Shown here: positions 1 to 64,000 of the stretch, piece by piece | Position numbering within the stretch: the first letter of the stretch is position 1 | Layout of the letters: the number at the start of each line of letters is the position of its first letter | Source of the DNA: the human T2T-CHM13v2.0 reference genome, Homo sapiens | Direction: 5' to 3' (one strand) | Assembly: GCF_009914755.1 (NCBI RefSeq) | Contig: NC_060936.1 | Length of the DNA stretch: 64,000 bases | Position numbers and translations under genes: made by a program | The notes under the pieces: model-generated | What the model saw: the letters and a program-made list of their open reading frames with translations, nothing else | Databases searched by the model: none | Told to the model about the DNA's origin: nothing

Positions 1-514
1 AAACGGCTGTTCTCAAAAGTATTAGCTGCATTTTTCTGAAGTGCATTTTGCTATCAGGTGCTTTGTAAAGTGGGATGGCAATGTAATGAATAATCCGAAC
101 TAAATTTTTCACAGAGGAAAAGTTGCTGGAATTTTAAAGATGGTTTTCTTTTAGATTTTCTAGCAAATACTAAAATAAGAATTTAAATTTTTTTGAAGCT
201 TCATAACAAACTTCACAGCCATGAAGCAATGAGTTATCTTTCTCTTCCTTTTTTTAGCTATAGCAGAATAAAATGAGGGATTATTGTGTCCATTTGAGTC
301 ATGTGGTTATACCTACATTTTCTAGGGGACCAAGATCTTTTCCATCAATGCTTATTTTCCTTGTACCAATGTCAGAAACGTGGCATTTGTTTTAAAATAA
401 AGTAATTTAATTTGCAAGTTTAAAATGTAGCTATTATAAGTAATTGAAAGCATTAGTAACTTTTTGGTGATAGGAGTAGTAAATTAACCCAGGGGTTGAT
501 AATGACCATCCAAT

Positions 515-1740
<1,226 letters not shown>

Positions 1741-2621
1741 GTAGAAGAATGGGTGCCAAAATTCAGACAAATACTGGCAGCTTTATCCTATGGTTTAGAT
1801 GGGCTAAACATCTGTCCAAAATAATGTCAGCACATTCCAGGTTGATAGGAAGGTGATTTGTCTGTATTTATTACTTTTTTTCTTTAGTATATCCCGTAGA
1901 TTTGTTAATCTGACCTTTTATACCAACATTTCAAAACAATTTAAGGAAGTGCTAGAAGAGAGTTTTCAGACCTGGTATATGATCCAAGGTGATGTAACAA
2001 ATTTTAAAATGTGTTTTCATGTGGAAGTTAAAAATGTGCAGCTTAAAGAGTAGTTGAAACTCCATATGCCTCTTTTGGCCAACCCAGTAATGCAGCTTGT
2101 GGAAATATAAATGAACATTCAGAAATTGGAAGCATGCCTTTGCCTAAAATCTGGGCCGTATTTAAGCCTTCTTACCCACTGCAACCTTTCAATTAGCCAT
2201 TACCAGACTTAGCCATAGCAGCATTTGCTGTTGCTTGATTTTTCATCCTGTCTATAGCTGAATTAGATCCACAGCTAAATAAATGCAATGCTTTTAATAG
2301 CCTTTATAAACAGACTTATATACCCCAAGATTCTGTTATTTCAGGAAGCTGTTATGAACAACAGGCTCTAAATTGTGAATGCTTATTAGACACTATAAAT
2401 CATTTTGCCTTGCAATAAACATCAATTAAATGTAGTTCACATGTCACAATGCATGGAACAGATTGATTTTTGAAGACAGCATAGCCCTGCATCATGTACA
2501 TTCAGGGGTATTGGGAAAAAATACCCATTAAATTAACATTAGTTTAAAAAAAATGAAAACTTCTAGAACAATTACAGCTTTACTGTTTTGACTGAAGGAG
2601 AAAAAATGACCTTTGTTTCAG

Positions 2622-2691
2622 GAGCTGTGACTTGAACAATGCTATTCTGCATGAAATTGAGAAATTGCCAGTGTTCCCAACCTGATGGAGA
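2622..2691 (+). other. Candidate 70-nt cassette exon (non-coding or poison)
   Basis: Acceptor aatgacctttgtttcAG (2620-2621), donor AGA|GTATGT (2692). The phase-0 frame reads GAG CTG TGA. Confidence 0.35.
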
Positions 2692-3877
2692 GTATGTGTG
2701 GGATCTTAGTTCTGCTTCATTAAGCTCCTTGTGAATGAGTGGTAAATTTTCCCTATTTATATATTTTCTGTCAGGGGATCATAAACATAGCCTGCCTACC
2801 ACATGTTTTTACTGTTACCTTTTTATGTATATATTGGTTGCACGTTTAACAAGAGTTTATTCCTATATTGAATATCCTAGTCAGGTAGGTTTTAGGAATA
2901 GGCAAAGTTATACACTTGCTACTTTCTTACAATATTGCATATTAAATATAGAGTGATTAAAACTTCTAATTTTTCAGTGAATGAAAATAAGCTTATATTT
3001 AATTAGTTCAAACTTTCTAGTGCATAATTTTTAACATGCTGGAAATGAGGCTTAATAGAGAAGCATTTCCTGAACGAAACTTCCTTTTTGTGTTCAACTT
3101 ATAAACTGAGTCTGGAAAGAAATATTGTTTCCAGATGAATTCACTTGGATTTTATTATGAGAAAATCTTAGGAGCAAATTCCTGTACCAATCTTCTAAGA
3201 GCCTTCTTGAAGGCAGGAGTATGGAGAAATAACTGGCTTAGTCTCCTTCCAATTGTGTCAATATATTTTTGAAATATTCAAATGTGTCTTAGAAGTTGTG
3301 ACGTATTTTGCAAACAATATGTTACTAATAAATGTATAAAAGTACTCAATGTTCACAAACCATATATACGTAGATGTAAATATAGGAGGAGGAGGAGAGA
3401 GTAGTCCTCTAATCCCCAGTGTTACTCAGTTCCGCTATACTTTCTTGAGTGGAAAAGGGTAGAGTTATGTCTTGCTGTAAAATGCACATATAACTCTAGA
3501 TGAATAAGTTCATGGGAAATGTGTCTGTCATGAGTAGAACACTTTCATGTTGCTCGTCTAAGGGACAGCAAAGTGGATAGCAAAAGTTCATTGGAGTTTC
3601 AAATTGTTCCATCTGATCCCTACATATACAAGGGGTCTTTTCTACTGCTGTGGCTGTCCTCAGACACAGCTTTAGCTTTTCCTCTGCACTGAGTGATGTT
3701 CCCTAGAGTTTCCCTGTGTAAAAAGTGCAGCAGTTTCCCTGGGCCTTGGGCTTTAGAGAGACTTGAGTCATTTGACAAGTACTGCAGGGACTCCACGTGA
3801 TTCTACCAACCAAACAAATGACAAGCACAAAAGCAACAGCATAAAACAACCATTGTGCTGCATGAGTATTACTTTCC

Positions 3878-4164
3878 TTTTTTTTTTTCAACTTTCATTT
3901 TAAATTTCAGATGTACAAGTGCAGGTTTGTTACATAGGTAAATGTGCATCATGGGGGTTTGTCGTACAGATTATTTCACCACCCAGGTATTAAGCCTAGT
4001 ACCCATTAGTTAATTTTCCTGATCCTCTCCATCCTCAAATTCTCCACTCTGGGACCAAAAAGCCCCAGGGCATGTTGTCTTCCTCTATGTGTCCATGTGT
4101 TCTCATCATTACATGTGGTATTTGGTTTTCTATTCCTGTGTTAGTTTGCTAAGGATAACAGCCT
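3878..4164 (-). mobile_element. Older L1PA (about PA13-16) 3' end, 5'-truncated
   Basis: Poly-T then gtgcaggtttgttacataggtaaa...cagattatttcaccacccaggtattaagcctagtaccc; small internal deletion near 4110; degenerate TSD agtattactttcct/agtgttgctttcct. Confidence 0.85.
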
Positions 4165-7100
4165 ACAGTGTTGCTTTCCTAGAGAGAGTAACAGACAAGG
4201 CTCCCAACAACCACACCTCCATGCGTTATTCCCTAGGGATAGCTTACTCCTCCAGTGTGTCTTTGATATTCATATATATTAACCAGATTTACCCAAATAC
4301 AAATATTAAAATTTTGGGATCAAGATTGATATGATTCTTCCCTTATTTCTTTATGTTTAGAAATCCCATATCACCTTTAGACCCAATTGAAATGGTATCT
4401 ACTTTATGATGTCCTCTCAGAGCCCTAAATAGAATAAATGGATTCACCTCCAAAAATCCATAATATTGTTTGAAACTCTCTTATTGAACTTTCAGCAGAT
4501 GCTTTATATTTTAATTGAGTGCATGCCTGTCTTTCTCCTCTAGAACAAAACCCACTTCTCATATTTGCTTCACTCTCTCACCCAACCCCCCATGCCCCTA
4601 GAATAATGCTTGCACATAGTAGGTGTTCAGGAAAATGTGACTCATGTTCACATTTATAATTAACCTCACATTGTGCTCCCAAGGGTTAGACTTTGATAAT
4701 AGCTCTGATTACATTCGCTCTGATATGACTATGCGATATCTATCTCTTCTGCCAACCAGTAGTTCAGCTTGCTTTCTAAACTTGATTTTCAGATCTTTTC
4801 AAGATTAAACACAAGAAAATTAACTTACATTTTAAAGGGTCCTTGAGGAAAATATCCACTTCATATATGATTTTTGTATTTTGCAGAATTGCTTAATATA
4901 GTGCTTTTACAAAATAGATATGCAGTGTTTGTGGAACGAAATTGTTAAGACAGGAATACCTATAAAACTCAGATGGAGTCATTCAAGTGCTGAGCATGCA
5001 TTTCTTATGTATATTTCTCATAGAAAGTTAATGTGCCAGGAAGCCTTCATTAAGTTTTCATTATGCTTTAACTCTAAAAAGGTATTGACATGGTTTAAAA
5101 GTCATTGATCATTAGTCACAAGATGCTGCTAATCTCTCTACCTGAGTAAAACAAATGAAGCTATCCAGGTAAAAAATTGCTCACCAGTTAGTCATTCCTT
5201 CAGAAGAGTTCCTAGACTATGTTTAAGGATATACAGACATATCTTTAGGAAGACCTAGGAAGTGTCTCCTGCCTGGATTCTGAAATCTTTTCTAGCCAAC
5301 CTCTGAGAAAAAGGCAGAGAACATTGATTAATGTCAGATTTTGGCAAATCAAGTTTAAAAAATGTGAATTTTAGATGAGGGGGAGACTCCTTTGCTATAG
5401 AGAGAATATATTATAAAAAATTGATGAACACAATTATGTATCAGTAATTCTGTGATTTTTTTTTTCAGAAAATGGTCTTATAAAAAACACAAGAATTATG
5501 ATAATTCAACAGTGATATTAGCAAGAACAATTGGCCAGATGTAAAAGGATTTGAGATGTGTAAAAGGAATTGTGGTCTGTCCACTGTCAAACTCTTGGTG
5601 CATCTTGGCTTCCTCAAGGATCAGAAGGAGGGATGGAATATCTGACCCCTGAGATTGCTTCTGTCCATGATAGGCACAGCCTTGTCACCCTGATGCCAGA
5701 TATGTATTCTTAAAGAATATCAAACTATAGCATTCTCTTTCTCAGAAATCTTCAGTAGCTTCCAACTATCTACAAAATCACCAAATCAGTTGTGATTAGC
5801 AAGTATTTTAAGACTGCAAAGCTGTGATCAAACCCACCTTTCTCTCAAGCCATATTTCCCTGTGCTCTGAAATGTACAAATGCCAAACTGGACAAACGGC
5901 TGATTTGTAACTTTCTTTTGAAGTTGGCCCATTCCAAGGTTTCTGCTGGAAACATTTTCTCCACTTCAGGGATGCCTACCCAGCCCCAAAGCTTTTCCTG
6001 ACTTCCTCAACTATACTTTCTTTAAATCTGTAGTACTCCTAATTTATATGTCTTGGAATTAGTTCTTCATACTCTGGATTAGAATTATTCAGATTTTGAG
6101 GATTTCATCCTCAGGTTATGATCTTCTTGGAAAAAGAGAAGGAACCCTAAGACTCTTTTTTCCCTCTACAGTATCTAGTAGAATGTCTTATTCATTGGGG
6201 ATATAAAATAATATAATCTTTAAATAAACAAATGAGAACTCACACCATCCTCATAGGGCACAGTGCACAGTGCTTTACAGATGTAAAGCACCATAAAATA
6301 GAATACTATAGGGTGATCACCACATCTATATTTAGCATGTAACTCTTGCTGATTCACATAGAAAGGTGCCCTGTGATACATTTAAGTCTAAAACAGAAAT
6401 TGTAGGTTACTCACACCCACTTTGTTTGTAAGTACATTTTTGTTTTCCATTCCTGTTGAATTTATTATCAGAAAACAACTGGAACTTAGATACGGCCTCT
6501 GATAAAATGGAGGACAATACACATTCCCTTCAGTAGTTAAAGGTCTAGTCTCAATGAGATATGGATTAGCCATTTCCATCTAACAGAAGGCTCCAATCTG
6601 GCCAAACATATGGGTGATTCTGGGAGCCAGCTTACCCCCACAGGAGGTACAACAGCTCTGGGGCACACAGGATGACCAGAGCTCTCATGGCTTCCATCGT
6701 GAGTCTATTGCGAAGGTTGGATTTGCATTTCCAAGCACGCCAGGAGAATAGAATTCAGTTACCTCCAGAAGTGGCTGCTTTGTCCTCCACACTCTATAAC
6801 ACCAGCCATGTTCAACCAGAATAGTCAAGCAATCATATGCCAGCCTAGTCCTGAACGAACACAGGGGCAAAACACATTCCACAGATGATAAAACTGGCTC
6901 TCTTCAGAAATCCAGCTGAATGCCAAGAGAATTAGCCCAGTTCTAGCTTCCTACTGTACTAGCTTTCAGGAAAAAAAAAAATAGAATACAGCTCTTATAT
7001 ATTGATCAATTCTATAAAATGGAAGAGTTCAAGTTCAAGTGAACAGAATAGCCATCTGTCCTGCTAATCATTTCCATTCTGATGCCATTCACTGGAGTCA

Positions 7101-7492
7101 GTCATTCATTCAATAGTGTCTAGGGAAGAGCCAGTCTAGACATGAGATCTGAATATTTAGAAAATTACAAGCACAATTAATATGCATTCTGAAATTGTAG
7201 TTGATGTATTTTTTTCTTATTCTTTTTGGCATAAAATTTTAGTTTTCTAAATTGGAGACATGTTTTGCAACAGGGTTTACATATGAGAATTTGTAAATAA
7301 AAACAGCCAAATACTAACTTAAACCTTTTTCTCTTTAATTCATTCATCTGGGTAATTTAGTCATCACTCTTAGAAAAAGCAAAGACATTTTGTGACAATG
7401 AAGACATTATGTGATAACTAGAGCCTGTTTAGAACCATTGGGTTAAATTTCATTGTTAAATGAGTGAATAAATGTTATAGTGCCTGTTGTAC

Positions 7493-7854
<362 letters not shown>

Positions 7855-9645
7855 CTAACTCTACTCCTTTCTCTAAGGGCGTAAGAATCATCTACCAATG
7901 CCCTTCTACTTACATGGTTTGCCCTTTGTGTTGCAGGGAGAGGAGGAACTTTATATTGGACAAATATGGAAGAGAAAAATACGTTTACATTTTGATATCT
8001 AAACACATCAGTGAACAACCACAGAGATTTCACTTGTAATTGCTTCACACATCTAACAACTGAGGTTATTTTTTTTAAACTCTTTTTTTCTAAATCAAGA
8101 AGCTTAAGAAAATATGCATGTTTCTGAAAAATTGGTTGGCCAAAGAAAAGCTAACAAAATACTATGTTAAAACTTTATAAATGGAAAGATTATGTATTGA
8201 AACAATAGTAAATGCCCTTCTTTGCTTATAGATAGGTTAATATAATAACATCATTTATAGTCTCTTTGGTGTTCCAGCAGTTGTTAGTCTTTAACATAGC
8301 TTTTGTTCTTCCCCTTTCCTTCTCCCCACTGCCATAGTCTTGTGTTATATCTGGACAGTTGGGAACTAACCAGTCTCTCTCCCTTCCTCCAGTTCACTGT
8401 GGCAGTGGAGATGAAGAGGAGCAGGATGTGACGAATTTTTACTTAAGACTGTTTTAGTTTCCTGCCAACTGTTTATTTATAGAGTTTCACCCAGTGATAC
8501 TTATATAACTTAAGTTATAATGCCACAGTACTTTCACAAAATATACACATTACTGTTTCAGTGTTTTTTTTTAATAGCCTTGGTTTCAATGCCATTATCA
8601 GTTCATTATCAGTGTATTGTTTGCTTCCTTGTCCAGTACCACTGTCTGATAAAATCCTTAATTATTAAGTATCTGATAATACTATCCAAACTGCTTTAAT
8701 TACAGAACATTTTGTGTCTTGTTTTTATTACATTTCATGCCAGAATGAACCTAGCCAGGATCTTTAATAAGCCATATTAAATCCAGGCTAGAGGTTAAAA
8801 CTCATGAGGCTGCCTTGATTCTCTGCCTATTGTGTAGGGAATCTCATCAGAAAAGCCCCAAACTTCATTAAAGATGGCTGGATGTGGGCCCGCCTATATT
8901 GCCATTTACTTTAAGGGCTATCACTCAGGGGCAATTATTGGTGTGCTCCTCATGATCCCTGTTATATTAAGGCAATTTCTACACCTAGGTTAGGCATTAA
9001 TACCGCCATTATCTCCAACACAAATCCCCTGACAGTTAGAAAAGCAGGAGAAATTACAGGAGGATTAATCTCTAGTGCCCATCCAAAAATAAAACCTTTC
9101 CCCAGAGGAGGGAGGAGGGTATGTTGAACTCAGTTAAGCTGTGTTAGTTGTAATGAAAAAGAGCCCCCTGTGCCTGCCTCTGTCGGAGACGTTAGATGAC
9201 CCTTTCTCAACTTGTCAATATCCCTTTGGGCTTTCCTTCTCTCCACTCTTACTAGGCTTCTCAGAGTTTTATGACATCTTTAAATAATTATGTTTGCATT
9301 AAAAACGTGGAGGGGGGGACACCTAAGCTTTCCATGTAGAAGGGTTGGACAAAGTAATTCATTTTGCACAAAAAGAAGAAAAAGAGAGCCTGGTGTTTTC
9401 ACAAATCCTTTATATTTCCAGTGTTTTTTTTTTTTTTTTTTTGGTTTTGTTTTGTTTTCTTTTGCTTTGTTTCCAGATGTGTTTATGGGTCTTGCACCAT
9501 GAACCATGCTGAGAAAAGCAGATCATAGAATAAGGAAAAAGAATCCCACTATGCACAAAAGAGTAGGAAGACAAGAGCCTGCAGTGACTTGGCAGGTCAT
9601 TCCCAGTGCACGCTGCTTCGCCTGATAAGGATACCTTTGACAGTG

Positions 9646-9661
9646 GCTGCTGCTGCTGCTG
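9646..9661. repeat. Short (CTG)5 trinucleotide repeat
   Basis: gctgctgctgctgctg. Confidence 0.8.
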
Positions 9662-11536
9662 ACGCACCTCTGTGCTTGCTGCAGAATGGCTGGGGTTTGG
9701 GAATGGAATGATAAGGAACACAATGAATAACTAACAAAGCTCCTTTGATGAATGCAGTCATTTGCATTACAGCGCAAAATAGCTTCGCTCCTGATGGGAT
9801 CATGGCATACCTAACCACAAATATTGTTCATATCTTTCAATGACATATAAGGGCAGCAGTAGACACAGTGAGAGTTTGGTAGGTGGAGAGTTTCAACTCA
9901 GTACATGGTAATAGCATAGAAAAAAATTGGCCCAGAAAAAAATTTGTTTAATAGTATTGGTCTGAAAAACTAATGAGAATTTTAGTTTTGACTGAAAATA
10001 TGTGTAATAATAGTACATTCTTTCACAATCCATCGTCATTGAAATTAATACCCCAGGTGTCTTTTATAGGTGTTAAGAAATGATTCACAATTGAACTGTT
10101 TGTCTCAGTGCTACAGAAATGCTATTTCACCTCACTTTATTCCTATCCTACTCAATAGAACAAACACGAAAGGAGGTTTTGAGTGTGTCAAGTTGAATGT
10201 GAGGGAATTTCTGGGTTCTATATTCATTCAGAGGAAGCAATTGGTTGTATCTGTCACCATGATAGGGCTTCACCATTTGCCCAGAACACAGCAGTGTTTT
10301 GCAGGTTTAACACATCCACTCTTACCTTACCACAAACCAGAAATATAAAACTGTGACACAGAGCCAGCCATGGACTCTAGCTTCCCTGCTAATTTTGATC
10401 TACTGCCTGGTGATACTGGTGACTCCCAACTCATAATGCAGAAAGCCCCAGGGGACTCTGTACTTACTGGCCAAGTAAAAGCTAATATAAAGTGAGAAAT
10501 CACTTATTCCATGAATCATTCATAATTCATGGTGTATTCCCCTTTTTGTTGGTAAACTAGTTGCTATTCTTACTGAAAGACTCTTTTCCCCCTGTAAATT
10601 ACTTATTGCATTCCTGCTGTAACTTTTGATAGTCTTACATTCACTCAACAAACAAGTATTGAACACCTACTTAGTGCCAGGCATTGCATTTTGATGGTAG
10701 AAAATAAAGATGACAAAAAGAAACCCCATGGTCTTACATTTCTCCTCAAATGAAACAGGAAACAGCATACAAATATTTACATCCCAGTGTGAGGGATGTT
10801 GTAATAGGAGTGTGGGCAAAGTACTGGCTGCGCATAGGGAAGAAAGGGATAATTTGAGAGAATATGCATCTGACCCTCAGAATATGGAAACTGAACATGA
10901 GCCATTGAATATTTAGAATGACCTCCCAATTTAATTCTCTATCCCTTAGATTGAGCTACTGGATCATTGAAAATATTTAGAAAAATCTCCCACACACTTA
11001 CATGGTCTTAAGAAAACTCTTTCTCACCCATACATAGGAGGGAATGTTTTCCCTTTAAAAGACTACAGAGTATGTTTGCCCTCTGTATACCAAAGCCCAA
11101 AACTAAGTGGACAATGAAATAACATAATATCAAAGACAGATATTCCTGACTGTAGTTTAACCAAAAGGGAAACCACCAGAAAGCCTGAAATGTCAATTTC
11201 CTTTTCTAAAAATGTACTTTTTTTGCTTACTCGCATTCATCCACTAAAAATATACGTTCTTAGCTAATAGCCACACTTTCCCAAGTAAATTCCCTGCCTG
11301 CTTCTTTCTTTTGAGTTGTAGAAACTATGATTAATTTTTTTAACTTTATGGGTCTTTCTCTATACAAAGGTAACTTACACTTGTTAGAATAACCTTCGCA
11401 TACATTCGTAATTTACAAAATTAAATGTCCTTTGTAATCTCTTCCCCTCTAGAGTGGACAAAAATAATCAGAATTGATTCTAATAAGCCTTTTTTACTCT
11501 TTTGTTTTTTGTCTTTAATTTTTGTTACTCAAATCA

Positions 11537-11697
11537 GTCGGGCATGATGGCTCACGCCTGTAGTCCCAGCTCCTCAGGAGGCTGAGGCACAAGAATCACT
11601 TGAACCCAGTAGGTGGAAGTTGCAGTGAGCCGAGATTGCGCCACTTCACTCTAGCCTGGGCGACAGAGCAAGATTCTGTCTCAAAAAAAAAAAAAAA
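11537..11697 (+). mobile_element. Monomeric Alu (left-arm start joined to AluS right arm)
   Basis: About 160 nt, A15 tail, exact TSD ttgttactcaaatca at 11522-11536 and 11698-11712. Confidence 0.9.
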
Positions 11698-12322
11698 TTG
11701 TTACTCAAATCATCTGACCTTGCACCTCTTAGCCCTCCTTTTCTCAGGAGGTTACTGTGTGGTACTAGGTTTCCTGAATGCTACAGTGAGATACTAGGCA
11801 AAGAAATATTTCCTATTCAGAATCGGGGAAACTGTTTAGAACACTGACTTTTTTTCTAAGTTTGTAAGTGACATTATTTTGCTTGAATAGCCGGCTGAAG
11901 ATTTATGTGTGAAAAAAGGTACACTAAAAATGATTGAGAAGTTGTAAAAGGAATACTGTAATTCGTGAAATAATTGGATAATTTGATATTAACCAAATGT
12001 GTGGAATCAAAGAATTTCAACTGACCTTGTTGCCAGTAGCTTACCCTATGTGAATCTTACCTTGTATGTATACAATTATTTTCTAAATTCAGACTTTGCT
12101 GTAAATGAAAATGAACACCGAGTTAAGTTAAACACAGTGACTTGTACTGCTGTGTTCCTTCTACTACGTAGATTCTGTCAAAGTTTTTGAGGTTTTCTTT
12201 TAATTTTTTGAGGTTTTTTTCTTTTTTCTGCACATTAATCAATGTAGTTCAGTTTCTTGCTAGTATTAGTGTGTCTGTTAATTCTGCATGCCATAGACTG
12301 GAAACCCCAATGAAATGCTTCT

Positions 12323-12691
<369 letters not shown>

Positions 12692-13018
12692 TTATGGAGT
12701 CTCCCTGTGGAAAGTCCTGTCATTTGGCACTAGGAGTGTATGGCATTCATTTATTTTGACTACTTGAAGGCCTTTAAAATCTTATTTCTGGGTCTCTACT
12801 CTGTTTATCGAGATGGGTTTGTCAGAAAATTTACAAACCCTTTCAGTTTTGTGGATACAATTGAGATCTCTACCTGTAACCTTTCATCCAGTGACACAAT
12901 TAAACAAATCACCCTCATGCTTAATAAGTTTGTGATGGTAGTGACAAGGAAACTCAGACTTATTTTGGCAAAAATCTCCTCCAGGAGAGAAAAAAAAATT
13001 AACTTGGTATTGGATACT

Positions 13019-13086
13019 CTTTTGTTTTGTTTTGTTTGGGTTTTTTTGTATGTGTTTTTGTGTTGTTTGTTTGTTTTTGTTTGTTG
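13019..13086. repeat. (TTTG)n / TG-rich low-complexity tract
   Basis: ttttgttttgttttgtttggg...gtttgtttgtttttgtttgttgg. Confidence 0.8.
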
Positions 13087-13099
13087 GTGGGACACCTTC

Positions 13100-13490
13100 C
13101 TCCATATGATTCAGAGACCCAGGTTCCTTCCATCTACCTCTGTCATTCCCTGTGGCTTCACTTCCTTTTTTTTTAATTTAATTATTATTATACTTTAAGT
13201 TTTAGGGTACATGTGCACAACGTGCAGGTTTGTTACATATGTATACATGTGCCATGTTGGTGTGCTGCACCCATTAACTCGTCATTTAGCATTAGGTTTA
13301 TCTCCTAATGCTATCTCTTCCCCCTCCCGCCACCCCACAACCGTCCCCGGTGTGTGATGTTCCCCTTCCTGTGTCCATGTGTTCTCATTGTTCAATTCCC
13401 ACCCACTTCTTAAAAGTCCTGACCAGAAATGATACAGATCGCTTCTGCTTTTACTCTGTTGGCAAGAACGAGCTTCATGGCCAAAACCCA
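13100..13490. mobile_element. Old MaLR LTR fragment (MLT1J/K-like) split by an L1PA
   Basis: attcagagacccaggttccttccatct before the L1 and cttctgcttttactctgttggcaagaac...catggcc after it resemble MLT1K. Confidence 0.5.
13166..13403 (-). mobile_element. Young L1PA (about PA2-PA4) 3' end, 5'-truncated
   Basis: ttattatactttaagttttagggtacatgtgcacaacgtgcaggtttgttacatatgtatacatgtgcc... nearly consensus; TSD cacttc(c)tt at 13159 and 13404. Confidence 0.93.
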
Positions 13491-14657
13491 CACAATGGGG
13501 GAGCCAGGAGGTACAGTCCCTGGCTCAGGAGCACCCTCCGCCACAGCCCCACACCAGCACAGCATGAACTTCTGGTAGAGAACTAGCCATAGCAACCATA
13601 GACAATAAACAGCCTAGAAGTTCTGGAAAATAAGGGAAAATGTACAGTACAAATATGTAATAACACACATGAACACATAAAATCATCTAGCTCCACCAAT
13701 GTGCAAATCCTCTACTTAGCAACACTCCTGACTGAGTTAATCATACACTATGAACACAGCGGTGGTTGGAAATGACCCCTTTAAGAAACTTGTGGGTGCA
13801 GAGCTACAGTGACAAACTTTCTTAGGACAAAGCGCACCGCTATGGCAGCCTCCCTTAAGCAACTTAAATATTATGAAAGTATGCAAATGGAGAAAGAGTA
13901 ATTTCTGTTAACCAACATCATGTTCTTTTTCTTCTCACTCTTGCTGAAGGTCTTTATGTTTATTGGTTTATTTTGTTTGCTATTTATTGTCACATATAAC
14001 AGGTGAAGTCAAGGAGAAATGTGAAATGCAGTCAATTCCAGAGTAAATTGTTTCTGTTGCCACATTTGAAAATATATTAGGATAGCTGAATTTAGCTTTT
14101 AAAAGGATTTATTCTTTACTTTGGCAGAGAGGATGATTCTATCTATTGGTTTGCCTTTAAAATATTGCCTTCTACAAGGTAGAAATTATTTATATAATAT
14201 TTATAATTTATTTATATAATTTCTATAATAAATAGTAATTATTTATTCTATAAATTTGAATAGACCATTTGATGATGTTAATGATGATGATTGTGATGAT
14301 TTTTATACAGAAACTCAGAGATAGTTGTATGAATAAATGAATGCACATTGAAATTACTTTAGCTCTTATGATGAACTATGTAATAATAATAATCATAATA
14401 ATTATTAGGGTGATGATTATAAACATAAATCGTTGAAAAATATGCTGAGAATAATGCTCCATTTAAAATAAAATGTGCTACTTTTATAAAAATTTCTTTG
14501 TAGAAGTCAATTTGCTTTTTTAAAAATACATTTTCATACACTAAGTTTTCTGTTAGCCTAAGTAATTATATTTCTAATTAACTTCAAAGTAATTGATAGG
14601 TGGCAAATGATATCAATCAAAACCAGTCCAAGTAAAAAATGTACACTAATTTAATAA

Positions 14658-14990
<333 letters not shown>

Positions 14991-15181
14991 TAGAAAGACC
15001 AATTCCATTTGAAATATTTCATATCACACAGTACTGTTTATTAATCCACTGTGACAAAACAACTAGATACCCTTTTATAGATATACATTTTTGTTAGGAC
15101 ACATTTTACCTCTTCAGATACATTAAAAAGTAATTAATTTTCTCTGACAGTGTTTTTAATTTTTTTGGTACTCAAATGATC

Positions 15182-15268
15182 TTTTATTAATTTAATTTTA
15201 ATTGACAATAATTGTGTATACTAATGGAGTATAGTCTGATGTTTGATCTATGTATATAATGTAGAAAA
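15182..15268 (-). mobile_element. L1MA-type 3' end fragment
   Basis: ttttaattgacaataattgtgtatac...tgatgtttgatctatgtatataatgt. Confidence 0.55.
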
Positions 15269-15339
15269 GTTCAATGTTTTTAAAAAGAGGTATCCTAGGC
15301 TCATCACATCCCTTTTTACCATGATTGCATGTTAAAATC

Positions 15340-15560
15340 ATAATAGTACCAGGTGTCACTCTAAGAGGTTTATGTATGTTAACTCATGTGGTTTTCTCGA
15401 TAAACATATGAGATGGTAGTAATACCATTTCCACTTTAACAGTTAAAAAACTGTGGCATAGAATAGCTAAATAACTTTCCCATAGGCATTGCCCTGCTAA
15501 CTAGTGGAATCATATGTGAAACTAAGAAATTGAACATCACATCCCTTGCTCTGGACCTTA
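15340..15560 (-). mobile_element. MIR
   Basis: Degenerate core ccactttaacagttaaaaaactgtggcatagaatagctaaataactttccc. Confidence 0.65.
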
Positions 15561-16859
15561 CTAGTTTAAAGTTATTTTTACTAGCAACAGCCAAAATGTT
15601 AAAGTATTAGGTTTTTACATAATAATCTTTGCAATGTAGCTAACTAAGCATGCCATTATTGAGCAGCCAGTAAGTGGATAGAATGCAAATACACTTTATT
15701 TCAGAACAGAAAAGACAAAAGAAGTTGGGAGTCACTTTAGCCTCTTAAGTTGGGTAAGATATTACAGTTTTGTTTTTTTTTTTAAGTAAAGCCTTATGGA
15801 ATAGATAAAATATATTTAACTGACCCTATGAAATCACCATTTTTAGAGGTCAAAAAGTGATCACAAATTGGCAATACCATATGATTCAGCCTGTTACCAA
15901 CATAATACCACAATTATTTTTTATTAAGAGTAGGTCATAAATTATAAAGGGGGAGATGCAAGGATTCAAAAAGAGTAATGCATGGTCCTTGTCATAAGAG
16001 AGTTTACAATAGGAACAAACCATAACAAACCATACATACCTGTAAATTTAAATGATACCACTCAGGAAATCTTAGAATGGGATTGTGCTCAGGTGCTGGG
16101 GTTCCAAGAGCCTTTCCTATAAAACCAATAGAAGTTCAAGGGCAGGAATAAGCTCTCAGGATTTCAGGAAGAGCCATGGCATCCCCACTGTATCTCCCAA
16201 GAACACTTCTGAGTGTTCCTGCCAGATTTCTCTAACTTCTGGCCATGGGCCCCATGGAAACTGCACACACTGCATGTTTCATGCTGATTCAAGCTTGCAC
16301 TCCTGTTGATTATCTCTTGTTATGTATTTATCTCTCCAGCTGTGGCCCTGGTGACCTGCTTACTAAGCACCTGTCTCTATCCCCACCCACTGCCCGCTAT
16401 CTCCAACATCTGATCTTTGTCTCTACCTCTTATATCCAGTGGAGCTGTCCCCAGTGCCCCTCCTGATATCCAATAAAACCCAACCTACTAAGTGACCAAG
16501 TTATAAATATTGTGTAATAAAGTCTTTGAAAGCAACCAAAATACTTAGTATTGTAATTTTTAGGAAAGTCTTTGAGAATCAGAGTTTTTAGGAAAAACCT
16601 TCACTGAAAATGGGTAAGCCTTGAATGGAGATTTGAACACCTGGTAGAATTTGGATGAATGGCAAAATAAAAGTTAAGATACTCAGGCTGGAGAAACAGT
16701 GTAACTAAAAGAACAGCACAGAGGTGCCTATGGCCTGTGAAGAGGATAAGAAATTGTCCAGCCAAAGTGAAGATTAAATGCAGTGGGGGATAAATGAGAA
16801 AGATTAATTAGTTTCTGTCTAGTCCTCAATGTTAGGCTGAGGTCTTTGCATCACAACCA

Positions 16860-17000
16860 ATAATAGCCACCACATACTGAGTATGTACTACGTGTCAGAC
16901 ACTGACATATGACTTCTCAATTTTACCCAACTGAAGAAATTATCAATTGCACAGATGAGAAAATGAGATCCAGAGAGGTTAAGTGTCTTGTCAAAGGCTA
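16860..17000 (-). mobile_element. MIR
   Basis: Core cagatgagaaaatgagatccagagaggttaagtgtcttgtcaaagg. Confidence 0.75.
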
Positions 17001-17024
17001 TATTTTAAAATTATTTTTAATCTC

Positions 17025-17265
17025 TCATAAAGCATTTATTATACAACAGGCTCAGATCTAAGCACTTGGCAAAAATGAATGCATTTAAACTACACAACAA
17101 CCCAATGAGTGTGCTATTATTATTCTCACTTTCTGTTAGAGCTAAATGAAGTACCCAGGGGTTTCCTGACTTGCTCAAAGTCTTACAGTTTGTAAACGAT
17201 GGAGTTGAAACTCAAACACAGGAGGCTTTGCCCTAGGGTCTGTGTTCTTATGCACTCTTCTAATA
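17025..17265 (-). mobile_element. MIR (second adjacent copy)
   Basis: cacaacaacccaatgag...tattattattctcacttt...gacttgctcaaagtcttacag...aactcaaacacagg. Confidence 0.65.
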
Positions 17266-17699
17266 GCTGTGAAACTGGGGATCTCAGGGACACTAAAGGT
17301 TTTGAGCAGGATAATCATCTATGCAAAGTGGCTTGCAAGCATTATTAAATACTTCAATGGGAAGTCGGGTGGAGGATTATGGCTATCATTTTAATCTGAG
17401 ATGACTGAGGCCTGGATTAGGGCAGAATTGGTGAGGACACAGAAAAAAACTGTGGGAAATCCTACAAAGGAAGAATAAAGCAGATGTGAGAACTAATTAA
17501 ATATGAAACATAGGTGTGAAAGAAAAATATTTGACTCTGAGGATGCACAATTGATTCTGACTAGCTAGAATTAAAATAAAACTATCGGATATAAAAGAAA
17601 TTTGCAAGGAATATTTTGAGGCAGATTTTGTGCCCAGGCTGGAAAATGCAAGTAGAACTATCTAGAGAATTACTGGACATAGATACCTGAATTTCCCGT

Positions 17700-17882
17700 T
17701 GTACATTGGATGTACTTATATTCAATAGTGTGGTTACAGTATATCATAATAATGTGTCTGTGTTTCTGTTTCTCCTACCTAGAAGTGATTTCTAGGTTCT
17801 CTCATCCCTTTGAATCCTCATTGCCTAACACAGCACCCAGTAACATAATAGATGCTCAATAAATATGATTGAATGAATAAGA
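17700..17882 (+). mobile_element. L2 3' end
   Basis: gcctaacacagcacccag...atagatgctcaataaatatgattgaatgaataa. Confidence 0.7.
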
Positions 17883-20476
17883 ATTATCTAGATAGTTAAT
17901 AATAGCCATGCTCTTGAGTCTATAAGGAAAATTGTAGAAAAATGAGGACCAGGTATCATATTTCTCTTTTTTCTGGAGATTATGGTCTCAGCTCTATCTT
18001 TTCCTAATAAAATCTGAAATTTGCAGCCTGTAAAATTGTAGGGTAAAATAAATCACCGGATGTTTAACAAAATATTACCTTAGAATTGTCTTAATGGTTC
18101 AGTAGTTAGAATCAATATATGACTATTGCTTTCATGGCATTAATTATGTTTATCTAGAGCACTTGATTGCTAGGCTATAAGTGATGTGGAGAAACACATT
18201 CTTTGCAGCTTTAAATGGTATTGTAGAAAATTCTCATAAGAACATTCACGTACTCAAAGTGACTTTTATTTCTTGATTATAAATAGCAAAGTATTTTGGC
18301 CCTGTGTTCTCCTGGATCTAAACCACTCTGAAAGAGCAAGTCAATGGCATAATATTAGCGCTCAAATTTTGTTTATTTCTTTTATACATAATTTCATGAA
18401 AACCATAATTCCTTTTGTATGCATGTAGTATTTGAGATGTGTTAGAAATGTTCAATGCCTGGATGATATCTTGAACACAATATTTACAGATCCCTTTCTA
18501 CTTATCTCCTTTGCTGTCCTCCCCTTTGTTTTCTTCTTTTGACCTCCGGGAGTAAATGTTGTCTGTACCATTTTTTGGCACTTGCTACTTGGTATTTTAA
18601 GCTATAGTTCCACATGTAAAGAATTTCAGCTCCTTGAGGATATTGTGTCTCCAACATCCAAAAATCCTCCTTAGCACCCAGCAAACCTCCATTCATACCA
18701 CACTTGTGCACACACACATACACACACAGGGAGCATATCCCAATGCCATTTGTTGACTGACAGCCTTTGAGATCCCAAAGTACTCTGAAGTTAGTCTTTT
18801 AGTATCCCTGTAAGTACATGATTATGATTTTGAAAACTTTGTATATAAAGAAAGAAACAAGGTGTTGAAATAAAAATTACCTCCCTGATTTGTTTCTCTT
18901 TGTTAGGTTGACTTTACATGTGTAATAATAGTTGTTCCTGCAAAATTGACTGACACTACTCATTTCCATGCTATGTATGCATTGCTAAAGAAACAGCATA
19001 ACAAACTAGGGGTAGAATCACAATTAGAGATTAAAAATAGGAGGTTTGTATCTCATTTTTATTGTAAATTGTTAAATGAGACTTAAAATTAACTAGTGTT
19101 TAAATGCCATTCTTTACAAAAGCTGAATTAGGTGACCACTCAAAACTGAAACAGATGACCTTTTTGTTTGATACTGCTTCACCCACTTAGCCCTCATCTA
19201 ATGTTTGTTTTTGCCAGACAGAAAGGCCTATAGAGCCTCCCCTTCCCAATGCTCCTACCCGAGGAACACCTGAAACCTTTGGTCTACTCTAAGAGCTTTG
19301 TTTGTTGTATTTATGAAAAGCTCCTCTTATCCAGGTGTTTCACTCTTTCAGAAAGGTGACACATTGTTGACAGCTCTGATAGTGAAAGGAAATTGACAAG
19401 CCTGAGCACCTAACGTCCTCAAACCACCTGATAATGATGGTGGTTCCCATGCCTGCCTGGCGGCCTCGATCTCCAATTAAGCATCTGTGGAAGCTGGAAA
19501 GCAGTCCTCTTAATTGGGAAGCTGCAGATGCAAGGCAGGTTACAATTTCTGCCAAGACATTTATCAGTCAAGCCAAGCTTCCTCCCCTCTTCCTCACGCT
19601 TGCATTTGTGTTTTGTTATTCTGCAGTCCCCCACACTGTAAGACAAGGAGGCTATTTAGTGAAGATCTGAATATACAAAAGTCATTTTGCATGAGCAACT
19701 TTCAGCTCCATAAATAACCTCCCGCTGAAGCAGGATCCATGATGAATTTAGTCCTAATTACACCTAACTCTCACCCTTCCTCTACACCTCCCATTAAGAT
19801 ATATTGTCTAGGACACATGCAGGGGATCTGTTTGCAGCTATCTTTTACATAGGACTGATTGTTTAATTGCAGATTAAAGATTAATGCAAGTATAATGATT
19901 CCATAAGGACACTTCAGACAAAAGCATCCTACATCAGGCTGCCTGCCTCCATTTTTCAATTTGACCATAAATTTGGCTGGGAATTAAATAGTAAGTAGCC
20001 GTGATTGCAACTCTGGTCTCTGAAGGCACTCACGGGAATGAAAATAAATGAACAGGCTCTCACACAAAGCATGTTTCATTATGGTCATTAGTGGGCAGAT
20101 TCTCAGCAGTATTGAAGGTGAAATTGTCTAGAAAAGAGGTTGGCACATGTCTGTTAAGGACAGCCGAAAAGGATGGTGAAAAGGATGGATGTGGTTTGGG
20201 TTGGGGACAATTGTGGCATAGTTTGAGTATTTTAATTCCTTTTGTTTATTTCCATTGTTTAGAAGGTAGCAGCCATCAGCAAAAGGTTCTTTTTACTACA
20301 GAACCACAAAAACATAAGCCTTTTTTAGTATGGTTTCAAAACTGGCATGATGTACAATATGAATATAAATATAAATGATGGTTATTTGGTGAACAGACCA
20401 ACTCCGCACAAAACAGCCAAATAAAAATATCCTAGAATAAACATGACATTATGAAAAGCCCACAGGCGCCTTTACC

Positions 20477-20539
20477 ATGCATGTGGTAATGATTTTGATT
20501 ATGAAATGCTTATCTTTGGATTTTTCTTGCATTTTTCAG
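20477..20539 (+). CDS. PDZRN4: Candidate alternative N-terminal coding segment MHVVMILIMKCLSLDFSCIFQ, splicing in phase 0 to exon 49132
   Basis: accATG at 20477 (A at -3), 21 open codons, strong donor CAG|GTAAGA at 20539/20540, phase matches the 49132 acceptor. A possible weak upstream acceptor cccacAG lies at 20464-20465. Confidence 0.45.
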
Positions 20540-20545
20540 GTAAGA
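20521..20545 (+). promoter_or_regulatory. Recursive-splice-site-like junction (3'ss immediately followed by 5'ss)
   Basis: tttttcttgcatttttCAG|GTAAGA: pyrimidine tract and CAG directly abut a near-consensus donor. Confidence 0.55.
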
Positions 20546-20776
20546 GACAATTTTTCCTTAAACCTTTGGCATTGTTGACATGTTGGCCATCCACTGTAAG
20601 TATGGCATTAAATTTATTTCATCATATTATTCTCTTGCTTATCAGTGAGCGAATTAATCTACATGATATAGATAAGAGGACAAATGTGGCTGCTTTGGTC
20701 TTTGTGACCACTGGTTCTGTGTCCCCCAATAATATATTTTATCTCATAGGTACCTTAAATGTTATTACACTAATAA

Positions 20777-21090
<314 letters not shown>

Positions 21091-23899
21091 TGTAAAATTA
21101 AATATACTTACATATATACATTAGTTTGAGTTATGCTGGTATTTGAGAAGCTGGTTTTCATTTGTTACAAAAAAATAAAAGAGCAGAGACTATTCCTATT
21201 ATAATATGTAAAATGTTCAAAAACATTTTCACCTGTTGTCAATTTAAATGAAGCCAAGACACAAACTAAAATCTGACAAGACACAAACTTTTCCTCCCAT
21301 TCTCTACAGTTTTATAAAAGTCCTTTTATATGGAGGAACAAATACAACTGTGATGACAACATGACCTAATAATGATATTTAGAAAGAAAATCCTAAGATG
21401 TTTTATAATCATAATGAGTTTGGGCCCTTCACATACACACACCACATACACACAACACAACACACACTGTTCCTGATATCCAGGGAGTTCTCCTAGGAAA
21501 AATTGATGAAGCTATGCTAATGTTTGATAAACTCTGTTAAAACCATATTACTTCAGAAACACACATAAAATGACAAAGCTTCAGCATTTGTAGAGATGTT
21601 CCAAATCAAAATTCTAAGGGAAAATAATAGTGTTTTTAGTTTTTCATGAGTTGAGAAAATAAAGACCAAAGCAATCTTTTTCTCCCTTCCCAAAATAAAT
21701 TCAAGTAGTTGTGAAAAAAAGTAAGTTTTTTTTCTTGTTAATGAAATCCATCCAAATACTCAATATCACAATTGACAGGAAGAGTCCAGGATTAGGAATA
21801 ATGACTTTTACCAATGACATATTAATGAGATACAGTAGGGGACAGATAAAAGAATGTAATCATATCCTGACTTGGATGTGGGTATCTGTTTTTTATTGAT
21901 AGAAAGAAAAGCTGACATCCTCTTGAGATTGGAATAGTATTGATTTGTCAGAAAACGAAAGTAGATGACACAGTATTTTTTCTTTTTTCTACAGTCCAAT
22001 AGATCAGTGAATATAGTTATGATAGTATTATGATACTATGTATCCATTCACTTTTACTTGGTTCCATTATTACTTCAAAATTCTTCTATGGCTGAGAGAA
22101 TGATTGAATAACTCCTCATGTGCATGGGATTATTTTATGAAAGAGGTTAACCAGCTGCTCACTATTTTCACTGAAGAGTGAGCAAGAAGAAATCGTTTAA
22201 ATTGAAGTAGCAGTTCTCTAAGTTGCATGGGAATCGTAATCACTGCCATCATCATCAGTTCAAAGGAACTCCATACACATGAGTTCCTGCTGTGCACAGA
22301 GAAAAGAGCTTCCTCTCTGGAAAGATGGTTAGATGCAAGAAAGACTTCACAAGAGAAATTCCAGAATACCCATGTGTATAGATCTCTTTATAGAAACATG
22401 TGGACATGTCTCTTTGTTCAAGATATCAATAACAAATTTGCACTAAAGAATATGAGAGCCCAGAAAATGTAAGAAATGTGGGATTTAATTAATGTATGCA
22501 CATATTAAAATACTTTTTATCCTTAAAACCACTCATTTGATCCACCTGACTGTTTCATCTACTCTGAATAGCTATTATATTAAATGTGAATGAACATCAT
22601 TGGTCCATAACTTTATAAAACTAAATCAAATGAATTAATGTAATTTTCATGAAACAAGATGGTTCATGTCTTGTAAAGAGATGTAATTCTTTGCATATTT
22701 TAAGTCTGTATAATGCTCATGAAATATTGGTGTAGAATTCTTCCTCTCTAAATTAGCTATTATAATTAAAAGTTCATGGGCATGATTTGGAAATATTAGC
22801 AATTTCTTCTCTCATGCACGATAATCATCTTCTTTCACCTGCCACCTGTTGAGAGAGCAGCTGGCCTGTTTATTGTCTCTGTGGCCTGGAGTCCTTTCTA
22901 AGTGAAGCTAGCTTGTCACCTCATTCTAGTTTTGATCACAATACATGCAAATCTCACATTAGTTCATTGCTCAGTCACCAAGTGGCTGGAATATTATGCA
23001 TAGTCAAGTTGATATTTGAAATAAAATGTATTCCCACCTCTTTGTTCTATATCTATTTATTATATTACGAATATAGATGTTCAATGGAGTAAGAGATCTT
23101 TCTGAGGTTTTGATCTTTTAGAGACTGATTCTGGGTTGGACATCAAAACATAACTTGCTTTGAGGATATAAAGCTAACAGTAGTGGGTTTTATTTCATAT
23201 CCCAAATGCCTGGTGGGACAGTTTCTACAATGTATTTACTTCTACATGAATGAAGCTTGAAGGAATATAATAAACGAAAACATATAAACAAATCAACATT
23301 GCTATTAATTTTTTCCCAATATCAGGCTTAGTTACCAAATGCAGATTTTCATATAAATATTTTATAATTTCTTACCTTCTCTTCTCCTGGAAGATTTTTT
23401 TTCAGATTGTCAACAGAAAGCAAGATAGGGGAGTAGGAATAGAAAGAGACATTCTATTCAACTCAAATGTGAGTCTAGGTGAATATGCTGATACTCTATA
23501 GAATTAAGAATAAATACGATTTCAGCAGGTGATACAGAATATAATTTCAAAACATGACTAAATCAAAATTATTTTGTTTGATAAACTAAAACACTACATG
23601 TCAGATAAATTAAGTATAAAAGCCAAAACAAAGCCTTAAATTACAGGGTTTTTTTTTTTTCTAATAGGCTATATTTTAGACATCTTCATTTTCCCCCCTC
23701 TGTATAAATGAATTAAGCTGCACATGAGGAAAGTGTGGTGTAAGGATTTCTCCAAATGCATGAACCCCAAACTATATCTATCTCACCATTTCCCATAATG
23801 CCTCATATTTCTCCTGTAGCGGTTGCTGCCTGTGAGCCATGTCATGATCTATCCATTTGTACCAACCTATCAGTGATAGGAACCTATCACCCATCATAA

Positions 23900-24570
23900 C
23901 AGGAGCAGCTCATAGTCATCTCTGTTTTTTCTCTTCCCAGTCTGACCACCCATAATTAGACACTCACCTCATTTGCTCTCCAATCCTCAGTTTCTCTTCC
24001 TTCCAACCTAGCCTAAAGAATATTACCAAATTACTCTTTCTCAAGAATGAAGCTACATATACTTCTTTGCTCAAAACCCTCCTGCCAAACAACCAAGTCC
24101 AGCTTATTAACTTGGCATTTAAACCCCCACAATCTGCCCCTTACTCCCTCTCCCTGTTTTTCCATATGAAAATTTGAATCTGGTAAATTAGTCTTATCAT
24201 ACCAAAAGTCTTCCTTTTTGTATGTGATTGATCCAGCTATCTTTCTCTGGCTTTCTCTTTATTTTCCATTTGAAAACATGTTCCTTAAACTTCCCTTCAA
24301 AACAAGCTCAAATCCAAGTCTTCTGTAAAGTTTTCCCTGATCCTCAGTAATCTTGAGAGTTTTTTCAGCCCACACTGATTGTTTGCACTAGTAATTTCTC
24401 ACTTAGTATATGCTATATTACATTATTGTTTATCTTTTTTATGTACATGTCCAATCTCTACAACTAAATCGAGAGCCTCTCCAGACAGAAACTAAATCTT
24501 ATATTTATTTGCCAATGTAGTATATATTACATTTCTCTATGTAGAGTAAGCATTTACTAGATGTTTGTAG
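23900..24570 (+). mobile_element. L2 relic
   Basis: cttctttgctcaaaaccctcc...tggcatttaaaccccccacaatctgcccc...agtaagcatttactagatgtttg. Confidence 0.55.
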
Positions 24571-24759
24571 ATAACCATGATCAATTTACCCGATTAAGAA
24601 GAATAATTTAATTATAACAATACTTTTTAAAGACTTTCTTTAGTTTTGGCATTTTTAATGCTTTTTGGCAACAACTAACATACCCCACGAAAAATGGATT
24701 AAATAGAGGACTTCAAATTCATTTTGATCATATCAAAACATTCCACAAATAACTGTTCC

Positions 24760-25143
24760 TAGCTTGGATCAGTGAATCACTGATGTCTGACCATTGGGTT
24801 GCCTTCTCTTTCTTTTAGACTTTTCCTCATTGTCACAAAGGGGCTGCCACAGCTGTAAGCATCACATCTTCACGCAGCAAAACCTAAGGTGGAAAGAAAG
24901 AGAAGGTGTTTTCCTTGTCATCTCTCTCTGATATCAAAATGAAAAATCCTAGATATGCCTCAGCAGATTCCCACAGAAATACTTTGGACCAGTGTAGGAT
25001 TGTATATGCTTGTAGCTATCAAGGAAGTTGGAAAAGAAAAATCTGAAATATTTAGTTTAGGATGAGAACTTGGATTCTACAACAAGGAAAAAAAGGAAGA
25101 GGGAAATAACTGTTGGCTAGCCAACCAATAGTATTTGTCACCA
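24760..25143. mobile_element. MaLR LTR (MLT1J-like)
   Basis: ggctgccacagctgtaagcatcacatcttcac...gaagagggaaataactgttggctagccaaccaatagtatttgtcacca. Confidence 0.65.
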
Positions 25144-25159
25144 GGTAAGATTCACATTC

Positions 25160-25392
25160 AATTAACAATCATTAAGTACTTAAAGTGGCAGGATCCATAT
25201 CAGCTTCTGTCATATATGTTGAGTTATTTATTTCTCATAAAAGTCCTGTAAGATTAATATTATTCTCCCATTTTACAGATGAAGAAATTGAGGCTTAGAG
25301 ACATTAGGGCATTATCAAATTTAAGTAAATAAGAGAGCTGAGATTTAAGTCCGTTTTATAAGGCTAAGATCAGTATATTTTCTACTGTACCT
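25160..25392 (-). mobile_element. MIR
   Basis: Core cccattttacagatgaagaaattgaggcttagaga. Confidence 0.8.
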
Positions 25393-27084
25393 CAGCTGAG
25401 TCTCAGAGAAGAACATTTTAATGATACATTATAGAAGAAGAAAACCAACTAGAATGGGATAGGAGAGTATACCTAGTGTATAGTGAGAAAGGTAGCAAGG
25501 ATGGCACAAGTGTATTGGCCTTCTGATGAGTGAGGCTGGGTATGAGGGAATGGGGGAAGCAGGGCATCCATCAGAGGTTAGCCCAGGATCAACCCTCAGT
25601 GTTTCAAGAACATTTTTAATATTATGCAATTATTTGTATTTATATAAACAAAAATATTTAACTTTTTGAGAAAATTCATATTGATATTAAAAATTATATA
25701 TAATATATATTACATGTGGCATTTGAGAAGCAGTCATGAAGTGGAATTTTTCAGGAGACATAATTTACATGAGATCTAAAGCACAGCCTATATTCCAGCT
25801 CAGCCTTTAAATATTCTTACCCTTTTATATTTTCCCCTCTTTATGAAAGAATAGATAGTAGGTGACCTCCACAACCAAAGTTGATTATTTCTTCTTCATT
25901 TTTCAATTTCCTTTTTTAAGGTTATCAAAAAGTAGCAATTCATTTTCATTCTGTCTATGAACTTACACAAGATCCTACACAGTAAGCTTACTAAAAGAGA
26001 AGGATATCAAGAAGAGTGAAAAATAATATATCTCTTTTGAAATTTCTTAGGATTCTTATGGTGCCACAGGGCTTGAACAGGATCCTAAATCTCTCTTTTT
26101 GCAGGGTGGGAGAGGAAGCAGTCAGGAAGCAGAAAAGAGACAGTGACTGAGATTCCCAACCCTTCCCCACCCCATGTAGGGAGCTTCAGAGCAATGTGTA
26201 GAATTGATGTAAGAAACGCTATTCCTTTGTAAAAGCATCAAAAATATTAAAATACTCCTATTATCTGTGCTTAGCCTCCAGCTTCTTTTAATGATCTTCC
26301 CAGATCTCACAAGAACATAGACTAAATCGACTGTATGAGTTCAAATGATAACAACACAGTGACAATTAATGGTTCTTGTCAGGATCCATAAATTATGGCA
26401 TCTTACTGCTAGTCTTTTTTTAAAGATTTTGGGCAGCTTATTAAAGCATCTAGCCTTTGCTCCAATGTGGCCTTGAAAAGGAAAGAAATAAACAACCAAT
26501 CAAGTAGAAATTCTCTTTGGCTCAATGCATAGTCCAGTAGTACACACATTGCATTTATGAGAAAAGAGCCCTCTTCATCTGACATGTGAACTTACATTCT
26601 TTTAATCTAAATTTGTTGTGCTCATCTTTTACCTTTGTTAAATTTAACCTGGATTCCATTCTGAAAAAAATCATACATTTTTCAAATACCTAAATAGATG
26701 AAAATATCTCGAGTTTGTGTGTAAGATTCTACTCCTCCTTTTTGTTAGATACTCTAATAAAGTTTATCAACTTGTTTTTAAATGAAAGAGAATAATGATC
26801 TCTATCACACAGAGAACTTATTAGTGTCCTATAGCAAAATTGAGGGAGGATTTTTCCTCACAAGTTGAGGGACAAGGTGAAATTGAGAAAAGATATTTGT
26901 AAATACTCAAATAATCATAAGAGATCAAAGTAAATCTATGTGAATTTTTGAACTTGAAACCTACCTTTCTCAAAATTGCAGGATTGAAAACATTATTTAT
27001 GTGTTGGCTTCTTCTTACTGCAACCAACCAACTAACTTGATATTGTTAACCTTAGTGCCTTTTGGCATGTTAGTAAAGTCACTA

Positions 27085-27292
27085 AGAGTTTTTGTTCAAA
27101 TCCTGACTGTTCCTGAGCTAGCTATGTGAGTTTAGGTAAGTCACTTAAAATCACTGCATCTGTTTCTCACCTGCCCCAAAAACGTAATAGGAGCATCCCA
27201 CCACAATGAGGTTTTTCACTTACTAAATGCTGAATGCATACAGGATATTTAACACTTGTGAATAGTACGTGCTTTATTAATGTCAGTTATTA
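27085..27292 (+). mobile_element. MIR
   Basis: gttcaaatcctgact...tagctatgtgagtttaggtaagtcacttaa...ctgtttctcacctg. Confidence 0.75.
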
Positions 27293-28186
27293 GAAACATT
27301 GTTTTCTATATTTCCATCTCACCTCATATAACCCTGACCAAACCAAGGAGTCCAAAGACCAGATAGATTTCTGTTGCCCAGATTTGCTGTAAACTTAACA
27401 GTGTATCTTTGGGCTATTTACGTAACCCTTATGATTCTGTCTCCTTAACCCACAGATGAAGCTTCTTGTCCTAATAGTCTTTGTGGGCATGTTGACGTTT
27501 TCCCTCATTACAGGACATCAGACACCAAAGAATATCAGGTAGTAGGTCAGGGTTGCCTACAATCCTGACAACAAAGTGACTTGCGTCTTTTAGATTGTAA
27601 CCTCCCTCTGGCTGTCCAAGGCTGGTCCTTACCATGTTTCCTGGGTCTGACTCCCTAATCATCCATCCCATGCCTCACAATCTGCCACTTTTCTCCAACC
27701 TCAGCCTCCTCAGGGAAAAAACATACTTGCTCTGGACCCAGGTTTCTGAGTACCAGAGTTCTGATATTAGTTGATCTGACAAACACATCTACAGTAAGTT
27801 GCAGTAAATGCTAATACTATGTGTTGTATTTCCAGAAAAGATGTGCTTGTTTGTTTTCTAATTGAGGGATAAAGTAGAGGGAAAGGGAGGACTTTCAGGC
27901 ACTGTGGCAGAGGAGGTCATTGAGCGAACAAGAAGAAGGCTATCCCTGGGCAGGCAAAATGCATTATTCTGTATTTGGTGCAAGGCAAGTCAGACACTGT
28001 GTACCCCTATACCTATCCTGAGATGACTAGAATTTAGAGACTAGCTATTCCTGTGTTTCAATTCCGGTACGGAAATGACAAGTCAGGAAATTCCCAGCAT
28101 GCCAGGACTCACCGGAGGTGTTGCTATTCTTACTGTCACATATCTGAGACCACTATTAACCACTGAAATCTAGAATTGCTCATAAT

Positions 28187-28246
28187 CTTTCTCTCTTTCT
28201 CTCTCTTCCTCTCTCTTTTTCTTTCTTTCTCTCCCTCTCTCTCTTC
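28187..28246. repeat. CT-rich polypyrimidine tract
   Basis: ctttctctctttctctctcttcctctctctttttctttctttctctccctctctctcttc. Confidence 0.85.
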
Positions 28247-29009
28247 CGAGTCCTGCTCTGTTTTATTTCTATATGAGGTTATATGGAAAAAAGAAAACAA
28301 AAATAGCTTATTACCTGGAATATAATTGAATCAGCATTTTGGATTTAAAAATCTATGATAATTATAGCAAACTATTTTAAATAAATAAACGATGAGTCAT
28401 TCTTGTTCTCTGACATGATTAAAATCCAGAAATCATTTATTGGTCCTTAATTTACTATTTGTGTTTGTTTTGAAATAGAAATAAAGGCAAGACAGTTTAC
28501 CATTTCCTGTATGTGTCTTTGCTACAACTTAGTCTCAAAAAACAATTTAACCAGAAATACACCTAAAGGTATGCTGTTAAATTAGTTAAAAAATTTAACA
28601 CTTACTGAGATAGACTAAGACAACATACTGTTTAGGAAAGAAGAAAAAATGGAAAGGTGACAGTAGCTTTTCAATATTATTATGTGAAAAATCACAATCA
28701 ATAGTTTCCAGTTTTATGTAAGGCGGAATAATAGATTATCATGGACCTATGTTATAGCATAGTTCTACATATTTTTTAAAAACATTATTTCAGCCCTTTG
28801 TTGCTAGGAGTTTTTGTGTACAGGCTGGATGACCACTGGACAGAGAAATTGTAAAAGACATTAAAATATTGAGGGCAGTTTAAATCTAACACTGAAAAAA
28901 ATAAATATGGGAGTCCCGTTTTGTTAAATCCAATGTTTGAGATACTTTTTGAATTGAGTTGGGGATACAAAAACACAGGAAACAATGTAACTTGGTGTTA
29001 TCTTGTGTA

Positions 29010-29210
29010 TGGAGCCAGCCTAACTGGGGTTCAAACCTCATTGCTTTTATATAACATAAACCAAGATATGTAAACTTCATCTCTGTCATGCAAAAAATAG
29101 GCGAAGTAATAATGCCCAACATAAGGGAGTTATTGCAAAAGTGGAATCAAACAAGATTCTATATAATGCATCATGCTGGGCACAGAGTAAGAACCCAGTG
29201 AATGAGGGTT
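29010..29210 (+). mobile_element. MIR
   Basis: ggagccagcctaactggggttcaaacctc...catgctgggcacagagtaagaacccagtgaatg. Confidence 0.7.
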
Positions 29211-29429
29211 TATGATTTCTGTGGACAGTCTACCTGAAGATTGCAAGAGAAATAGCAATAATATGAGAAGGTAGCAGCTGGGAAAGTGCAAGCAATGGCA
29301 GAGAGGGAAGGAGGCAGATTGACCAAATGGGAATGTGAATGATGAAAATAGAGAAAAAAAAATCAGAGTAAGAAAAGGGGGGAGAGCTTTCTCGGAAAGT
29401 TGTGTGTCATGGGAAATCAACTCAAGGTA

Positions 29430-29930
29430 AAAGTCCCTGTCCACATAGTGGCCTAGGTGTCCGATTCCTGTGAGCTCATCTCTTACTTCTCTCCCCTGCT
29501 CACCCTCCTCTGCTCTCTCTTCCTCCCTGGGGTACACAAATGTGTCAGGAATGCTTCCACCCTTGGGCCTTTGCCATGGCTGCTTCTCTCCTTAGGTTCC
29601 AGCTAGCGGCAGGAGCATTCCTTACCTCTTAATTAAATCTTCATTCCAATGTCTAGCACCATCTCAGTGAGACCTACACTGACCACAAAAGAAATACTAC
29701 AACTCCCCTCCTCCTGCCCCAATTCTTCTCATTGTTTTATATTTTTTTCATAGCAGTTGACACATAATCAACTTTCCATATGCTTAAAATTAATTGAAGT
29801 ATTTTTACATTGATTGTCTGCCTTACTAAAATGTAAACACTCTGAGGTCAGAGATTTTGTCTGACTTGTTCATTGACATTATCTCAGTGCCTAGAACAAG
29901 GTCTGGCACATGGCTGGTGCCCAATAATTT
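29430..29930 (+). mobile_element. L2a 3' portion
   Basis: aatgtaaacactctgaggtcagagattttgtctgacttgttcattg...cagtgcctagaacaaggtctggcacatgg...caataa. Confidence 0.8.
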
Positions 29931-31597
29931 TTTTTTTTTAATTCATGATGAAAACGGAAGGGAAAAAAGGAGGAAGAAACTAATCCCAGACTCAGGAAAA
30001 ATATTTCCTAATTTTCCATTTTAATTAGCATTCCCAGTGCTTTGACAGGAGCATAACATTGCACACTAGAAAGGTCTCAACATCTAATTATATGTAAATT
30101 ATAACTGTTAGCTTTGAGTTTTAATAACATCATTTGCCTTTGATTCTACTGTAACCAGCTCTAAATAGAATAGAAGTTGAAACACTATAAACAGAGAACC
30201 TCAACTATGTGTATTAAAAAGTGTTCAATATTGAGAACTCTAAAAATATGTTGGCTTCTAAAAATTAGCTAATTATGCAAAGTGTCTATTTACATGTTTG
30301 GTTATATACCAACAATATTCTTTAATTCATAAGGCTTGTCTCTTGACATCTAGTTGAAGTATCTGAAGCCCTGATATCTAGCAATTAAAATTGTAGTGGA
30401 AGCAACTGGTATAGACAAAGCACAGATTCTGTCACACTTGATCACCTCTTTCCACATCGTGCTCAGCCACCCTTAATGAGGAAAGATGGAAAATGTCTAC
30501 TGCTTCTTAAAGTGAGAATTTTCCCAAATTGGAGTTAAACTTAAGAAAGTAGTTCTTCATTCGGTAAACATAGTAATTGACTTTTATAGCCTTTTTGAAA
30601 ACACATATGTATGTATCCTTTTTAAATCTAGAAAGAAATGCATTATATATGAATGAATGAATAAGCAATGAGTCTGCTGTGTTTCTTTCCATAGGCATCC
30701 AAAATAACAGTATGCAGTCATGTCAGGAGCACCAAATAGTCAAGTACTATTTTCAGAACAAATGTTACAAAGTATTATTTTAATCCGGCAATGTATCACT
30801 GCCTTTTAGCCGTGCAAAACTATACTCTGCCATCTCCTCCACATTCCATTATCCAGCATCCTAAATCCTGACCCAAGTCAGTGAAGTGTACGGATAATCA
30901 ACATGAAGCAGAGCATTTGTAGAAGAGCACATGGAATCTCGAACAGTTTTCAGTGCATATTAACAGTGTTTACGTTATTATTTATTAGGGTGTGCATTAG
31001 AGTCAAATGTTATACTTGAGGTTATCACTACTTGAGAAGGATTTGGAAAACTTAAGTTTAGAGGAAATTACAATATTAAATAAGAGATAGAAGATAAGAT
31101 CTATGTGGAAAATTTATTGAAACACGCTATTTGTTGAAATAACTAAGTGACAATCCTCTGGAATCCAGGGATCCTTGTCTTCTCAATCCTTGTCATATGG
31201 CCACTGCCATCAAAGAATAATTTTATCTCATTAATGGCAGCTCAAGAAACCTGGCGTGTAGTCACTGATAGACAATGACAGCTTCTGAGGCTGTACACCA
31301 GGACAATGCCATAGTGGAAGAACGACAACATCACAGTTAACTTCTCCGGGCTGGAGGGAAAAAAAATGAAGCTCTGTTAAGTAATATTCCTTGCTATTTT
31401 ATTCAGATATAATCCAAGTCAATTTTTTCCTTTAAAATATAAAATGAAAACAATAATCCATGAAACAGAGGTGAAGCTCTATCCTTCAACTTCTGTGTTA
31501 TAGTGTTTTATCTCTCTTATAGGAAAACCAGGTCCCGATTAGATCCAGCATTCTTCAATCTTAATGGAGTAAATTGTGACTCAAAGGAAGCCTAAAG

Positions 31598-32073
31598 TAA
31601 ATGTTCTCAAGTAGATGTGATCTCACCCTCCGGGGCAAGTTTTTCTAACCCACAGCCCATGGGCTGCATACGGCCCAGGACAGCTTTGAAAGTGGCCCAT
31701 CACAAATGCATAAACTTTCTTAAAATAAATTTGTAAACTTTCTTAAATTATGAGGTTATTTTTTGAGATTTTTTTAGCTCATCAGCTATTGTTAGTGGTA
31801 GTGTATTTTATGTGTGGCCCAAGACAATTCTTCTTCTCCCAATGTAGCCCAGGGAAGCCAAAAGGTTGGACACCTCTGCTAGTCTAGGGAATATTTGGCA
31901 CTCTCTGGAGACATTTTTGGAGATGTTTTGGGTGGGGGCAGAGGTGTGCTTCTGACATCTAGTGGGTACAGGCCAGGGATGTTGCTAAACATCCTTAATG
32001 CAGAAGACAGCCTGCTACAACAAAGAATTATCCAGCCCAAAATGCCAACAGTACTGCAGTTGAGAAATCCCAG
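31598..32073 (+). mobile_element. MER20 (hAT-Charlie) interrupted by MER30
   Basis: 5' piece gttctcaag...gtgatctcaccctccgggg; resumes gggaatatttggcactctctggagacatttttgg...catctagtgggtacaggccagggatgttgctaaacatcct...gttgagaaatccc. Confidence 0.85.
31636..31878 (-). mobile_element. MER30 (hAT-Charlie), full length
   Basis: ggcccaggacagctttgaa...agctcatcagctattgttagt...gtgtggcccaagacaattcttcttc...cagggaagccaaaaggttggacacctctg. Confidence 0.9.
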
Positions 32074-33393
32074 ACTAAAGGTTCTAGCAATATTCAACAA
32101 GAAGTTCAGTCACTTAGGAAATAATTCCCACAGCTGCTCCTCTCTGTGCACCTTGTATTAGAGTAATCATGAGGGTAATGGAGCAGTAGATGAACTTACC
32201 TCTATGTTTGGAATCTCAGCACTTTACATGCAGTGTTTAGTATAAGCAATGAGGGGCAGTCAACTCGTCCTTCTCTAAACAAAATTTATTATTTTATTTT
32301 GAAAGATTTAGACTTCATAAAGCTTAAATATTTTACTGAGATTTCCAGGTTTTTTTTTTTTTTCCAAAAGAGAACTCTTACCTTGCGAAGCTGTCATTTG
32401 ATAAGACTAGGACATCAATAAAACTTTAATGTTGACACCAATTAGCCATAACCTGCAAATTGAGTATTTCACAAGGGCCAAGTTCAGCCAATAGTTCTGG
32501 GCTCTGGTTTCTATTAATACTCAAATCAAATATAGTCATTAGAGCTTGAGAATCAATAATAGATTCTGGCTTCTTGTTATCATTGACTTCTTTGATAAGT
32601 AATTTTGCTGAAAACATATTGAGTTTAAATTAACAACCATTTCCTATATACTGTACAGTGATTAATTAACTGATCTGGGCATTAAAAGTCAAGACTTTTA
32701 ATCTCAGCTTTACCACTTGTTGTGTGACCTTAGTAAAAAAAAAATCAATTAAACCAATATTTGCCTCTTATTTAAGATGTGGATAATACTTAAAACTCCT
32801 GTGAGCAGTGAAATAAATATTGGAGTGATAATTAACATATAAATTGCCAGATAAATTGCAGATATCAAGACTAACTCCCCTCATCTTTGATGACTTCACA
32901 TGTGTTTGAAACTTACCATGGATTGAAGTTTCCAGAGCTTAAGAGAGTTTTCTCCAGGTCTACATTGGTAGCAAATGGTGAAACTAGAAAGACTATTTAA
33001 GTCTTCTGACCATGAATCCAAGGCTTTTTGTGTATAGTATTCTGCTCCTTCAAATCTATACCACCCAAAAATTTGCAAGCATGCTTTCTCAGCGTGTCTA
33101 AATGGGCCGTAATTATTTGCAGACAAACATTGAAAGAAAATTATTTGGAATGCCATGTCGATTACAAAGTATTAGAAATAATTTGTGTATTTTGTTGACT
33201 TCCTACTCTATCTCACATATTAATTACTCTTTATATATGTGCATATATTATATATTATAGTATGTTTTATATTTATTATTGCATTTATTATATGTTATCT
33301 CCCCCACAGGAGCACCTCCTCATGAGTTCCTCAGAGTCCCAAGACTCTCTTGTCTTGAGGCTGGTTGCTCTTCAACATCCTTCGTTTTATTGA

Positions 33394-33454
33394 TTTATTA
33401 ATTTATTGGCTTATTGATTTTAGAGAGGGGATCTCACTTTGTCACCCAGGCTGG
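33394..33454 (-). mobile_element. Very short Alu 3' fragment
   Basis: Decayed (ttta/ttga)n tail plus agagaggggatctcactttgtcacccaggctgga. Confidence 0.7.
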
Positions 33455-33915
33455 AACAAGGTCCTCTACTTGGAACTTCTACTATGCAATTCTCCCCACA
33501 CATTTCAAGAAATTCCCATCTTCTAACTACTGGTGCAATCTCACCCTTCAAAGTCCATCTTCTCAGCCCTGAAAGTACATAACTCAGATTCATATCTGAG
33601 TCAGAATAATCTTTCATGGGTTCCAACAAGACAGAGCAGAGGAGGCTTCCGTACTCTAAGTAGCACAGAACATTTCAAGGCAAGCATGAGCACTACCAGG
33701 CTCTCTGAGGGTTCCCTACAGTGTAGTAGCACATCTGCCACATTACTCTTCTGAGTGTCCTGTGGGGTAGCTGTTAAATTACACGTACATACTGCATGCC
33801 CATTTTATCCCAATATGTGAGTCCTCAGAGAAAGTTGTCTAAACTGTCAGTCGAGTCCAATTAGTAAGTGAACAATTCTGTGAAAATTGGGACAAATAAG
33901 GTAACCATGAATCCT

Positions 33916-34280
<365 letters not shown>

Positions 34281-36989
34281 TCATAGATAACTTTAGTGGA
34301 TCACTGGGAGAGCCTGTGTCAAGAGTGGCCAACTAAGGCACAATTCTAAAAAAGACAAGACTATCTTCTGCAGTTTTTAGGATCATTGTCTTTAATAGTT
34401 TTATTGTCATTGGAAATTACACATTATATTATAAACTGATTAAGCATTGAATACATTATCATGTATTAAATAAGAGCTACTTCTGATCATATGTTATTAC
34501 TGGTGGCCTTTGTGAAACCTGCAAATTTTTGCCTCTGTGTTTTATTCTATTCTGTATCTGGTTCCTAGACCTTTATTAACACCCAGTATAGACTGAATAA
34601 AAATATTTTCACTTGATATAATTTTAATAACCTAATTTATACTTGTTTCTTTCATACATATTCATATGAAGACCACATAACCCCCAGAAAAATGGAATTT
34701 ATGCTATGAATTGATTAGCGTATCAAGCACTTGCATCAGATGCATACAAAATGCATGTTCTTCAATATGTACAACTTCTAAATCCCACCTGTTACTGTAA
34801 CAGTCTCAAAAAATAAAACAGCAATGGCAATATGATAGTTAATTTTTAAGTTTTACACATTAAAACATCTGTAAAAAGTAAGGAAAACTTATCATCTAAG
34901 ATTAACTTATTATCTTATTTCTTTTATATGTAAAACCCTTGAATTTAAATCTTGCTTTCAAGAAGACAAGGAGAAGAAAGAACTATTAGATAATATGAAA
35001 AGCACATGACTGCCTCCCATTAGAGAGTTTCTTTCACAAAAATTAAGAAAAGGGTCAGAAGAGCAAAATTATGCTGTTCTTATCATGGATAGCATACCTT
35101 AAGAGCAGAGAAGATTGGGAGGGGACGAGTGTTTACTATTCAAAGTAAAAGCCATCATGTTGCTGCAAGGAAGAGCGTGTTTTAACTTTGCTTTGTGATT
35201 TGAGCATTTTACCAGGTTGTAAGAGTTGAAAAGCTCTGAGTCTCATTCAGTCATTTAAAAGGAAGTGAAGGGAAGGAACTGTTTAATGCCAAGTCTAACT
35301 GTCCTAGCGTTTGTATTAAGATGGAGCTACCCAAAGTTCTTTAAAGTATGAGATCTTGGTGGTGTAAGAAAAAAATCAGACTTCATTTTGCATTCTACTA
35401 GTCTCTCCTTTTGGATTATTCTTTACACCTTTGAAATGTCCAAGTCACTCAGGGATAGCTATTTGTAAGCTGCCACTATGAGATGACATTTAAAATGAAT
35501 GAAAAAGATATAGACAACATCCTCTCTAAATCAACAAAATCAACCTTGGCTTGAAAGCTGGTGTGGAAATGCTCATTTTCTGTCCCATTCTTCTGTGCAT
35601 ATGACATTCTGGAAATTATACATTCTGTTTTACAGAACTAAATATTTATTACCAGAGGAAAATAGTTTATTAATTACAGCCAAAGGCTGCTTTGATTAAA
35701 TATACAATTAATTAGCTATGCTAAGCTCATCCATCCCAGAGCTCCTAATATTTTCAGCCCGATGATTCTTCTAGTACTTTTAATTAAAATTGTTCTAAAA
35801 AGCCACAAGTTAGCTGCATGTGCACTTAAACTGAAGTTATCTCTGCAGTGTTTCACTGGTTTCCGTATGCCATGTAATTAATCTTTAGTGATTAAATGTA
35901 CATAAAATCATCGGAGATGCAAAGTAATTTGTGCAGACATGGAACAATGGAGAGCTTTTACTGGGCATTGGCAGGATTGTTTTATCTGCTGAAAATTATT
36001 TCAAAAGCATACAGATGTTAATTGTTTGAAGGAAGTAAATGTACAAAACTGTGCCCTTCTCCCCCACTCTTCCAAATAAAGCTAAATAAAATCAACAGTA
36101 TTAGTATAGAAAAATGTTGTGGCAATTTGAATTTAAGGATGTGATGACTCTATTTGGTGGAGATGCATCCACTTTTTTGCCCTGTCTTGTTTGCTTGCTG
36201 AGGCAATCATAGTGTCATGTAAAACATGGTTTTCAGAAAGTGCCGCCCCAAATATTATTGTCTCGTTGTACACGCATGCTCTCAGATAGACCTGAAACCT
36301 TCAGTTGGTTACAACTCTCCATACACTCCAGCTGCTGTCTTAGGGAAATCCTGTTTGAATCACTCATAGTGATTGTGTCCACGAAGGTAAAAGCAGGTAA
36401 GAACCCAGGTGGTCTTTTTCACTTGGAACTTTGTCCTATCTTATCTCAGTGGGCTGCTGAATTTTTGTAAGGCAGCAACAGCTTTACCTCAAAGGTGGCC
36501 TAGGCTGGAAAATTGGCAGGCACTAAGTCACCTCCTTTCTGAGCTTTTCCTGATTCACTTATATTAAAAAAAAATGGGGGGGGGGGATTCTCTTTACCGA
36601 AGTTTTAAGCTGCATCAAGAATAGCGCTTATTCATGCATATGCATACATTATTATACATTTTTGGAACTGAGGTAATCCTTGGAGAGCATTTTGTCTAAC
36701 CTATTCCTGTCACAGAAACATTTTTTTTTTTCATTTTGCAACTGGAGTTTCCTTGTCCTGGGAACATAAGTTAGAACAATTATCCACACGGTTATGAATG
36801 GGGATCAGGCAGTTAATTCACCACTTAATTGTAATCTTATGAACTACTTACTGTATTTACTAAAAGGAAATAGGAGAATAAACTTCCCATCAATCATCTC
36901 GTTCAAGTTTTAGAGCTTCTATGCTAAATATTTTATTGATGTTTAAAAATAATTAATATGAATGTATAGAAAAATCCTGGGTATTTTTT

Positions 36990-37150
36990 CACATAGTGTC
37001 ATCTTCAGCAAGTTGCTTAAGTTATTTAGTTTTTTAACCTATAGGATGAATATAATAATTTCTGCACCTCTAGGGGCAGATAGTACCAAGCAGCATGTGT
37101 GACACAAATAGTAAGCACTCAACAAGTTTTTGTTACTGTTGTTGTTATTA
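36990..37150 (+). mobile_element. MIR relic
   Basis: gtgtcatcttcagcaagttgcttaa...cacaaatagtaagcactcaacaagt. Confidence 0.55.
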
Positions 37151-37795
37151 TAGTCTATTTCAAGGTGCACTTAGAGACGACCATGTCGATGAAATTACTG
37201 GGGCAAATTCCAACTATTCTATAGAAAATAGCATCAGTTGCTATTTTAAATGCATTTACTTTATTTTTTTTTTGCCTTAGGCATCAATCTATGTTTCATT
37301 AATATAGAACAAAATATTTCTTTTCTAAATCAATTAATTTGAGAAAGTTAAGGGCATGGTGTTGGGAAGGTTATGGGCACAAGTTCAGGTGGTTTTACTT
37401 GCAGATGTAGAAGCTTGTGAATTTCCCTTAGGGTTTGGCCTTTCTACTGTGATTTCATGTCATCGACTGAACTCGACAAGTGTCAGGCTGCATTCAAATG
37501 GCAGAATTGATTGTTGAAAGTGATTTAAGCCACCTGCTTCTCCTAGGAAACTGGTTGCTTGTTCAAATTTTGTCCTGTCCTTTCAAACTGATGTGAAATA
37601 CCATTCATTGTGTAGGCACTAAGTTAAAAATGCTGGTATTGAAAGGGACAGTTGTATGTCATGCAAGTTCTACTTTCTTATGTTAATGTCCATGTTGCAC
37701 AACTTCTATATATTCTCTTTGGTAACATACCTTTCTAAGTTTATATCCTACACAAAGGTATAACGATGCAGGTGGAGGACCTTAGAAAGTATAAG

Positions 37796-37853
37796 TGTGT
37801 GTGTTTGTGCATGTGTGTGTGTGTGAAAAAGAGAAAGAGAAACAGAGAGAGAG
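37796..37853. repeat. Compound (TG)n/(GA)n microsatellite
   Basis: gtgtgtgtgtttgtgcatgtgtgtgtgtgtg...gagagagaga. Confidence 0.8.
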
Positions 37854-38764
37854 ATTGAATGTGTTTATGGTGGAACAGTTACCCAATTGGCTAGGTTGGT
37901 AATAACTGGAAAAACTGAGCTTCAGAATATTGGAAGAAGTGAATTTTGATTTCTAAAATAACCTCTGAAAATGTAAGTCTTCAAGGGATGGGCAACGTCT
38001 ACTTGGAATGCCTTTATATACTTAAAATTCAACCTCTACAGCTTGTATTTCTGCACGGTGTGGATTAATTGATGGGAATAGATACCGAGGCTGGCTGTTA
38101 TAGAAAATCTGCCAATCTGAATCCATGGGGCCCACTGAAATCCATGTGAATGGCAGCATCAGGATACCATTTTACAGCTCTCTTCATCCTCCTCCAACTG
38201 GACTATCCACACTGTCCCTGTCTTGACTCAAGTACCCATCATTTTTCCCACTAATTTCCTAAATGGTTTCCCTGCTTCCATTCAGTTATGTCTCACCACA
38301 GCCTTCCAAGTTTTATACCCCTAAACCTAAATGAGGCCACACTACTTTTCAGATGAAAGGTATTTTTTAAAAATCCTTTACCATGACCCATGGAGGACAT
38401 TAGGATCTATGTTAAAGCTGTCTTTCTCTACAACCTCTTCTCCAAGACTCAGTCACCCCAGACCTCTCGTGGTCCCCAGAGGACTTACTCTTTCATGCCT
38501 CAACCCTGGGGTTCCTCTCCTTTCTCCCATCTGTGCAGTTTATAAAGTTTTTCATCTCATCAGACCCACCTCAAACGTCAAAGTCCTGGAGTCACATCAC
38601 AATAGCACAGGCATAGTTAGCCCTTTGTGCTCTTGCAGAGCTGTTAATACCTTCCTTTCAGCTTTTTATGAGTTTGGTTACAATTATAGATATATATGTT
38701 GTTTTTCCCAGATTGTAAGAGCAGGTGCCTTTCCTTGCTCAGCCTGTTACACTCATTTACACTC

Positions 38765-38915
38765 AGCTTCCACAACGTTCAAATGGGGATAACATACTTA
38801 CCTCCCATGACTGTTCTTGGATGTGATTGAGATAATATAGGCCAAGGGCTTGGCTCAGCTCCTGGCACTCTGTGAGTGCTCACTCAGTGCGAACTAGTAT
38901 TACTGTCATTGTCAC
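38765..38915 (+). mobile_element. MIR
   Basis: aaatggggataacatacttacctccc...ctggcactctgtgagtgctc. Confidence 0.7.
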
Positions 38916-39004
38916 TGCCAGGAATGTAACGTGTATCCCCAGAGAGTAGCCTCATCTCTGTCACTCAAGAGTTACCCAGGAAGGAAGGAGGGAGGGAAGG
39001 AAGT

Positions 39005-39225
39005 GTTATGGATCACCACCATAGCACTGTGCCGGCTCCCCTAGCTTTGTTTTTATTTGATCCTATCTGCAACTCTGAGTGGATATTATTATCCCCTTTT
39101 CCACATGAAGAAGTAGAGGCTCATAGAGTTTCAGTAACTTTCTCAAAGTCACACAGCTAGTCCCCAAAACTGTGTTTAGGCCCAGTTCTGAGTGATTCCC
39201 ACGTCGATGCTCTTTTCTGCTACAA
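39005..39225 (-). mobile_element. MIR
   Basis: tattattatcccctttt...gaggctcatagagtttcagtaactttctcaaagtcacacagctag. Confidence 0.75.
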
Positions 39226-40834
39226 CAATGAATGACAGGGCATTGAGGGGTTTAAGAGCAGAGCAGCCCTGACCTTTGCTTGCCACTCAGAAATCATTTG
39301 TACAATACATTTAAGTCAAAGGAATAATGTGGACAACTGGGCTACAGAATGGAGCTGGGAAGTGAATGTAATGCAGTCTGCATTGTGAACACAGGTGATT
39401 TTAGTGACAAGTGCAATCATATTTGTTTAAACATGGTTCTTGATAAAGAAATATATGAAAATGTATTTAACACATAATTATTTTCAAGTATGTGCCAAGC
39501 ACATTTTTAGGCCCTGAAACTACAGCACTAAACACAATTTCCAGTTTCTTATCATTCAGTGCGTTTTGTACAGAAGCATTTAAATAGTGAAGCCTTATGT
39601 TGCTCTCATAGATAGGGTATAATGAACCTCTGGTGAAGATACTTTACCATCTTCTTTCCCGTTATGACAGACGCCCTGTTGTTGTAATTCACTGTCTCCT
39701 ATTCCTTTATGTGGTACAATTTATTTCGTTTATTTAACAAATAGGTATTTTCCAGCTAGTGCTAGTGTGGCTAAGTTGCAAGGTAGATTTCTACATCCTT
39801 TTGTGCTCTCATCACAAAGATGGGACAAAAAAGATCTTGTCCAAGGGCTAAGAGCACATTTCCTCTTGTTCAATGGATATGAAAGATGAATAGCTCTGTC
39901 CAAATCCTCAGTTGTTGATGTTGTTTGCAGGATTTTTTTTAAGAAACCTGAGTTGTTTAATGACAATGACATTTTTTTCCCAATGAAATAATTTGAGTTT
40001 ATTTCAAGTGTTTATTGTATATATGCCTTATGCCTTTATATCCTTAGACCTGTTATAGAAAATTTTGTCTCCATCTGAATTCCTTGTTACGTTTTAAATA
40101 CTTGGGTCTGATATGTCACAACTCAGTGAATAGGTTTATTAATAATCACCTACATCAGTTTAGTATTACGTTAGGAAGTAAAAGGTCAGTAAGTAGTTGT
40201 TAGCCAACCATTTCATCAGTGGGATCTTCTCCAAAGATTTGAGTCATTTTTCACTGCATATAGAGTCACTTGAGATATAAAAAGTCTTTTTGTAGTAATG
40301 AAAGAACTCCCACAATTAGCCAGGAGGCAGCCATCTATCTTTTTAAATAGCTCAGCTTGGAGAGCAGGATATCAGGTGATATTCAGTAGATGAATTATTA
40401 CGACAAAGATAAAGTTGGTGACACAAATCTGTGTTTTTTGCTTGTAGGGATATGTGTGTGTATGTGTGCATGTGCACACAGAGAAAAAAAGACATTCATA
40501 GTACAGTAAGAATTTGTTTTTCTAGGGATATGCAACAGAAACAAACTCTACAGGAAGCTATTCATCTATCAATTCCTTATAATTATTTGTGAACTCTAAA
40601 TGATTACAGCATGAATCTATTTTTAACTAATAATAAATATAACAATATTATGAAACTTTTTTTTCAGTTTCAGACATCAAAAAATTATGAGAATAAAAAT
40701 TAATGATTTTAAGTTCCAAGAATAGTATAAAAATTCTCAAATATAATTCACCTAGGCTCCCCAAATTTTAAGATTAATTAACAGTTTACATTTGCTTAGG
40801 TTCTCAATCTCTCTCTCTCTCTCTCTTATCAAGT

Positions 40835-41470
40835 CATAAATGTTAACATCACCAGTAATAGACAAATAAACATTACATGCCTCCTGATAAGATAGGCTGA
40901 AAAGGACACACCACCACTTCTGGACATTCCTGCTCAAAATACATAAATATATAACCTGAGTCTAATCAAGACAAATATTAGACAAACCCAAATGGAGGGA
41001 TTGTCATAGTTTGCTTTCTGCTGCTGTAACAGAATACCACATACTGGGCAATTTATAATTTTAAAAAATGTGTTTCTCACAGTTCTTGAGGGTGCTAAGT
41101 TCAATATCAAGGTGCCAGCATCTGGCAAAGGCCTTCTTTCTGTGTCATAACATGGTGGAAGGCACCACATGGCAAGAGAGGATGCCAGAGAGCAAAAGGT
41201 TTGGGAAGGAGAGTAAACACATTGTTTTATCAGGAACCCACTCATGTGATAATAGCATTAATCCATCCGTCAGTGCAGAGCTTTTATAAACTAATCACCT
41301 CTGAACGTTTTCATATCTCAACACTGTTGCATTGGGGATTAAGTTTCTAACGTGTGAACTTTGAGGGACACATTCAAACCATAGCAGGGATATTCTACAA
41401 AATACCTGTACACATCAAACAACTATATAAATACTTTAAATTTGTTCTATGATCTCAATAAAAGTTATAT
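40835..41470 (+). mobile_element. L1MC-type 3' region interrupted by an MST LTR
   Basis: ataacctgagtctaatcaag...agacaaacccaaatggaggga[LTR]tattctacaaaatacctg resembles an L1MC4-like 3' UTR. Confidence 0.6.
41002..41386 (-). mobile_element. Solo MaLR LTR (MSTC/MSTD-like)
   Basis: TG...CA termini; tgctgtaacagaataccac...aaggtgccagcatctgg...gggacacattcaaaccatagca; exact 5-bp TSD gggat at 40997-41001 and 41387-41391. Confidence 0.9.
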
Positions 41471-41619
41471 TTTAAAATCTCCCTTAAAAATGTGTAAATT
41501 TGCTAAATCTGACAAACTCATAATCTCATTTTAGATGCAACTACTTTTGATAGTAAAGTTAATTTGCAAAGATAACAAATTTTAGTTCTTGCCACATTTT
41601 TGTTAAAGTCAGAAGAGTT

Positions 41620-42000
41620 TCATGCTTAGGGTCCCAGAAGAAAACAAATAGCATAATCAAAGCGTTTAATTGAAGAAAGTTTAATGATGGAAAAACTTAC
41701 AAACGCATGAGCAGAGTTAACATAAAGAACCTAGGGAATAGCAAGAGAGAGAGAGAGACGTTCTTACTACCTGTAGACCTGGAGAGTGAAGGTGAGTCAG
41801 GATTGTGAGCAGAGCCAAGCAAGAGCTAGAGTCTTGGGGACTGGATAAAGACCTGTAATACTCTCTAACCATTGGCTTAACCAAACAAAAAAACAGTAGA
41901 GATCCTGGGTGAGGCAGGGGTGCCAAGACAGAGAGCTGGGTAAAAAGAGCAGATTGTGGATCTGAAAGACAAACCAAAGACATCCAACTCATGTGCCAAA
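41620..42000 (-). mobile_element. Old ERVL-type LTR relic (family uncertain)
   Basis: tagggtcccagaagaaaacaaatagcataatcaaag...gaagaaagtttaatga resembles antisense ERVL LTR ends. Confidence 0.4.
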
Positions 42001-45000
42001 AAGCAGAAACTTCCATTTCTTTCATTAAGGTGAGGGGAAATAAACTTATTTATAAAGAGGTTAATAAAACTATGTCGTGTGCATTTTAGTTTGTTTTCCT
42101 CAGTAAGAATCAGAACATACCATAACACGTTTCTTAATTATAGGAATAATTCATATAAATATGCACTCTTCAAAGGTGTTAAATGCTTTGATGGGAAAGC
42201 TTAAAAGAGAAGTGTGACAGTGGGAACAAGGAAAGGAAGAGAAAATACAGAAGGAGGGATACAAAAAAAGCAAGACAAGGAAAAGATAATGAAAGGAAAA
42301 AGCAGTTGCAACAGATACATCCTCAAGATTACCTATAACCAAAATTATTCATTGGTTCAGGAACAGTTTGGATAAGTTCACAAATAATGGATCCATAACC
42401 TCTTCATACGAAAAATTAAAAATGAGTCCTGCTTGCGTTTGAGAATGCCTTACCATCAAAGTGCTCTGTAGAAGGGATCAGAAGCAACATACTGGACTAT
42501 TGTGACCTCAGTGTCACAATCTATTAACTAAATGTAATAATAGGCTTTTCAAATATCTCATTGGGGTGCTGGGAGTCCTCAATTCAATACTGTTACATAC
42601 GTAAGCATTTCCAAGGCATTCAATTATCTTAGGTTGCAAATGGGTGTTATGTTAAATCAGATTGGTAGAGGCAAATCCCAAAATGTCACAAGTAATAGGT
42701 TAGGCAACAGTCTTTATTAAGGAAACACACAAGTCAGGAATCAGCAATACACAGTCAAGCAAGGGACCAGAAACTGTGGGCATGTGGTGGGTCTGTATTT
42801 CAACAGAGGGATCCCACCCTATTGTTGCTCTCTCTTATAGGGAACATTGTCAGTAAGGGAACAGACTACTGGAGGTTCAGGCTGCCTGGGTTAGATATCA
42901 CTTATTTTCATTTGTCTGAGAAAGCCAGCTGCCTGGCAAAGTCCCTGGGGATTTTGGAGCTAAGGGAAGCTGCAACACCCTATACCCAGGGAAATGAAGC
43001 TCCCAGTCTCTTGTTGTCCAGACAGACAAGCAGAAGAAGCCCCAGGATCACTTTAGGATAAGTCTGCTTATTGTGTCACATGGAATAATCACCATATTCT
43101 CTTCCAAAAATCCAATTATAGCACTGTCCAAAGCGGAACACTGGACTAAATGGACTTTGGGGTTGATGCAATCTAACATTTCCTATGTACTTAGGTTCTG
43201 AAATTATATGAAGAACACAAACCTACATATCAGTGATTGTTTTGTTCATTGATAACCTTTTTTTTAAAGGTCGAAGTTAATTTTAGTCAGGTTTCCTTCA
43301 TACAATTTTGCAGATTCCTATTATGTGACTTCTTTTTATTATAAATATGTTTTACACTGTGCTATATTCCATTAATATAACAATGTTCAAATAGAGTCAA
43401 TCATACCAAAGTTTAGGGAAAAAAAAGCAGTGAGCTGAAATTTCTTAAAATTAATTTGAAGATTGTATATGACAAGTGTTTTGATGAATATAGGGTTCAG
43501 ATTATCTGAAATTCCTTCTCTACCAAACATTTCAGCAGCAATTTAAATATTGTTTCTTCCTTCTGTAAAATGTTACTAGATTGTGCTTTGGCAACACCTC
43601 CCTAATTATCAAATAGAGAATTGACTCTGCGTCACTTAGGGACTTCAGTCAAAATTAATTCCACAGTTACTAGTGAGGGTGGGAGATCTTGTAGACTAAC
43701 CAGGTACAGGATCATGTCCAACCAGAATTATAATACACAAGTATTTTATACTTATCCTCAATTTCAAATTCGGTTATATCAATTGTCCATAATCCTTGGA
43801 ATTCTATGCTTCTTTTATGGCGCCTTCTTAAATTTATTCTCCCTTGAAAGCCATAGGTGCTTAGAAGCCCTTATTTCTCATAAGAGGCATGGAGATTTGG
43901 AAACCCTCATCATTCTCAAACAGCTGACTCTAGAAATGGCTTCTCACTAGAGTGACTGAGTTATTCATGCACTTGTTAGCACTTCAAAAGAAAATCAAAA
44001 AAGGCTGTTTGTTTTCTGATATCCAAGAAAATTTTGCATGTGGTTGGATTTGGAGGAATAATCAAAGGGGAACAGCTCAAATCCAAGCTGAGGCCACTAG
44101 GCACTCTGGGGAAGTTATTGAAGAGTGGCCCAGATTTTGCAGTATATCCAAAAGGGTAGATGATTCATTAAACAGAAGCTTCATCAAATATTACCATGAT
44201 ATGGTTTACATATGAAAAGCCCTCTTCTTTACCTAACATTCGCAAGTTGCTTATGGATTCATTAGCCCATCTGCCATAAGAAATGTATTCGCACATTTTT
44301 TACATTGATCACTGAAAAGTGATTGCTTTTTCTTTATCCACTTAAGATTATGCTATCAATATAATGGGAAATAATAACTTTTTAGAAACAGGATAATTAT
44401 TTTTGTATCTAAAAATTTACATGTGTTTATTACAAGCCATCACTTGAATATATAATCTTTAAGGATATTTGTCTGTGCTGATCTGAATTGATAAGTGCAG
44501 GGATGAGGCGAAGACCTTCTCAGAAAATGGTTTCCTATGATCAATTTTTCTTCTAGTTTCCTATCATCCATTTACTTGTTAATTCATTTGAATATATACC
44601 TTATAACTGCTTCAAGTTTCATATGATTAAGAATGATTAAGACTACCCTCTCCACTTTTTTTCTAATCCTACATTTAGTTTGTCTCGGGACAACCACATG
44701 TCACTGTTTATCCTAGAATTTCTCTCATTGGCATCATCCTTTCTTCTTTTTTTGCTGTTGCCAATTCTGATAACCTCTCGTTGCATAATGTGTCTGCTTT
44801 TTCATTTATCTCAAGTCCAGTGGCTAAATTATCATTTCAGAATCCAATCGTCCCACCCTGGGACTACTAGCCTCTTATCGAATATCAATGGCACAAACCT
44901 TTTCAGTTGTACACTAGTTGCCCGGTTACAATGGAAACAAATCAGTCTGAGCCACAGCTATCGAAACGCCAGAAGTTATGGCAATAGAGGAAATTATTGC

Positions 45001-46664
45001 ATATACTACTCCTGTTTATTATGACACCCTATCCTCTCAATCATTCGATATAACAACCGTTTTGGAAAAAGGCTCTTTTCCTATGGTATGCTTAAATCAA
45101 ATTGCTCTTTCTTAAAATCCTTCTGCATGCAAACTCAAACCCCATAACACATGGGTATTTTTTTCAGTAATCAAGTTACCTTGCACCCTCTTCCCTCAGT
45201 TTTGCTCCTAACCATATTCATATTTTCTCCTGAAAATCAACTCATCTGTATTCCTCTAGCAAAAGATCTTCCCACCTTTTACTGGACACCCAGAAATATT
45301 GGGTATCTACCCTTAACTACCTATTTTAAATGGGACTCCTTTAATGGATAGTTTCTTCACCTTTAGTCTCATCTCACAAAACAATTAAAAACTATATGTC
45401 ATCCGTACAAGACTAAATTTAAGATTGAGACAAAGGAGTAAGAGGGAAGAGGAAAAAAGGGAAGGTGGGATGGAGGGACAGAATATAGTGGTAAAGAAAT
45501 AGAATAATAAGTAAGGATATGGCAATATGAAACACCAAATATCTGTTATTGGTTTAAAAACTAATCACTTGAAAAAAAAGGAAGTTTTGCTGTTGTTAAC
45601 AAACTTCTCCTAGAGGGTTAACTGTAGATATTCTTCCCATATAATTCTTCTCTCTAGCTGCAACTGATGATAACTGAGCAGAGCAATTGCCAGAAAATCC
45701 CAATTAAGCTCTTCTTTTCTTTTCTTGGGAAAGGCATAATATATAAAATGGTGACCTTTTGATGGGCTAACAGTATGTTGATGAACTTCAAGTGAAGTGA
45801 AAAAAAAATGTGTTTAGGATCATCAATGCTTGCATTTTCTAAGGGATCATGTGTAGCAGTAGAGCATTTAAAGGTCATAGACTTCTTTACTTTGAGAGAT
45901 ATTAAATAGCTTATGAAAATAGAGGTCAGCTGCATGATAACTGGAAGAAAAGAGCATTCCCCAATAGGCAAGTAAGATCTTGAGATTACACTGACTGTCC
46001 TTTTTTTAAGATTGTATTTGACTGTTCTTAGAGAAAAGAATGAAATTTGCATATAAATTTCATGATAATAAATAAATGAATGTATAGGTCATATAATAAA
46101 TAGCCATTGATCTTGACATATGAACGCTAATATTGTTTGCACATACTAAGCATTACAATAATGATTTCACAGCCTCAAATACTTTTCAATGATTTTTATA
46201 TTTCCTCAGAAAAAACTATACTCTTCTGGATTTTGCAAAAACAATCCTACTTAGCTTATAGTAACACAGATAAATAATCATTATCAGTAGGAATCTCACT
46301 TTTTAAAAATCTCTGTTGCTTCGAAGATCACTGAAGCAAATAAACATTCAGAACACCAGGACTAGATTAACATGTAAGGCTGAGGAAAAATGAGCCTTGC
46401 CTTGTCTTGGGGAAAAAATAGGTGAATGGCATTTATCTGTCTACTACCTATTGAAACACTTTGTGCATTAGTAGAATTTAATGTACAACTGGAAGAAACC
46501 GTGGTCACGAGTTTTTCACTTTACCTTCAGATATTGGATAAAGTTGCCTCAAAAAAATGGTCTTATTTCACTCTACCACTATTAGGGATTCCTCTTGATG
46601 CAAGGCTTATAAGAAAAGATAACATGTTGACACAGTTCCAGTAGATATATTGAATAGTTGATAA

Positions 46665-46972
46665 GGCCAGGAGTGGTGGCTCATGCCTGCAATCCCAGCA
46701 CTTTGGGAGGCTGAGGCGGGTAGATCACGAGGTCAGGAGTTAGAGACCATCCTGGCCAACATAGTGAAACCCCGTCTCTACTAAAAATACAAAAGTTAGC
46801 CTGGCATGGTGGCATGCGCCTGTTACCCCAGCTACTTGGGTGGCTGAGGCAGGAGAATCATTGAACCTGGGAGGCGGAGGTTATGGTGAGCTGAGATCAC
46901 GCCACTGTACTCCAGCCTGGGCAACAGAGCAAGACTCCATCTCAAAAAATAAAAAATAAAAATAAATAAATA
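46665..46972 (+). mobile_element. AluS (Sg/Sc-like), full length
   Basis: gatcacgaggtcaggagttagagaccatcctggccaac; exact TSD aatagttgataa at 46653-46664 and 46973-46984. Confidence 0.95.
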
Positions 46973-48144
46973 AATAGTTGATAACAGACTGTGTGACTGA
47001 GATTTCTTTTCAGAGAGGGAAGGGTGTGGGTTCCTGCAGGAACAGATCTTCACTAAACTCAGGGTACATCCTGAAGCAGGAAGGCTGAGGACAAAAGAGC
47101 AATTTTTACCTACTGCATCAATTCTCACAGAGCAGTCTTACCTACCACTTGATTATCTTCCACAATCTGGAATGTATAAATACTGACCACAATATGAAAC
47201 ATATGGGATGATATTATTCAATGAAAGGGGCTAGATTTTATGTTGTGCTTTTTCGTTCTGGGATTTCTTATATCATCTGCTGTCTACATGTCCTCAGGGG
47301 AGACAGTAGTGGCCCCGGCCTGAGCACCTGTCATACAGCAGAAGCTAAAGGAATGAGTGTGATCATGTCCATAGGTGTCTCATGTCCACATATCCTCATG
47401 TGCCCCAAGTCAGATATTCCAAGGTGTATCAATGAAAACTCAGTGATAATTTTTCAAGTTTAGTTCATGAAAAAAAGAATCAGACAGAGAATGCATAGAT
47501 TAGTGAATGTGTTCACACTGGTAAACACCCAGTCAGATCTCCACCTGGGGTTTCTTACTAGTGATTCAAGAGCAAGAACTGAATTGGGACATATTTTGCT
47601 GGTGAAGAAGCTTAATTGCTCATTTTTTGAAGGCACATTAACTCTTTCAGGGTCCACTGAGTAAATTAGCTCCTCCAGGTCATTAAGCCTGCCTCTACAT
47701 GACATGATGATTTCTACCTGGCATTGTATCATTTACCCCAAAACGCCCCACACTTGCTCTGAGCACACACATATTCCTTGTCTACTCAGGGAGAGAGAAT
47801 GTGCCCATTCGAATGTCAGCAGTTTCTCTACAGCTGCAACTCAGTGACTTCTTTTGCTTCTTTTTTAGGCACCCAGGGATCTCTAAGGGTTTGCTGGTGC
47901 GTAACAGTTATCAGTGCCTCACCAACAGGCGGGTGGCTTAGTTAGCTGTCTAGAGATGGTATAGTTTCAGGGATATTGGGCACAGTATTGTGCCACCAGA
48001 TAGCTCTTCACATCTGCAAAAACCAGCATTATCGATTCATCTGGGGCGAGAGTCATAAAGCTCTTTCAGGATTCTAGAGTCCTTTATTAAAACACAACTT
48101 CCGCTAAAAGGCTGTGTTATCAGGACTCATTTTAGGGGAATAAA

Positions 48145-48336
48145 TTGACAAATATTTGAGAGTGGTCTGTTTTGCCTCCCACAAGTTTGCTAGGGAAAAT
48201 GTGTAGGTGTTTTGGGAACCACAGAGGTTGGGAAACATTCCTGGCCCTTGGTAAGCTGGCATAGGAGAGTCCCACAAAAAGAATAATTTTTCTCTCCCAA
48301 ATGCCAATGGTTTCTGCCCCTGTTGAAAAGCAATGA
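48145..48336 (+). mobile_element. MER20-like hAT relic
   Basis: gagagtcccacaaaaagaataattttt...cccaaatgccaatgg...cccctgttgaaaagcaatg. Confidence 0.5.
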
Positions 48337-48504
48337 CTGAGGACAAAGGGAGACTTCACCTCTTTCTCTGTAATGTCCAGGGCTACCTTGGAGAGTCATG
48401 AATTGGTAGAAATTAAAACAAGTGAGTATCTAGAGGGACATAATATACCCATTCAGAGGAATTTTAGAGCATTGCTTCTTTCAGTGAATATAAATATAAA
48501 GCCG

Positions 48505-48627
48505 GAATCTTGTGAGTATGCCAATTCTGATTCAGTGGGTCCAGGGTGGTGCCAGGGATTCTGTATTTCTAATAATCTTTCATGTGATGCTGATGCTGCT
48601 AGTTCACAGACCACACTTCAAACAGTG
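48505..48627. mobile_element. MER5A fragment
   Basis: attctgattcagtgggtccagggtgg...ctgtatttctaataa...gtgatgctgatgctgctagttcacagaccacactt. Confidence 0.8.
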
Positions 48628-49131
48628 AGGATTTAGGATAAAATGCACATGGGCAATAACATGGTCTTGGATTAAAACATTATGAATATGGAGGAAATTT
48701 GACAATATCTTAAAAAATTAAATTTTAGGCAAGTAAGACCTTGATTAAATATTGAAAATCTCACCGAGAGATTGATAGATCATGAAAAAGTAGGATATAC
48801 TTAACATTTCTAACTATCTGAAGACTTCGGTGACCCTTTTCTGAAGCAGATGTGTTACTTAAATTTTTAAATCTTTGCTAATAGTTCTGCTGTTTTACTA
48901 GTTAACCAACTCCAGATACTTTATAAAGATACAGAAGTAATTGTTGTTGTAATCTCAGGTACTTCATCATGTTGGTAAAGACTTCAGTAAATATTAATAT
49001 CTGATTAAATATTCCATTACAAAATTCATATCAGGGCTGGTTGAAACCTTTCTCTCTGTCTTTTATTAATCTATCATGACAGCCTCTCTGATCTTTCCTC
49101 TGAGATGAACAATGTCCTTATATGTTTGTAG

Positions 49132-49388
49132 GTCAATGGGAAGGATCTTTCAAAGGCCACTCATGAAGAGGCAGTGGAAGCTTTTCGCAATGCCAAGGAG
49201 CCCATTGTGGTGCAGGTGTTAAGGCGAACACCTCTTAGTAGACCAGCCTATGGGATGGCTTCAGAAGTGCAGCTTATGAATGCCAGCACTCAGACGGACA
49301 TCACCTTCGAACACATCATGGCTCTGGCCAAGCTTCGTCCACCTACCCCTCCAGTGCCAGACATCTGTCCATTCCTGCTCTCAGACAG
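49132..49388 (+). CDS. PDZRN4: Internal coding exon, 257 nt, phase 0 to phase 2: C-terminal half of a PDZ domain plus linker
   Basis: Acceptor tatgtttgtAG (49130-49131), donor AG|GTattt (49389-49390). Open frame [85 protein letters not shown](S). VNG...THEEAV is the classic PDZ betaD/alphaB signature. Confidence 0.96.
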
Positions 49389-50240
49389 GTATTTTTCTAT
49401 CATTTCTTCCAAAGCCCTGTTTGTTTCCATTTGTCACGTAAAGCAGATGTTGAAAAGAAGCAGTTCCACTAGCAGGTTGACAGTTATGGAGACAGGCTTC
49501 CCAGCTCCGTTTGGAAAATGTCTCCCCTGTTTTGATATGTGCAATTAGTTCTCAGTGGTCCCTGCTAGCTACTCTCCCTGACCCACATGGTTGCTCCACC
49601 TGGGTAATCATACTTGCTAGCTGCTGTGAAAAATTCTGGCTCTGATTAGTTCATCTTCATATTACTAGCTGTCAAAAGCCTCATGCTACTCATGAACACT
49701 GGTCAGGGAAATCACTTTTCTCACCAAAGCTGCCAAAAACCTTATTAAGACTCATGTGGAAGTGGCATCTTGGCACCACATTCTCCTCTGTGGGCCACCT
49801 CTCTCTCTTCCTTGCATTTCTCTTCTTTAAAGAGAAGCTAGGAAATTGATTTAATTAAAGTGCAATTCTCTGACGAAAGCACTTACCCAATATATTGAGA
49901 TATAAACAAAGGATCTTGGCTGTCAGAGAGTAAGTATAGTGCTATCAAATAAAGATCTATTCAAGGAATACTTCCTCCTGATTTTTGCCTAATTTAAAGG
50001 AAGTCAGAGAGATTTTATTCAAATAATCCTACTTGAACAGTTTTAAAAGTATGCTTGCCCAATTCATTGTGTTCTGTGAGCTTTCGAGCAAATATTCAAA
50101 CATTGAGAGTTTGTAAGAGCAATAGTCTCCTTAGCCTGCATTTTCATCACTTACTCCAATCCGCTCTCTACTTCATAAAACAAAGATCTGAGTCATGCCA
50201 CTTTCCTGCCCTTTGATGGCTGGCTCCCATAAGCCCGTTT

Positions 50241-50415
50241 CAGTGGGTCACAGATGTACAATAGAATCACCTGGGAACTTTCAGAAGCTGTATCAGTACC
50301 TGAATCACTCCTTAGGCCAATTAAATGAGAATTCTTAGAGTAAGGCTTAGGCATCAGAAATTTTCAAAAGTCTCCCTAGGCAATCCTAATGTGCAGCCAA
50401 GTTTTGAAAACACTT
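50241..50415. mobile_element. MER5-family (MER5B-like) element
   Basis: tagaatcacctgggaacttt...ccaattaaatgagaattctt...ctccctaggcaatcctaatgtgcagccaagttttgaaaacact. Confidence 0.75.
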
Positions 50416-50685
50416 CTTGAGACTTCGAGTTCCAGGAAGGCAGGGGATCTGTTTGTCTTGGGTATCTCTTTATTTTAAATAGCCCTTTGTATCAGACACA
50501 AATTGGATGTGTCAGGGCTTGCAACTAGATGCTTGGCATAAAACTATGAACAAAAATAAAGTCACTGCCTTCTAGAGTTTATATTCTACAAGGGGAGTTG
50601 AACAAAAAGCAAGGAAACAAATATATAATATTCATTAATACAGCCTAAAACATAGTAGCCATCCAACAAATACTTCCTTGAATGA

Positions 50686-50945
50686 ATAATAATAGCTAGC
50701 TTGTATTAGCTAACTTAACATGCTTTCAGTATTATTCCAAACGTTTTGCATTTATTGACTCATTTAGTTCTCACAATAATCTTAGGAGGGAGTACATTAT
50801 ATTATCAACATTCTATGTCTAAGATGAGGGAACAGATATTAAGTAACATGGCCAAGATCACATAGCAAAAAAGTGACAGGGCCAGGCTTCTAGGCCTAAG
50901 AGGTCTGACCCCAATGCCTACCCCCTTAGCCAGTGCATCTTGCTG
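50686..50945 (-). mobile_element. MIR
   Basis: ctcatttagttctcacaataatc...ttaagtaacatggccaagatcacatagc. Confidence 0.75.
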
Positions 50946-52486
50946 CTCTTCCTAGGTCCTGCAGACCTTAGCTTAGAGACAACCTCCTCTAGAAAACTTC
51001 CTAGGGCTGCAGTGGGTCCACCCCTACCATGTGCTCCCAAGGCTCCTGTATTTTTCCCTTAATTATTGCACTGTATTAAAATTCCCACTTTGCTGCTTTC
51101 CCCAATTAATAGGGCAGAATTGGATTTTGTAAACCAACATATTTCCAGCACTTGGCCTTGCATCTGGCAGCCACTAAATAAACGTCGAATGAATAAAGTG
51201 TTCCTCACAGCAGGGCTCCCTTCTTAATATCCGAAAGACAAGGGAAACACATCAGATGTCCAAAGCAGCAGGCTTCGATATTCCAAGAGCCCAAAAGGGC
51301 TATGCGGACCCAGTCCAGCTATAAGCAAGGAGATTTATCTGGTAGACACAAGGCAAGGTGCTGCCTGTATTACTTTTACCATTTTGGCCTACACTAGTTA
51401 GACCTGTGTGGAGCTGACAGCCATAGATAGTAGTGAGGAGAGGCTGGTAGAATATTTACGCTGACTATAGTATGAGGGCATGAGGATGGGTCTCTTGCCT
51501 TTCAACAAGGGAGAAGGGAACTAATTGATACTGCTATCTCCAATTTTTCAAAAAGATCCACACTGGCAGGAGTTAGAGGTCTCATCTGCAACCAACTTGT
51601 CAATTGTATTTAGGCTTTTTCAGTGTCTTTTAGAAATAGAAAAGGCCTTATGCTCTTTGCTGTTAAACTATGCTTAGTCTTCATATGGTATGATGTGTAG
51701 TCTTTATATCAGAACATACTAAATCGAATAACATGTTTACAAACTATTTAAAAATTTCCTAAAAGTTGAAATACATAAAAGCCATATCCTCTCATTTCCT
51801 TAATGTAATCTGCTCTCTCTGTCACTGAGAATTTTCTAAAGGTATTTTGAAACCTTGTGGCTTATAGGAGTTTCCACTGATTGATCGCCATGAATGTTCT
51901 TTAATATTTGTGTATATGTCCTTGATCAAAGAGGGGAAAATGTGCATTATGAGGGAGAGTGAGAAAGGGGGATCTTAAGAAAGAGAGGAGGGGACAATGT
52001 GAGCACATTTTAGAGTCTGAAAAAATAAGTGCTTTTGAAAATGGTTTTCAAAAAATAGTTTGCAGCTGTGGATTATGAAATTGGTAGTACTTTATGACAA
52101 AATACCCCTCTTTGAGTAGACTGCAATCTCAAATGCCACACACCCACGTATGGAGCTTGTCACATTCAGTGGAATGGAAGCAGGCCAGAAAGTATCAATA
52201 AAGCACCACGGACTGTCAGAGATTTCACATCAGTCTTTCCACAGAATACAACTCTGACCATAGGCCCTTATTCCTAGCATTCTCTCAGAAATTGCAAATT
52301 GATGGACTTCACGTAGAGGGAGAAAGAAAAGCTATTGCTTTTCCTCAGCTGTAGTTTGTTTAAAGACTAGATCACTACAGATCTTATTCCAAAGCAGAGC
52401 AAACTAAAGTGAAATTCTAAAATCAGTTTTAATCTGGAAAACAACCCATTTAATCTATTCCTATCATATTGCTACATTCCCCATAG

Positions 52487-52589
52487 CTGCCATTCTCTAC
52501 ATCCAATGGAGCATGAATTTTATGAGGACAATGAGTATATTTCCAGCTTGCCTGCTGATGCAGACAGAACAGAAGACTTTGAATATGAG
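52487..52589 (+). CDS. PDZRN4: Internal coding exon, 103 nt, phase 2 to phase 0: acidic inter-PDZ linker
   Basis: Acceptor cattccccatAG (52485-52486), donor GAG|GTaagg (52590-52591). Split codon AG|C=Ser continues the previous exon's frame: (S)CHSLHPMEHEFYEDNEYISSLPADADRTEDFEYE. Confidence 0.95.
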
Positions 52590-54845
52590 GTAAGGTCATT
52601 TTCATACCACTTCACATTTCTTCATGAAGTTACGGTTGAGGGGTTTTGTATAACAAAGAAATTAATTTATTACAGTGAGAAATGTCTTGTCTATTACATA
52701 TCCAGTGTAAGATCTTTCAAATACTATTTGCTTTAGCTATGTGGCTCTCGTGTTTTAAGTATATTGGAAAATATTTTTATAGTATAAGCTTAAATATAAT
52801 TTGCTCTCATTTTGTTGCTTTTTAATAAATAATATTGCAACAGCTACATTTTTAAAATCTGTTCTATAATATATGTGGATTTCCAAGTGGAGTTTGAAAA
52901 ATATATTTAAAACAAAGATTGTGTTTACTATTTTCATTTGTTGTATAATATTCTAATTTTCATTGATAAACTAAATTTTATTATATTGTATTCTTTGGAA
53001 ATGCAATACTCTCTTTGTGCCTCTGGTCTGTACTCTAAAGAGCCATTTCACAGACTTCCTAGAAATAGAGATGGCCTCATGCCCTTTGTTGTTAAACTAT
53101 ATTTATTCTTCACATGGTTTAATGTCAGAATATCTGTACTGTGATATATAACAATTCGAAAAGTCCATCCATTGATTATTTAAAAGCTCTCACAAAAGTT
53201 AAAGAATGTATCCTAATATTTCCTCTGCTTCTGCAGCCTGAATATCTTTGAAAGGTTTCAGACTACTCTGACATTTAAAAATAAAATAGATTGAGGAAGT
53301 AAAGAAGCTTTGGTAAACAGGCAGAGAACCCATGGTCACCTGCCCTTTTAATGCTTCAGGTGATGTCATACAAGTTCAGCAAAGTGTTCTCTTCCACTTT
53401 ACAACCAGGAAATCCTGAAATCTCTTCCCTTAGGAGGATCTGAAATCAAATAAGGAAGCTCATCTAAAGCAAATGGACGTTTGTTTGAAATCTTCTCCCC
53501 ACAAAAGTCATTCCTGGGGATTACAGAAATCATTATTTCTTTGCAGCCAAAATTTAGAAGGATGTGAAATGACAACTGGTAACTGAGTAGATGGTTTTTG
53601 TCATTCTTGTGTTGTTCATGTTAAATTTTTACCTCCTCTTTATTAAGTTGATTGAAAAGTTTTATTTTCTAAATCTACTCAAGCACTGACATGCATTACA
53701 ATATCCATTGCTTTGTCTATTCATGTAAAATAAATTATAAAATTGAATGACTTATCCAAATAATTCAAGATTCTTATGTTTTCCTTTTGGTTAATGAATA
53801 CTTTCAGTTTGGGGACTGGAATTATGTAGATCACTTCAACTTTTTATTTGGATGCCTTAAAGCTTTATTAAAATAAGTCAGTGTGCTCGGGGAGGGCATA
53901 GGGGAAGATTGTTTAGGCTAAGCAAGTTAACAGTAAAAGCCCTTTAAATGAATCAGCATGTCATTGAAATATTACAATACAGACAGATTTCCTTACATTT
54001 CTATGGAGCTTACTGTAACTGAACCACAACCTCTTTTTTGACCAATATTAATCCCCAGCAGAAGCCAGCATCAGGATGATGTCAGTGGTGAATTCTCAGA
54101 CAAGCTCTCTGTAGCCTGTAATCTCAACTAATCACAGCATCATAGTCATTAATTTGCTGTCAGCTGTGATTCCGTTGCCAAAGGCTCCTTTCTGAGTGAT
54201 TGAAATAAAGAATGTTCCTGTGAAATTCAAATAAGGAAGGAGTTGCTATGACAGTTTTCAATCATTAGAAAGGATGCATTTGAGAACAACATGCATGGTT
54301 AAAGGTGGGAGTGGAGGCATGGGAGAATACCTCCAGAGAAATTTACCAGATTCAAGAGAGAATAATGGTTCTGCCCAGTACTCCTCAGTCTGTTATCATT
54401 ATGTGACACACACATAGAGTGGCACATGCCATCCCTTGTGGCTGCATCAAACTGCAAAATCTAGTCAGTCCACTGCCATCATTGGAGCCTGTGGTGGACA
54501 CCATTAGGCTCATTCAGTGAAGAGATTTAGAAATGCTAATTCTGTCTATGTGTTGCACTTTTACTGTTACACCTAGAAGCAGACTGATCTGGTGTTTCTG
54601 TGACCAGCTGAGATGACCCTAGCTCCTCTAGGAGCTTCCTTATAACCCTATAGCTCTAGGAGCGGGATGGATGAGCACCTTAAGGAAGTACCAGTTTTGT
54701 GCCACTGAGAGAATATCACAGGAAAGTGAGGTTTAATGGCCAAGAAGACTTCAGCTCAGAAAGAGATATGCATTCCTCTTCAACCTAAACATGAGCACAA
54801 CCAGGCAATCAAAGAAGTAGAAAGAAGACTCCTTTTTCATCTGCT

Positions 54846-55400
54846 TTCATTCATTTGTACCATAAATATTTAATGAGGACTTAAAATGTACCAGGCAGTT
54901 ATCTATGCATGGGATTAGGAAGCTCCTGCCCCAGTGGAAGGAGCTTCTAGGAGAGGGAGGTCAACAATAAACATAAAAGTAAAGACATATTCTTTTCAAT
55001 GGTGAGAAGTACTAATGGAAAATAATAAGAGTGGTGTTGGACAGGATGTTGCTGTCTTATACAGAGTGGTAATGCAAGACTTCTCTCATAAGAGAACTAA
55101 AGAATATAAGAGATCTAGCCATGTGAAAGGAGATTTTCAGAAAGAAGGAAGGGCAGGGGCAAAGGACCTGAAGCAGAAGCATGCTGGGGTGTACAAGGAG
55201 TAGCAAAGAGACCAGTGAGAGAGTGGAAGGGGTGAATTCAGAGAAAGGAGGGTGTGTTTTGTGGAGCCTTTGGCTTTGACCATGATATAGGAAGTTGCTT
55301 TGACTCTGAGATGGGAAGTTGCTGGAACATAGGAAAGCCATAACAGGATTACTCCAGCTGCTGGTCTGAGACTGACAGGAAGGAAGCAAAGTCAGCTGAG
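54846..55400 (-). mobile_element. L2 relic
   Basis: ttcattcatttg...aaatatttaatgaggac...gtaccaggca, followed by purine-rich L2 body. Confidence 0.7.
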
Positions 55401-58199
55401 AGGGAGTGGGGTATTGGACCTGGGCGGTGATAGCGGGTGGAGTATGTATGACATAATCTAGGACAGCATCCACCCCAGCCTGGAGGGCTGTGCCTCAGAG
55501 CTTCAATATAGTTTGTGCTATGGCAATTTTCTTCTGACATTTTAATGGCAAAATATTACAGGTTAGAGTGAAGCACACCTTTTGGCATCCACCAGAGCAA
55601 GAGCAATGCATCCACACTTTAAAAGAAATAGCTTCTAGTATATAGACTGCATTTCTGAACTTGCTAAAATACAAACTATGCGGCTATTTAGGTGCCTTTT
55701 TAAAGACCTACTTACTATTAACTCAGTGAACCAAAGCTGATCTGTGTATCTCGTGAGTACTTATATACAGACTTAGTGCATGGATTATTAACCCAATAGA
55801 CCAAAACAGATCTGACTATCTTGTAAATACATATTTAGGGACTTTTAACACACATATTATTTCACTGATGGACTGTAACAGGTCCCTTCAGAGCCACGGC
55901 AGACAAGCAAATGCTTCTTTGGAGATATTATACTCAGTGTCCATGTTATGGTGACTCTGGTGTGTTAGGAACCTCTATGAAAATTTAATGACACCCATAT
56001 CTCACCATGACCTATCACCAATTTCCTAAGAAAAATATTTGACTGGGTTTAAAATTTCCACATTGTGCTTCAGAAAAGTCTCAGAGACCAGTCTACATTA
56101 AAAGACTCACAGCTTGAAACTTGTTCTCTTTAAAAAATGATGGCACTTGTTCTCTAATTAAAAATGATAAATGAGTTTAATTTTATTTTTGAGAAAAAAT
56201 AAACATATACAAATTTAACAATGCACCCATCATAAGAGTCAGGGTGTTCCATGCCACTGGAATTTCACTAAGGATTAAGCTTCTCCTCCTTTTAGTTTCA
56301 ACTTTATTCATTTTTCCCCCTAGAGCCAGCTAAAGGTTGAAATAAATCATAAATAGCCCTTAGCAAGTAGAGGCAGATCTCAAATCCAACCTCTACTAGA
56401 AATAATTTAAAGGGAAAGGTTTTAAGAAACATAGAGATCTTTTTGCCCAACTCCTAATAAAGATATGTTTGCAACTGCCTGAGTGCAAGGAAGATGTTGA
56501 ATTATCTACAGCATTTGCTGTTAACTCTCAAAAGTCAATGCTAATGCTGATAGAGGGGTCAGAAACCAATACACGAAAAATTTAGATAGTATAAAACATC
56601 ATGTTAGTCAAGACAAGCAACAGTTCTGTGCCTGCAGATTTTTATCACTTAGAAATATCACTTGAAATCATTTTTACTTCTCCCTCAATGATCAGGCAAA
56701 GAAACATATACAAAAGGCTGAAATAAGTACCCTTTATGCGTCCAATATCATAAAAACGTAAGCCAAAAAAATTTAGAACTTTGCTTGAAGAGGTATTAAA
56801 AGTGGAAAAGAGAGGATAAATATATGTCAGAGTTCTATGTACATGTTAACCGAAAACCAAACTTGGACCAGTGTCTATAAATAGGAGTGAGCACTTAGCA
56901 TATTAATTAGCTTCCTCTTGGCAGTCCTTATGCAAGGCATAAGTAAATCCTTGTGCTGTGCTGAGAAGTGTCATTTTGCAAAATGTATTTCCTGGAGCTA
57001 GATCCCTGCAAATATGTGCTGAATATTTGTGAGACTTTAAGTATATAATCTCTCTCTTACATAAAGAAAAGAGAATCATGAATCAGGGAAATTTTCATTC
57101 AAAAAATAACAAGAGGATAATTATTAACTAGATTCTATCATATTTTTTGAGCAACTTCATGATTTGTGAAGCCAGTGTTGAAAAAAAAACAAGTCCCTAG
57201 CATGATGCATGTATAGAGCTATATGGATCTTAAGGCTCTGAGGGCAGCAGCTTTATCTGCCTTGCTTATCATTGTATCACATGGTCTGTTTCACAGTGGG
57301 TGCTCAACGCATATTTCATGAAGGAATAAATGAGGGTTCCCATTGGTGTCTGCATGGACCAACTTCTGAGCCACTCAGTCCCTTTCCTCTTTTCCATACA
57401 AAGGGAAGTGGAAAAGAACTTGGGACCACTGTCCAGTTATAACAAATGCCCTCTTGCTTTCCAGCAGGTATTTGTTCTTGGAGTCAGGAGTTTTAATTCT
57501 AATGCCATTTTTGTCTCAAACACTTGTAAGGAAAGGGCAAAGAGGGTGAAAAATAGGGAGACATAAGTAATGTAGTAGAAAGCTAATGGTCTCCATGAAA
57601 ATTTATCTTTACTGGCCACCTTATAAAATCATAGAATCTCATATTTGGTATAAATTTGGCATGTTCTCTAACAAACACTTGTACCCCCTTTATTACTTGT
57701 TGAACAAGGGCTCAATCAGCATATGTGAGAAGCACTGCAACAGACAGGGAAATAAGCGCTTCCCCCACTAGCCAGCGGGGGCTGTCTCTGTCCATTCAGA
57801 GATGGCTCTGTCCATCTCTGATCTTGAGAGAGGCAAACCTATCAAAGAGTTTGAAAGCCAGTGATGGAAGAAACATGATGGGTATGAAACATAATTGATA
57901 AAGAGACCATATGTTATCTGTATGTTGAAGTAGATAAACGAGAAAATAGTGTATAGAGTATAAAAGAGTAGCATATTTAGATTTGTTTAACTCACTGAAT
58001 GTCTTCCACTTAGTCCCTTTTCTTCCGCTTGTTAGTCACATTTTAGAATCATTAATGAAATAGCTAAAATAATTTTATATCACTTACTACTGGGGCAGTA
58101 AAATAATCCATTAAAAAAATCACCTTCATAAGTGCCGTTCCTTTGGGAAATTTACTGAATTGAAAACTGATCTGGATGAAGTGTGAAAATTTTTTATTA

Positions 58200-59050
58200 C
58201 CTGAGCATTAAAGATAAGATGGTATTCTGTCAGTCTGGAGTTGGTTCACTGAGGAGCCTATTAATGTCACCACCATTTTCTCAAATATTTCAGATGAGAA
58301 TCTTAGTCATGTAGGCCAAACCAATAAGTGATCATATATCGGAGCTAGTATTTCCAGATGCTCTGTGGCATGTTTCTCCTTATCACTGCTGCCTTCCCTT
58401 TGTTTCCAACAATGTTCTACCTTTAGGCTAGTTTTTGGTGTCTTGTAGCCAGTCCCTAGTCTTTGCAGGCTGTCCTATTCACCACTGCCAGATCAAACCT
58501 TCTCAAGTGTGACTCTCATTGGTTTACTCCTTTGTTTATCATCTTGTATGACTCTGTTCCTTGAATTAATTCTGAAATCCTCTGCCTGGCATTGAGGGTC
58601 CTTGGAACCCTCTCACCACCTCACCTTTCCAGCACCTTGGGGTCAAACTCCACAGCACAACAATACTCAGAGGAAGCTGTGTGCTTTCCTTTCTTTGTGC
58701 CTTTGCTCATGGGCTGCTGTGCCTCTGGAATGCTTTTCTGACAATCTCTGCTATCATTCAAAGACAAGAGTCAAGCATCACTCCATCAGAAGCATTCCAT
58801 GATGTCCTCCTGCCATGTACCGCAATCTTTCCCACAACTGAACTCCCACACCGCATTCTGTAAATATTTTCTGTCGTTTAGATTATGCCCCAGGCTATAG
58901 TCATTTATGTACTTGTCTATTCTTCTAAATGGATAGTCTTTCATAATAGAAGTGACCACTTGTAATTATCTGCACATCACCAGGAGGGCCCAGCACATGC
59001 CCTGGCACACAGTGAGTCCTCAGTAGTATTTGTGTGATGAATGAATAAAC
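58200..59050 (+). mobile_element. L2 relic
   Basis: tgctcatgggctgctgtgcctctggaatgc...cccagcacatgccctggcacacagtgagtcctcagtagtatttg...tgaatgaataaa. Confidence 0.7.
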
Positions 59051-59380
59051 ATTGCTGCTACTATTCTTATTTTATAAGTCCCCAAAACAAGTACAAAGTG
59101 CTAAATTGGGGGAGAGGAGAAGAAGGCTGATGGAGAATAACAATTTGAAATAAAGTAAGAAAGTCTTTTTTCATAGGATATCAATTTGTCTAGTAATTAG
59201 AGGAAATGGATTTAAGTGTATACCTGAGCCAGTTTGTAAAGGAAGAAAATTGGGATTTTTATTGTTTCTATTTTACCAAGGAACATATGCGTGTTTTACC
59301 ACAAATGCGTAAGCTGGTGAACCCTGGTAGATAGACATGCTAATTTATGTAGTTAAAGAATGACGGGGGTTCTGGTCTGT

Positions 59381-59500
59381 TAGGGTACCTATACATCCTG
59401 GTTTGCCCTAAACAGTCTTGATGTATGGCTCATTATGAATAGCAGCTTTTTTTTTTTTACTTTCGAAAGTATCCTAGACAATACATTGTGTGGTTGTCCT
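59381..59500. mobile_element. hAT-Blackjack MITE (MER81/MER94-like)
   Basis: Degenerate terminal inverted repeats tagggtacctatacatcctggtttgcc ... tgtggttgtcctg. Confidence 0.6.
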
Positions 59501-61406
59501 GTTTTTATACTTATTGAACTTTAGTTGAGACAGATACTTCATAATCACATGTTGTATAATCCTAACATTCCAAGCAGAATTTCTTAAATTGAATACTTAA
59601 GTTTATTAAATTGCATGATTTCCCTAAATTGAGATTCCTTTTTATTTTCTTGTAAGTCTTGCATTGTGACTAGAAAGAAAAATGCCACAAAGTTGGCAAC
59701 AGTTACCACAGTATTATAATTCTTTCCGATTTCTTACTGAACGAAACAAGATTAGTATTGCTATTAATTTGTTCATGTAATTTCATAAAACAAATAAGAA
59801 GCAAATCTGTCTTTTGCCTCACTGATTGTGACAACACTAAACCTTATTTCCTAAGAAAACAATGAAAAGTAAATTGAACCTTCCAAGTTGGTTATTAAAC
59901 CAGGTAAGCATGGGCACATTTATTTTACCAGGGATCTAGATATAAAATAAAGATTCCTTATACTACATATATGACTTTTATCAAAATGCCGACATTCAAT
60001 TTTTGTTTGAAGATACTTATGATACACATTCAGAGGATTTCCTTGCATTACTGAAAGGTGTCTGTGAAAGGTTGTGTTTAAGGTGCATATTTGCATATCA
60101 AATCATATTTTCCAGTGACTTCTATTCTGCTTTCAAAAACTGTTTTCATAGTGGCAGAAAAAGGAGAGCTGTCTTTTACAATATAAAGCAAAATTCATAT
60201 TAAAGATTCTAATATTCTTTTCAGAGGCAATAAAATAGAGTGGAAGGAAACAGACTAGGAGTGTGGCCCCAGTTCTAGATCTGTCTCTTGAATGAATCAT
60301 ATTCCACCTGTGTGCTCCACAGAACAACCAGTGTTGGCTGTGGAGTGATTGGTCTGCATCTATTTCTAGAATGTAACTCATATAAGCAAAGTGAGACAAA
60401 TTCATGGTCAAATCCTTAAAAACTTTTACGAGTATTCTAACAGTTTAAACATATCAACCCACATTTTTTTTTAGTTGTTACAGAGAAAGCCCACACACTC
60501 ACATGGCCTCACACTGGTCTATGTGTAGTAACCATATATCTCAACTGGTATCAAGTAGCACACCTCTCCGTATTATCTCTGACTTTAGCTTTAGCATTCA
60601 GAGCAAGTTAGCTCATATACATTTACCAATTTGAAATGGAAGATGCAGTCTGTAAAAACTAGAAAATAAATTACTTTATTTACATATAATACATATTTGT
60701 TAATTTAAAAATACAGAAAATAATCCTAGTTTGAATTTTTTCTTCACTATATCACATTGTCTCTGAAATGAATGAGTGGAATCCTAAAGATGATGTGTTT
60801 TATATTAGGATTACAGTTCTCCTTCTCCTTCAAGGGCATAAGCTATTGATAATACTCTGGTTTCTGGTTACATATTGCATTTACCAATATTCACTGTCTA
60901 TTAAATAATCCAGTTCAGTGTAACTGAATATAAATAAAAGAGAACCAGTAAATCCAATCTATGCATTTCAGATCCAAAATACAATTTTTAAATATGATGG
61001 AAATTGTACCACCTAAGATAACCACAGTTTATATTTTGTGTGTGTTTTCCTCTTCTATGTACACTGTATGAGTGCAATTTTGCCATTTTTGGGGGTTTCA
61101 GCATTTTTTCCAGATTTTATTTAAATCATTAAGAGCTATAATTAACTGCTTTATGCATAAATCTTTGTCTGCATTTCAGAGTTATCTCCCTGAGAAAATT
61201 TTCCCAAAGTAAAATTATTGTATCAATGCACAAGAATAGTTTATAATACTTCAGATAAATATTTATTAAAAAATTGCTTTCCAAGAAAAGATGTATTAAA
61301 TTATTCTTACAAGCAATATATGAGAGTAGTATCATTAGTATTAAGTGGGCGTATTTCCTTTATTATTATATAACCTTTATTTAAAGCACATTTTAAAAGG
61401 AGCATG

Positions 61407-61636
61407 GCTTGAGGCCAGGAGTTTGAGACCAGTCTGGCCTATGTAGTGAGACCCCGTATCTACAAAAAAAATAATTAACTGGGCATGGTGGCATGCATCT
61501 GTGGTCCCACCTAGTCAAGAGACTGAGGTGGGAGGATTATTGATCCCAGGAGTTAGAGGCTGTAGTGAGCTCTGATCACACCACTGTGCTCCAGCCTGGG
61601 TGACAAAGCAAGACCCCCAACTCTATATAAATAAAT
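61407..61636 (+). mobile_element. AluJ, 5'-truncated
   Basis: gcttgaggccaggagtttgagacc...gggaggattattgatcccaggagttagaggctgtagtgag (J diagnostics); degenerate TSD aaaaggagcatgg / aaaaggtgcttgg. Confidence 0.88.
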
Positions 61637-63293
61637 AAAAGGTGCTTGGAATAAATATCCAGTTTATGGAAATAATATAGTTTCATCAACATAGTAAATG
61701 GGCTTAACATTATAGTTAGTATGTAATGTATACCTACTTCCATGTCAACTGTATATTCAAATATAGGTCCATAAGCATAAGGTTGAAAAAAAACAGATAA
61801 GTTTTAAGAGATTTGAATTTTCAAAGTTGAAGGACATTTTAAATGAAATCAGGAAATGCCTCCTAAATTAAGCATGCTCTGCCCCAAATCTGCTTGTTCT
61901 TCTATGCTGTCCTGTTTAACAGCCTCATCAGCTGCACAATTCTAAGAGTTACTGTGTTCTGAGCATTTACGGTGTTGCTGGTCTCTCAACTACGTGCTTT
62001 AGAGATCACCTCTAATCCTTAAAACAAACTTGCTTTCTAGGTAAAGTGGCACAGACCAGAAAGCTGACAGCAGCCCTGATTCCTTCCTACTTCTCACCTC
62101 CAACATCCACAAAATGTTCTCAGTTGAGCCTGGTGCATCTTCACAGCCAGGCCCTATCCCCAATTCCTCTGAAGCAGTAGTCCCCTCACGTCTTCCTGAT
62201 CTTAGTCTCTGCCACCTCCATCTCTTTCTTACTATGAATGATCGTGTCACTCCTCTGCTGAAAATTCTTCAGTGATTTTTTTTTTATTGCTTCTACCAAT
62301 GCTCTTCAATGCCTTTTCATAGAGGAAAAATGAGGAACGTGAGGGGTCTTAGCCCACCAAGTCTGGGTGTAGGGCCTAAAGAACAATTTCATGCCAGTTT
62401 TGTGCTTCATTTTCTTTTGAAATTTGCGTTTTACCTCTTAGTAGATATATTGTGGTTTCCCCACACCCACTTTCACAAATTGATACTCCAGGAAGATGCA
62501 AAGTGCTTAAATTGTGGTTTTCTGGCTCCCCTGACATTCCAGTTTGGAAAACTCAGGCCTATATAATGAAATGTAAACTCCATAGCACATGAGGCACTTC
62601 CCCCCATCTGCCTCTCTGTGCTCACCTCCCACTAATCCAAGTGTGATGTGGGAACGCTGTGCTTCTGCACACACAAACTGCCTGCAGTTCCCCAGGGATG
62701 ACGTTTTCTTGGTTTTTTGTTTTTGTTCTTGCTTTCCTCTGCCTAGAATATCCCCTCTTCTCTTCCTCCACACTGTTCTATACCATTGATTTCATGACGG
62801 AGGTAGAAATAAGAACACAAAAGCAAAAAAGTTTTTTTAACTCTTAAATATTTGACAAACAAAAGATATGGTTACAGTTTTTCACTTAAAGAAGTACTGA
62901 ATTCTTCTTTAAAAATGCTTAGATTCTGGCCTCTGCCCTCTCTTCCATTTGCCTTATGTGCCATTATTGTTTTTTCTTACTTTGGGTTCCGCCAAAAGTC
63001 TCTAACCTTCTTCAATATGGCTGACCTTGTTTTATGCATCCCTCTCTTCCAAGTACTCTGCACATGGTAGAATGATTGAAGCAATGACTAAATCTTAAAG
63101 ACACTTGCAGGCTAGCAAAGCTAAAGCATAAATCTCGAAAAGGATTTAGAACTGAGACTCTTTGGATATACCTCTCACTTTTTCAGAAAGTTGTTTTGTT
63201 CTTCAAATTAAATATGAGAGAAAATATGATCATATTTTTGTAGTTTAAATTTGAAATTATTATTTACTTTTCCAGTAAACATGCCTAAATACA

Positions 63294-63294
<1 letters not shown>

Positions 63295-63339
<45 letters not shown>
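63295..63339. repeat. Perfect (AC)22 microsatellite
   Basis: Uninterrupted acac... run. Confidence 0.97.
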
Positions 63340-63340
<1 letters not shown>

Positions 63341-64000
63341 CCTCTAACTCAGCCGCATTATTGGCTGGTAGCATGTTTAAAGTGTGTTGATGGAGCAAAT
63401 AAATCTTTTGGCTCATTTCAAACCCAGAGAAAGATGTCAGCAGTAATAATGATGTTTACAGATGAAGCACTGGATGGTAATATTTTTAAATACAACAACA
63501 AATAATCTACGCCTGTAGTCATCATAAATGAAACAGATTAGGAGAATGTGAAGATGAAGGCACAAAGCTGATAACCACTTGGCTTGAACTGAGATACAGC
63601 ACTTCTAGACATCGTTGAATTTTAAATGTCCATATTTCATTACTTAAAATAAGACATTTAAGGCAACATATGTTTGTATTTGGTGTTGATGCAAGCTATT
63701 ATAGAAGTCACAGTTTTGGAACCGAAATCTAATTGTAAGTTGGAGCTCTGCAGTAGAAGTTATTCACCAGCCGAAGTTAAAATTGACCAGTCTCTCAAAT
63801 ATTCTTTTGCCTGTGCTTTCATTTCATTGTTCTTGCCCTCTTACAGATATTCTCTTTTCATATTTCTATTTGTTAGCAAAACATTTCAATAGTAGCAAAA
63901 TGTTAGAAGTTAAATCTGATACTTTTTCTTCATTCTGTAAAACACATTGACACCATTTGCTCTTTTTGCTCTCTTGAGCATACCAGGTTTTTAAAGTCCC

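What the first reader, a model, noticed from the sequence alone, without database searches (positions are those of the whole stretch)
20521..20602. Candidate recursive splice site with a stop-containing RS-exon in the giant PDZRN4 intron
Seen: tttttcttgcatttttCAG|GTAAGA (junction 20539/20540), a strong 3'ss whose use regenerates a near-consensus 5'ss. A second donor ACT|GTAAGTA at 20595/20596 defines a 56-nt exon (20540-20595). Read in phase 0 (the phase of this intron), that exon is VRDNFSLNLWHC* with TGA at 20576-20578, and its length also shifts frame. Established: vertebrate recursive splice sites occur in very long introns with this architecture; the RS-exon is defined by a downstream donor, normally removed using the reconstituted donor, and triggers NMD when included. 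Inference: PDZRN4 removes this intron in steps, and the RS-exon could filter transcripts according to the upstream exon used. I do not recall PDZRN4 among the described RS genes but cannot check that. This is the only AG|GTAAG junction with a good pyrimidine tract that I spotted in the window.
Basis: partly seen in the sequence, partly recalled or inferred. Interest (0 to 1): 0.8.

Follow-up and report, generated by a model that had tools for sequence, protein, structure and literature searches.

The report
Annotated PDZRN4 exon with recursive-splice architecture
A deep-intronic splice acceptor in human PDZRN4 that is immediately followed by a donor motif is real and already annotated as the start of a rare exon, and it has every sequence feature of a recursive splice site, but whether the intron is actually removed in two steps remains untested.

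Summary
The sequence is as described. A pyrimidine tract ends in CAG|GTAAGA at 20539/20540, a second donor ACT|GTAAGT lies at 20595/20596, the exon is 56 nt, and TGA is in phase 0, the true phase of the intron.

It is the best such composite among 212 AGGT sites in the window. It is also the only one with a nearby donor among 866 AGGT sites in 80% of the 311,740-nt intron.

Table S1 of Zhang et al. 2018 (hg19, UCSC Known Genes) lists a PDZRN4 intron running from a 120-nt non-canonical exon (window 2622-2741) to an end that maps to 20539. That study's pipeline discarded AGGT sites at annotated splice sites, so it never tested this one.

Both canonical upstream exons end in phase 0, with GAG or CAG. 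Joined to 20540 they rebuild a donor at least as good as the natural one, and better than the exon's own donor. The 120-nt exon ends in GTG and rebuilds the weakest donor. This fits the published recursive-exon switch.

Junction reads from canonical exons, saw-tooth coverage, lariats and cross-species conservation could not be tested here. I put recursive use at about 0.5. Interest is modest.

The parts
20498..20514 (+). Branch-point-like motifs upstream of the acceptor: TTGAT with its A at 20498, and CTTAT with its A at 20512.
   Evidence: the branch A residues lie 41 and 27 nt from the last intron base, and there is no AG for 74 nt upstream. These are consensus matches only; branch use was not shown.
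20521..20539 (+). Pyrimidine tract and CAG acceptor. This is the 3' splice site, and the last intron base is 20539.
   Evidence: 15 of 20 pyrimidines at -23..-4. It is annotated as an intron end in UCSC Known Genes hg19: hg19 41871666 in Table S1 of PMC6110456, mapped to the window.
20540..20547 (+). The donor half GTAAGAGA. After joining to an upstream exon it rebuilds a 5' splice site, the recursive 5' splice site.
   Evidence: GAG|GTAAGA, CAG|GTAAGA and GTG|GTAAGA, depending on the upstream exon.
20540..20595 (+). The 56-nt exon, the candidate recursive exon. The 3' end assumes the GTAAGT donor is used.
   Evidence: The start is annotated. The 3' end is inferred from sequence only; I saw no annotation row for it.
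20576..20578 (+). TGA stop codon in phase 0.
   Evidence: It lies 17 nt before the exon end and 274 nt before the next junction downstream (49388/52487), so it is eligible for nonsense-mediated decay under the 50-55-nt rule (established knowledge).
20596..20603 (+). Downstream donor ACT|GTAAGTAT, which would define the exon.
   Evidence: Besides the site itself, it is the only donor-like site matching at least 5 of 6 positions within 300 nt downstream.
2622..2741 (+). The 120-nt non-canonical exon whose donor is joined to 20540 in the annotated transcript.
   Evidence: hg19 introns 41831815-41853752 and 41853872-41871666; ctttgtttcag|G ... GAGTG|gtaaat, exactly 120 nt; stops in all three frames.
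49132..49388 (+). The canonical downstream exon. Its acceptor at 49131/49132 would be the target of the second splicing step.
   Evidence: Hub annotation; reads VNGKDLSK... from its first base; 100% identity to PDZRN4 proteins.

Best explanation
The junction at 20539/20540 is a genuine splice acceptor. It heads a short non-productive exon of PDZRN4, 56 nt long if the GTAAGT donor at 20596 is used. I judge that it most likely behaves as a vertebrate recursive exon of the kind described by Sibley et al.

Proposed mechanism:
1. The exon is defined across its strong acceptor and its own donor.
2. It is spliced to whichever exon lies upstream.
3. After either canonical upstream exon, the junction rebuilds a donor (GAG|GTAAGA or CAG|GTAAGA). 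The long-isoform exon ends ...GAG and the short-isoform first exon ends ...CAG.
4. That rebuilt donor equals or exceeds the natural donor and beats the exon's own donor. It is therefore used next, and the 56 nt plus the remaining 28.6 kb are removed without trace.
5. After the non-canonical 120-nt exon (ending ...GTG) the rebuilt donor is weakest, so the exon can stay in.
6. When it is included after a canonical exon, its phase-0 TGA and its 56-nt length make the mRNA a target for nonsense-mediated decay.

Shown here: the sequence, the phase, the annotated use of the acceptor after the 120-nt exon, and the relative match of the donors.

Inferred: that canonical transcripts use the acceptor at all, that re-splicing follows, that the 20596 donor is used, and that decay follows inclusion.
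For: Sequence:
- The composite acceptor-donor, the second donor, the 56-nt length and the TGA in phase 0 are all present.
- Branch-point-like motifs lie upstream, with a 74-nt stretch free of AG.

Rarity:
- It is 1 of 212 AGGT sites in the window with both features.
- I scanned 866 AGGT sites in 248,740 of the 311,740 intron bases. Only 2 meet YAG|GTAAG with at least 14/20 pyrimidines, and only this one has a GTRAGT donor 25-200 nt downstream.
- The shuffle expectation is 0.027 per 64 kb.

Use of the acceptor:
- Table S1 of Zhang et al. 2018 lists UCSC Known Genes introns 41831815-41853752 and 41853872-41871666 for PDZRN4 (column header confirmed).
- The 120-nt exon between them is window 2622-2741, with AG and GT borders.
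- The hg19-to-window offsets run 41851131, then 41851130/1, then 41851127, then 41851126.
- The only AG in the bracket 20535-20540 is at 20538-20539.

Donor competition (consensus matches and U1 duplex energy, a crude proxy):
- Rebuilt donor after the long-isoform exon: 7/9 and -9.6. It is identical at -3..+6 to that exon's natural donor.
- After the short-isoform first exon: 8/9 and -11.0.
- After the 120-nt exon: 6/9 and -8.0.
- The exon's own donor: 7/9 and -7.3.

Pattern of annotation:
- No S1 row has an intron from either canonical exon ending at 41871666. Such introns would contain listed putative sites and so would have been listed.
- The exon therefore appears in the annotation only after the non-canonical exon, which is what the switch model predicts.

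Model from the literature (passages read):
- Recursive exons are kept in low-abundance isoforms, through competition between the two donors (PMC6110456).
- Efficient recursive splicing needs a rebuilt donor that beats the downstream one (PMC6224609).
- Recursive exons carry premature stops (PMC5126111).
[quoted passage not shown] Annotation therefore does not argue against recursion.

The region is single-copy in the genome.
Against: - There is no direct evidence of a splicing intermediate from a canonical exon. No junction reads, saw-tooth or lariats could be examined.
- Conservation is unknown. No vertebrate DNA other than this genome is reachable, and three indirect attempts gave nothing.
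- Recursive splicing with a saw-tooth pattern is rare. In mouse cortex nuclear RNA there were 19 sites among 84 candidates, under 0.06% of 28,382 long introns. Pdzrn4 is not in that paper's text. Its candidate list is a PDF figure that I could not see.
- PDZRN4 is not among Zhang's 342 candidate or 16 saw-tooth sites. PDZRN4 occurs only in file 1 of the 6 supplementary files. However, the site had been excluded beforehand.
- The site lies 91% of the way into the long intron, so it does little to shorten that intron.
- By consensus count, the rebuilt donor after the long-isoform exon only ties with the exon's own donor (7/9 each).
- The ranking rests on a crude U1-pairing proxy, not MaxEntScan.
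- The evidence of use is a single annotated intron, mapped across assemblies by assuming a net 4-nt indel over 17.8 kb.
- The 3' end of the annotated exon was not seen.
Confidence: 0.5

Rival explanations
1. This is an ordinary rare alternative or cryptic exon of transcripts from the internal promoter. It is included now and then together with the 120-nt exon, as splicing noise or as a regulated poison or 5'-leader exon. Canonical transcripts ignore it. The GTAAG at its start is coincidence, and any recursive use is negligible.
For: - The only evidence of use is one annotated intron, from another non-canonical exon.
- RefSeq lists only two PDZRN4 transcripts (hub annotation; only one was shown to me), and the shown one lacks this exon.
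- The motif alone is only mildly rarer than chance.
- True saw-tooth recursive sites are very rare.
- Thousands of annotated exons begin with a donor-like motif without being recursively removed: 6,416 putative recursive exons, most of them constitutive (PMC6224609).
- The mouse study describes recursive-like cryptic exons that show an exon-like pattern rather than a saw-tooth.
Against: - If inclusion were independent of the upstream exon, joins from the far commoner canonical exons to 20540 should outnumber the double-cryptic form. Yet none is annotated.
- The rebuilt donor after canonical exons is as good as the natural donor. Any use of the acceptor from those exons would therefore be expected to re-splice.
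- In the mouse recursive-like cryptic exons the rebuilt donor is weaker than the downstream donor. Here it is the other way round by the proxy used.
Confidence: 0.35
2. The annotated exon that starts at 20540 is a terminal or composite exon ending at an intronic polyadenylation site. It would then be the last exon of a truncated non-coding transcript, and the 20596 donor would not be used.
For: - ATTAAA lies at 20607-20612, 12 nt after the donor, and further hexamers lie at 20780, 21097 and 21174.
- I saw no annotation row for an intron starting at the 20596 donor.
Against: - Such a row would be absent from Table S1 anyway, because no putative site lies between 20596 and 49131. Its absence therefore says nothing.
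- A perfect GTAAGT donor just upstream of a polyadenylation hexamer usually suppresses that hexamer, by U1 telescripting (established knowledge, not tested here).
- AT-rich sequence yields such hexamers by chance.
Confidence: 0.08
3. This is a chance motif that is never used. My mapping of the hg19 intron end onto 20539 would then be wrong.
For: - The mapping assumes small net indels between assemblies: 4 nt over 17.8 kb.
- Chance composites of this strength are expected about once per 250 kb without the second donor.
Against: - The offsets are bracketed on both sides and run monotonically.
- The only AG within the bracket is the one at 20538-20539.
- There is no other AG for 74 nt upstream.
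Confidence: 0.05

Closest known systems
Vertebrate recursive splice sites with cryptic recursive exons (Sibley et al. 2015, Nature 521:371; CADM2, ANK3 and others). The paper is not held. The model is taken from passages in PMC6110456, PMC6224609 and PMC5126111, and the gene names are recalled.
   Same: - YAG|GTAAG with a strong pyrimidine tract, deep in a very long intron of a gene expressed in brain.
- A short exon defined by a second donor.
- An in-frame premature stop.
- A rebuilt donor at least as strong as the exon's own donor.
- The exon appears in the annotation only after a non-canonical upstream exon.
   Different: - No junction reads from canonical exons, no saw-tooth, no lariats and no conservation have been shown.
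[quoted passage not shown]
- It serves two nested introns belonging to two promoters.
Annotated recursive exons repressed by the exon junction complex (Blazquez et al. 2018, PMC6224609).
   Same: An annotated exon that starts with a donor-like motif and could be skipped by re-splicing after the first junction forms.
   Different: - Those exons are mostly constitutive coding exons kept in by the complex.
- This one is a rare non-productive exon.
- PDZRN4 is not in the 3 supplementary files held for that paper.
Recursive-like cryptic exons in mouse brain (PMC8797253).
   Same: A cryptic exon in a long intron (50 kb or more) that starts at AGGT, with possible junctions on both sides.
   Different: In those exons the rebuilt donor scores lower than the downstream donor, and coverage looks exon-like. 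Here the rebuilt donor is the stronger by the proxy used.
Poison (NMD-coupled) cassette exons.
   Same: A short exon with an in-frame stop and a length that shifts the frame, annotated in a minor transcript.
   Different: - Poison exons need no donor motif at their 5' end.
- PDZRN4 is not in the one supplementary file held for the conserved cryptic poison exon survey (PMC11632617).

Membership tests
Vertebrate recursive splice site with recursive exon | Acceptor fused to donor (YAG|GT), with a strong pyrimidine tract and a branch point. | tested here: met
   15/20 pyrimidines, CAG|GTAAGA, CTTAT 27 nt upstream, and no AG for 74 nt. No MaxEntScan score was available.
Vertebrate recursive splice site with recursive exon | Located deep in a long intron. 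| tested here: met
   In the 311,740-nt intron the site is 283,148 nt in. In the 68,676-nt intron of the short isoform it is 40,084 nt in.
Vertebrate recursive splice site with recursive exon | A downstream donor that defines a short recursive exon. | tested here: inconclusive
   A perfect GTAAGT lies 56 nt downstream. Its use was not seen in any source.
Vertebrate recursive splice site with recursive exon | The rebuilt donor outcompetes the exon's own donor after canonical exons. | tested here: inconclusive
   U1 duplex energies are -9.6 and -11.0 against -7.3, and consensus matches are 7/9 and 8/9 against 7/9. The direction is as expected, but the proxy is crude and one comparison ties.
Vertebrate recursive splice site with recursive exon | Premature stop in the exon, in the phase of the intron. 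| tested here: met
   phase 0, and TGA at 20576-20578.
Vertebrate recursive splice site with recursive exon | The exon is retained in minor isoforms that follow non-canonical exons or promoters. | tested here: met
   an annotated intron runs from the 120-nt exon to 20539. No annotated direct join from a canonical exon exists. This rests on one annotation row.
Vertebrate recursive splice site with recursive exon | Junction reads from the canonical upstream exon to the site (the splicing intermediate). | not testable with these tools
   No read data were available. The site was excluded beforehand from the one human screen whose tables I could read.
Vertebrate recursive splice site with recursive exon | Saw-tooth intronic coverage and lariats of both segments. 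| not testable with these tools
   No read data were available. The coordinate is not among the lariat-supported sites in Zhang's supplement.
Vertebrate recursive splice site with recursive exon | Evolutionary conservation of the AGGT and the exon's donor. | not testable with these tools
   No other vertebrate genome is reachable. Searches gave only self matches or nothing.
Annotated alternative (poison) exon | The splice junction is present in a gene annotation. | tested here: met
   UCSC Known Genes hg19 intron end 41871666, via Table S1 of PMC6110456, mapped to 20539. RefSeq lists two PDZRN4 transcripts; the hub table showed only NM_001164595.2, which lacks this exon, and I could not check the other.
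Annotated alternative (poison) exon | Inclusion introduces a premature stop in the main reading frame. | tested here: met

The most novel reading that the evidence does not exclude
PDZRN4 carries a true recursive splice site of the saw-tooth class, shared by two nested introns. Both the RING-containing long isoform and the short isoform from the internal promoter would splice first to 20540 and then re-splice. The exon would be kept, and the message destroyed, only when a cryptic upstream exon such as the 120-nt one has been spliced in. That would be a quality-control switch serving two promoters at once, and one more entry on the short list of about 10-20 confirmed human sites.
Probability: 0.2. 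Interest if true: 0.45.

Novelty: new member of a known kind. Interest (0 to 1): 0.35.

Why it matters
Only about ten to twenty recursive splice sites are confirmed by saw-tooth coverage in human or mouse brain. Each confirmed site helps define what separates real sites from the thousands of AGGT look-alikes.

This candidate is instructive for two reasons. First, a standard screening filter removed it because it overlaps an annotated splice site, so similar sites may have been missed systematically. Second, it sits in two nested introns used by two promoters.

If the reading is wrong, it is simply a rare non-productive exon of PDZRN4 and of little consequence.

Tried and rejected
1. I first thought the 56-nt exon might be a coding exon of the 778-aa short isoform. 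An ATG at 2735-2737 in the 120-nt exon opens a frame that runs through the exon (offset 2) into the PDZRN4 frame. This was rejected. Of 20 proteins fetched, 16 of about 775-779 aa, from frogs to mammals, begin with MGCNLC...SQ directly before VNGKDL. That exon lies at window -19613..-19545. No database representative of 192 aa or more shares words with the exon's frame-2 translation. This is weak evidence, because isoforms are hidden inside 90% clusters.

2. Cross-species conservation by indirect routes led nowhere. A search of the whole genome with 20380-20760 found only the locus itself. It is therefore neither a repeat nor a detectable paralogous element in PDZRN3 or PDZK4. The 109-codon stop-to-stop frame at 20455-20784 found only the window's own 92-aa entry.

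3. Literature:
- 'recursive splicing' with PDZRN4 gave 0 papers.
- 'recursive' with PDZRN4 gave 10 papers, of which 8 were listed and none concerned splicing.
- PDZRN4 with cryptic exon, poison exon or NMD gave nothing with PDZRN4 among the 15 papers listed.
- The hg19 coordinates used as search terms gave 5 unrelated papers.
- Two LNX-family reviews (passages only) mention three PDZRN4 isoforms and nothing on this exon.
- Sibley et al. 2015 is not held.
- The supplements of the 2026 large-scale preprint and of the 2025 disease-locus preprint were not tried, because bioRxiv supplements are closed.

It was not scanned, apart from the 2 kb around the short-isoform first exon.

6. Rfam finds no RNA family in 18500-22500.

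7. MaxEntScan and SpliceAI are not available. I used consensus counts and U1 duplex energy instead.

Full report
**1. Observation**

The window reads tttttcttgcatttttCAG|GTAAGAGA, with the junction at 20539/20540, and ACT|GTAAGTAT, with the junction at 20595/20596. The 56-nt exon read from its first base gives VRDNFSLNLWHC*, with TGA at 20576-20578. Only the frame at offset 2 is open.

The exon at 49132-49388 reads as PDZRN4 protein from its first base (100% identity to database PDZRN4). Both canonical upstream exons end on a codon boundary.

Of the six AGGTAAG on the + strand, only this one has a good pyrimidine tract: 15 of 20 at -23..-4, against 7-11 for the others. The one at 52588 is the real donor of exon 52487-52589.

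Upstream of the acceptor lie two branch-point-like motifs, with their A residues at 20512 and 20498, and a 74-nt stretch without AG.

**2. Is it more than chance?**

In 300 dinucleotide-preserving shuffles of the window, YAG|GTAAG with at least 14/20 pyrimidines occurs 0.25 times on average, and 23% of shuffles have at least one. With a GTRAGT donor 25-200 nt downstream, the mean is 0.027, and 2.7% of shuffles have at least one.

I scanned 248,740 of the 311,740 bases of the intron. The 63 kb just upstream of the window could not be fetched. Among 866 AGGT sites, two meet the strict composite, and only this one has the second donor.

The motif is therefore the best recursive-type site I could find in the intron. 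Sequence alone would not be convincing in a genome-wide scan.

**3.

Table S1 of Zhang et al. 2018 (PMC6110456; hg19, UCSC Known Genes of 2013) has 19 PDZRN4 rows, all seen. The column header is confirmed. Its annotated introns include:
- 41587990-41900257, the long-isoform intron
- 41831815-41900257, the short-isoform intron
- 41831815-41853752
- 41853872-41871666

The 120-nt exon between the last two is window 2622-2741, with cag|G and GTG|gtaaat borders. That gives an hg19-minus-window offset of 41851131. The putative site 41856211 is the AGGT at window 5080-5083. The exon at 49132 gives an offset of 41851126.

The intron end 41871666 therefore falls within window 20535-20540. The only AG there is at 20538-20539. 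So a catalogued transcript splices the 120-nt exon to 20540.

Zhang's pipeline removed AGGT sites that overlap annotated splice sites. It lost one of the nine known human recursive sites for the same reason (passages). That explains why this site is absent from their putative list and was never tested.

The coordinate appears nowhere else in their six supplementary files. File 1 was cut when stored, but the chr12 rows lie in the part that is held.

**4. The transcripts around it**

The own-genome search located the first exon of the short isoform at window -19613..-19545, ending TCC CAG|gtgagt. It encodes the MGCNLC... N-terminus found in 16 of the 20 proteins I fetched, from frogs to mammals.

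The upstream exon of the long isoform ends ATG GAG|gtaagacaat at window -262609.

The site thus lies in two nested introns:
- 283,148 nt into the 311,740-nt intron (91%)
- 40,084 nt into the 68,676-nt intron (58%)

The 120-nt exon has stops in all three frames, so the annotated transcript that uses it is non-productive from the normal start. An ATG at 2735-2737 opens a frame that passes through the 56-nt exon into the PDZRN4 frame. I found no database protein with that N-terminus. This is weak evidence, because isoforms are hidden inside 90% clusters.

**5. Mechanism**

Joining to 20540 rebuilds a different donor for each upstream exon (consensus matches and U1 duplex energy):

| Donor | Sequence | Consensus matches | U1 duplex energy |
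|---|---|---|---|
| Rebuilt after the long-isoform exon | GAG\|GTAAGA | 7/9 | -9.6 |
| Rebuilt after the short-isoform first exon | CAG\|GTAAGA | 8/9 | -11.0 |
| Rebuilt after the 120-nt exon | GTG\|GTAAGA | 6/9 | -8.0 |
| The exon's own donor | ACT\|GTAAGT | 7/9 | -7.3 |

The donor rebuilt after the long-isoform exon is identical at -3..+6 to that exon's natural donor.

In the published model, a cryptic recursive exon is erased when the rebuilt donor beats the downstream donor, and is kept in rare isoforms when it does not (PMC6224609; PMC6110456). Such exons carry premature stops (PMC5126111).

The annotation pattern fits this. The exon is catalogued only after the non-canonical exon. No intron from either canonical exon to 41871666 is listed, although such an intron would contain listed putative sites and so would have been listed.

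If inclusion did not depend on the upstream exon, direct joins from the far commoner canonical exons should be the form that gets catalogued. This is a modest argument for re-splicing, and it rests on a single annotation row.

**6. What argues for caution**

- There is no read-level evidence, no lariats and no conservation data.
- The U1 energy is a crude proxy, and one consensus comparison ties.
- Saw-tooth recursive splicing is rare: 19 sites among 84 candidates in mouse cortex nuclear RNA, under 0.06% of 28,382 long introns (PMC8797253, passages). Pdzrn4 is not named in that text, and the candidate list is a PDF figure I could not see.
- Low-level use is common, however. Zhang et al. report junction reads for 60% of their putative sites in a very large ENCODE read set.
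- The 3' end of the annotated exon was not seen. An ATTAAA lies 12 nt after the donor, so a terminal exon cannot be excluded.

**7. Comparison and novelty**

The closest known kind is the vertebrate recursive site with a cryptic recursive exon.
- Features met: motif, long intron, premature stop in phase, and inclusion after a non-canonical exon.
- Features inconclusive: use of the downstream donor, and donor competition.
- Features not testable here: the three defining experimental ones (splicing intermediate, saw-tooth and lariats, conservation).

I therefore do not file it as a confirmed member. It works like one on paper.

As a splice acceptor it is already annotated. As a recursive site it is not described in anything I could search. 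Sibley's supplement and several preprint supplements remain unseen.

**8. Verdict**

| Reading | Probability |
|---|---|
| Recursive use at a detectable level | about 0.5 |
| A saw-tooth-class site | about 0.2 |
| An ordinary rare exon with negligible recursion | about 0.35 |
| A terminal exon | about 0.08 |
| Unused, because of a mapping error | about 0.05 |

Interest is 0.35.

Noticed in passing
window 2622-2741: A 120-nt exon (ctttgtttcag|G ... GAGTG|gtaaat) is annotated in UCSC Known Genes hg19 but is absent from the one RefSeq transcript listed for me; RefSeq's second PDZRN4 transcript was not shown. It has stops in all three frames. An ATG at 2735-2737, directly preceded by an in-frame TGA, opens a frame that runs through the 56-nt exon into the PDZRN4 frame. 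No database protein with that start was found.
   Followed up: partly
window 5080-5083: This AGGT (aaaaAG|GTATTG) is listed by Zhang et al. 2018 as a putative recursive site (hg19 41856211, 3' splice-site score 6.10, PhastCons 1). The tract before it is purine-rich by eye, so the high conservation may reflect something other than splicing.
   Followed up: no
L012:5392-5405 (G000:C12:41153392-41153405) compared with window 20540-20553: The natural donor of the long-isoform exon (GAG|GTAAGACAAT) and the candidate site (CAG|GTAAGAGACAAT) share GTAAGA..CAAT apart from a 2-nt insertion. This is possibly chance.
   Followed up: no
L018:9215-9241 (G000:C12:41202234, window -213766): This is the only other strict composite (TAG|GTAAGA with 14/20 pyrimidines) in the 80% of the intron that I scanned. 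It has no GTRAGT donor within 25-200 nt downstream.
   Followed up: no
window 20607-20612: An ATTAAA hexamer lies 12 nt after the GTAAGT donor of the 56-nt exon, followed by U-rich sequence. It is a possible intronic polyadenylation signal that would normally be held down by U1 binding at the donor.
   Followed up: no
L011:888-956 (window -19613..-19545): This first exon of the short PDZRN4 isoform encodes a 23-residue N-terminus beginning MGCNLC. It is identical or nearly so in 16 of the 20 proteins fetched, from frogs to mammals. Gly2 followed by Cys3 looks like a lipidation motif; that reading is recalled, not tested.
   Followed up: partly
window -19545 to 2621, and the whole intron: There are length differences between this assembly and hg19. 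The long intron is 311,740 nt here against 312,267 nt in hg19. The stretch from the short-isoform first exon to the 120-nt exon is about 229 nt longer here. The causes of these differences were not located.
   Followed up: no
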